DNA from: a virus | Taxonomy: Duplodnaviria; Caudoviricetes | Direction: 5' to 3' (one strand) | DNA: 39,683 bases | IMG/VR virus record: IMGVR_UViG_3300034025_000014 | Location: 1 to 39,683 of that record | Shown: positions 1 to 39,683 of the stretch, in pieces | Layout: each line of letters opens with the position of its first letter | Numbering within the stretch: the stretch's first letter is position 1 | The notes under the pieces: generated by a model | Database searches by the model: none | Told to the model about the DNA's origin: nothing | What the model saw: the letters and a program-made list of their open reading frames with translations, nothing else | Position numbers and translations under genes: made by a program

Positions 1-12
1 CTAAGTAATGGT

Positions 13-894
13 TTAAGCGGCCTTAGCTGTTTTCAGCTGCTTCTGATAGGCGATGAATTTGCTTCGGTCGCCAGTCGCGTCAGCCTCTGCTTCAAGGCGG
101 TCGAGTTTGGGGTTTGTAACGCCGACTGCTGCCGCGCTTCCGCGAACAACTTTTTCAGGCGCTGGTGGTGCTTTGCGTGGCGTAACCTTCAATTGCGTCT
201 CCAGTTTTGCTACCGCGAAAGCGAACTTCACGGGGTCTTTAATCGAAGCGAGTTCTTTAGCCTTCGCCGGGTTCTTGCCGAGTGCGTAGATGACATTGGC
301 CGGGGTATCGGCGCCGCTGACGATGATCGATTGCTGTGTAGTCGTCATGGATTCCAGTACCACTGCTTCTGCATCCTCGAAATCAGGTACTTTCAACGAG
401 ACTTTCGCAGCGTTGTAGCCATCCAACTTCGTCTGCCATGCCTTTTGCGCGTCCTCTTGCTCCTTCTGCTGCTTGGCGGCCTGCTCATCGACAGCGCGCT
501 TACGCTCGTGCCATGTGGTCAGTTCCGTCTCGAAGCGGTCGGTGTCAAAGTCGCAGCCTTCCAGCGATGGTTTTGCTCCCAGCGTGGGTTGAGCTTGCGG
601 TGCATTCTTGGCCGCTACTTGCTGCTCAAGCTCACGAATCCGTTTTGCTTTCTCCCGGTCCGCTTTGCGCAGGTCTTTGACCCATGCAGGCGCGGCTTTC
701 TCTTCTTCGTCGTGAGGCGGCGCTTCCTCACCAATGGTGATGACAACTTCATCATCTGCATCACTGTCGTTCTCTGTGTCGTCTTGGTTCTGGTCTTGGT
801 CACCACCGGACATCTCGTCCTGTTGTGCTTCGTCCTGATCCTGATCGTTCACATCGTCTTGGTCATGCTCCTGTACACCATTGCTATCTGCCAT
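13..894 (-). CDS. Capsid scaffolding protein (P22-like)
   Basis: Very acidic N-terminus, coiled-coil body, short basic C-terminal helix; GAAGGGG RBS; lies downstream of portal where the capsid gene would follow. Confidence 0.8.
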   Translation of the reverse strand: MADSNGVQEHDQDDVNDQDQDEAQQDEMSGGDQDQNQDDTENDSDADDEVVITIGEEAPPHDEEEKAAPAWVKDLRKADREKAKRIRELEQQVAAKNAPQAQPTLGAKPSLEGCDFDTDRFETELTTWHERKRAVDEQAAKQQKEQEDAQKAWQTKLDGYNAAKVSLKVPDFEDAEAVVLESMTTTQQSIIVSGADTPANVIYALGKNPAKAKELASIKDPVKFAFAVAKLETQLKVTPRKAPPAPEKVVRGSAAAVGVTNPKLDRLEAEADATGDRSKFIAYQKQLKTAKAA

Positions 895-950
895 GTGTTA
901 CTTCCCCTTCAAACTCACCGCTTAATGGCCGGTGGATACCGATACAACGA

Positions 951-979
951 ATGATAGATTGAAACTATTGTTAAAGCAA
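951..979 (-). promoter_or_regulatory. Sigma70-like promoter upstream of scaffold
   Basis: TTGCTT-17 nt-TATCAT in intergenic DNA. Confidence 0.5.
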
Positions 980-988
980 CTGTGATAG

Positions 989-1363
989 CTATTCTTTAGG
1001 CTTCCTGTAGTCACACGGTGGCGTTTCTTCAAATCGCACAGCCTTGATCGTCGGATTTTTATCAATCAGCGCACGCAGTACTCGATGCCAGCCATCCATA
1101 ATGAAACCTTCCTGGCACAAAATTACCGGGTAACTAGTGTCCACATCCAATGCGCGGCGCACATGATGAGCAATGCCATATGCCGATCCAACAGGAACCC
1201 AAACTTGCGAACCAGAATAGATCGCGGCAAGCGGCAAATCGAACGGGATCAAATCCTTCGCTTTAGCAATCAGATTTGTTACCACCCATACGCACTCACC
1301 GTCTTGGTATGTATTTTCATCAACCGTGCAGCCAGTTACCTTTACTGGTAGACGCTGTGTCAT
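989..1363 (-). CDS. ParB/Srx-like N-terminal domain protein
   Basis: PVIL..GFIMDGWHRV motif; ATGA overlap with the portal stop. Confidence 0.7.
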   Translation of the reverse strand: MTQRLPVKVTGCTVDENTYQDGECVWVVTNLIAKAKDLIPFDLPLAAIYSGSQVWVPVGSAYGIAHHVRRALDVDTSYPVILCQEGFIMDGWHRVLRALIDKNPTIKAVRFEETPPCDYRKPKE

Positions 1364-3444
1364 TGCGCATCACCTTGTGGCTGCATCGGAGGCGCTGGCG
1401 GTTGTGCCATTGCCACCAGCTTGCCTGCTTGATCGATTGCATGCGCCTCGCGGCCCTGTTCAACACCGGCCAGCGTGGCGATGGTCTTGGCGTGCGTGTC
1501 GGCGGTCTGTGCGTCAGTGAGCAAGCCCTTCTTCTGTGCGGCGTCTGCATCAGCCATAGCTTTAGCTGCTGCTGCCTGGAGATACTGTGCGTTCGGGTCA
1601 GGCTGCTGATTGGCTTGAGCGGCTTCGATAGCCTTCTGCTCGTCGTCGGTTGGCTTGACTGCGCCCATGTTGACCAACTTCTTACGGAAGTAGGCATGTA
1701 CGTCGCTCAGACCCTCGCCTTCCATGTTCAGCATCGCCATGGAGGTAAGCACGGTCAGCGTCTCAGGGTCTTGCGTCATCTGCATCATTCCGGTCAGGCC
1801 GCGAACGGTTGCAGCACGCCGGCTGTTGCTCGATGGCCCAACGTCAACGCTCACATCGAACTTTGCCGATGCCAGATCGTTTGCCGTGTATGCCTCGCCC
1901 GTCTCCTTGTCGATCATCGGCTTGAGCAGTTCAACCTTGCTAGTCTCGCCTGCCTGGTCAACCGCTTTCATCTCGCGGCCTTCTTCAACGAGCAAATCCT
2001 TCGCCATCGATACCCACACTTCACCTAAGCGCTTCATGGTCTTGCGGAAGTTGTCGATGTAGATAAACACCTGCATATCGAGGCGCTGTTGTATCAATTC
2101 CACAGCCTTGCCGGATTGGTTCGGCTGCATTTCCTCGCCTGCTTGCTGGTTGCCGAGCATATCCTCAAGCGATTGCGCTGCCATCTGAGCGAGCGCAGCC
2201 ATGGCTTGCGGCAGGACAGGCGACTTCGTGTAAGCGACAGGCCCAGCGGGCATCTGCTGGCCGCTGGCGTCTGTGATTGGGTTGATGAGCAGGTAGGGAT
2301 ACTTCTTAATCGCGTCATTAGCCCACATTTGCGCGTGGCCTGCGATCTGCTCAGGCGTCAGGATCGGCTTTTCAACGTCAAAGCGTGCTGCCATCTCAGC
2401 GAGCCACGATTTAATCATGTTGTCGAGTACCTGAGCATCGCGTGCCAGGCGCACATGACCTTGGCAACGTTCAATGCCATCGACAAACCAGCGCTTGCCG
2501 TAGAACGGGATGACCGGGATACACTTGCCCGCAATGAATCCCTCATCGGACAGGATGCGGTCGCCGTTCATGATGTACTTGCGCACCTTGGGCCGTTTCA
2601 CGCGCTTGATGCGAGCCTCGCGGAAGCCGGTAGCTTCTAGCTCTTCGCGCTTACCTTCTGCCTGCAAATCTTCGGCAGTAACTTCAATCTCGTTCGGCTC
2701 ATCGTCGTTCAGCGCGATACCACGGAAGAAGTGTATGACTTCCTCTTTCTGCTCGATCTCGTACACCTCGGCAATCCACACAACATCAGGCGTGGCCCAG
2801 TCGAAGTTATAGCCGACTTCCATCTGCGGCCAGCCGGTAGGATCGTCGCCGTACTGGTCCTTGTAATCAGCCGGCGTCAAGCTGGTCAGCAGATAGCAGC
2901 GTTTGGCGTCAGCTTTATCCTGGCGCTTACCGTCGAGTGAGAAAAATACGCATGTATCAGCCTCAAACACCGGCTCAATAGCGATACGCTGGCGATCGTC
3001 TTCGTCGTCATCCTCATCCTCATACCGCGCACGCAAGCGAATGGCGCCCATGCCGCCGCTGGTGCCTTCCTCGAAGCAGTTGTCGTATGCCTCCTGCGCG
3101 CCGCTGTCCTGCTCATCAGCACGAAACAGCCCGTCGCAAGTCTGCGCGAGGTCGTCGTTATCGCTGCCATCCTTCGGCACAAAATCAACCGTGATTCGGT
3201 TATTGCGGTATTCGTTGATGACGCGGAGAACGGCTAAGTGCGTCTTGTTGAACTCGAAGCGCGGCTTGTTCTCGAACTGAACGCCTACCGGGCCTTCCCA
3301 CTGTGCGCCAGGCACAGAGTAGAATCGCCGGTCACTGAGGCATTGCATCCTTACGTCTCTTACCGCACATTGGATATTCTCAAAGTCAGTCAGGAAGAAG
3401 GCGTGTTTGTCGCGTAGTCGGGCGCTTGGGCGCTGCTGGCTCAT
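1360..3444 (-). CDS. Portal protein (P22-like)
   Basis: 694 aa; DRRFY..GAQW, RPRFEFNK-like start, PVIPFYG, NQSGKAV, FDVSVDVGPS motifs; Q/A-rich helical C-terminus. Confidence 0.93.
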   Translation of the reverse strand: MSQQRPSARLRDKHAFFLTDFENIQCAVRDVRMQCLSDRRFYSVPGAQWEGPVGVQFENKPRFEFNKTHLAVLRVINEYRNNRITVDFVPKDGSDNDDLAQTCDGLFRADEQDSGAQEAYDNCFEEGTSGGMGAIRLRARYEDEDDDEDDRQRIAIEPVFEADTCVFFSLDGKRQDKADAKRCYLLTSLTPADYKDQYGDDPTGWPQMEVGYNFDWATPDVVWIAEVYEIEQKEEVIHFFRGIALNDDEPNEIEVTAEDLQAEGKREELEATGFREARIKRVKRPKVRKYIMNGDRILSDEGFIAGKCIPVIPFYGKRWFVDGIERCQGHVRLARDAQVLDNMIKSWLAEMAARFDVEKPILTPEQIAGHAQMWANDAIKKYPYLLINPITDASGQQMPAGPVAYTKSPVLPQAMAALAQMAAQSLEDMLGNQQAGEEMQPNQSGKAVELIQQRLDMQVFIYIDNFRKTMKRLGEVWVSMAKDLLVEEGREMKAVDQAGETSKVELLKPMIDKETGEAYTANDLASAKFDVSVDVGPSSNSRRAATVRGLTGMMQMTQDPETLTVLTSMAMLNMEGEGLSDVHAYFRKKLVNMGAVKPTDDEQKAIEAAQANQQPDPNAQYLQAAAAKAMADADAAQKKGLLTDAQTADTHAKTIATLAGVEQGREAHAIDQAGKLVAMAQPPAPPMQPQGDAQ

Positions 3445-3525
3445 TGTTTTAGCCTATCGATGGTGAATTACCGATAGTCTACAACTTCCGATTGTCTAGC
3501 GGGAATATTTGTGATAACGGACGTG

Positions 3526-3550
3526 AAAAAGCCACCCCGAAGAGTGGCTT
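3526..3550 (-). terminator. Intrinsic terminator
   Basis: GCCACTC-TTCG-GGGTGGC followed by TTTTT on the minus strand. Confidence 0.8.
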
Positions 3551-3638
3551 AGTGGTCGTCGGTGCGTCTCGGAATTATTACGCGCGTTCTCCATGCCTCG
3601 ACCAGCGAACGGAATCGAACCGTACATCGTCTCTACTG

Positions 3639-3887
3639 CTATCCAGAAATAAACGGCAACCCTGTTGTTAAGCTGCTATTCTTTTTACCTAGCTTTGCTC
3701 CGTAATACCCAATACTAATTGGGACGCCAGCGCTAAAAACAATATCTTTATTCTGCTCAAACACCGCCCAACTTTTAAGAGCTTCTTTCGCAAACTCAAT
3801 ATCACGTTGCTCTTTTTCTTCTATCATCTTCGCAACGTATTCAGCAAATCTCTTTTTTGCCTGATCACATTCTTCTTCAAAACTCAT
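3639..3887 (-). CDS. Hypothetical protein, AT-rich moron ORF
   Basis: 82 aa, strong GGAGGA RBS, visibly lower GC than flanks. Confidence 0.65.
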   Translation of the reverse strand: MSFEEECDQAKKRFAEYVAKMIEEKEQRDIEFAKEALKSWAVFEQNKDIVFSAGVPISIGYYGAKLGKKNSSLTTGLPFISG

Positions 3888-3905
3888 AGTTCCTCCATCT
3901 TATTG

Positions 3906-4061
3906 GGCATGGTCTGCCGGCCTTTCACCAGCTACGTTTTCGATGCCAGTTCTTGCAAACTGGATTACACGCTTCTCAACCCATTGAGACTGTAGATCAC
4001 TTTGCCGGGACGGGCGCTATGTTGACGTTGGAATCAACAGCAGACACAAAGTGATCTACAG
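3906..4061 (-). ncRNA. Putative structured RNA (multi-hairpin leader)
   Basis: Perfect 15-bp inverted repeat 3990-4004/4047-4061 plus hairpins 3974-3989, 3946-3963 and 3906-3947. Confidence 0.5.
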
Positions 4062-4107
4062 AGCAGTCATATTGCCATAGAAACAGAGTTATCGTGATTG
4101 ATTCTAA

Positions 4108-4278
4108 CTATCGCTCAATTCTCTGCCGAATAGCCAGCACATCGCATTGCATGACGATGAACAGCGACAGCAGGAAGCAGCGGAAGTATTCGCCCTTCGA
4201 TAGCGTGATGATCGCGCCGAGTGTAGCAGCGAAGATAGCTATCCAGCTAAAGAGGATCGAGAACTTTACGTCTTTCAT
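4108..4278 (-). CDS. Small two-TM membrane protein (56 aa, not in ORF track)
   Basis: MKDVKFSILFSWIAIFAATLGAIITLSKGEYFRCFLLSLFIVMQCDVLAIRQRIER; ATGA overlap with the upstream ORF. Confidence 0.6.
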   Translation of the reverse strand: MKDVKFSILFSWIAIFAATLGAIITLSKGEYFRCFLLSLFIVMQCDVLAIRQRIER

Positions 4279-4454
4279 ACTGCATCCGACTTCAACTTGT
4301 TACGCGGATCAGCAGCAACCTGTGCTTGATAAGCTGCGATTGCCTCTGGCTTTCCTTTGATGCCTGGAACCAGTCCTGCATCAGCGCACCCCATGAACGC
4401 CTTAAGAGCAGCTTTATTTATGTCAGCACAGAGCTTTGCTTTGCGGTCTTTCAT
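4275..4454 (-). CDS. Hypothetical protein (59 aa, not in ORF track)
   Basis: MKDRKAKLCADINKAAL...KSDAV; AGGAG RBS at the end of terL. Confidence 0.6.
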   Translation of the reverse strand: MKDRKAKLCADINKAALKAFMGCADAGLVPGIKGKPEAIAAYQAQVAADPRNKLKSDAV

Positions 4455-4455
4455 G

Positions 4456-5688
4456 CTATCTCCTGGAGAATGGCGAGGCTATCGGGATCGGGGCCGAACC
4501 TTTGGGCCGCTGATTCGCTATCATAGCGCGTCTTGCTCCTTCGCAAGCGTACCGCAGCGCATCAATTACATGATTGTCCTTATCTTCCAGCTTTGGCAGC
4601 ACTTGACCGGTTAGCTTGTCCGTCTCGTATTTGTACAGCGTCAACTCGTCAATCAAGTGCTTGCAGCGAGGATGCACAACAATGTCGTATGATTTCAGCC
4701 ACTCAACGCCATCTTCCAGACTGCCCGGGCCTTTCACAGCTGCGGCGATCTTCGGGAAGCCATTGCGGCGCATGTGGCTGATCGTCTCCGGCCTGGCGCT
4801 GTCAGCAGTCATCGGCCACTTCTCACTGTCAGGGATCGACAGAAACAAGTCAGGCGTATCTACAATCTCGCAGCCGACGCGGTAAGCCTCGTAAGGCACA
4901 TACAGCTTGCGCCCAACGATGTAGCACTGAACCAAAACAGATGGATCGACCGAGAATCCCCAATCGGCGCCCTGGCGGATCGTCTGCGTTGGGTCAACGT
5001 CGAATTCCTCCACAGTCCAATTCTTGAACACGCGAGACTCACTGTTCTGCTCGTACTTGCCTAGCCAAACGTGCGCGTATTTGTCCGGATCGCGGCGCTT
5101 GTCATATTCCATCTCATCGCGCAGCACATCAGGGAACCAAGGATTGTCAAGATAGTTTGCTTCAACTACCGTAGCTCCCTTATAGAGTTCGCCGGCGCGT
5201 AAGAACTGGTCAACAGGATCAGTCTCGTTCTTCGGGTTCCAAGTGAACAGGATTTCGCTGTCAGGCTTACGGATGGTTGGGCGCAATAGGTCAAGTGAGC
5301 GCTGACTGAGTGATTGCGCTTCCTCAACCCATGCGATATCGAAGCCCTCAAGCGACTTGATCGAGTCCGCCGTGTGATTCTGCATGCCGCTGAACACCAT
5401 GACGCCACCGTGAGGCGTGCCGATCTTATCGCGCTGCACATCGAACAGGCTACCAAGGCCAAGCGCCTCAATCTTGCCTTCGATTAGCTTCTTGACCGAC
5501 ATCGACAGAGACTTTTGCACCTCACGGATGCAAACCACATCGGTCTTGGCCATCAGGCAGCGCTCTACGATGTACTCAGCCATCGCATGCGACTTACCAG
5601 AGCCACGACCGCCCCAAACACCTTTGTAGCGAGCAGGAGGCAGCAGAGGCAGGAACCAGCGGGGAGTTTGAATCTCTAGCGTAGTCAC
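4456..5688 (-). CDS. terL: Terminase large subunit (PBSX family)
   Basis: Walker A GGRGSGKS, Walker B WVEEAQ, TWNP, nuclease DWGFSVDP and DNHVIDALRY. Confidence 0.96.
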   Translation of the reverse strand: MTTLEIQTPRWFLPLLPPARYKGVWGGRGSGKSHAMAEYIVERCLMAKTDVVCIREVQKSLSMSVKKLIEGKIEALGLGSLFDVQRDKIGTPHGGVMVFSGMQNHTADSIKSLEGFDIAWVEEAQSLSQRSLDLLRPTIRKPDSEILFTWNPKNETDPVDQFLRAGELYKGATVVEANYLDNPWFPDVLRDEMEYDKRRDPDKYAHVWLGKYEQNSESRVFKNWTVEEFDVDPTQTIRQGADWGFSVDPSVLVQCYIVGRKLYVPYEAYRVGCEIVDTPDLFLSIPDSEKWPMTADSARPETISHMRRNGFPKIAAAVKGPGSLEDGVEWLKSYDIVVHPRCKHLIDELTLYKYETDKLTGQVLPKLEDKDNHVIDALRYACEGARRAMIANQRPKGSAPIPIASPFSRR

Positions 5689-6014
5689 TTCGCAGCCGGA
5701 TCAACGACAACGCGCTGAATGATCTGGATAGACAGCGGCGCATCAGGATCGCCGGTTACCTGCATCGGCATGACCTTGCCAACGAGCGCAAGGAACGCGG
5801 CGGGCTTCTCATCGGCTTGGCGAATCAGGTATTCAACGCCACCAGCACCAGCGAGCGCATCAAGGATCATCTGCTTGACTTCGGTCGTGGTCTTTGAAAC
5901 CGCGCCCTTTGGCTTGCCGGGATTACCCTTACCGAATTTTCCCGTATTTTTCGGCTTATCATTGTCCGATTGTTCGGTAGGCTTGCGCCCTTGAGCCGTG
6001 GATAATTTAGTCAT
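5685..6014 (-). CDS. terS: Terminase small subunit
   Basis: GKFGKGNPGKPKGAVSKTT N-terminal motif; overlaps the terL start. Confidence 0.8.
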   Translation of the reverse strand: MTKLSTAQGRKPTEQSDNDKPKNTGKFGKGNPGKPKGAVSKTTTEVKQMILDALAGAGGVEYLIRQADEKPAAFLALVGKVMPMQVTGDPDAPLSIQIIQRVVVDPAAK

Positions 6015-6071
6015 GTCGCCCTGCTCTACTGGAATCCGCCAGCGTTCGGTGTTACTTATGCAAAATGCACG

Positions 6072-7349
6072 TTACTCTTGTTCGTAGTGAACAATCTTCG
6101 TCTTGCTCTGCCTCATATAGCGATAATACACGGTGCCAGTGACAGCAGCATAGCCACCTAGTGCCATGAGCGTATCAGGAGCCTCTGAGCGCGCCAGAAC
6201 GCCAGTAATAGGCACGAACACGAGCGAGCCTGATGCGGTCAGCGTGTCGCTACCTTCACTTGCTGCCAGGGATGCAGTAATCACCGCATTCGTAACCGTT
6301 CCCGCAGCCAAGCCGATATCTATGCCCTCAGATACCGTCAGCGATCCTGTAATCGCGTTACCGATAGCTCCGGCAGCAACTAGCGTGTCGATGCCTTCTG
6401 AGCGTGCCAGAGTGCCTGTAATCGTGGCAAAGCCGGTCGACCCGCTTGCGGCAAGGGTATCAACTCCTTCGGATACTGCTGCGACGCCTGTGATCGTCGC
6501 AAGCGTAACTGTTCCGGAGGCGCTCGCTGTATCCGGCGATTCGGCTATAAGAGCCGATCCGCTCACGCCCCCTGTTGCGGGGCTATCAATCAATAGCCTG
6601 CGCTGCTGTGCCTGAAATAGCTGAAACGGATTAGCGCTAAATGCTTGAACTTGTGCTGGCGACCAATCCGCAATTATTCGACCGGCCAGAAGCGTATTGT
6701 TTGAGGATGACCAGTAGGCCACATCTTCTACGAACGAACCGCATATCAGCGATTGTGCGGGATAGCTGATAGGAGACTGTGCGATGAAATTCACTAGCCT
6801 ACCATTGCGCCACAATTCGGTGCCAGTCTGCCGCCTTACGATCACCAGCACGGCGAGAACCCCTGGAGGCAATACTTCATTCGACAAACTGTATGACGAA
6901 ATACTAGCGGCATTCCAGTTGTAGACGCAGCCCCATTGTGTCTGAGGCGCACCGTAACGCGACCCAGCGGCCTGAAAAATGCCGCACATATTCGCGCTTG
7001 AACCAGTCAAGAATCCTGGGTCTTGCCCCGAACTTCCACTTGCATACCGCTCATTTGGGTCGGTGGCCGGGTAGCCATACCAAAATTCAACAAAAGTCTG
7101 CGTGCCAATGGCAGGCAAAACCTCTGTTTCAATATACCCGTTCTTAACAAAATTGAACGTTACGCCAAGCGGGGTTGCGTTTGGGCTTAATACCCCAGCA
7201 TTGCGCAGCTTTAATTGAGAAGCCGCGTTGTACCAGTTGTTGCCGCCAATGATCGCAAGCGCACCTCTGCTGTATGGACTAGTTTTGTCCAGCAGCACAG
7301 CTTGTTGAGGCTGTCTATTCCGTCTAACCGGCCCAAGAAAAGTGGGCAT
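6072..7349 (-). CDS. Putative virion fibre protein: ConA/LamG-like domain plus six ~24-aa repeats
   Basis: ELWRNGRLV and SPAQVQAFSANPFQLF resemble phage LamG-like domains; repeats ITGxxxxSEGxDTLxAxG. Confidence 0.6.
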   Translation of the reverse strand: MPTFLGPVRRNRQPQQAVLLDKTSPYSRGALAIIGGNNWYNAASQLKLRNAGVLSPNATPLGVTFNFVKNGYIETEVLPAIGTQTFVEFWYGYPATDPNERYASGSSGQDPGFLTGSSANMCGIFQAAGSRYGAPQTQWGCVYNWNAASISSYSLSNEVLPPGVLAVLVIVRRQTGTELWRNGRLVNFIAQSPISYPAQSLICGSFVEDVAYWSSSNNTLLAGRIIADWSPAQVQAFSANPFQLFQAQQRRLLIDSPATGGVSGSALIAESPDTASASGTVTLATITGVAAVSEGVDTLAASGSTGFATITGTLARSEGIDTLVAAGAIGNAITGSLTVSEGIDIGLAAGTVTNAVITASLAASEGSDTLTASGSLVFVPITGVLARSEAPDTLMALGGYAAVTGTVYYRYMRQSKTKIVHYEQE

Positions 7350-7352
7350 CTT

Positions 7353-7865
7353 TTACACCGTCTGCGCCTGGATTCGCTCGTACTGGAAATCCTGACCAGT
7401 CGAAGACAAAGCAACGCCCGTATTGTGCGTGACAAATATTCCCCAATACTTCGGCAATGTGCCAAACAACGATGCAATTGAGACAGGGGCGAATGTATAT
7501 GGTCTCGATGACGTTGCGTCAATCGTGATAGATGCGACCTGCCGTAAGGCGCTAAACTTCACATTTGCGCTTGTCATGGTCTTACTGGCATCAGTGCCGG
7601 TGATTGAATCCGGATAGGTTGGCGTGCCAGAAGCCGTTTTGTAGGATGAGTACGCCCAAATCTCAATCTGCGTTCCAGCAGTAGGCGAAGTTCCAGTAGT
7701 GACAACTCCACTCAAAAGATGGTCGAGGTCAAGCGTACTAGTGGCATTATCCACCGCAGTGCTTGCTCGCCCACCCAGCAGATTGGTATCCGAACCTAAT
7801 GACGCAATCGCCAAAGTCAGAGCGACGCTGCTTGTTGCGGGGTAGGATGTCTTGATCAGCGCCAT
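7353..7865 (-). CDS. Putative virion structural protein
   Basis: 170 aa, S/T/G-rich beta-type composition; tightly coupled within the module. Confidence 0.6.
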   Translation of the reverse strand: MALIKTSYPATSSVALTLAIASLGSDTNLLGGRASTAVDNATSTLDLDHLLSGVVTTGTSPTAGTQIEIWAYSSYKTASGTPTYPDSITGTDASKTMTSANVKFSALRQVASITIDATSSRPYTFAPVSIASLFGTLPKYWGIFVTHNTGVALSSTGQDFQYERIQAQTV

Positions 7866-8173
7866 TACGCGACTCCGGTAGCGAAGCGGTCAACAGCCAA
7901 GTTCACAGCCGTTTGCACAACCGCATCACTTGCGCCTGTGATTGATACCAAGGTAGCACTCTTGTTCTGAGCCAGAACTGCCCACAACATGCGCTGCGAT
8001 TCTGCCACCGGATTCTGGAATACAGATTTTGCCCACAGCATACGGTTAGGATGATTTGTGACGCTAGTTAGCTCATTGCAGATCGCATCCGCAGCAATCA
8101 CACATGCGACACGGATTCGCTTATTTAGGCCAGAGTCTTCCGCCGCCAGCAGCAATTCGTCATAAGTTGCCAT
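7865..8173 (-). CDS. Hypothetical helical protein of the appendage module
   Basis: 102 aa, GGAG RBS, TAATG coupling to the next gene. Confidence 0.7.
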   Translation of the reverse strand: MATYDELLLAAEDSGLNKRIRVACVIAADAICNELTSVTNHPNRMLWAKSVFQNPVAESQRMLWAVLAQNKSATLVSITGASDAVVQTAVNLAVDRFATGVA

Positions 8174-8183
8174 GCTCTACTCC

Positions 8184-8585
8184 TTAGACTGGCTGACCAG
8201 TGATGACGAAAGACGAAACGCTCACGGTCTGCGTGGAACTAATCGAGGTGCTGGAAAGGTTCAAGTCAGCGCCGCTGGTAGAAACGTCACCGTCAATCGT
8301 CGCGGTCGTACCGTCTGATTTGAACAGACGGAAGAACGATGCTGTACCGGTAGCGCCGGCAGTGCCGTTTGCAATTGCGCCAGCTGTCAGCGCGCCCGTA
8401 CCAACCGTGCCGAATGCCGAGGCGTTACAGATCAACTCAACCAACAGCACTTGGGCGCCGATTGCCGTGTTAACGTTGGTCGGTCGACTTCCGCTATAAA
8501 TGCGCAGCTTTGCGCTCGTGCCAATGTCGGTGTTCAGCGATGTCAACCGGTTCGCAATGATGGATGTGCTGTACTTGATTGCCAT
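8184..8585 (-). CDS. Putative fibre/filament subunit
   Basis: LRIYSGSRP, ATGTASFFRL, GADLNLSSTSI pattern typical of small phage fibre-associated proteins; AAGGA RBS. Confidence 0.65.
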   Translation of the reverse strand: MAIKYSTSIIANRLTSLNTDIGTSAKLRIYSGSRPTNVNTAIGAQVLLVELICNASAFGTVGTGALTAGAIANGTAGATGTASFFRLFKSDGTTATIDGDVSTSGADLNLSSTSISSTQTVSVSSFVITGQPV

Positions 8586-8610
8586 GCTAAATCCTTTTCG
8601 TTGGTGTAGC

Positions 8611-10962
8611 TTAAATGATTGTGGTCAAGTTTATCACCAAAGCTTTACCCTTGGCATCAATTACCACGTAGGCGCAAGCTGTTTTTGCCTTCAATGTGGC
8701 ATCTTCAAGCACGAATCCACCTTTGCTGTTCGCTGTCACGTTGTCAAAGCTGCGGATTAGTTCGCGGGTTGCCGGGTTGAATACCTGAATCAGCAGTTTC
8801 GTCATCTTTTTAAGATTGACGTTGCTTGAGACGGTTATCTTGCCTTTCTTCGCTGGCGTTGGCGGAGGAATGACGACTGGCGGGGGCAGCGTAACAGGGG
8901 GCGTTACCGTTACATCAGTGCGCGGAATGATGTCCCATTGCGGGTTCTGGCTGTAGTTTGGCTTGACCAAGCGCTTATCGAACACGCTCCACGCTTTGGT
9001 AGCTCCTGGCGCGTTCAATGTAGCAGCGAGCGCCACTGCTGGCTGTACCTGAGCTGGCACGCCTAACACAAAGTCAGAATAGCCCATGAATCGACCAGCA
9101 GGCCAGCCATACGTGCCGCCGTGGATATAGCTGAGATAGTCGCCTTGCGCCTGGCTGTAGCACGGCAGGTCGATAAACTTGACGCCTGACGGGCCTGCTC
9201 GCAATTCGTCGTTGTCGTTCTTTATCATGTCGCCGCTATAGTTTGCTTTGTAGAGATCAGCAAACGTGGAATACACCTTGCCATCACGCCCAACGCCATC
9301 GCGCAGGTTGCCAATCCCGTATGCAGTGGACATAATTGGGCAATAGCCGGGATCAGTCAGGCGACCAGTAGCAAACTTCGATTTCCACTCGAATACCGGT
9401 CGTGCCTGCTCAAAGTTAAGCTCCACCAGATAGCCGAGCGCCCAAGTAAAGAATGCGTCTTGCCATGGTGATGCGCCTTGAATGCCGGTTCTCTGGTCAG
9501 TATCGAAAAAAGCGTTCTCGCCCGAACCATCATAGGCGCCAAGGTTGTTCGGATTGCCGACAACGTAGGTCTGATGGTAGAAATCGAGGTTGTTTGCCAC
9601 CTGCTTGACGAAATAGGTTTTCATCGGATCGGCATCAGGCGATGCGTATGCAGCATCACCTAATGTGCGCAAGCCCCATGCTTGACCGCGCAGCTGGTGC
9701 CAGCGCATTAACCCTAAGCCAGCATGATCCTCTGGCGAAGTCTCAAGCGGGTTCGTCGCAGCCCAGAATTGCAATTCTTCCAGATAAAAGCGTTCACCAG
9801 TTACGAGGTATGGCAAGTAAGCCAGCGATGGCAAGTGAGCCGGGTCATGGCTGTAAGCTTGTGCGCCGCCGTTTGCAGCGTAGCGCGGGATCGGAAATGG
9901 ATATTCGGGCTTGTCAATCGCGTTCCAGTGCGTAGAAATGCGCTTGTTCGCTGCGTTGTCTGTGCGGATTGGGGCGCCGGTCTTTTCATCTCGGTAGTGC
10001 ATGTTCCATGCGCCTGAGCCATCAGCGGCTGCAATCATGGCGTCCTTGGCGCGCTTGTCCATGCTCAACAGGTAGATTACCGTGAACTCTGGCAGCGGCC
10101 CGATATCGCCACGACCACCAGCGTTATGCATGTCAGGGTTCAGCGGGCCAATCTTGAGCAGTCCGCTATTATCTGGCGTCAGCGCCCCGCCCCAGCGCTG
10201 CAATACTTCCTCTGGAATCGTCAGCTGCTCGTAGTTGCTCACGGCGCGCGAGGCGATCAGGTACGCCGTATTGTGCTGAATGTGGATTGCTGGCGTGGCG
10301 CCGGTCCAAAAGTATTGATGCCAGCGCGAGTGGTGATAGTGCGTCAGCGCCTTCTGACTAAATACCGTCTTGCCGCTGATATCGACACTCACATCGTATG
10401 TGAATTGGCCGGCGTTCGGTTGCCACGTCTTCGTGTTCTCAACGATCACTTCTACGCGAACCGCTTTTGTAGCGTGGTAGAGCCTAGCAGCGAATTTGAC
10501 CGTTAGCAGGGGATGCGCGGCGCCGGACTTGTCTACCAGCGGCGCATCAAAGCTCATTTCGTCTACGATATTGCCGAGCATCCAATGGGCCTGATCGTTC
10601 CAGCTTTGCGGCATGGCTGCGGTGTAGACTGCGCCGGCAATGGTAAGCGTGACCTTTGCATCAACGCTCGGCCAAGCATGGAAGCCATCACTCACCCTTG
10701 CGGTCTTCACCAGATCAAACTTCGCTGTAGCGTCCTTAGCAAGCGATGGCAGTATCCCCGATACAATCGCATGGCGCACCGACTTATCGCCGTGGCTGGC
10801 CTTAAAATCGACCTGGAGCGGGATCGTCGAACCATCCGACAATTTACCAGCCAGCCCTTCCCCCTGCATCAGATCGCCAGCTTTGAATACCTGGCTGAAG
10901 GTGAAAGGTACGTTGCTTTGCGCCTCTCCTGTGTTCTGTATGCGGATATCGGGCAATGACAT
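8611..10962 (-). CDS. Large putative polysaccharide-active protein (beta domains plus alpha/alpha toroid, PcRGLX/YetA-like), Pro-rich linker, small C-terminal domain
   Basis: PFTFSQVF..LQVD..HGDKSVRHA N-terminus; YLPYLVTGERFYLEEL and QLRGQAWGLR helical repeats; TPPVTLPPPVVIPPP linker. Function is inferred. Confidence 0.5.
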   Translation of the reverse strand: MSLPDIRIQNTGEAQSNVPFTFSQVFKAGDLMQGEGLAGKLSDGSTIPLQVDFKASHGDKSVRHAIVSGILPSLAKDATAKFDLVKTARVSDGFHAWPSVDAKVTLTIAGAVYTAAMPQSWNDQAHWMLGNIVDEMSFDAPLVDKSGAAHPLLTVKFAARLYHATKAVRVEVIVENTKTWQPNAGQFTYDVSVDISGKTVFSQKALTHYHHSRWHQYFWTGATPAIHIQHNTAYLIASRAVSNYEQLTIPEEVLQRWGGALTPDNSGLLKIGPLNPDMHNAGGRGDIGPLPEFTVIYLLSMDKRAKDAMIAAADGSGAWNMHYRDEKTGAPIRTDNAANKRISTHWNAIDKPEYPFPIPRYAANGGAQAYSHDPAHLPSLAYLPYLVTGERFYLEELQFWAATNPLETSPEDHAGLGLMRWHQLRGQAWGLRTLGDAAYASPDADPMKTYFVKQVANNLDFYHQTYVVGNPNNLGAYDGSGENAFFDTDQRTGIQGASPWQDAFFTWALGYLVELNFEQARPVFEWKSKFATGRLTDPGYCPIMSTAYGIGNLRDGVGRDGKVYSTFADLYKANYSGDMIKNDNDELRAGPSGVKFIDLPCYSQAQGDYLSYIHGGTYGWPAGRFMGYSDFVLGVPAQVQPAVALAATLNAPGATKAWSVFDKRLVKPNYSQNPQWDIIPRTDVTVTPPVTLPPPVVIPPPTPAKKGKITVSSNVNLKKMTKLLIQVFNPATRELIRSFDNVTANSKGGFVLEDATLKAKTACAYVVIDAKGKALVINLTTII

Positions 10963-10972
10963 GGGGCGCCTT

Positions 10973-11013
10973 AAAAAAATCCCCGCTTACCAGAGCGGCT
11001 GCGGGGATTTAAA
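10973..11013 (-). terminator. Intrinsic terminator in the leader of the late operon
   Basis: AAATCCCCGC-14 nt-GCGGGGATTT plus T tract, 10 nt before the 783-aa ORF start. Confidence 0.75.
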
Positions 11014-11041
11014 GTATTACCAGGGATGGGGATGAGCCAAG

Positions 11042-11070
11042 ACTATAGTTTGCTCGCATACATCGGGCAA
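11042..11070 (-). promoter_or_regulatory. Putative late promoter (pR'-like)
   Basis: TTGCCC-17 nt-TATAGT. Confidence 0.6.
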
Positions 11071-11081
11071 GTCAAGCATAT

Positions 11082-11158
11082 TGGAGCCGATAGCAAGGGT
11101 TCGAACCCGCGACATCTTCCTTACAGGGGAAGCGCTCTGCCAACTGAGCTATACCGGC
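11082..11158 (-). tRNA. tRNA-Thr(UGU), atypical: C33 and one extra base in the T arm
   Basis: GCCGGTA TA GCTC AGTTGGCA GAGC G CTTCC CCTGTAA GGAAG ATGTC GCGGG TTCGAAC CCTTGC TATCGGC T CCA. Confidence 0.88.
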
Positions 11159-11167
11159 AAAATTCTT

Positions 11168-11245
11168 TGGTCTGAGCTGGTGGATTTGAACCACCGATAT
11201 CCCGCTTCCAGGGCGGGTGACTTGACCGGACTAGCCTAAACTCAG
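11168..11245 (-). tRNA. tRNA-Pro(UGG), atypical: C33 and A37
   Basis: CTGAGTT TA GGCT AGTCCGGTCA AGTC A CCCGC CCTGGAA GCGGG ATATC GGTGG TTCAAAT CCACC AGCTCAG A CCA; C1-G72 and A73 are Pro identity elements. Confidence 0.88.
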
Positions 11246-11306
11246 ATATCGCCTGCCCCTTGGTCACCCAAAGCGTATGGCAGGCCGCAAAACAATTATG
11301 CCACAA

Positions 11307-11447
11307 CTAATAGCCCGGGCCACCATGGAAATCTGCCTTGCGTTGTTCTTCGTCGTCAGTAGCGCCCCATGCAATGAGCTTGCCTACTGCTATTGGTGCA
11401 GCAATGAACAGGAGAATGCAAAGACCGATGAGTGCGAGAGTTTCCAT
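11307..11447 (-). CDS. Small single-TM protein (46 aa, not in ORF track)
   Basis: METLALIGLCILLFIAAPIAVGKLIAWGATDDEEQRKADFHGGPGY; GAAAGGG RBS. Confidence 0.6.
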   Translation of the reverse strand: METLALIGLCILLFIAAPIAVGKLIAWGATDDEEQRKADFHGGPGY

Positions 11448-11463
11448 GGTGCCCTTTCAGTGG

Positions 11464-12045
11464 TTATCCGTTAGCCAATGCTTTGGGTACTTCGTCTTTG
11501 TGAATCGTCTTCTTAAAGCCAATTCCTGCGGCAACGTGATAAACCACAATCCCTTCTGGGTTCATGAAGCCAGGCGCAATCAAGCTTCCGCCTTTGCTAA
11601 GATCAGCCATGATCTGATCGACGTCGATGTCAGTAAAGATACCCCTCGCAATTACAGGCACTGTACCGCAACATGTCGGACGTACTGCATCATCCTGCCA
11701 GCGCGAGACATTGAACAGGGCAAATTGCTTCTCCTGCTGATCATAACGCCGCTGAATGCCTGATCCCCACCATTCACCAAAATGACGACCAGGACCAAGC
11801 TTTAACAATTCTTCTGCATTCGCCTCAGCCCATTTAGCGAAACCGTAATTGTCGTCTTTAGTTGAAAGCCAGCGCGTACGGCTTCCCGCATACAGTGCAA
11901 GCCCTCCACTTTGGTAAATTGCCCCAGCGGCGTCATACCCATCAAGCTCTACGATACCTACTTGCGCATTTGTACCGTCAACTTTTTCAGTGACGATAAC
12001 CTCACGCGAAAGGCGGGCCATTTTTGGAAAGTCCATGAATTCCAT
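11464..12045 (-). CDS. RNA ligase (Rnl2-like nucleotidyltransferase core)
   Basis: Motifs I TEKVDGTN, Ia SRTR, III FGEWWG, IIIa FALF, IV EGIVV, V FKKT; start chosen from the AAGGA RBS. Confidence 0.85.
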   Translation of the reverse strand: MEFMDFPKMARLSREVIVTEKVDGTNAQVGIVELDGYDAAGAIYQSGGLALYAGSRTRWLSTKDDNYGFAKWAEANAEELLKLGPGRHFGEWWGSGIQRRYDQQEKQFALFNVSRWQDDAVRPTCCGTVPVIARGIFTDIDVDQIMADLSKGGSLIAPGFMNPEGIVVYHVAAGIGFKKTIHKDEVPKALANG

Positions 12046-12092
12046 TTGCATTCCTTCTTTATGTGCTGGCCGGATCGCAGGCCAGCTTTGCG

Positions 12093-12773
12093 TTAAATCC
12101 CGAGCGCCGAGAATATCGACTGCTTCGGCAACTTTGGCGCGTGCCATTTCTGCCTTACCCGCTGCACCAGATCAATGACAGGAGGTTGCCAGCCCGCTAT
12201 GTAGACCGCCCATACGGTATGCGTTACCTTCGGGCCAGAAATACGCATCAGCCGCTTTGTATCCTCAAGCTCGCGCAGAATAGCGAATACGACATTTGAG
12301 TCAGCATCGCAGCCACGTACTATCTCCATAGTCTTGCATTTGCCGTTAGCCTGAACAAACTGCGCTACTTTCTCAAGCAAGCCGGGATGCTTTTGTTCCC
12401 TTGCGGTGCGCTTCTTGGCAAGCTTCCAGAGCCGATTGTAGTCGCGCGTCTTTTCGTTAGCCTTGATATCGTAATGCCGCTGCTTTGCAGTTCGCCTGGC
12501 TGGTCGCGCGACATCAGGATCGCTACCAAGCTCGTAGACCGGCGCCAAGCACCCTTGAGTGCGCAGCCATCTGCAAACACGGATACGCCCTGGCAGCATT
12601 TCCCTTACCTGTTTGAGCATGGCATTGACTGCCGACTTTGTACAGAACATCTTGCTCGTCAAATCTTCGGAACTGCATGGCGCTTCTGCCAGCGCTTCCA
12701 TCATGCGCTTGTATCTTTGATGCGACCCGATGGTTTTAAATGGTATTGAAAGCTCAGCGTATGGACTACGCAT
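12093..12773 (-). CDS. Tandem winged-HTH-like protein
   Basis: Two helix-turn-helix-plus-wing-like segments joined by a basic linker; TAATG coupling. Confidence 0.55.
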   Translation of the reverse strand: MRSPYAELSIPFKTIGSHQRYKRMMEALAEAPCSSEDLTSKMFCTKSAVNAMLKQVREMLPGRIRVCRWLRTQGCLAPVYELGSDPDVARPARRTAKQRHYDIKANEKTRDYNRLWKLAKKRTAREQKHPGLLEKVAQFVQANGKCKTMEIVRGCDADSNVVFAILRELEDTKRLMRISGPKVTHTVWAVYIAGWQPPVIDLVQRVRQKWHAPKLPKQSIFSALGI

Positions 12774-12967
12774 TACAGTCTCTCCACAGTAGCAAGGCAC
12801 GATAAAGATTCGCTAGCAGTAGTGCCAAGGTATTCGTCCAGCTCATAATTGCCAATTGCACGAAGCTGCTCCTGCATCATCAGCGCCGCCTCTACCAGCT
12901 TGCGCCAGGTGGAAGGGGATACGATCACGCCAGCGGATAGGTCTGTTTTGATTTGCTCGATGTTCAT
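12773..12967 (-). CDS. Hypothetical protein
   Basis: 64 aa from MNIEQIK; overlaps both neighbours. Confidence 0.65.
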   Translation of the reverse strand: MNIEQIKTDLSAGVIVSPSTWRKLVEAALMMQEQLRAIGNYELDEYLGTTASESLSCLATVERL

Positions 12968-13134
12968 ACGATCGCCTTTCCGAAGAAACCGCCCCAATAG
13001 AGCAAGCCAATTAGCACCGCATTCCGCAACATAACGGCACCAAGTGATACTTGCGTTGCCTGCCTATTCCTCATCGTGGTGGCGCCAAAACCAATCGCTA
13101 TTAACACGATTAAAATGATTGCTGGTGTACTCAT
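12964..13134 (-). CDS. Small two-TM membrane protein (56 aa, not in ORF track)
   Basis: MSTPAIILIVLIAIGFG...LLYWGGFFGKAIV; GAGG RBS. Confidence 0.65.
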   Translation of the reverse strand: MSTPAIILIVLIAIGFGATTMRNRQATQVSLGAVMLRNAVLIGLLYWGGFFGKAIV

Positions 13135-13175
13135 CCCGTTACCTCTTCTTTTTGATTAAGCGCCTCACGCGCAAA

Positions 13176-14108
13176 TTAATATCTAACCGGCAACGCGTAA
13201 CCTTTACGCCCGCCCGCACCGTCAATGCCATAGCTGCACGGCATTTCATTTAGGTTTTCGACGTACTGCTGTGAATCTACGTCGAACCAAAATCCTAATT
13301 TCCCTTCATATTCCCCGTTGCGCTGCTTTTCACATGCCAACACGCAAGTTGGATTTCCGTTGTTCTCCTGCGCGGCGATCTTGTCGCGCCAGACGATGAA
13401 TACGTTATCTACCTGATCGGAGATCGCGCCAGAGCCTTTGATGTCGAATTTACCGGGTGCCTTGTGTTCGCTTTCGCTTTTCTTCACGTGGTGGACAAGA
13501 TGAACATGCACGTTATGTGCCTGAGCGAAAGCGCACAACTCGTTGACGAAATCTTTCTGCCCGTTGTAGTCGTCTTCGCCCTTTACGCATTTCATCATGC
13601 TATCGACCACAAACTGTGTGATGCCGAATTTCTCCCGGGCGTACCGCATCACTGCGATAACCTTCTTCCATTCGACCGCGCCAACATGGTCATACATCCA
13701 AAGGCGCCCATCCGTCCACTGGTGAAACACTTCCAACCACTCGCGGCTAGGAAGGCGGCTACCGCATCCCTGGCGGCTCATACGGTGCATCTGGCGAACT
13801 GGCTTCATTTCAAACGATGCGACCATGACTTTTTCAGCCTGGTAGCAAAGGTCAATTGTCACTTGCGACAGGAACATTGACTTGCCATGCCCGTTGACGC
13901 CGGCCCACAAAGATACTTCACCCGGGCGAAACCTGACTTTATCCTTCGCCTTCGCCCACAACATACCCGGGTGTAAGCCTTGGTCGTCTGGCGCGTAAAA
14001 CGCATCAATCGTACCGTCAAGCCAGTCCGAAGCTGGCATTACCCGGTGTTCTTCTTTGTCTTGCATGTACTGCGCAAAATCAAAGTCTGTTTCCTCAATC
14101 AGTTGCAT
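13176..14108 (-). CDS. DnaB-like SF4 helicase (T7 gp4/Twinkle-like helicase domain, no primase domain)
   Basis: Walker A AGVNGHGKS, SFEM, VVDS, HLVHH, DIKGSGAI, KQRNG. Confidence 0.9.
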   Translation of the reverse strand: MQLIEETDFDFAQYMQDKEEHRVMPASDWLDGTIDAFYAPDDQGLHPGMLWAKAKDKVRFRPGEVSLWAGVNGHGKSMFLSQVTIDLCYQAEKVMVASFEMKPVRQMHRMSRQGCGSRLPSREWLEVFHQWTDGRLWMYDHVGAVEWKKVIAVMRYAREKFGITQFVVDSMMKCVKGEDDYNGQKDFVNELCAFAQAHNVHVHLVHHVKKSESEHKAPGKFDIKGSGAISDQVDNVFIVWRDKIAAQENNGNPTCVLACEKQRNGEYEGKLGFWFDVDSQQYVENLNEMPCSYGIDGAGGRKGYALPVRY

Positions 14109-14524
14109 AGTGCATCTTTCTTGTACACGCGGCCAACCGCAAAATCTTCGTTTTGAAAGTCAAGCCAAAGAGTGAAATCAATCTCCCACTTCCACATGGC
14201 TTGCGGCTTGCCAATGTCACCATCTTGCGGCAGCAACCAGACTGTTGCGCCCCAATTACCTGGAACATTCCAGACGCAAAGATACTTCGGTCTACATAGC
14301 ATCATGGCTTTCACCATGCTTGACCAATCATCGTCGTCGTTCACATACACGCCAATTTCCAGGTTTCGAATCCAGCGCCAGTCGTATTCGGCCCCTACTT
14401 GCGCCAGAACTGCCGGGTTATCAGTGTCTGGCTTACCAGTAAGCGAGACAATGACCATATCCGCAGGCTTCATGCCGTTCGCCCGGGCGGCTATGATTGC
14501 TTGGGCGCCTTCTGCGAGCTTCAT
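14099..14524 (-). CDS. Hypothetical protein between initiator and helicase
   Basis: ATGA overlap with the initiator stop; alpha/beta pattern. Confidence 0.7.
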   Translation of the reverse strand: MKLAEGAQAIIAARANGMKPADMVIVSLTGKPDTDNPAVLAQVGAEYDWRWIRNLEIGVYVNDDDDWSSMVKAMMLCRPKYLCVWNVPGNWGATVWLLPQDGDIGKPQAMWKWEIDFTLWLDFQNEDFAVGRVYKKDALCN

Positions 14525-15198
14525 TCCCAATCTTTCATAGCAGGCTTTGCAGCAAGCAAGTCACCTTCTTTCAGCCACGATGCCTCAAAGCCCTGCCAGC
14601 CACGGCGACACGCAATCCTCAAAGCACCATCCAGCGGTATTCCAGCCTTACCCGCTTCTACTACGATCCCATCAAGTGCCGAGGAAGTCAGCGGCGCGCG
14701 CTTGGTTTTTCTCACAGAAAGGAAGTCTTCAGCAAGTTGTGTTGGAACGCCAAGCTTTTCCAATTCTTTGCGAGGATCAAAGCGCGACGAAGTTGCGGCG
14801 CCCTGCGTGTTCCCTTCCTTTCCTTTCCCTTCCTTCCTTCCTTCCCCTAGCACGCGTGGGGACGCGCCTTTCACGCGTGAAAGCAAAATGCTTTCAGATT
14901 CCCGATTGTTGATCACTTGGTGAGATTTGAAGCTTGGAATCTCTGCATACTCCCGACCGTCATCACCTGTCATTATGTTGATTAGCTTCTGCGAAACAAG
15001 TTCAGCCGCCAAGACTTCGATATCCACTTTGTCTTTCGGGAAGTAGCGAAATTTCAGGGTATCCGTATTCCATGAAAGCAAACCTTCCCGGTCAGACTCA
15101 CACCACAGTGACACGTAAAAGAGGCGTGCAAGTGGCGTCAAAGACAGGATATCGGAGCTTGTAAAAAACTCTGGCTTGATGGTTCTAATTCGTGCCAT
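14521..15198 (-). CDS. Phage replication initiator / replisome organiser
   Basis: MARIRTIKPEFF N-terminus, DREG, GEGRKEGKGKEG linker, RGWQGF C-terminal motif. Confidence 0.85.
   Translation of the reverse strand: MARIRTIKPEFFTSSDILSLTPLARLFYVSLWCESDREGLLSWNTDTLKFRYFPKDKVDIEVLAAELVSQKLINIMTGDDGREYAEIPSFKSHQVINNRESESILLSRVKGASPRVLGEGRKEGKGKEGNTQGAATSSRFDPRKELEKLGVPTQLAEDFLSVRKTKRAPLTSSALDGIVVEAGKAGIPLDGALRIACRRGWQGFEASWLKEGDLLAAKPAMKDWE
14851..14883. repeat. Palindromic ACGCG boxes, candidate origin
   Basis: CACGCGTG, GACGCGCC and the perfect 16-bp palindrome CTTTCACGCGTGAAAG inside the initiator gene. Confidence 0.45.
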
Positions 15199-15329
15199 GG
15201 CAAAACCCTTTAGTGGCAACACTCGTAAGGTTGCGTCCCGGACCAGATGGCATGATGCCGAATGAGGGGCTTACGAGTATTGCCAATGAAAGATTTTGCA
15301 TGTGGTTCTGGTCCTATAGTGGCCGCAAC
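15196..15329 (-). ncRNA. C4/CI-like antisense RNA element with upstream target
   Basis: 16-bp stem 15214-15229/15270-15285; internal CTGGTCC and GCAAC are complementary to upstream GGACCAG and GTTGC. Confidence 0.65.
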
Positions 15330-15405
15330 AGCCGGGGTGTTGAAGCAAGCTCAACAGGAACTATATTCCCATACTCATTGACGAATCGCAAGCCGTTTCC
15401 ACTTT

Positions 15406-15522
15406 TTATTTCTGCGCAGGCTTGAATGTGCCGGTGAACAGGTAGCGATCCTCCAGGCGCTTGACCATAGCTGCATGGTCAGCAGGGGCAGGGAGGGGAG
15501 CGGGGAGGGCGGGGGTGGTCAT
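15406..15522 (-). CDS. Small Pro-rich protein (38 aa, not in ORF track)
   Basis: MTTPALPAPLPAPADHAAMVKRLEDRYLFTGTFKPAQK; ATGA overlap with the HD gene stop. Confidence 0.45.
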   Translation of the reverse strand: MTTPALPAPLPAPADHAAMVKRLEDRYLFTGTFKPAQK

Positions 15523-16025
15523 GCTTTCACCTGAGCGCGAGCCATCATTAACAGCCGCGCATCAGCCTTGGTCATCGCATCCAGAAGCAAGCGCTTTTCT
15601 TCAAGGTAAGTGACAGCAAACTTCGGATCATGCATGACGATGCTTGAAGTATTGCTAATCAAGTCCGCACACTTGATGTTTTGAATCCAGCCGGCGCAGC
15701 CAGCAAGACGATCACGAGCTTTTTGCTTACGTTCTGCACGGTTACCCGTTTCGACATCGGAGAGGCCCGAAACCCCTAGCGCTACTTGAAAACCAAATCG
15801 ATTTTCAATATCTTCCAGAGTGACACCGCAATCCTCAACTGAATCGTGAAGCCATGCCACAGCAAGCGTAACTTCGCGGTTGTCGATAGTGCTAATAATC
15901 CCGGCCACTTCCGCCAAGTGATCGGCGTAAGGGTTACCGGTATATTTGCGCTGCTGCGCACGATGCACATGGCGAGCAAAAAGCATCGCATCGTAGGCAA
16001 GTCCGTATGTATATTCCATCATCAT
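15519..16025 (-). CDS. HD-domain small alarmone hydrolase-like protein (SpoT/Mesh1 type)
   Basis: H..Q.RK..G.PY..H, LHDSVED, IKCADLISN. Confidence 0.85.
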   Translation of the reverse strand: MMMEYTYGLAYDAMLFARHVHRAQQRKYTGNPYADHLAEVAGIISTIDNREVTLAVAWLHDSVEDCGVTLEDIENRFGFQVALGVSGLSDVETGNRAERKQKARDRLAGCAGWIQNIKCADLISNTSSIVMHDPKFAVTYLEEKRLLLDAMTKADARLLMMARAQVKA

Positions 16026-16029
16026 TCTC

Positions 16030-16218
16030 CTAGATCATTTTCCAGCCGACCAACTCGGCATAGCCTGGTACTTGGTGATACCCGTTGTCATCCACATAGA
16101 CCTGTAAGCGGGCCTCTGAGCCATCAGCGCGGACGCCGATGATAACCATGCCCTCTTTGTTCGGGATGCTCGCTAAGGGGCGGATATCGGGCTTGCGGGA
16201 CTGGCGGTTCAGGTTCAT
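16030..16218 (-). CDS. Hypothetical protein
   Basis: 62 aa from MNLNRQ; AAGGA RBS; ATGA overlap. Confidence 0.6.
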   Translation of the reverse strand: MNLNRQSRKPDIRPLASIPNKEGMVIIGVRADGSEARLQVYVDDNGYHQVPGYAELVGWKMI

Positions 16219-16502
16219 GCAATTTCCTTTGATGGCGCGGGCAGCTTGAACATGTCTAGCACCGATTGCTCGCCGGCTGGTGGCTGCTTGCGGCGAAGTT
16301 GATCCGGCCTTGCAGGTGATTCCCAGCCATCTGACCATACGACCATGTAAAAATATCCTTCGATAATTTCACCAGTAAATCTATGTTGCGTTTGCATACG
16401 CGCTAATCCAGCACGAACTACGCAATCCATGCCGTTATACTGAGGAAGTCGCCGGCAGTTTTGCCCCACCAGCACCTCGCCAACTTTGAATTGACCGCTC
16501 AT
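16215..16502 (-). CDS. Hypothetical protein (possible SH3/KOW-like)
   Basis: FKVGEVL start; coupled to ninG. Confidence 0.65.
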   Translation of the reverse strand: MSGQFKVGEVLVGQNCRRLPQYNGMDCVVRAGLARMQTQHRFTGEIIEGYFYMVVWSDGWESPARPDQLRRKQPPAGEQSVLDMFKLPAPSKEIA

Positions 16503-17143
16503 GGCCTTCTCCTCTCCAGTCGTTTGATTTTCTTCCGAAGGATCGACGCCAAACGATCCAAATACTCTGGCGTGTACTCCCGCGACCTAGGGTGATTCTT
16601 GAGCCAGTCAACGCGCACATCGCCAATCTTCTGTCGCAGCCTTGTCTCGTATGGCGCGATGTTCCCGGCCAAGAAGTAGTTGCACTGGGCGCACGCCTTG
16701 TTGATATTCAGCAGATTAAATTGGAGCGCTGAATTACTACCGACAGATTTAAAGTGCGAGCCGTGCCAAACGCCGCCAGTCCAATGCGCCCCCTTGTCGC
16801 AGCTGATGCAGCCGTAATCACGGTCCCGTAGCACTGCGTACTTTTGCGCCAACTTACGCACCGGTTCTGCCAACTGCGCCGGCGTCTTCTGCTCCTTCTT
16901 CTTCTTGCGGTCTACGGCCCGCTCCGCCTTTTCCTTAGCAGCTTTGCGCTTCGCTACCGCTTCCAGGCCAATTACAACGCCGCATTCTTCGCTACAGCAG
17001 CGCAGCCAGAGAGGGTCAGGCACGAAACGCTTGCGGCAAGCTCGGTTCTTGCAAGCGATCTGCTTCGGGCCTTTCGTTGGCTTTGCCGCTGTCGGCAGCT
17101 TCTGCTTGAAGGGCGTGCGCGGCATTTCAGCGGTGCGCTTCAT
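16499..17143 (-). CDS. ninG: NinG/Rap recombination endonuclease
   Basis: C..C..F.P....CCS.EC; RDRDYGCISC, H..SVG, NINKACAQCN..LAGN. Confidence 0.88.
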   Translation of the reverse strand: MKRTAEMPRTPFKQKLPTAAKPTKGPKQIACKNRACRKRFVPDPLWLRCCSEECGVVIGLEAVAKRKAAKEKAERAVDRKKKKEQKTPAQLAEPVRKLAQKYAVLRDRDYGCISCDKGAHWTGGVWHGSHFKSVGSNSALQFNLLNINKACAQCNYFLAGNIAPYETRLRQKIGDVRVDWLKNHPRSREYTPEYLDRLASILRKKIKRLERRRP

Positions 17144-17598
17144 GCAAACCTCAGCACGTTCTCAACCACGTTGTCCAGGTCGTCGCGGGTGTAGTTCGTC
17201 AGCACCTTGGCCAGCACCACGTTGATGATGGCCGAGTACAGCTTTTCCTTTTCGTCGTCGTCCATGCTGGCAAACGACCAGCTTTTCGCTGTGAAGCGGA
17301 TCGAGCCATCCAGGCGCACAGAGCTTTCGTAATACCCGGCCAGGATGGTCAGGTCTTCGCGGAATTGCTCGATGGTCTTGGTGATCGGTTCGCCCTTGTG
17401 CAGCACTGGCGCCGGCTCCCAGGCGTCGTAAGCGATGTTCAGCAGCGCAAACATCTTGCGGTGGAATGCCACGTTGTTGTGTTTCGTGACCTTCACCTTG
17501 ACACCAGAGCCGACTTTCAGCTTTGCCAGGTAGTCGATGCCGGACTGGTCGACCGGCGCCAGCGTGCCGCCGGCCGTTTTCATCAGAACGATGTCCAC
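17140..17598 (-). CDS. DUF1367-like nin-region protein
   Basis: NVAFHRKMFALL, FREDLTILAGY, KSWSFASMD. Confidence 0.8.
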   Translation of the reverse strand: MDIVLMKTAGGTLAPVDQSGIDYLAKLKVGSGVKVKVTKHNNVAFHRKMFALLNIAYDAWEPAPVLHKGEPITKTIEQFREDLTILAGYYESSVRLDGSIRFTAKSWSFASMDDDEKEKLYSAIINVVLAKVLTNYTRDDLDNVVENVLRFA

Positions 17599-17600
17599 GG

Positions 17601-17813
17601 TCAGGCCTTCACGTAATAGGCCGGCGTCTCAATGCGGCGAAAGCCTACCGCTTGGAGCAGCGGCACCGACAGCGGCTTGTGCTTGTTGAGCATCAGCGAC
17701 AAGTCCTTATCGCTCAGTTTGAGCACCTCCGCTGCCTTCGCTTGTGTGCGGTAGCGCTCAAAAATCATGCGCCTGATTTCCTTGATTACTTCATCCTCGT
17801 TTTTCTTCGCCAT
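17601..17813 (-). CDS. Cro-like XRE HTH regulator
   Basis: TQAKAAEVLKLSDKDLSLMLN; first gene of the leftward operon; GAGG RBS. Confidence 0.7.
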   Translation of the reverse strand: MAKKNEDEVIKEIRRMIFERYRTQAKAAEVLKLSDKDLSLMLNKHKPLSVPLLQAVGFRRIETPAYYVKA

Positions 17814-17842
17814 GATGACCCTCTGTCGTTGTTGGTGTCCAA

Positions 17843-17922
17843 ATTGTAGCGCATCTAGATTCCGTTGTGCGGAAATCTTTTTGCAAATTACGCTTGACTG
17901 GTTTTCTGGTAATTGGCATACT
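17843..17922. promoter_or_regulatory. Divergent early control region
   Basis: Plus: TTGACT-17-CATACT (17894-17922); minus: -10 TACAAT (17843-17848); imperfect palindrome AGATTCCG-TTGTG-CGGAAATCT (17857-17878). Confidence 0.65.
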
Positions 17923-17963
17923 GGATCTTGTTGGACCTGACCTTAAACCATAACGAGGATGAG

Positions 17964-18266
17964 ATGAATAGATCACCAGACAAAGACGGATGGGTTTCAC
18001 TGAGCGATGCCCAGTGGACGAACATCGTCAACCATGACCATGCCTACGAGAGTATGAGCAAGGATGATGCCGTGCACCTCGCGGTAAAGTTGACCGAGGC
18101 GAAATGCCGCGAACTGAACGTCGATGCAAAGGCGCTGACAAAGCTGCGCGATGATTTCGCTGCTCAGGCCGTGGCAGGCCTTACAGCAAAGCTGCATTTT
18201 CCTGAAAATATCGCAGAAAGCGCATACGAAGTTGCCGACGCGATGATTGCGGAGCGTGCCAAATGA
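17964..18266 (+). CDS. Hypothetical phage protein
   Basis: GAGGA RBS; LRDDFAAQA...AYEVADAMIAER is a common phage motif. Confidence 0.75.
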   Translation: MNRSPDKDGWVSLSDAQWTNIVNHDHAYESMSKDDAVHLAVKLTEAKCRELNVDAKALTKLRDDFAAQAVAGLTAKLHFPENIAESAYEVADAMIAERAK

Positions 18267-18445
18267 GCCTCCCAGTAAAATTCCCCACCAAGCGCCCGCA
18301 CCCAGTGGCGCGCCTGCTCACCGCCTTGGCCAAGTTCTACCGCCACCATCCGTGGAGCAGCGACATCGCGCTGCTGCTCGTCGGCTTCCTGGTCATGTTG
18401 GCTTATGCGCAGTTCCAAGATTCTATCGACGCGGTGCTTCCATGA
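18263..18445 (+). CDS. Small membrane protein
   Basis: One hydrophobic helix; ATGA overlaps at both ends. Confidence 0.6.
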   Translation: MSLPVKFPTKRPHPVARLLTALAKFYRHHPWSSDIALLLVGFLVMLAYAQFQDSIDAVLP

Positions 18446-18648
18446 GCGCGGCAGGCATTAAATATGAGTACGAGCGATTTGAAAACCATTGCCCAACATG
18501 CGGCCAGGAATTTTTGGTCGAGAAGGTTGATGTGCTGACGAATGCGCTTGAGGTTGCACTTGCGATGATCTTGGAAGAATGCGCCGACGCCGAACACACC
18601 CACCAGGTCGATGTAATCAAATCCGCACTTGCCACAGGTGCCGCATGA
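18442..18648 (+). CDS. Hypothetical CxxC protein
   Basis: From MSAAGIK; CPTCG; ATGA overlaps. Confidence 0.6.
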   Translation: MSAAGIKYEYERFENHCPTCGQEFLVEKVDVLTNALEVALAMILEECADAEHTHQVDVIKSALATGAA

Positions 18649-18854
18649 CCGCTGACTGCCCGCGCTGCCACGGTTTAGGCTATACCGACGTGTTCTGCGT
18701 GTACGACTGCTCCGAGCCCGGCTGTACCGCTGCTGCTGACCGCACGGCGCTTGAGCAGGCAATCAAGGACGACGAGCGGCGGCAGGGGCCAATGACGCGG
18801 GAGGAACTCGCCTGGTTTTCGGTGCAGTGGTACAAAAATAAACTGGAGAAATAA
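18645..18854 (+). CDS. Hypothetical Zn-finger-like protein
   Basis: From MTADCPRCHGLG...C..PGC. Confidence 0.6.
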   Translation: MTADCPRCHGLGYTDVFCVYDCSEPGCTAAADRTALEQAIKDDERRQGPMTREELAWFSVQWYKNKLEK

Positions 18855-19745
18855 ATGAGCAATCTCGCCGTACAACAGCAGGGCGCCGTAACGGTACAAA
18901 CCGAAGAAGACTTGATCCGCGTGCTGCAAAACTCGCTTTATCCTGGCGCGCAAATCGGCTCAGTGCGGATGGTGCTGGGATACTGTCAAGCCGCCGGCCT
19001 GGACCCGATGCAGAAGCCGGTGCACATCGTTCCCATGTGGGACAGCAAAAGCGGCAGCATGCGCGACGTGGTGATGCCGGGCGTAAATCTGTACCGCACC
19101 CAGGCATCGCGCACGGGCAAGTTTGCAGGCATGTCAGAGCCTGAATATGGCCCGATGATCGAAGAAACGCTTGGCGGCGTCACGATCAAATACCCGGAAT
19201 TCTGCCGCATTACCGTCGAAAAGTTGCTTGAAAACGGCACTATTGCCCGTTTCACTGCAATTGAATACTGGATGGAAAACTATGCGGTCAAAGGGGGCAA
19301 GGAAAAATCCATCGCGCCTAATGCCATGTGGATGAAACGCCCGCGCGGGCAAATCGCCAAGTGCGCCGAGGCCCAGGCGCTGCGCAAGGCATTTCCAGAA
19401 GTGGGCAGCCAGCCGACCGCCGAGGAAATGGAAGGCAAGAGCATGGGCGCCGAGATCGACATAACGCCCCAGCCGGCCGCGCTGTCGCAAGATTGGCTTG
19501 CCGCTGTCGAGGCTTGCGCCACTACGGAGGAATGCACCGCTGTGTGGCAGGCTGGCGTAAAGGAAATTCAAGCCGCGGGCGATAAGCCACTGTACGACCG
19601 GTTCAAGTCTGCGGTGGGTGCCAAGGGTGTGGCGCTGAAAGCCGCTGAAATGGCTGCCGTTGCAGAGCCTGTTGAGCGCGTCGAGCCGATGACCGATGCC
19701 GAGATCGAAGCTGCCGACCTGGCCCGCACTGGCGGTGCGCAATGA
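18855..19745 (+). CDS. bet: Single-strand annealing protein, RecT/Bet family
   Basis: C...GLDPMQKPVHIVP, YRTQASRTG, W..RPRGQIAKCAEAQALRKAFP. Confidence 0.92.
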   Translation: MSNLAVQQQGAVTVQTEEDLIRVLQNSLYPGAQIGSVRMVLGYCQAAGLDPMQKPVHIVPMWDSKSGSMRDVVMPGVNLYRTQASRTGKFAGMSEPEYGPMIEETLGGVTIKYPEFCRITVEKLLENGTIARFTAIEYWMENYAVKGGKEKSIAPNAMWMKRPRGQIAKCAEAQALRKAFPEVGSQPTAEEMEGKSMGAEIDITPQPAALSQDWLAAVEACATTEECTAVWQAGVKEIQAAGDKPLYDRFKSAVGAKGVALKAAEMAAVAEPVERVEPMTDAEIEAADLARTGGAQ

Positions 19746-20371
19746 GCGACCAGAAAACCGAAGCCTGGCACTTGGAGCGGCTAGGTCACGTTACTGGTTC
19801 GCGCTTCGGTGACCTGATCGCCATGGACAAGGCAGGCAAGAAATATCTCAAGTCGCGCGAGACAGCCATTACCGAAATCACCCTTGAGCTTCTGACAGGC
19901 CGCCCAGGCGCCATGTGGACTTCGAAAGCCACCGACTGGGGCAACACGCACGAGCCTATCGCCCGCATGCACTACGAGGCCGCTACAGGGGCCTTCTGCG
20001 AGGAAGTCGGCTTCATCCGGCACCCGAAGCACATGCAGATCGGTTGTAGCCCTGACGGGCTCATAGGTAAGCGCAAAGGGTATGAGTCGAAATGCCCCTA
20101 CACGCCAACAGTTCACCTCGATACTCTCCTTAATGGCATGCCTGCCGAGCACATGGCCCAGGTTCAGGGCGGCATGTTCGTCTGCGATTGCGACGAGTGG
20201 GATTTCGTCAGTTTTCACCCTGCTTTCCCGATGGGCATGCAGCTATATATCGAGACCATCAAACGCGACGACGCCTATATTGCCGATATGGAATCGAAGC
20301 TGCTCAGTGGGGTAGCCGAAATCAACGAAAACGTGCGCAAGCTCTTAGAAAGGTACAAGGTTTCTCAGTGA
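19742..20371 (+). CDS. exo: Lambda-exonuclease / YqaJ family
   Basis: W...RLG.VTGS, G...EP.AR, SPDGL, ESKCP, QVQ. Confidence 0.92.
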   Translation: MSDQKTEAWHLERLGHVTGSRFGDLIAMDKAGKKYLKSRETAITEITLELLTGRPGAMWTSKATDWGNTHEPIARMHYEAATGAFCEEVGFIRHPKHMQIGCSPDGLIGKRKGYESKCPYTPTVHLDTLLNGMPAEHMAQVQGGMFVCDCDEWDFVSFHPAFPMGMQLYIETIKRDDAYIADMESKLLSGVAEINENVRKLLERYKVSQ

Positions 20372-20817
20372 AAGAATTGCCAACTTACCTTGAGTCAAAA
20401 ATTGTTCGGGTACCTTTTTCTACATGCTGGTTCTGGGTTGGAGCCATGGGTTCAAGTGGATATGGGCATGTGAAAGTGCCGCGCAAACAAAAAATGACAG
20501 GTGCCCATCGTGCAACATATGAGGCTATCGTGGCGCCTATACCAGAAGGATTCGACATAGACCATCTATGCCGCGTAAGGTGTTGCGTCAACCCTGCTCA
20601 CCTTGAGCCAGTTACTCGCTTGGAAAATCTAATCCGGGCTGGGTCGATCGAAAAATTTAACAGAGCAGCGGCTGCACGAGGACAGCAAACTAATTGCAAA
20701 AACGGTCACCCGTTATCTGGAGAAAACATGTCACTGAATGACAAGGGTGGGCGAATTTGCATTATTTGTAGGCGCGCCAGAGACAGGCAAAAAAGAATTG
20801 ATAAGGCAACAGCATGA
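20368..20817 (+). CDS. HNH homing endonuclease
   Basis: GTG start overlapping the exo stop; CW.W.G, AHR..Y, DHLCRVRCCVNPAHL, C.NGH...C.IC. Confidence 0.85.
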   Translation: MKELPTYLESKIVRVPFSTCWFWVGAMGSSGYGHVKVPRKQKMTGAHRATYEAIVAPIPEGFDIDHLCRVRCCVNPAHLEPVTRLENLIRAGSIEKFNRAAAARGQQTNCKNGHPLSGENMSLNDKGGRICIICRRARDRQKRIDKATA

Positions 20818-21011
20818 GCCGCAGTATTCGCCGCCTGACAGTCGAAGAGCGCGACCGCAACGACGAGCAGCACCAGGCGCGCTATGACGACCTATACGAC
20901 CAAGTAGACGCGCAGATGGTGGCCGAGAATATAGCTGATGGCGGCGCTTGCGATTACAGGCCGGATGGGGCGCAGGTGCATGCAAGGGTTGAGAAGATGA
21001 TGCGCGAATAA
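20814..21011 (+). CDS. Hypothetical protein
   Basis: 65 aa; ATGA overlap. Confidence 0.6.
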   Translation: MSRSIRRLTVEERDRNDEQHQARYDDLYDQVDAQMVAENIADGGACDYRPDGAQVHARVEKMMRE

Positions 21012-21065
21012 ACTTTAATTATTTGCGTAAAAGTGCTTGCTTAACTTTAATTATTCAACTATTCT
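21011..21065 (+). promoter_or_regulatory. Promoter with direct-repeat operator
   Basis: TTGCTT-17-TATTCT; AACTTTAATTATT at 21011-21023 and 21043-21055. Confidence 0.7.
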
Positions 21066-21102
21066 AAAAACATCAGCAGCACAAATCCTACGGAGGAACA
21101 AA

Positions 21103-21318
21103 ATGCGTATCGACAAACAGTTCAATAAACGCGGCGTCGGTCTTAAAGAAGTACGCGCCCCCGAAATCGCAGTCGGCCCCGGCGCCAGCGATTTAGGCAT
21201 TCGGCTTGTATTTCGGGCGGATGATGAAATCTTGCGCATGCACCTTACCCCGGAAGAAGCCCGCGCCCTCGGCAAGCGCTTGGTTGATGCTTACTGGACC
21301 GCTGAAAAAGACGCATAG
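21103..21318 (+). CDS. Hypothetical protein
   Basis: GGAGG RBS; MHLTPEEARALG motif. Confidence 0.7.
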   Translation: MRIDKQFNKRGVGLKEVRAPEIAVGPGASDLGIRLVFRADDEILRMHLTPEEARALGKRLVDAYWTAEKDA

Positions 21319-21368
21319 ACCAACCCAGGCCCGCCAGCACGGGGGCCGCAACCGCAGGAGGCCGCCAC

Positions 21369-21536
21369 ATGGGCGCAAAACGATCAGCCGAAATGATCAA
21401 AGCACTAAAGCTCATCACAGAGAAAGGCTTTAGCGCTGCTGACGCGGCAAAGAAAATGGGACTGACTCAGAGCGCAATTAGCCAGACTGCCGAGTACAAA
21501 GCGCACCGAGCAGCACAAAAAGCAGCACAACAATGA
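21369..21536 (+). CDS. Small HTH protein (55 aa, not in ORF track)
   Basis: AGGAGG RBS; GFSAADAAKKMGLTQSAISQ. Confidence 0.72.
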   Translation: MGAKRSAEMIKALKLITEKGFSAADAAKKMGLTQSAISQTAEYKAHRAAQKAAQQ

Positions 21537-21546
21537 GGGAACCGAG

Positions 21547-22422
21547 ATGAGCGAGCACAGCAAGTATTACCACGACGAAGACCGCAACAAGCCACTGCCT
21601 GGCGCTGGCTCAAGCGAAATCACCGCGCTGGCGGAAGCAAACAAGCTGCTGGCGGCAAAAGTTACCGAGGCCGAGAGCGTGATTGCCCGCCTGCTCGTTG
21701 CAGCGATGAGCCTGCACACGGCAGTCAACAAGCATGTTGCAGCCGATGACCGCACGAGCTTGGGTGTGGCGTTTGAAGAAATGGACAACGCGATGGCTGC
21801 GGCTGTTTTCGATGACGCTCCGGTCAGTGCGCAGGCGGCGCCGGTAGCGGCGAGCATCGGGGATGACGAGAAGTTCAAGCGACTGGCTTTAGCGTGGTTT
21901 CACAACAATATGCCTGGAGGCTTTGAGAAACTCGTTGCCCACATCGACAGCCGCGCCGCCAAAGTCTCGGCCCGCGCTGCTGATGCGCCCTCCGAGCCGA
22001 GCGACAACGCAATGCCAAACGGATTGCCACCAATCTCAGCAAGCACGTACGGAAGCAAAACGGTATGTGAGTTGGAGCAATTGCGCCGTACGCAGCGCGT
22101 CGCGCCCGACAACTTACCTCGCTGGATCGACAACATGAAGGGCAGCGACCCGACTATCGACAGCTTGATCGAGTACATCGTATGGCAATCTCGCGCTGCT
22201 GATGCGCTCGACAGCCAGCCTACCGTGCCTGCCGGATGGAAGCTGGTTCCGATTGCCGAAACTTTGCAAATGACTGATGCGGGTGAGGCAGCGTTAGAAG
22301 CTGACGGGCATTGTGATTGCGGATGCCCGCGCAATGCCGACAGCGGAAGAGTCTACGCGGCCATGCTCGCAGCCGCCCCGGCCAGCAGCCAGCCTACCGA
22401 TGGTGAGGTGCGCAATGGCTAA
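21547..22422 (+). CDS. Mosaic accessory protein (Ea-region-like)
   Basis: C-terminal VPAGWKLVP...YAAMLAAAP module. Confidence 0.75.
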   Translation: MSEHSKYYHDEDRNKPLPGAGSSEITALAEANKLLAAKVTEAESVIARLLVAAMSLHTAVNKHVAADDRTSLGVAFEEMDNAMAAAVFDDAPVSAQAAPVAASIGDDEKFKRLALAWFHNNMPGGFEKLVAHIDSRAAKVSARAADAPSEPSDNAMPNGLPPISASTYGSKTVCELEQLRRTQRVAPDNLPRWIDNMKGSDPTIDSLIEYIVWQSRAADALDSQPTVPAGWKLVPIAETLQMTDAGEAALEADGHCDCGCPRNADSGRVYAAMLAAAPASSQPTDGEVRNG

Positions 22423-22589
22423 GCGGGCGGCTTCGGCGGCTTGGCGCGGTCAATCAGCTGCCTCAGCCAATCCATGCCGTTCGCTTGCACCTTGGCCCAT
22501 TGGGCGTCTGAGAGGCGAACGGATCGGATCGACAGTAGTTCATCAGGCGATTTGGCAGGGCGGCCCCGCGAGCGTTTTTCAGTGTCCAT
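22419..22589 (-). CDS. Small DNA-binding protein (AT-hook plus RHH-like)
   Basis: RGRP followed by IRSVRLSDAQW...WLRQLI. Confidence 0.68.
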   Translation of the reverse strand: MDTEKRSRGRPAKSPDELLSIRSVRLSDAQWAKVQANGMDWLRQLIDRAKPPKPPA

Positions 22590-22591
22590 GT

Positions 22592-22659
22592 GCTGATTAT
22601 ACACGGTGTTTTACGTACTACAAATAATGCTTGCATACGCTGATTATTCGTAATACACT
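22592..22659. promoter_or_regulatory. Divergent promoters with repeated operator
   Basis: Plus: TTGCAT-17-TACACT; minus: TTGTAG-17-AATAAT; GCTGATTATT occurs twice. Confidence 0.65.
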
Positions 22660-22689
22660 TAATACATCGAATCGCAAACAACCAAGGGG

Positions 22690-22932
22690 ATGAAAATGGC
22701 AATCGTAATGGTCAGCAAAGATGAAATGAACGACGAGCAGCAGGCTGAGGCTACCGCCGCTGGAGCTAGCGTGCATGAAGGCTGGGAGTTTCGCGTAGCA
22801 AGGGCTGGGCAGATGGTTGTTTATCTCTCGACCATTGGCTGGTGGGGCGTTCGGCGCATCGGGCAACATGGCCGCGTTGCTCGTAGACGCAGTATCAGCG
22901 CCGCAGTTTCTTTAGCCGCCCGATGCAACTAA
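22690..22932 (+). CDS. Hypothetical protein
   Basis: AAGGGG RBS downstream of the promoter. Confidence 0.6.
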   Translation: MKMAIVMVSKDEMNDEQQAEATAAGASVHEGWEFRVARAGQMVVYLSTIGWWGVRRIGQHGRVARRRSISAAVSLAARCN

Positions 22933-22952
22933 CAACAATCGAAGGAAGCACC

Positions 22953-23132
22953 ATGGCCACCAACACCACCACCGCCAGCCAGCCGAAGCGTGCAGTCGAT
23001 TTCAAACTTTATCTGCATGGCGAATTTGTCGGTCGCGCTATCGCCGAAACAAAAGGCGAAGCAGTCACGCAAATGGCGAACAAGTGCTACTGCAAAAATG
23101 AACATGGCCTGATGGCGATGCGCACAAAATAA
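22953..23132 (+). CDS. Hypothetical protein
   Basis: From MATNTT; GAAGGA RBS. Confidence 0.6.
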   Translation: MATNTTTASQPKRAVDFKLYLHGEFVGRAIAETKGEAVTQMANKCYCKNEHGLMAMRTK

Positions 23133-23144
23133 TCGGAGAACAAC

Positions 23145-23963
23145 ATGAAAAATATTGAAAGTCCTGAATTCGATAAATTGCTTGTGGCATATGCAATTTC
23201 TTTCAATTCATCAATTGGCGAACTATCCACGGATGCTTTAACTGACCACATCGAAGCCTATGTTACGAAGAGAATCGCCGCCAGCCAGCCGAGTGCCGCC
23301 CCGAGCGGGAAACCGGATGCCGTTGACGCCGTAGTAGCAATACTGGAATCGCGCGGGATGCTTCGGGATCTCACCGGGAAAGGCTTGCAGATTTTGCGCG
23401 ATGACGTTGCAGGCGCCCTTGCTTCTGCCTTGTCTGAGCAGGCTGCGAAGGACGAGCATCGAATCGATCTTATCGAGAATATCATCGCAGAAAGCGGCTA
23501 TTGCTATCTCCATAAAAACAGTGCTCGATTTGAATTGATCGGGCTGGGCCTGATTGGGCAAACGTTGCGCGAGGCGCTCGATGCACTCGCTATGCGTCGT
23601 GCCGCCCTTGCCTCCCCTGCTTTGCCTGAACCGGCTGCGGTGCAAGAAGCCCTTAAACTGGCTAAGGCAGCGTTAGAGCACAGCCGACCCCTTGCACATC
23701 ATTACCCTGAGCCAGTGCAGAGGCACAGCGATGCGCTCGTTGCTGTGAATGCTGCTCTGGCCGCCCTCGCGTCTCCCCAGCCGCTTGCAGAGGTATCTGC
23801 TGCACAGACAGTGCCGGAAGGGTTCGTGCTCGTGCCAGTTGAGCCAACAACCGAAATGCTTAAAGCGTGCGATACGGTGATTCAAGGATACGGCGCGAAG
23901 CTGGTCTATCAGCGCATGCTCGCCGCCGCACCGCAGCCAACCGACACCACCAGGGAGGCGTGA
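23145..23963 (+). CDS. Mosaic accessory protein (Ea-region-like)
   Basis: GGAG RBS; C-terminal VPEGFVLVPVEPT..M...YQRMLAAAP. Confidence 0.75.
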   Translation: MKNIESPEFDKLLVAYAISFNSSIGELSTDALTDHIEAYVTKRIAASQPSAAPSGKPDAVDAVVAILESRGMLRDLTGKGLQILRDDVAGALASALSEQAAKDEHRIDLIENIIAESGYCYLHKNSARFELIGLGLIGQTLREALDALAMRRAALASPALPEPAAVQEALKLAKAALEHSRPLAHHYPEPVQRHSDALVAVNAALAALASPQPLAEVSAAQTVPEGFVLVPVEPTTEMLKACDTVIQGYGAKLVYQRMLAAAPQPTDTTREA

Positions 23964-24184
23964 TGGAAGACGGTAAAGTAAAAATCGCAATCACCGTGTC
24001 ACTTCCTGTCGTTGTCGAAATCTGGGTAACAAAAGACGAGTGGGACGAGATTCAAATCAAGTCCGTTCAAAGTGCCAGAATCGATGCGTCAAGCGTGCGC
24101 GAAATCGAGGAAGCGTTGGATGCCGCTGATGACCTTCAGCAGCTTGACGACGCCTACCAAGAAGCCACCAAGGACGCATCATGA
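23963..24184 (+). CDS. Acidic hypothetical protein
   Basis: From MEDGKVK; GGAGG RBS; TGATG coupling. Confidence 0.65.
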   Translation: MEDGKVKIAITVSLPVVVEIWVTKDEWDEIQIKSVQSARIDASSVREIEEALDAADDLQQLDDAYQEATKDAS

Positions 24185-24870
24185 GCAACCAACCCCAAGC
24201 CCATGTGGCTGACGAGCGCGAGCTGCCACCGCTGCCGGCGCAAGAATACTTAGGCGGCGACGAATCGTTCGGTGATGCCGTGTACGGTTACACAGGCGAG
24301 CAAATGCTTAACTTCGTGCTTGCTGACCGCGCCGCCCGTGCCGCCAGTGCTGCCATCCCGGCAGGCGCTAACGAGCTTTCGACGTTGAAACCATTCGCCT
24401 ACTGCATTATTGACGGCTATGACCGCGAGTACAACACGATTGACGAGTTCAGCGGCGGGCGAAGCAATGGCGTCGAATTGTACGCAGCCGCTCAAGTCCA
24501 AGCGATATTGAACGAACGTATCGCTGCTGGTGCGCCAGCCGAGATGCCGAAGCCGATGGCGAGCGACTTGCCAGGGGAGGCATGGGTAACGCCTCTCCGG
24601 TACGGAAGCCAAGTCACGTTTTACAAGCCGAAAAAACCGCATGACTGGGACGACGACGAAGAAAAGTGGTACTGCTATCCGCTGGTTCGCGCCGCCCAGC
24701 CAGCGCCTGCCCCTGCAACGGATGCAGAAGTTGATACGCACTTGGATGCGATCTTGCGCGCTTCGGGTTCGGCCCTGCGCCACTACAGCATGCCTAAGAC
24801 GGTTAGCGACATGCGCTCAGCATTCCGCGCCGCCATGCTCTCAGCTAATTCCCCACGGGAGGCGGGATGA
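24181..24870 (+). CDS. Mosaic accessory protein
   Basis: ELPPLP..GYTGEQM module; LDAILRASGSALRHY module. Confidence 0.75.
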   Translation: MSNQPQAHVADERELPPLPAQEYLGGDESFGDAVYGYTGEQMLNFVLADRAARAASAAIPAGANELSTLKPFAYCIIDGYDREYNTIDEFSGGRSNGVELYAAAQVQAILNERIAAGAPAEMPKPMASDLPGEAWVTPLRYGSQVTFYKPKKPHDWDDDEEKWYCYPLVRAAQPAPAPATDAEVDTHLDAILRASGSALRHYSMPKTVSDMRSAFRAAMLSANSPREAG

Positions 24871-25091
24871 GCAAGCCACGCGTTATTCCAGTCAGCGCGA
24901 TGGCTGTTGCCACGGTCACCATTGAAGTGCGCGGCCTCGGGTCGTGGGGCACTGATTGCAGCTTGGAGCAAGTACACCGGCAGGCGCGAGAGGCGGCAAT
25001 CGGATACCTGCGGAACCTAGACAAAGACCGCCGCTTTACGATCGTAGGGCAACCGGAAATCAAGACAATAATTGCGGAGAGACAGCCATGA
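24867..25091 (+). CDS. Hypothetical protein
   Basis: WGTDCSLEQVHRQA; ATGA overlaps. Confidence 0.65.
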   Translation: MSKPRVIPVSAMAVATVTIEVRGLGSWGTDCSLEQVHRQAREAAIGYLRNLDKDRRFTIVGQPEIKTIIAERQP

Positions 25092-26128
25092 CACCTCAAC
25101 AAGCAAATGAACTGCCAGAGCTGCCGGAACCTTTCGGCAGCATCGATATCTACGAAGACGAATATACCCAGCGCTCAATTGATGGCTTCACTGCCGACCA
25201 GATGCGCGGCTACGCCCTAGATTACTGGAACCGTCGCGCACCAGCGCCTACCAGCGAACCAGGGGCGCGGGATGCGGTGCCTACGTGGCAGGAAAGAATG
25301 CCAGCCGGTTATACCGATGGCGGCCACGATCTGCCCGAAGAAGTTGCGATGAAGGCCGAAATTGCCGACCTGCGCGCCGCTCTCGCCACGCCAGCATCGC
25401 CAGCAGTGCTGCCAGAGGACGAGCTTGACGCGCTGATGTATCCGCCGAAAGCAATGCTCAAGCGCGAGGACTGGAACCCGGTGACTCGAAAGCCATATCC
25501 CGCCGATCCCGCGCCACTGGTAGCGCAAGCCTCGCCGTGGATCAGCGTCGATGATCGGTTGCCGCCACGGTATGAGGATGTGATCGTCTGGCCCAGCCCG
25601 ACCGAATATGTGATGACTGCGAGCTACGGTCTTGATCGCACTGGCAACCTTGGGTGGACATATTCCGAGTACGTGACGGCTTTCGGCGTCGAGCATCACA
25701 TTATGAGCAAGCCGCCGACTCACTGGATGCCATTTACCGCGCCCGAAGCCTCGCCACTGGTCGAAGATGCGCAGCGGATCGTGGCGGGGAAGGTGGAGGA
25801 GACGAAGCATATTCCGCCCTTCGCGGAACCCGCCAGCCAACGCTTTTTTATGGATCATGGGGTATGGCACGACCGTAAAACCGGTCAGCACATGTGGACG
25901 CAAGATCAGTACGACGAAATGCAACGCCAAGCTTATTCGGATGGTGTCTTCGAGCAAATGAACAACGTCGCCGCGAAATGGGCTGTTGTAAAGGCGACCG
26001 AATTGAATGACAAGTGCAAAGCAGTCGCGGCTGGCCGGTTCCGCGCGCAGGGCGGAAATACGAACGACAGCACCCGGAACCGCGCAACCACTGGCAATGC
26101 CGCCGCAGATGATGGAAAGGATAAGTGA
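25088..26128 (+). CDS. Mosaic accessory protein with DUF551-like domain
   Basis: From MTPQQ; WISVDDRLP...PTHWMP. Confidence 0.75.
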   Translation: MTPQQANELPELPEPFGSIDIYEDEYTQRSIDGFTADQMRGYALDYWNRRAPAPTSEPGARDAVPTWQERMPAGYTDGGHDLPEEVAMKAEIADLRAALATPASPAVLPEDELDALMYPPKAMLKREDWNPVTRKPYPADPAPLVAQASPWISVDDRLPPRYEDVIVWPSPTEYVMTASYGLDRTGNLGWTYSEYVTAFGVEHHIMSKPPTHWMPFTAPEASPLVEDAQRIVAGKVEETKHIPPFAEPASQRFFMDHGVWHDRKTGQHMWTQDQYDEMQRQAYSDGVFEQMNNVAAKWAVVKATELNDKCKAVAAGRFRAQGGNTNDSTRNRATTGNAAADDGKDK

Positions 26129-26358
26129 TGAAAGCGACTGTCTACAAAATGACGATCATGGTGATCGACTTTGAAAATATGGGCGAGGATGGAATCAAGC
26201 AGGTCATCGAGGGCTGCAAGTACGCCTGCCCGGATGTGCTGCAATCTGAATCGCGGGATGTCGAATGGATCGATGAGCACCCGCTGAACAATTCCACGAA
26301 ATCGCGGGAAGCGTTTTACGCTCTTTTCGCCGCCCCACAACCACAGGAGCAATCATGA
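26125..26358 (+). CDS. Hypothetical protein
   Basis: EWIDEHPLN; coupled to neighbours. Confidence 0.65.
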   Translation: MMKATVYKMTIMVIDFENMGEDGIKQVIEGCKYACPDVLQSESRDVEWIDEHPLNNSTKSREAFYALFAAPQPQEQS

Positions 26359-26588
26359 GCGTAGCGGACGATTTTATCGAAGTAATGGCCCGCTTGCAGG
26401 CGGTCGAGCCGGATGGCAACAGCCCTATGCGCTACGCAGTCTGGCGGTGCAAAGAAGCGGGATATAAGGTGATCGCGGATGCATTGCAGCAGGCGCGCGA
26501 TATTGCCGATGCGGCCAAGATGATTCAACGCGACTATGCCGACGAAGTGAAGGCGCAGGCCGCAAAACCGAAACAGGAGCCAACATGA
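26355..26588 (+). CDS. Hypothetical protein
   Basis: AGGAG RBS; ATGA overlaps. Confidence 0.65.
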   Translation: MSVADDFIEVMARLQAVEPDGNSPMRYAVWRCKEAGYKVIADALQQARDIADAAKMIQRDYADEVKAQAAKPKQEPT

Positions 26589-26974
26589 CCCCACCAACAC
26601 AACAGGACAAGCCGATTGACCTGGAGGCGCTGAGGCTGGCGGCAGAGGCGGCAGGGCTGACAGTTGTTGGCCTGGCCGATGACATGGTCGTTTTCCCCGG
26701 CACTAAGGCTGGCGGATTGGTTATTCGCAATGAGCACGGCGGCGATTCACTTTGGAACCCTAGGACCGATGACGGTGATGCGCTGCGACTGGCGGTAAAG
26801 CTGCACCTGAACGTGTGCTCAATCAAGCGCTACGAAGGCGCCGAGGATACAACAAATGTTTATTCTTTCCACCATCCAGAGCATAGCCAGATAGGCCATG
26901 GCTCCGACATGATGGCAGCGACACGACACGCTATTACTCAGGTTGCCGCTGAAATCGGAAAGTCGATGCCATGA
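26585..26974 (+). CDS. Conserved phage protein
   Basis: WNPRTDDGDALRLAVKL...AATRHAI..AAEIG. Confidence 0.75.
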   Translation: MTPPTQQDKPIDLEALRLAAEAAGLTVVGLADDMVVFPGTKAGGLVIRNEHGGDSLWNPRTDDGDALRLAVKLHLNVCSIKRYEGAEDTTNVYSFHHPEHSQIGHGSDMMAATRHAITQVAAEIGKSMP

Positions 26975-27126
26975 GCCGCAACGACATCACAGGCGACAAG
27001 ATCGCCACGAAGCCAGCGCCACCAGACTGGCAATATTCGGCTGATGGCTATACTCGCACCGATGGGAAGGTCGTAGAGCAACTGGTCTCTACCGGCTGGA
27101 GCGAGTACTGGGAGCGCGTGAACTAG
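26971..27126 (+). CDS. Small protein (51 aa, not in ORF track)
   Basis: MSRNDITGDKIATK...; ATGA overlap; stop overlaps the convergent HNH stop (CTAG). Confidence 0.55.
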   Translation: MSRNDITGDKIATKPAPPDWQYSADGYTRTDGKVVEQLVSTGWSEYWERVN

Positions 27127-27650
27127 ATGTGTTTCCAGCTTTCACGGTGAAGAACTTGGTAAATGGTGCGACGAGTAACGCCGTACTTTCTTGCCAACGC
27201 AGAAGTTGATCCGCCAAGTAACCTTATCTCTAGCACGTCAACCTCTTTCAATTTTGCGCCGCGGTGAGTTTCGCCGTGATGATGCCGCGCTCTACTCACC
27301 ATATCTTCGTGGTTTTCTGCGTGCGTTCCTTTTTGCAGATGTGCTGGATTAAAGCAGGAGCGGTTATCACAGTCATGGCGCACTACCTCACCCGGCAGTA
27401 GAGGGCTTTTGAACAACTCGAAAGATAGACGATGCGCCGTTTCCAACCGCATTGGACGAGCCGACACCATAAATTGGCCATATCCTGTTTGCTTGTTGGT
27501 ACTCAAAGGCCATTCCCAACAAGCTTCGTCTATCATTTCGGTTGGTGCAAGAGATTTAAATCGGCATTGCCAGCAGCAAAAACGGACGACACTGGAAGTG
27601 GGAGAAAAAGCAGTGCCACACTTCTGGCAATTTTTGTCTGAATAAACCAT
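27123..27650 (-). CDS. HNH homing endonuclease with C-terminal HTH
   Basis: CWEW, AHR, RHDCDNRSCFNPAHL..GT..EN, LARKYGV; GGAGG RBS and extended -10 TGCTATGAT. Confidence 0.87.
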   Translation of the reverse strand: MVYSDKNCQKCGTAFSPTSSVVRFCCWQCRFKSLAPTEMIDEACWEWPLSTNKQTGYGQFMVSARPMRLETAHRLSFELFKSPLLPGEVVRHDCDNRSCFNPAHLQKGTHAENHEDMVSRARHHHGETHRGAKLKEVDVLEIRLLGGSTSALARKYGVTRRTIYQVLHRESWKHI

Positions 27651-27699
27651 GATTCCTCCGAAGTAGTAACTAAGAAATCATAGCATACACATCAGATTA

Positions 27700-28122
27700 T
27701 TACGCTACTCCTTTGATCTTCTCCACGGTGCGCAACGTGCCAATTCCAAGCATGCCCAGCAGCACAGTCGACATCTCTGTGAAATCCAGCACCGGTAAGA
27801 TGATTGGATGCCCATTCGCTGTCAGCAGAAACGCTGCGGCCGGCGCCACCACAAACTTGTAAGCGAATGCCGCACCGCATACCCACCCAATGAAAGGGCG
27901 CCAGCCTGCCACAAATGTGCTGTTGTTCGACGCTTCCGCGGCATTCACCGAAGTCTGCGCTTTCGCCACTTCGACATCAGCGGCTAGTTGAGCCAGCTCG
28001 CCGGATTGCTGCAGTCGAATCAGTTCCAACTTGGCAGTGGCCGCCTGAGTCGGATCGGGGAATAGGCGATCAATCACTTTCCCGCCGATGTCGAGCATTG
28101 CTGTTACAGGATCGAGCGCCAT
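27700..28122 (-). CDS. Holin, GTA 3TM family
   Basis: KVIDRLFPDP, GWRPFIGWVCG, LLGMLG...RTVEK. Confidence 0.82.
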   Translation of the reverse strand: MALDPVTAMLDIGGKVIDRLFPDPTQAATAKLELIRLQQSGELAQLAADVEVAKAQTSVNAAEASNNSTFVAGWRPFIGWVCGAAFAYKFVVAPAAAFLLTANGHPIILPVLDFTEMSTVLLGMLGIGTLRTVEKIKGVA

Positions 28123-28592
28123 CAGAAATCCCTTTCGAGGTTTGTGGCGATGCGCAAGGCCCAGCCCCGGCTGTTCGCCGCCCAGTTTTTCAAGCTGGTC
28201 AGATAGCGGATGCGCGAGGCGTTAAACGACGCCACCACGCGGCCTGTATCAGCGGCCTTCACGGCTGCGAGCGTGACCGGGCCGATAATGCCGTCAGCAG
28301 CCACGCCGACAGCCTCCTGGAGCCATTGGATAGGCTTGCCGCCGTTGTAGGCGGTGTCGAAGACTTGGTACGCGATAGGGTAGGGCATCAGGTCGCATTT
28401 GAACCGGTCCCAGTATTCCGCTTTGGCGATGGCGCTTGCTGTCGACAGCGGCAGCAGCCGCATATCGCCGTAGTAGCGGTTCGCGCGCGCCACGCGCTCG
28501 GTCACGCCGTACATGGTTGGCCCGCCTACAGGGTCATTCCAGAAGCCTTTTTCCACATTCATCAGGTCTTTAAATGCGTCATCGAAAGTCAT
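28122..28592 (-). CDS. Endolysin, glycoside hydrolase family 108
   Basis: EKGF.NDP.GG.T.YGVT, YWD, FD.AYN.G, LQ...GV.ADGIIGP.TL. Confidence 0.88.
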   Translation of the reverse strand: MTFDDAFKDLMNVEKGFWNDPVGGPTMYGVTERVARANRYYGDMRLLPLSTASAIAKAEYWDRFKCDLMPYPIAYQVFDTAYNGGKPIQWLQEAVGVAADGIIGPVTLAAVKAADTGRVVASFNASRIRYLTSLKNWAANSRGWALRIATNLERDF

Positions 28593-28885
28593 AGCTTTTT
28601 CTCGATAATCGGTTCGGCGCCCATTGAGGCAAGTTGAGCGGTCAGAATTTTGTTCTGTACCACTTCGTTTTTGTACTTAATCCAGTGGACGCGAGCGAGC
28701 AAGACCGTGGCAATCATGCCGGTCACGATGCCGCAAGCAGACAGCGTGCCTTGAAACATTTCAAGGGCGTTCGCTATGCTTAGCGATGTCGTGCCAGCAA
28801 TCGCACCACCAAGCAGGCGCGGACTAGTCACGACGGTCTCCACGAGGGCTTGCGCGCCTGTCTGTAATTCTTCTCCGTAATTCAT
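28589..28885 (-). CDS. Holin/antiholin-like membrane protein
   Basis: 1-2 hydrophobic segments; directly upstream of the endolysin. Confidence 0.55.
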   Translation of the reverse strand: MNYGEELQTGAQALVETVVTSPRLLGGAIAGTTSLSIANALEMFQGTLSACGIVTGMIATVLLARVHWIKYKNEVVQNKILTAQLASMGAEPIIEKKL

Positions 28886-29319
28886 GGTTTCGCCTTTTCA
28901 TGATGTACGACGCTGCCCCGATCAAGGAGCCGACGAACCAAATCGCGCCAACCACCAGCATCGCTATCGCCATCGTGAACCCAAATAATTCTAGTGAACA
29001 TTCCATATGTCAGCACCATTACCAAAAAGTTGATAAATGCCGGCGTGACTTGGGCCAGATACGTGATCCACCCTATGAAGTTCAGGATTATTGCGCAGAA
29101 GGCGAGGCGCTGTAGATCGTAAGAAAGCTGCCCGTTTAGGGCATGAGAGCAGTAGACAACTAAAGCTAGGTTAAAGAGCGCAGCACTACAGAGGTACACA
29201 GTAACGCCAATTTGGGTATTTTCTGGATGCCCAAAAATGACCATGTGCGCCTTGTCGAGTATGAGGATTGAGAGGGCAGCAGTTATGCGACCCGCCCAAT
29301 CTATGCCGCGACGATGCAT
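28882..29319 (-). CDS. Four-TM membrane protein
   Basis: Four hydrophobic stretches; coupled at both ends. Confidence 0.7.
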   Translation of the reverse strand: MHRRGIDWAGRITAALSILILDKAHMVIFGHPENTQIGVTVYLCSAALFNLALVVYCSHALNGQLSYDLQRLAFCAIILNFIGWITYLAQVTPAFINFLVMVLTYGMFTRIIWVHDGDSDAGGWRDLVRRLLDRGSVVHHEKAKP

Positions 29320-29405
29320 TATTTTTTCGTCGGTTTCTTGCCGGCCGGTTTCTTCGGGGGTTCTGGAATGTCGCCGCCTGGCGCTACGTGGTTGATTTCA
29401 ATCAT
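29319..29405 (-). CDS. 28-aa Pro/Lys-rich peptide (not in ORF track)
   Basis: MIEINHVAPGGDIPEPPKKPAGKKPTKK; GGAG RBS; TAATG coupling to the 4TM gene. Confidence 0.65.
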   Translation of the reverse strand: MIEINHVAPGGDIPEPPKKPAGKKPTKK

Positions 29406-29440
29406 GATTTACTCCATCAGTTAAGGGTTTTTGCAGGGCA

Positions 29441-29469
29441 ATTTTACCACTCTACGCCATGCTTGGCAC
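29441..29469 (-). promoter_or_regulatory. Putative promoter of the lysis cassette
   Basis: GTGCCA-17-TAAAAT with extended TG. Confidence 0.45.
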
Positions 29470-31218
29470 GATATAGCTTGGCACAACATCGGCGGCGCAG
29501 TCAGATTCAAACGCGCAACTGAGAATTGATCCAGCCGGCGTACTAACCCCAGTGAATGTCGCTTGTAAGATCAATTCAAACGGCGTGGCGCCAGGTTTCG
29601 TAGCGACGACGATAGTTGCAGCTCCAAGCGATTCGGCAGAAGAAATCACCGTCGCTGTTGCTGCCATCGTACCGCCTGCCACCGATGCCACGCTCACGTG
29701 ATAGCGCCGCGATACTCGGATATTGCCAGTTCCACCAGTATTAATCGACTGGAAGTTGAACGTTAGCACACCAGTAAGCATTGCCATCGTGGTTAACGCG
29801 TTATCTTGTGGGTTTGCCTTGAACTTCACCAAGTCTTTGACCCCACTAACCGGGTAAAGGCTTGAACCGCTCGCAACTTTGTGGACTGAGAGCGCATCAA
29901 TCGTATTTATTCTGGTTGCAACCGTACCAAGCAAACCATCTGTCGGACCACTGATAAACATCTCAGGAGCACCGTCCATTGGCAAATAGTAGTCGTTACC
30001 GTCCATGCGAACGTATTTCCCATCGCACAGAATCTTGTACTGTACGTTACCGACAGCGTAAGTGAAGTGGCACTTCTCAAACGACACTCCATTTTGCGAC
30101 GACTGATCATTCAGCAAATAAGTGTGCCCGTTTTCGAAATAGCAGCCGTAAAAATTCAGCGCCTCGCTAACAGTCACATCAATGACGGTACGCCCAGCAA
30201 TGCCGCCGCCTTCGAAATTGCAGCCGAAGAAGTTATTAACAGAACTGTTGCGGAAATACACGCTTGCATAGGCATGGTTTCCAAATTTGCAGTTGATGAA
30301 GGTATTCGCATTGGCAGTAAATGCCGCGCAGCAAACGCCCAAATTGCCACCACTGAACGTGCATGAATCAAACAGCGATGTTTGCAGCAGCTTATTCACA
30401 TACACGCAGTTATAGCCGGCAATAGCGTAAAAGTCGCAACGGATGAACTTCATAAACGCCGTCTCAGCGCTTACGGTGATGCCGATACAGTGGGCGCCAT
30501 TGTAAAAGCCCATATCCGAAATTGTGGTGTAGGTAAGATCAATCCCAGTTTTTGAGTTGATAAGCGGCGTTGTCATGCCTGTAGCGCCCCAAATGGTACA
30601 GGCGCGCTGGGTTTCGCCAATCAACCGGGCTGAGTTCACCAGCAGCAAACTAGATGAAATCAGGTATGTGCCACCAGGGAAATAAACAGCCCGCGAGCGT
30701 GGAGCCGCATAGTCAAGTGCGGCCTGAATCGCTACCGTAACATCAACAGACCGAGTTAAGGCGCGAACGTCCGCGATCTGTGCTGGCGACATAAAGTCGA
30801 ATACACAAATTGAGTCCTCGCCACGATCTTGCAGAGTGCGAAGAACAGCGCCTACGCCCTTTTGCAGAAAGTTGACCGTTGTGGCCGACAGATTGCTAAG
30901 GATTGCGGCAATTTGTGCTGCAATGCTAAATGTATTTGAGTTCCGAGCGTAGAAAACTTGGCGCCCTTTTGAGTCTTGCACTACTTCGGAGTAGCCACCA
31001 TCAAAAAACACGTTAGCAGGCGTCCCAGCCCGCATGATGTAGCCATTGACCGTACGTAGTGGCTGCGCTGCGGGAATTGTGCCCTCTTTGTCCCAATACA
31101 CTGTTACAGGCGCCGTAATAGGATTCTGATCAGGCAGGCCAAAGTACACATAGCCGTTGTTCAGCGGCTTGCCATCAAGGCCAGTGTATGTTTTGAACGG
31201 GGCTTCGACTGGGAGCAT
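29452..31218 (-). CDS. Tailspike: P22-like head-binding domain plus right-handed beta-helix
   Basis: DGKPLNNGYVYFG..NP N-terminus; D.T.AIQAALD, VYFPGGTYLI; Cys/Asn/Phe ladder repeats. Confidence 0.88.
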   Translation of the reverse strand: MLPVEAPFKTYTGLDGKPLNNGYVYFGLPDQNPITAPVTVYWDKEGTIPAAQPLRTVNGYIMRAGTPANVFFDGGYSEVVQDSKGRQVFYARNSNTFSIAAQIAAILSNLSATTVNFLQKGVGAVLRTLQDRGEDSICVFDFMSPAQIADVRALTRSVDVTVAIQAALDYAAPRSRAVYFPGGTYLISSSLLLVNSARLIGETQRACTIWGATGMTTPLINSKTGIDLTYTTISDMGFYNGAHCIGITVSAETAFMKFIRCDFYAIAGYNCVYVNKLLQTSLFDSCTFSGGNLGVCCAAFTANANTFINCKFGNHAYASVYFRNSSVNNFFGCNFEGGGIAGRTVIDVTVSEALNFYGCYFENGHTYLLNDQSSQNGVSFEKCHFTYAVGNVQYKILCDGKYVRMDGNDYYLPMDGAPEMFISGPTDGLLGTVATRINTIDALSVHKVASGSSLYPVSGVKDLVKFKANPQDNALTTMAMLTGVLTFNFQSINTGGTGNIRVSRRYHVSVASVAGGTMAATATVISSAESLGAATIVVATKPGATPFELILQATFTGVSTPAGSILSCAFESDCAADVVPSYIVPSMA

Positions 31219-31226
31219 GTGATTCC

Positions 31227-33614
31227 TTAAAATGTTGGCGGCGGTGTCGCGCGCCGTTGCTGTGGTGCGTTGAGTGAATGCTCAATACGAGCGCGCAATT
31301 TCCGGTCTTTTACATGCTTCAACAGCAATCGAGTACCAGTCACAACCGGGACAGGAATGCCGAAAGCGGCGCCACTGATGCCCGATTCAGTAAGCAGGCC
31401 GGCAATCACGCTGGCTGTATTCGAATGATTCACCACGCCAGGAGGAGCAGTCATCACGACTTTTGTAAGGTCATTGATATCGCGCAGCTTTTCAGCGCCT
31501 TGCTTGCCGAAGATGAAATCGAGCTTCCCATCGGAATCAAGCTTACGAATGGCACGGTCCAATTGAGCCGGCGAGACAATACGATTACCGCGCTGGTCAG
31601 TGGCAACGTTTTTCAATGCTTCATCTTTCAGCCAAGTAAGCGTCTGTCCTTGCAGTTCTTTCCATGCCTGCTTGCCTTCTTCGCCGCCCTTGAACAAGAG
31701 GCCGCGAACATGGCTTACTTCCGCCTTATCGCTGTCCAAAATCGTGTGTTTGAAAATATCTTCGATAGCCACTTTGCGGTCATTCATTCCGCGCTTGTTG
31801 TTCAGCAGATCAGCAACGACAGCACGATTCTCATAACGGTTTGCATACACTTCACGCGCGCGGCGCGCATCACGATAGAGCGGACCGGCAATTGGTTCTG
31901 TGGCCGTGTCAATCGACCCTTTCAGAATCGCTGAATTGCGGACGTTGGTAGGCTCATAATCGGTCGCCTGATTGATAGCACGGCGGAATAGCTCCGCATC
32001 CTTGACGGTCGTTTGCAAAGGCACCAGAGCGCCATCCGCTCCTTCTGCGGCGATACCCAGCTTGATTGCTCTTGCTCGTGCAGCACTCAGCAGCGGCGAC
32101 ACAACAGCATCAGGCGCGCTGTCATTGAGAAATTGCACAGCATCGTCAAGAACGACCGGCGCTTGTGCCTCTGGCGACTTTTCCGCAGTCTTGTATTTAA
32201 CACGGACCTCTGCCTTTTGGCGTGCAGCTTCGTTGCGCAATGCGTTATCGACCACCTTACCGGCTTGCGTTACGTCGCCTGCCTCTGCGCCAGTTTGGTC
32301 AATGAAAGCGTCAAAATTCTTTTGGATTTTCTCGTTTTGATCGGAATAGCGGTCGCGTAATTTCCCGCCTTCTGCGCCTTTCGAGGTTTCAATCTCAAAG
32401 CGCAACTGCTCAGGCGAGCGCGTGGCCTGCCCTTCCGTCAAAGGAATAGGCACCGGTAGGTTATCAGCATTAGCGGCACGGATTGCAGCAGCATCAGTAC
32501 CAGCAGAGCCACCACTTGCGCGCGTTCCTGGCGTTGGCGTCGGAGTGGCCGGATCAGGATTGCGACGAATGACACGCTCCACACGATCTGCAATAGCCGG
32601 TGCAGCAGCACGAATACGAGCAATTGGCGCGGCTGTTAGGTCTCGTGCGCCCTGCACAGCAACAGTTGCGCCCCGACCGACTGCGCCAAGTTCCGCTGTC
32701 AGCGGGATCATTGGTACGGTTGCCTCAAGCGTTTTTCCAGCTTCCGCAGCGTATTCCTGCCCCATTGCGGTCTTAGGCAAATACGTGCCAGCAGTAGCCC
32801 CCTTGCCCATGTTGGCTTCAACACCGCCTGGCATGCCGTAGCGCTCGTTTGTGAGATTGCCGACAAGACCACCCAAGCCGCCCATTGCCATGCCAAGCGC
32901 GCCAGTGGTCGCGCCAGTAGCCAGCGTCAATGCGGCCTCACCGCTGCCAATCATTTTTTCGGCAAGCGTCGGATCAGGCGCGGGCGCTGGAATAGGTAGC
33001 GCTTCGGGCACGGTGCCATCGGGACGTGCGTCACGTGGTACGAGATCGCCCGCGCTCGTCTGCGGCTTGTTCTGCGTGTCAAGCCATTGGCCGAATCCAG
33101 CGGCAAGCGCATCCTCTTTTGGTGGTTCTGCTGCCGTGGTCACTGGCTTAGTTAGGCCGCTTGCCGGATTATCAGCCATGAATTTAGCGAATCCAGCCGA
33201 TAGAGCATCGATTTTCTTCGACTGCTGGCCGGTCATGACGCGATTGATATAGGCATTTGTGACTTTGCCCCAGTTATCCCGGTTTGTGCCACCGATGTAC
33301 TCGCCCACCGCTTGCGCTGCGTCACCCTTGTTACGTTTCAGACTCTCTTGAAGCAGACGCCCTGCTACCTCGGAGGCGTTCTCAGGGCTAAGCAATGGAT
33401 CAATGCCAAACTTCTTGATGGCAGCTTCACGCGTGGCGGGGATGATCTGGTACACACTCGCGGCGCCTGCGCTGCTTCTCTGGCTGTTATTCGACTTTTC
33501 TCCCTTAGTGCGAATGGACGACAGCAAGCCAACCGGCAGGCCAAGCTTTTGCTCGTTCTGCGCGTCAAGCTGGTCATACAGCGGATCGGCGTAGCTTTCG
33601 GGGAATGCCGCCAT
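31227..33614 (-). CDS. DNA ejection protein (gp16 position) with N-terminal lytic transglycosylase-like domain
   Basis: GLPVGLL...GEKS, SSAGAASVYQIIP, AVGEYIGG, T.AYI.RV; Gly/Ala hydrophobic segment. Confidence 0.75.
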   Translation of the reverse strand: MAAFPESYADPLYDQLDAQNEQKLGLPVGLLSSIRTKGEKSNNSQRSSAGAASVYQIIPATREAAIKKFGIDPLLSPENASEVAGRLLQESLKRNKGDAAQAVGEYIGGTNRDNWGKVTNAYINRVMTGQQSKKIDALSAGFAKFMADNPASGLTKPVTTAAEPPKEDALAAGFGQWLDTQNKPQTSAGDLVPRDARPDGTVPEALPIPAPAPDPTLAEKMIGSGEAALTLATGATTGALGMAMGGLGGLVGNLTNERYGMPGGVEANMGKGATAGTYLPKTAMGQEYAAEAGKTLEATVPMIPLTAELGAVGRGATVAVQGARDLTAAPIARIRAAAPAIADRVERVIRRNPDPATPTPTPGTRASGGSAGTDAAAIRAANADNLPVPIPLTEGQATRSPEQLRFEIETSKGAEGGKLRDRYSDQNEKIQKNFDAFIDQTGAEAGDVTQAGKVVDNALRNEAARQKAEVRVKYKTAEKSPEAQAPVVLDDAVQFLNDSAPDAVVSPLLSAARARAIKLGIAAEGADGALVPLQTTVKDAELFRRAINQATDYEPTNVRNSAILKGSIDTATEPIAGPLYRDARRAREVYANRYENRAVVADLLNNKRGMNDRKVAIEDIFKHTILDSDKAEVSHVRGLLFKGGEEGKQAWKELQGQTLTWLKDEALKNVATDQRGNRIVSPAQLDRAIRKLDSDGKLDFIFGKQGAEKLRDINDLTKVVMTAPPGVVNHSNTASVIAGLLTESGISGAAFGIPVPVVTGTRLLLKHVKDRKLRARIEHSLNAPQQRRATPPPTF

Positions 33615-34948
33615 TACTTAGCTCCGGTCGAGTTCAGGTATGTAATCACTTGCTCACGTGTCGAGCCAGGGTACTGTTTCATCAGGCGGTTAATATCGCC
33701 TTCTTTCACAGCGCCAAAGGTGGGATGATTAACGACAAAGCCTCCTCCTTGTGTTGGCACATTCTTTGCGGCCAATCCTTTTTGCAGGCCCTTAGTCATG
33801 TAGCGCTCAACCACTCCCAGCGCATTCTTGAATGCTGCTGGCGACATATTTGCATCGAGCGCAGCAACAGAGGCGGTTAACTTGTCGCCTTCCGCATTTG
33901 ACAGTGAGCCCATTCCTTTAACCTGCTGTACAGCCGGCAGGAAGATTTGAGATTTCAGAGATTCAAGCTGGCCGCGAAAGTCTTTGTTCTCCGTGCCTGG
34001 GACATTGCCCAACATTTGTCCTAGAATCGTACCCATGCCGGCCATTGAGTTGCCAACGCTATCCTTCATCAGTGGATTGCTTCGGAGGCTCCTGATGTTG
34101 TCCAATGCAATTTGAGCGCTGTCAATCTGCGCCTGCGAGTCTTTGCCGACATCAAGATTTTTCAGCCCCTGCTCAGCAACGAACTTTTCGCGCTCAAGCG
34201 TCAGTTGCCCGCGCTTCGTCTCGCTGTCAGCGCCTCTGATCTGCGAATCAAATTCATCGAGGCGGCGTTTTTGCTCAGCGGTCAGCAAATCAGAATCCAC
34301 CTTGGCAATCTGCTGCGGAACCGTTGACGCTGCGACCTTGGCATCTGCTGCGGCTTTCACGGCATCAGCGTTTGCTTTTGCCTGCTCAGCCGGTGCCAAA
34401 GCCTCAGCGCGGGCGTTAGTCCCGAGCGCACCATATTGTGTAGCGAACGCCTTCGGATCGTTGATGTGCGCCAGCGTAAAGCCTAGCGTTCCTTTGGCCT
34501 TCTGCGGATCAGTCTTGACCATCTCAAGCGCGGCGTCATAGTGCGACGTATCCAGCCCTGCATTCTGGCGAGCATCGCGGGTCTTTTGGATCGCTGCTTG
34601 GGCAATGTCAGGCCGATCACTCAGCAATGCGCTGTAAGCCTGCGACATCGTATCGCCTTCGGTCTTGCGGTCGCCTTCGGACAACTGCTCCCACGACTGT
34701 TTGATTGCTTCGCGCTGCTGCGGATACTTGAGAGACAGCGCAGCGAACGACTGAGGATCGGCTTTAGAGAATGCTTGCGCGATATCGGCTTGATATGCTG
34801 CTTGCTGCTGCGCTGCCAATTGTGCTTGTGCTTGTTGCTGCTGCAACTGCTGCACTTGTCCACCAACCTGTAGACCGCCTTGAAAATTCTTGAGGAAGTC
34901 GCCAGGCTGCGGCAATGTAGAGGTGTAGTCGATTGGGCCGGTTGCCAT
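33614..34948 (-). CDS. DNA ejection protein (gp20 position)
   Basis: Q/A-rich helical protein; KGMGSLSNAEG motif. Confidence 0.75.
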   Translation of the reverse strand: MATGPIDYTSTLPQPGDFLKNFQGGLQVGGQVQQLQQQQAQAQLAAQQQAAYQADIAQAFSKADPQSFAALSLKYPQQREAIKQSWEQLSEGDRKTEGDTMSQAYSALLSDRPDIAQAAIQKTRDARQNAGLDTSHYDAALEMVKTDPQKAKGTLGFTLAHINDPKAFATQYGALGTNARAEALAPAEQAKANADAVKAAADAKVAASTVPQQIAKVDSDLLTAEQKRRLDEFDSQIRGADSETKRGQLTLEREKFVAEQGLKNLDVGKDSQAQIDSAQIALDNIRSLRSNPLMKDSVGNSMAGMGTILGQMLGNVPGTENKDFRGQLESLKSQIFLPAVQQVKGMGSLSNAEGDKLTASVAALDANMSPAAFKNALGVVERYMTKGLQKGLAAKNVPTQGGGFVVNHPTFGAVKEGDINRLMKQYPGSTREQVITYLNSTGAK

Positions 34949-34956
34949 ATGTTGCC

Positions 34957-35607
34957 TTAAAATAGTTTCTTAATGCCTGGAAGCCCGCCAGCACCAACAA
35001 ACGCACCAGCCAGACTTCCCAAGGTATTAAAACTGTTCGCCACAGTACCCCCTTGCGCAATTTGCCCGCCTGCGGTAGCCGCCCCTTGTTGATTCAACAG
35101 GCCAGCTATGTTTGTACCAGTTTGCAACCCAGCTTGGCCCAGCGCACCAGCGGCATTAGCGCCCATTGTTGAAAGCCCGCCATAACTCGAAAGCATCTTC
35201 TGAATTTCTTGGGACAGTAGCGCGGGCGCAAATTGACCAAGCGCGGACTGCACATTGCCGCCACGAAGCCCACCAGTCGCCGATGCATTCCCCAAAATGT
35301 TTTGGTTACCCTGCTGGAGTAACGATTGGAACCCAGCTCCACCTTGGATTCCATCAATCGCACTCTGCTGCGCGCCGTTCCCATTGAGACCAAGAAGATT
35401 TTGCTGCCCGGTAAGTGCGTTTGTACCGGCGTTAATATAAGGATTCAGCAAGGACTGAAAAGAGCCAAGCTGCTGATTATTGGCATCAATACCTAGCTGC
35501 GCAGCTTTTGCTTGGGTTTGCGATGCCCCCTGAGCGGCATCTGCGGCCTGATTGGCACCAGTGATGCCACCTACGATTTTGCCAATGGCGTTTCCGATAA
35601 AACTCAC
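34957..35607 (-). CDS. DNA ejection protein (P22 gp7-like)
   Basis: GTG start; PY..AG..AL, NASATGGLRGGN..AL. Confidence 0.82.
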   Translation of the reverse strand: MSFIGNAIGKIVGGITGANQAADAAQGASQTQAKAAQLGIDANNQQLGSFQSLLNPYINAGTNALTGQQNLLGLNGNGAQQSAIDGIQGGAGFQSLLQQGNQNILGNASATGGLRGGNVQSALGQFAPALLSQEIQKMLSSYGGLSTMGANAAGALGQAGLQTGTNIAGLLNQQGAATAGGQIAQGGTVANSFNTLGSLAGAFVGAGGLPGIKKLF

Positions 35608-36065
35608 TGTGTATTCTCCCAATCTGTACGGGTTATCCCCAGCACGTGTAAGCCAACCAATGCGCCATCTTTACGGCATGCGTCACGGCGATATCCTTCG
35701 GTCTTAAAGCCCAATTTCAAGCAATAATTCCGTGCTTCTGTCAGGCCATCGATTACATAAGCGGTAACACGCGCTATCTGCGAATCATTGAACGCACGGG
35801 TTAACAACATTTCCCCAAATATGCGCGAATGTTGCAAAGCGTCACGAGTAAGCAGCGCATGCACATCAACTTCCACAAAACCAGACTCGATCAAGAGGAA
35901 CGCTCCGAGCAAATTACCGTCAAGATATGCGCCGATGTAGCTTACTGCCGGGTGGTCTATCCTTGCTGCGGGCCGGTCATCATGCCCAACACGAGCGATG
36001 TACGGATCAGCGTATAGACCATCAATCAACGTCGAGTCAAGCAATGGCTGCAATGCGTACATCAA
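35604..36065 (-). CDS. GNAT-fold protein (P22 gp14-like)
   Basis: DVH, ARNYCLKLGFKTEG; synteny before gp7. Confidence 0.75.
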   Translation of the reverse strand: MMYALQPLLDSTLIDGLYADPYIARVGHDDRPAARIDHPAVSYIGAYLDGNLLGAFLLIESGFVEVDVHALLTRDALQHSRIFGEMLLTRAFNDSQIARVTAYVIDGLTEARNYCLKLGFKTEGYRRDACRKDGALVGLHVLGITRTDWENTQ

Positions 36066-36133
36066 GGCTCCCGGTAATCAATGCCTGATTATAGTAGTTT
36101 CCTGCCGTAAATCTACACTATGATAGAAAAATA

Positions 36134-36487
36134 CTATGTGAACTGTCGTCCGCTGATCATCAGAACCAAAGTAGATGCATTCGCTGTGAGGGTAGAGATG
36201 AAATCTCCAATCTCCAAGACATGTCCCACTAGTTCACTTCCTGCTGAATACGTGGCGCCTGGCTGAATTTGCTTTGTTACAACCAAGCGGTTAGCAACGC
36301 CAGCTGTATTGCCAACTGGGACGATGCTGATGGAAATTTGCTGAATCGTAGCGCTGACATTTGTCACCGTGCATTTGTCGATAGATGCTTTGCAAGACGT
36401 AGTCGTATCGGTCGATGCTGGATACTGGCGCGTTTCGACAGCCTCAACATATTTCGGCTTTACCAATGCCTTAATAGTAGTTGTCAT
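36134..36487 (-). CDS. Putative tail-associated structural protein
   Basis: TVTN...ELVGHVL..GDFIS...ISGR; AAGGA RBS. Confidence 0.65.
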   Translation of the reverse strand: MTTTIKALVKPKYVEAVETRQYPASTDTTTSCKASIDKCTVTNVSATIQQISISIVPVGNTAGVANRLVVTKQIQPGATYSAGSELVGHVLEIGDFISTLTANASTLVLMISGRQFT

Positions 36488-36496
36488 GGTGTTCCT

Positions 36497-37315
36497 TTAT
36501 GATCCAATGCCATTTGCGATAAGCGCTAGGCGAATGTTATTAACCAATGCAATCGCGGTTGGCAAGTCTGTTGCTGCTGCCCCTAATGCTGCCGGTGCTT
36601 GTGGTGTAGCAGAGTTGCAACCAAATTTAAAATTGGCGCGAAAACCACCGTCTGGCAAGAACCGGCCGGCTTCTGTAAAACTTAAATCCCCCGCGCGCTG
36701 CCCGAATCGCAGCGAATCACCAACTGCCGCGAACACTTGCAAGCCGCTACTGTCGGGAGTGCCAATGCCATATTGCAGATTGAAGTAATGCGTCGATTTA
36801 CCAATGGCATATAAAGAATCAACTGAATAATCAATACGAGTCGATTTGTAGTCAATTGTCTTCACACCACTTACGGCCAATCCCCAGTTATTCGCACCAA
36901 TCCTATAAAGGCCGGTTGATCCGTCGCCTCCGAGATACAAGCTTGGTGCTGCAACAGTACCAGCATCTAAGCCAACTCGACCACCAGTGATTGCCACCGC
37001 GTTCGCATCTTGCTCTGCCAAAGTGCCTAATGTCGGCAAGAAAGACGCAGGAATATATTGCTCCTCTACTGGATCGGCTACTGCCGCTGGCGCAGCGTCA
37101 AGCGCCTCTAATGCTTGTACTAGGCTTAGAACGACATCATAGGCTTGCGTGGCTGCTGCAAAAGCTGTGTTAGCAATCGCCGTCGCTTCTTCAATCGTCG
37201 TCGGCGTGCTCGCAGCGTCAAACTGCAATTGCTCAAACGCCCGAATTACCGGGTATTGATTACCAAGTGCCTTTGCCAGCTGGTCACGGTTTAGGCCGAG
37301 AGGATTGTTAGGCAT
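36497..37315 (-). CDS. Tail needle/fibre-like protein (gp26 position)
   Basis: N-terminal helix, LGTLAEQDANAVAITGG, GTVAAPSL..D.STG.YR, LVNNIRLALIANG; follows the tail hub. Confidence 0.6.
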   Translation of the reverse strand: MPNNPLGLNRDQLAKALGNQYPVIRAFEQLQFDAASTPTTIEEATAIANTAFAAATQAYDVVLSLVQALEALDAAPAAVADPVEEQYIPASFLPTLGTLAEQDANAVAITGGRVGLDAGTVAAPSLYLGGDGSTGLYRIGANNWGLAVSGVKTIDYKSTRIDYSVDSLYAIGKSTHYFNLQYGIGTPDSSGLQVFAAVGDSLRFGQRAGDLSFTEAGRFLPDGGFRANFKFGCNSATPQAPAALGAAATDLPTAIALVNNIRLALIANGIGS

Positions 37316-38732
37316 TCAACGCCTCCACTTGAACTTCCAGACGTGGAAAGGATAAGTGCGCGTCACTCGTTCCTCTGAACCGTTGAATGCGGATATTCGA
37401 CATGCGTCCATTGCGCGGCCACGTCAAGCGAGCGCGACGGTCGCCAATTTTTCCAGCGTTACATGTGCGCTCCTGGCTCCATGTTTCGCCATCTTCGCTA
37501 TAACTAGTCCAGACAACTGGATTTGCGCCAAGCTTCACGCGGCCAGGCAAGCAGACCAACTCCATAAGATTGATTAGGGCGCCCATGCTGGCGTTGTAAA
37601 GAATTGATGTGCCGAACTGCCAGCCTACTGTTTGCCCGTAATGCTCCCCTGTTTCATCGGTATAACGACCATAATTAGCAGTCGTTGGGTCGGCTACGTG
37701 CCAGTCGTTGTAGCACCACACCAGATTGCGGGCGCGATACTTGCTCATGCCTCCAATACTTGAGGTCAGAAGAAACCACACCGGCTTTTGCAGCACTTCA
37801 GATGCCTTTGCGTCATAAACCATCGTCACATCAGGCAAATGCACGTACAAGTGGTAATGGCCTTTGTTCAGGCGCGACTCCATGACAACCGTAGACAATT
37901 CATCTTCGGTGTAGCGCTGAATCAGCGTGTCAATTTCGCGTGTGGCAATCTTGGTGCTTGACGCGTTGACGCCTACCCAAATACTGGGAGCTTCATTGCG
38001 CCCGCTCCCAAGGAACGCGATAACTTCCGTCTCTCCTACCGTATAGGTTGCAGCGGCATACGTGCCGACAACGCCGCGTGAGATTGACGCGCCTTGGTTT
38101 CGCTCAAACGGGAACTGATTACCCACTACAGCAAGGCCACGATTGTTAAATACCTCGATTGTGTACCGGTTCAGCGCATAGACTTCGTTGTGCAGCTTGA
38201 ACAGGCCTTTCACCGGGTCAGGGTCAATCTCTGAGCTACCGTAAGCAAGTGGATTGACTGATGTCGGGTCGTTCAGATCAGTTACGATAAGCGAGGTTCC
38301 GTCTGTGGTCATGGTGTATCCATCAACCCACAAGACATCGATTACTTCGCCCAAATCCACATCAATTACCTGCTTAAGAGTGGTTCCAGACCAGTAATAC
38401 AATGATCCGCCACCAGCAATAATCAAATAATCGAAGGAGTAGTCCATTGTCACTTGGCCGATTCCGCCAATCGTGCCAAGAACCTTGAATGTGTTGTCTA
38501 CGCCGATAGAAACGAGGCTGTTTCCCATTACTCGATACAGCACACCATTCCAATTGATGCCGCCACGATCAATGCCAGGGCCAACGCCGCGAAGTTCAAT
38601 GCCATCAGCGGGACGCAAATATCCTTCACTAACGCCGTTCTCTTTTGGGACCGGTATCAGATTGATCGGATAAGACGTTCGATAGTCTCCCGCCTCGTCC
38701 GAGAAGATGCCATTGACGATGGATACTTGCAT
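37308..38732 (-). CDS. Tail hub / DNA stabilisation protein (P22 gp10-like)
   Basis: 474 aa beta-rich; VLWVDGY, SSEIDPD, SEDGETWS.ER....G..G. Confidence 0.87.
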   Translation of the reverse strand: MQVSIVNGIFSDEAGDYRTSYPINLIPVPKENGVSEGYLRPADGIELRGVGPGIDRGGINWNGVLYRVMGNSLVSIGVDNTFKVLGTIGGIGQVTMDYSFDYLIIAGGGSLYYWSGTTLKQVIDVDLGEVIDVLWVDGYTMTTDGTSLIVTDLNDPTSVNPLAYGSSEIDPDPVKGLFKLHNEVYALNRYTIEVFNNRGLAVVGNQFPFERNQGASISRGVVGTYAAATYTVGETEVIAFLGSGRNEAPSIWVGVNASSTKIATREIDTLIQRYTEDELSTVVMESRLNKGHYHLYVHLPDVTMVYDAKASEVLQKPVWFLLTSSIGGMSKYRARNLVWCYNDWHVADPTTANYGRYTDETGEHYGQTVGWQFGTSILYNASMGALINLMELVCLPGRVKLGANPVVWTSYSEDGETWSQERTCNAGKIGDRRARLTWPRNGRMSNIRIQRFRGTSDAHLSFPRLEVQVEALNA

Positions 38733-39206
38733 TTAGTTCGATGGCTGAATAGCGAGGCAGCAGAACTGCGCATTAGCTGCGCTACCGCCAAACACGTTGT
38801 AGTTCGCCAGTGAAGAAATCAGCGGGCCGATAAGCAAGATGCCGCTCAAAGCGGGCAGAACAGAGCTACGATAGCCGCGCAAAACGCAGCCGGTGTAGTT
38901 CGCGCCACTCATCACCCACGATTCGACCTTGAACACAACCGGTTGATTATCACTTGCCTCAACGAGCAGGCATTGCACGCATGGGGTCGTAGCGAATGAG
39001 CGTGTGAACATCACCGTTGCGCGCGCATTTGAATCCAACGTACCTACAGTGGCGCTCGACAGGCGAGGGTGGATATGATCGTCACGCGAGGCAGAGTTAC
39101 CCATACCAGCGTCAGGCGTGACGCCTTCACGGACAGGGGGAGTATTGGTGAGAATCTGGCGCAACTGCTCCATTGTCACCATCGTTGCGAAGCCTGAATC
39201 TGCCAT
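38733..39206 (-). CDS. Hypothetical virion-associated protein
   Basis: ASRDDHIHP motif seen in fibre proteins; GGAG RBS. Confidence 0.6.
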   Translation of the reverse strand: MADSGFATMVTMEQLRQILTNTPPVREGVTPDAGMGNSASRDDHIHPRLSSATVGTLDSNARATVMFTRSFATTPCVQCLLVEASDNQPVVFKVESWVMSGANYTGCVLRGYRSSVLPALSGILLIGPLISSLANYNVFGGSAANAQFCCLAIQPSN

Positions 39207-39208
39207 GG

Positions 39209-39532
39209 TTACACTCCGTCACCGGTGATCAGTTTGAAAGCGGCGGTGCCGGTGTCGGTGATATACGCCAATTTGTCATGGCGAATCGCGCGCGTGAACG
39301 TGGTTGATTGGCCTGCTACGATGCAGAAGTCAGCAGTGGTTGCAGCGCGAATGTTAGCGGCATCGGTGGTAGACGAATAGCTGTAGAAATAGCCATCACC
39401 GCCGCCAGCTTTCACGGTGATGCGAATCTGATTACAGCCGTTGCGCGGCAGATCAGCAATCGCGCTGGTAGTGGTAGCCGTAAGGTTCTGATTGGTGCCC
39501 TGTGCAGGCTGAAATGCGGTATTGACGCTCAT
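39209..39532 (-). CDS. Hypothetical virion-associated protein
   Basis: 107 aa, beta-rich, within the structural operon. Confidence 0.65.
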   Translation of the reverse strand: MSVNTAFQPAQGTNQNLTATTTSAIADLPRNGCNQIRITVKAGGGDGYFYSYSSTTDAANIRAATTADFCIVAGQSTTFTRAIRHDKLAYITDTGTAAFKLITGDGV

Positions 39533-39535
39533 GAT

Positions 39536-39682
39536 TTACCCTACTCGGAACCACTGATTAGAAATGCTGTCGTAAGCCATCCGGAAATATCCGTTAGCCG
39601 CCAGAGTTGTTGGAGCGCCGAGCACGCCAGCGCCATTGCCTGATACGGTCAAGCTCGTTACCGCTTGCGTGCATGTCACAAG
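39536..39682 (-). CDS. 3' end of a structural protein truncated by the window edge
   Basis: Open frame ...TQAVTSLTVSGNGAGVLGAPTTLAANGYFRMAYDSISNQWFRVG*. Confidence 0.6.
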   Translation of the reverse strand, partial: LVTCTQAVTSLTVSGNGAGVLGAPTTLAANGYFRMAYDSISNQWFRVG

Positions 39683-39683
39683 T

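What the first reader, a model, noticed from the sequence alone, without database searches (positions are those of the whole stretch)
11082..11245. Two tandem phage tRNAs both carry C33 instead of the near-invariant U33
Seen: the anticodon loops are CC-TGG-AA (Pro) and CC-TGT-AA (Thr), with intact stems, matching acceptor identity elements and encoded CCA. tRNA-Pro also has A37, and tRNA-Thr has one extra base in the T arm. Established: U33 forms the U-turn in almost all elongator tRNAs; bacterial tRNA-Pro has G37 methylated by TrmD; some phage tRNAs escape host anticodon nucleases through anticodon-loop changes. Inference: the same rare substitution in two unrelated tRNA bodies suggests selection rather than decay. 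Options are nuclease-resistant replacements, TrmD-independent Pro decoding, decoys, or altered-register decoding (a U-turn at U34 would present GGA/GUA).
Basis: partly seen in the sequence, partly recalled or inferred. Interest (0 to 1): 0.82.

Follow-up and report, generated by a model that had tools for sequence, protein, structure and literature searches.

The report
Phage tRNA pair with C33 loops
A small soil-crust phage carries two intact tRNA genes, beside an RNA ligase gene, that both have C instead of the almost universal U just before the anticodon; about 3 in 100 phage tRNAs share this change, and these two likely work as spare tRNAs reshaped to escape host tRNA-cutting enzymes, though no enzyme that reads this base is identified here.

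Summary
Confirmed. tRNA-Pro(UGG) and tRNA-Thr(UGU) both have CC-UGN-AA loops, and a second study's contig shows the same bases. C33 is a recurring phage variant: 33 of 988 viral and metagenome tRNAs, versus 0 of 201 cellular Thr(UGU) and 0 of 150 listed cellular Pro(UGG) matches. It favours C32/A37 loops in intact genes. A37 alone is common (21 of 111 phage Pro).

New here:
(1) The extra T-arm base marks a phage tRNA-Thr group rich in C33 (11 of 55 vs 1 of 87).
(2) A published screen's supplement has a coliphage C33 tRNA-Lys as the best of 10 rescuers from the nuclease AriB, so such loops work in E. coli.
(3) Kin of the tRNA-Pro sit beside RtcB or Ro60; here an Rnl2-type ligase is the neighbour.

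Best reading: working, nuclease-evading replacement tRNAs (0.55). Tolerated variation is the main rival (0.30). Shifted-register decoding is not supported. Known Thr(UGU) nucleases read the stem, not base 33. The scan found C33 phage tRNAs before in at least 7 other genomes, and tRNA-Pro+RtcB cassettes in three other findings.

The parts
11168..11245 (-). tRNA-Pro(UGG) gene, encoded CCA, acceptor C1-G72/A73
   Evidence: (55.3 bits)
11206..11212 (-). tRNA-Pro anticodon loop CC-UGG-AA (C32 11212, C33 11211, A37 11207)
11082..11158 (-). tRNA-Thr(UGU) gene, encoded CCA; anticodon stem lacks the P2-OLD CNG motif and the U39 that AriB needs
   Evidence: (52.8 bits); motifs from passages
11121..11127 (-). 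tRNA-Thr anticodon loop CC-UGU-AA (C32 11127, C33 11126)
11096..11096 (-). single bulged base in the 3' strand of the tRNA-Thr T stem, after C62; shared by a phage tRNA-Thr group
11159..11167 (-). 9-nt spacer between the two tandem tRNA genes
11464..12147 (-). Rnl2-type RNA ligase (PF09414; phrog_548), ending 218 nt upstream of tRNA-Pro; KxDG motif (K55, D57, G58) conserved; true start probably M33 or M35
   Evidence: (E 1.5e-13)
10981..10998 (-). terminator-like hairpin with T run downstream of tRNA-Thr (consensus match only; 3 found vs 1.7 in shuffles)

Best explanation
The two genes are intact tRNAs with CC-UGN-AA loops that likely work in translation as replacements for host tRNA-Pro(UGG) and tRNA-Thr(UGU), and C33 is likely one of several changes that would hide them from host tRNA-cutting or tRNA-modifying defences. 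Shown in the sequence: intact cloverleaves with cognate acceptor ends; no U left in either loop outside the anticodon; A37 in Pro; a Thr stem without the known OLD and AriB motifs; a T-stem bulge in Thr; an RNA ligase just upstream. Inferred: co-transcription with the upstream replication/nin genes, processing and charging by host enzymes, and normal decoding of CCA/ACA (C can fill the U-turn). Also inferred: selection by a host enzyme that needs U at or near 33, such as a uridine-specific HEPN nuclease, while the ligase would reseal nicked tRNAs with 5'-phosphate/3'-OH ends.
For: Function of the loop frame: coliphage Bas32 tRNA-Lys has loop CC-UUU-AA. It had the top enrichment (21.1; range 0.36-21.1) of the 10 Lys(UUU) genes in the AriB rescue screen (PMC12445682 suppl. 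table 2). The same gene is at >=99% identity in 78 of 88 matching records of cultured phages. Yeast tRNA-Leu(GAG) C33 decodes about as well as U33. Protonated C can build a U-turn in a riboswitch. Maintenance: C33 in 30 of 731 clustered genes; C32 in 25 of them vs 16.7 expected (p=0.0003), A37 in 29 vs 25.7 (p=0.011). In the tRNA-Pro D-arm family, C33 is in 5 of 17 A37 genes and 0 of 22 G37 genes, scattered over a weak tree. T-stem bulge in 11 of 55 C33 vs 1 of 87 U33 Thr(UGU), p=1e-4; 14 of 21 pairs show double changes in 15 aligned genes. Phage bias: 94 of 119 viral pattern hits are C33 tRNAs vs 9 of 120 cellular hits; 0 of 301 genomes have C33 Thr(UGU) while 192 have U33. Defence context: Thr(UGU) is the main target of P2-OLD and a prime target of AriB and Cas13a; Cas13b6 cuts on both sides of U33 in tRNA-Val(GAC). 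7 of 17 A37 kin of the tRNA-Pro lie within 2.5 kb of RtcB or Ro60 vs 0 of 22 G37 kin.
Against: No enzyme was found that needs U33 in Pro(UGG) or Thr(UGU). OLD and AriB escape maps to the stem, and 8 of 9 U33 Lys genes also rescued in the AriB screen (4.2-17.9), so C33 is not needed there. That rescue is a pooled screen with another tRNA and could include competition. C33 does not cluster much within phages: neighbours 19 of 379 vs 33 of 988 overall; both genes C33 in 1 of 19. The closest kin of the tRNA-Pro include a U33 gene (L602) as near as a C33 gene (L666), and 5 bulged Thr genes have U33. C33 is not significantly tied to ligases: 16 of 50 vs 10 of 50 records (p=0.25), and 4 of 50 vs 0 of 50 nearby (p=0.12). 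Only 11 of 74 loci of this ligase have a tRNA within 5 kb. The family RtcB contrast is confounded: G37 genes lie in large arrays, and two of the seven are one lineage. Host and expression are unknown.
Confidence: 0.55

Rival explanations
1. Working supplementary tRNAs in which C33 is merely tolerated: a near-neutral variant allowed by a C32/A37 loop and by relaxed selection on a dispensable phage gene. Any defence benefit would come from the stems, A37 or the bulge, not from base 33.
For: C33 has a minimal effect in yeast; C+ can form the U-turn. U33 and C33 are interleaved among close kin. C33 is spread thinly over many anticodons with no G35 or U34 rule (p=0.71, 0.29). U33 Lys genes rescue from AriB too. 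The C32 coupling fits a structural permission as well as U-stripping.
Against: Both of this phage's only two tRNAs carry it (about 1e-3 or less if independent). It is enriched roughly tenfold in the bulged Thr group. The C33 Lys gene is at >=99% identity in 78 cultured-phage records. CCA (29% of Pro) and ACA (21% of Thr) show no special demand and no late-gene bias.
Confidence: 0.3
2. Decoys or non-translating RNAs: the tRNAs bind and titrate a host nuclease or modifier, or serve as partners or substrates of the ligase, without much decoding.
For: The T-stem bulge lies beside the 51-63 pair that EF-Tu reads (own knowledge). Loss of m1G37 hurts charging of E. coli tRNA-Pro and wobble methylation. 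E. coli TsaBCDE failed to add t6A to a U33C tRNA-Met(i) in vitro. Kin sit beside Ro60, whose partners are tRNA mimics (search listing).
Against: Anticodon, acceptor identity and CCA are kept across diverged relatives. A CC-UUU-AA tRNA was enriched in the AriB screen and not in the PtuAB screen. A 2026 TsaBD structure shows no base contact to U33.
Confidence: 0.09
3. Altered-register decoding: the U-turn moves to U34 and the tRNAs present GGA or GUA, or cause frameshifts.
For: Only the formal presence of U at 34 in both loops.
Against: 17 of 33 C33 genes have no U34, and U34 is not enriched (16 of 570 vs 17 of 415). Acceptor ends match the unshifted anticodon. Both loops are 7 nt with 5/5 stems. 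The Bas32 gene rescues Lys(UUU) loss.
Confidence: 0.03
4. Decay or sequence error.
For: Depth is low (7.3 and 2) and only contigs were available; the Thr gene has an extra base.
Against: Identical bases in a second study. All stems are intact. The extra base and C33 recur in diverged relatives with compensatory changes.
Confidence: 0.03

Closest known systems
Phage tRNA-Thr(UGU) genes that rescue P2-OLD toxicity, including that of lambdoid phage 21 (PMC12445682)
   Same: Small lambdoid-like phage with a tRNA-Thr(UGU) whose anticodon stem lacks the CNG motif; this phage also has Red-like recombination genes.
   Different: Published escape is by stem changes. The main text has no mention of U33 or position 33, and no C33 Thr or Pro loop of this type is in the supplement.
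T5 tRNA-Lys(UUU), Thr(UGU), Asn(GUU) against PARIS AriB (PMC12409363)
   Same: Replacement tRNAs for the same Thr isoacceptor; the window's Thr has G39 where AriB needs U39 in tRNA-Lys.
   Different: Determinants lie at 39-41 and further away, not at 33; Pro(UGG) is only a possible minor target.
tRNA-Lys(UUU) of T5-like coliphage Bas32 IrisVonRoten (MZ501075), also in BF23
   Same: Same loop frame CC-UNN-AA with C33, in an intact phage tRNA; it works in an E. coli rescue screen.
   Different: Another amino acid, in a large tRNA array of a lytic phage, with no T-stem bulge; the role of C33 was not tested.
Nuclease-insensitive phage tRNA hypothesis (van den Berg et al. 2023, PMC10264068)
   Same: Anticodon-loop changes in phage tRNAs read as escape from host tRNases.
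   Different: Based on known VapC/PrrC/colicin sites; in the first third of the text, which is all I read, position 33 is not singled out.
Natural C33 tRNAs: yeast tRNA-Leu(GAG) and initiator tRNA-Met of multicellular eukaryotes
   Same: C33 in functional tRNAs.
   Different: Eukaryotic and single genes, with no defence link.
tRNA genes beside RNA-repair ligases (L-arrays with rtcB, PMC8421152; T4 Rnl1/Rnl2)
   Same: tRNA supply next to an RNA ligase.
   Different: Here two tRNAs and a short Rnl2-type domain, with no Pnk or RtcB hit among the 55 ORFs scanned; kin of the Pro gene use RtcB or Ro60 instead.

Membership tests
Canonical bacterial-type tRNA (Rfam RF00005) | Cloverleaf with 7-bp acceptor, D, anticodon and T arms | tested here: met
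   Thr has one bulged T-stem base
Canonical bacterial-type tRNA (Rfam RF00005) | U33 | tested here: not met
   C at 11211 and 11126
Canonical bacterial-type tRNA (Rfam RF00005) | Acceptor identity matches the anticodon; CCA end | tested here: met
   identity elements themselves from own knowledge
Bacterial tRNA-Pro (TrmD substrate) | G36-G37 for m1G37 | tested here: not met
   A37 at 11207; cellular Pro(UGG) has G37 in 149 of 150 listed matches, phage genes A37 in 21 of 111
Nuclease-resistant phage replacement tRNAs | Anticodon of a known nuclease target | tested here: met
   Thr(UGU): OLD, AriB, Cas13a; Pro(UGG) only a possible minor AriB product
Nuclease-resistant phage replacement tRNAs | Changes at known recognition sites | tested here: met
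   Thr stem has no CNG palindrome and has G39 (against passages); also true of many U33 phage Thr genes
Nuclease-resistant phage replacement tRNAs | Expressed, charged, decodes, resists cleavage, rescues infection | not testable with these tools
   needs bench tests; only the analogous Bas32 gene has rescue data
Nuclease-resistant phage replacement tRNAs | C33 itself is the escape determinant | tested here: inconclusive
   non-random context, but U33 genes also rescue from AriB and no U33-reading enzyme for these tRNAs turned up
Frameshifting or shifted-register tRNAs | Expanded or re-paired anticodon loop | tested here: not met
   7-nt loops on 5/5 stems dominate the fold
Y RNA-like tRNA mimics (YrlA) | Rfam YrlA match and Ro60 gene nearby | tested here: not met
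   only RF00005 hits in the window; no Ro60-like hit among 55 ORFs
Rnl2-type RNA ligase (PF09414) | Nucleotidyltransferase domain with KxDG motif | tested here: met
   E 1.5e-13, above cut-off; K55, D57, G58, E125, E198 conserved in at least 97% of 70 aligned rows
Rnl2-type RNA ligase (PF09414) | Seals tRNA nicks | not testable with these tools
   no structure or activity data; no solved relative by sequence

The most novel reading that the evidence does not exclude
CC-NNN-AA is a general stealth anticodon loop that phages evolve repeatedly against a still unnamed host enzyme that cuts at, excises or modifies U33. This phage carries a compact armour-and-repair unit: two U-stripped tRNAs, one without m1G37 and one with a T-stem bulge and possibly without t6A37, plus a ligase. 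The anticodons that carry C33 in phages would then map the targets of that enzyme.
Probability: 0.3. Interest if true: 0.75.

Novelty: new variant of a known kind. Interest (0 to 1): 0.5.

Why it matters
U33 is a textbook invariant, yet about 3% of phage tRNAs break it, almost only in C32/A37 loops. An unremarked row in a published screen shows that such a tRNA works in E. coli. That makes the question cheap to test with a cultured phage gene (Bas32 or BF23 tRNA-Lys, C33 vs U33) and with these two genes. If C33 gives escape, it points to an undescribed U33-reading defence and offers a design rule for nuclease-proof tRNAs. If it does not, it defines when U33 is dispensable in bacteria. The C33-rich tRNA-Thr group with a T-stem bulge did not turn up in my paper searches or in the scan's notes.

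Tried and rejected
Two viral scans used a wrong spacer length and do not test C33 in Pro/Thr; their loci were used only as background tRNAs.

No close relative of the whole locus was found: the exact-stem pattern gave 0 hits; the best ligase relative is 68% identical and has no tRNA; none of the family loci shares the ligase; the portal had no match at E<=1e-80 in 401 genomes of the order of G001. The host stays unknown; the nearest named cultured portals are 52% (Pseudomonas phage PfAn1) and 44% (Ralstonia phage RSK1).

No RNA holder was listed. Run X2 did not cover the tRNAs at 90% likeness.

Codon demand: no late/early bias for CCA or ACA. No sigma-70 promoter match between ligase and tRNA-Pro.

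A G35, U34 or A38 rule for C33 failed. A t6A-class bias was marginal (18 of 371 vs 15 of 614, p=0.046), and the papers disagree on U33 as a t6A determinant, so loss of t6A37 is left open.

A general C33-ligase link was not significant. The C33 set there was all 28 Pro loci plus 22 Thr loci (14 in list order, 8 picked for the bulge); controls were 21 A37 and 29 of 87 G37 Pro loci; one record is in both sets; four controls were checked only to 1.5 kb.

The covariance model of the bulged group did not separate it from other tRNA-Thr. The tRNA-Pro tree has too few columns to count origins. My recollection of a published G37A tRNA-Pro suppressor was not confirmed. The ligase was not folded.

Full report
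Setting. The window is a 39.7-kb virus record of a P22-like podophage: portal, terminase, ejection proteins, Red-like annealing protein and exonuclease, NinB/NinG. The best-holding run is a biocrust metagenome. The only two tRNA genes lie in tandem on the minus strand, between the replication/nin genes and the late genes. They are 218 nt downstream of an Rnl2-type RNA ligase and upstream of a terminator-like hairpin. The host is unknown.

Observation. A record from a second study covers both C33 sites without a difference.

How rare. In viral scans that ignored base 33, C33 was in 1 of 111 unique Pro(UGG) genes (120 loci, 115 called) and 1 of 91 unique Thr(UGU) genes (121 loci, 98 called); A37 was in 21 of 111 Pro genes. 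Over all viral and metagenome loci not picked for base 33 it was 33 of 988. A scan for the C33 loop gave 119 viral loci, of which 94 are called tRNAs (about 540 stretches estimated in the collection). The same scan of cellular genomes gave 120 loci with 9 called (about 2,500 stretches estimated), some in tRNA arrays. In 301 genomes of the phylum of G001, U33 Thr(UGU) matched 201 times in 192 genomes and C33 never. All 150 listed of 237 Pro(UGG) matches had U33, 149 of them G37. A rough scaling gives 2-3% in phages against about 0.1% in cells. So C33 is a recurring phage variant. Having it in both genes is uncommon (3e-4 to 1e-3 if independent), but only 1 of 19 other C33 loci holding both genes does so, and neighbours of C33 genes carry it in 19 of 379 cases.

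Not decay. After collapsing near-identical genes (731 clusters, 30 with C33) and shuffling within anticodon, C33 goes with C32 (25 vs 16.7 expected, p=0.0003) and with A37 (29 vs 25.7, p=0.011), not with A38. C33 genes are as intact as U33 genes.

The tRNA-Pro family. The gene belongs to a family found by its D arm (86 loci, 3 cut ones dropped, 44 unique genes with the window, 39 others scored). C33 is in 5 of 17 A37 members and 0 of 22 G37 members. The nearest kin are one U33 and one C33 gene, 10 differences each, and the tree is too weak to count origins.

The tRNA-Thr group. The extra base is a bulge after C62. A scan of the 683 loci held then found it 17 times, 16 in tRNA-Thr: 11 with C33, 4 Thr(UGU) and 1 Thr(CGU) with U33. 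That is 11 of 55 C33 against 1 of 87 U33 Thr(UGU) genes in the matched scans (p=1e-4). In 15 aligned members, chosen for the bulge, 99.4% of cells pair and 14 of 21 pairs change on both sides. The bulge position fits 15 of 15 and the alternative 6 of 15.

Does such a loop work? The supplement of PMC12445682 (table 2 rows seen) lists a tRNA-Lys of coliphage Bas32 whose loop I confirmed as CC-UUU-AA in the phage record. It had the highest enrichment of the 10 Lys(UUU) genes in the AriB rescue screen and none in the PtuAB screen; the main text never mentions U33. Eight of the nine U33 genes rescued too. The gene is at >=99% identity in 78 of 88 matching cultured-phage records. Yeast tRNA-Leu(GAG) works with C33 (10.64898/2026.02.20.707122, passages), and protonated C can replace U in a U-turn (PMC4105743, abstract and passages). 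These results, and the lack of U34 in 17 of 33 C33 genes, argue against the shifted-register idea.

Why C33? Thr(UGU) is the main target of P2-OLD (PMC12445682, abstract and passages) and a prime target of AriB (PMC12409363, passages) and Cas13a (PMC11042736, passages). The window's Thr stem already lacks the OLD and AriB motifs, so base 33 is not explained by them. Enzymes that act at 33 exist: Cas13b6 cuts after U and flanks U33 in tRNA-Val(GAC) (PMC13692257, passages), and CdiA-CT EC536 cuts between 32 and 33 (PMC11724271, passages). None is shown to need U33 in these two tRNAs. Both loops have lost every U outside the anticodon, which fits escape from a uridine-specific nuclease (inference). 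A37 removes the TrmD site; m1G37 aids charging and wobble methylation in E. coli (PMC8643618 and PMC5909439, passages). Whether C33 blocks t6A37 in Thr is disputed: an in vitro test says yes for E. coli TsaBCDE on tRNA-Met(i) (PMC8887486, passages), while a structure shows no base contact (PMC13276492, passages).

Neighbours. Seven of 17 A37 kin of the tRNA-Pro lie within 2.5 kb of RtcB or Ro60, mostly as lone tRNAs directly upstream, against 0 of 22 G37 kin. The profiles were built from these loci, G37 genes lie in arrays, and two cases are one lineage. Two bulged C33 Thr genes have RtcB or a PF09414 ligase beside them. The window thus pairs the same tRNA lineage with an unrelated ligase. C33 as such shows no significant tie to ligases, and 11 of 74 loci of this ligase have a tRNA within 5 kb. 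tRNA arrays beside rtcB are published (PMC8421152, passages). OLD leaves 5'-phosphate/3'-OH ends, which T4 ligases seal after a single nick but not after its double cut.

In print and in the scan. Nine searches listed no paper on C33 in phage tRNAs or on the T-stem bulge. The library lacks most subscription papers. I read only the first third of PMC10264068 and did not see its supplement or that of PMC12409363, where C33 loops may be shown. 10.1101/2020.12.31.424971 and 10.1101/2022.05.14.491930 (passages) added nothing on A37. The scan has noted C33 phage tRNAs in at least 7 other genomes and tRNA-Pro+RtcB cassettes in three findings. Identity elements, EF-Tu contacts and the reading of phrog hits as Red-like genes are from my own knowledge.

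Verdict. A real, maintained variant of a known kind (phage replacement tRNAs). Most likely these are working tRNAs altered to evade host tRNA-targeting defence (0.55), with simple tolerance of C33 close behind (0.30). Interest 0.5: less rare than it first looked, no enzyme in hand, but now directly testable.

Noticed in passing
L683:1471-1548 (MZ501075.1, Bas32): Cultured T5-like phages carry a C33 tRNA-Lys(UUU); it was the top Lys rescuer in a published AriB screen whose main text does not mention base 33.
   Followed up: yes
L116, L120, L135, L170, L183, L186, L192, L195, L203, L204, L208, L508, L521, L623, L631, L646: A one-base T-stem bulge after C62 found almost only in phage tRNA-Thr; the bulged base varies (A, U, G).
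   Followed up: yes
L602, L607, L616, L666, L675 (RtcB); L613, L665 (Ro60): Lone A37 tRNA-Pro(UGG) genes next to RNA-repair genes; in L607 and L675 the tRNA is partly duplicated and RtcB hits come in two pieces.
   Followed up: partly
L681:5993-6070: A member of the same tRNA-Pro family with anticodon CGG keeps the CC-...-AA loop with C33 and A37.
   Followed up: no
L623, L631, L646: Related phages with bulged U33 tRNA-Thr carry C33 in tRNA-Ile(GAU) and tRNA-Glu(UUC) instead.
   Followed up: no
window 15519-16025 (-): Stand-alone HD_4 hydrolase (PF13328) in the nin region; may act on alarmones or nucleotides.
   Followed up: no
window 8611-10962 (-): 783-aa protein right after the tRNAs with no Pfam or PHROG hit.
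   Followed up: no
window ends (1 and 39683): No major capsid gene among the 55 ORFs scanned and no terminal repeat; the same proteins are on record on a 43,015-base contig, so the record is probably incomplete.
   Followed up: partly
window 1360-5688 and 18855-19745: Portal, terminase and annealing genes nearly avoid ACA (2 of 31, 0 of 19, 0 of 16 Thr codons) while accessory genes use it.
   Followed up: no
L173:2501-4076: A C33-pattern hit that ARAGORN does not call lies directly before a Ro60 gene; possibly a Y RNA-like mimic.
   Followed up: no
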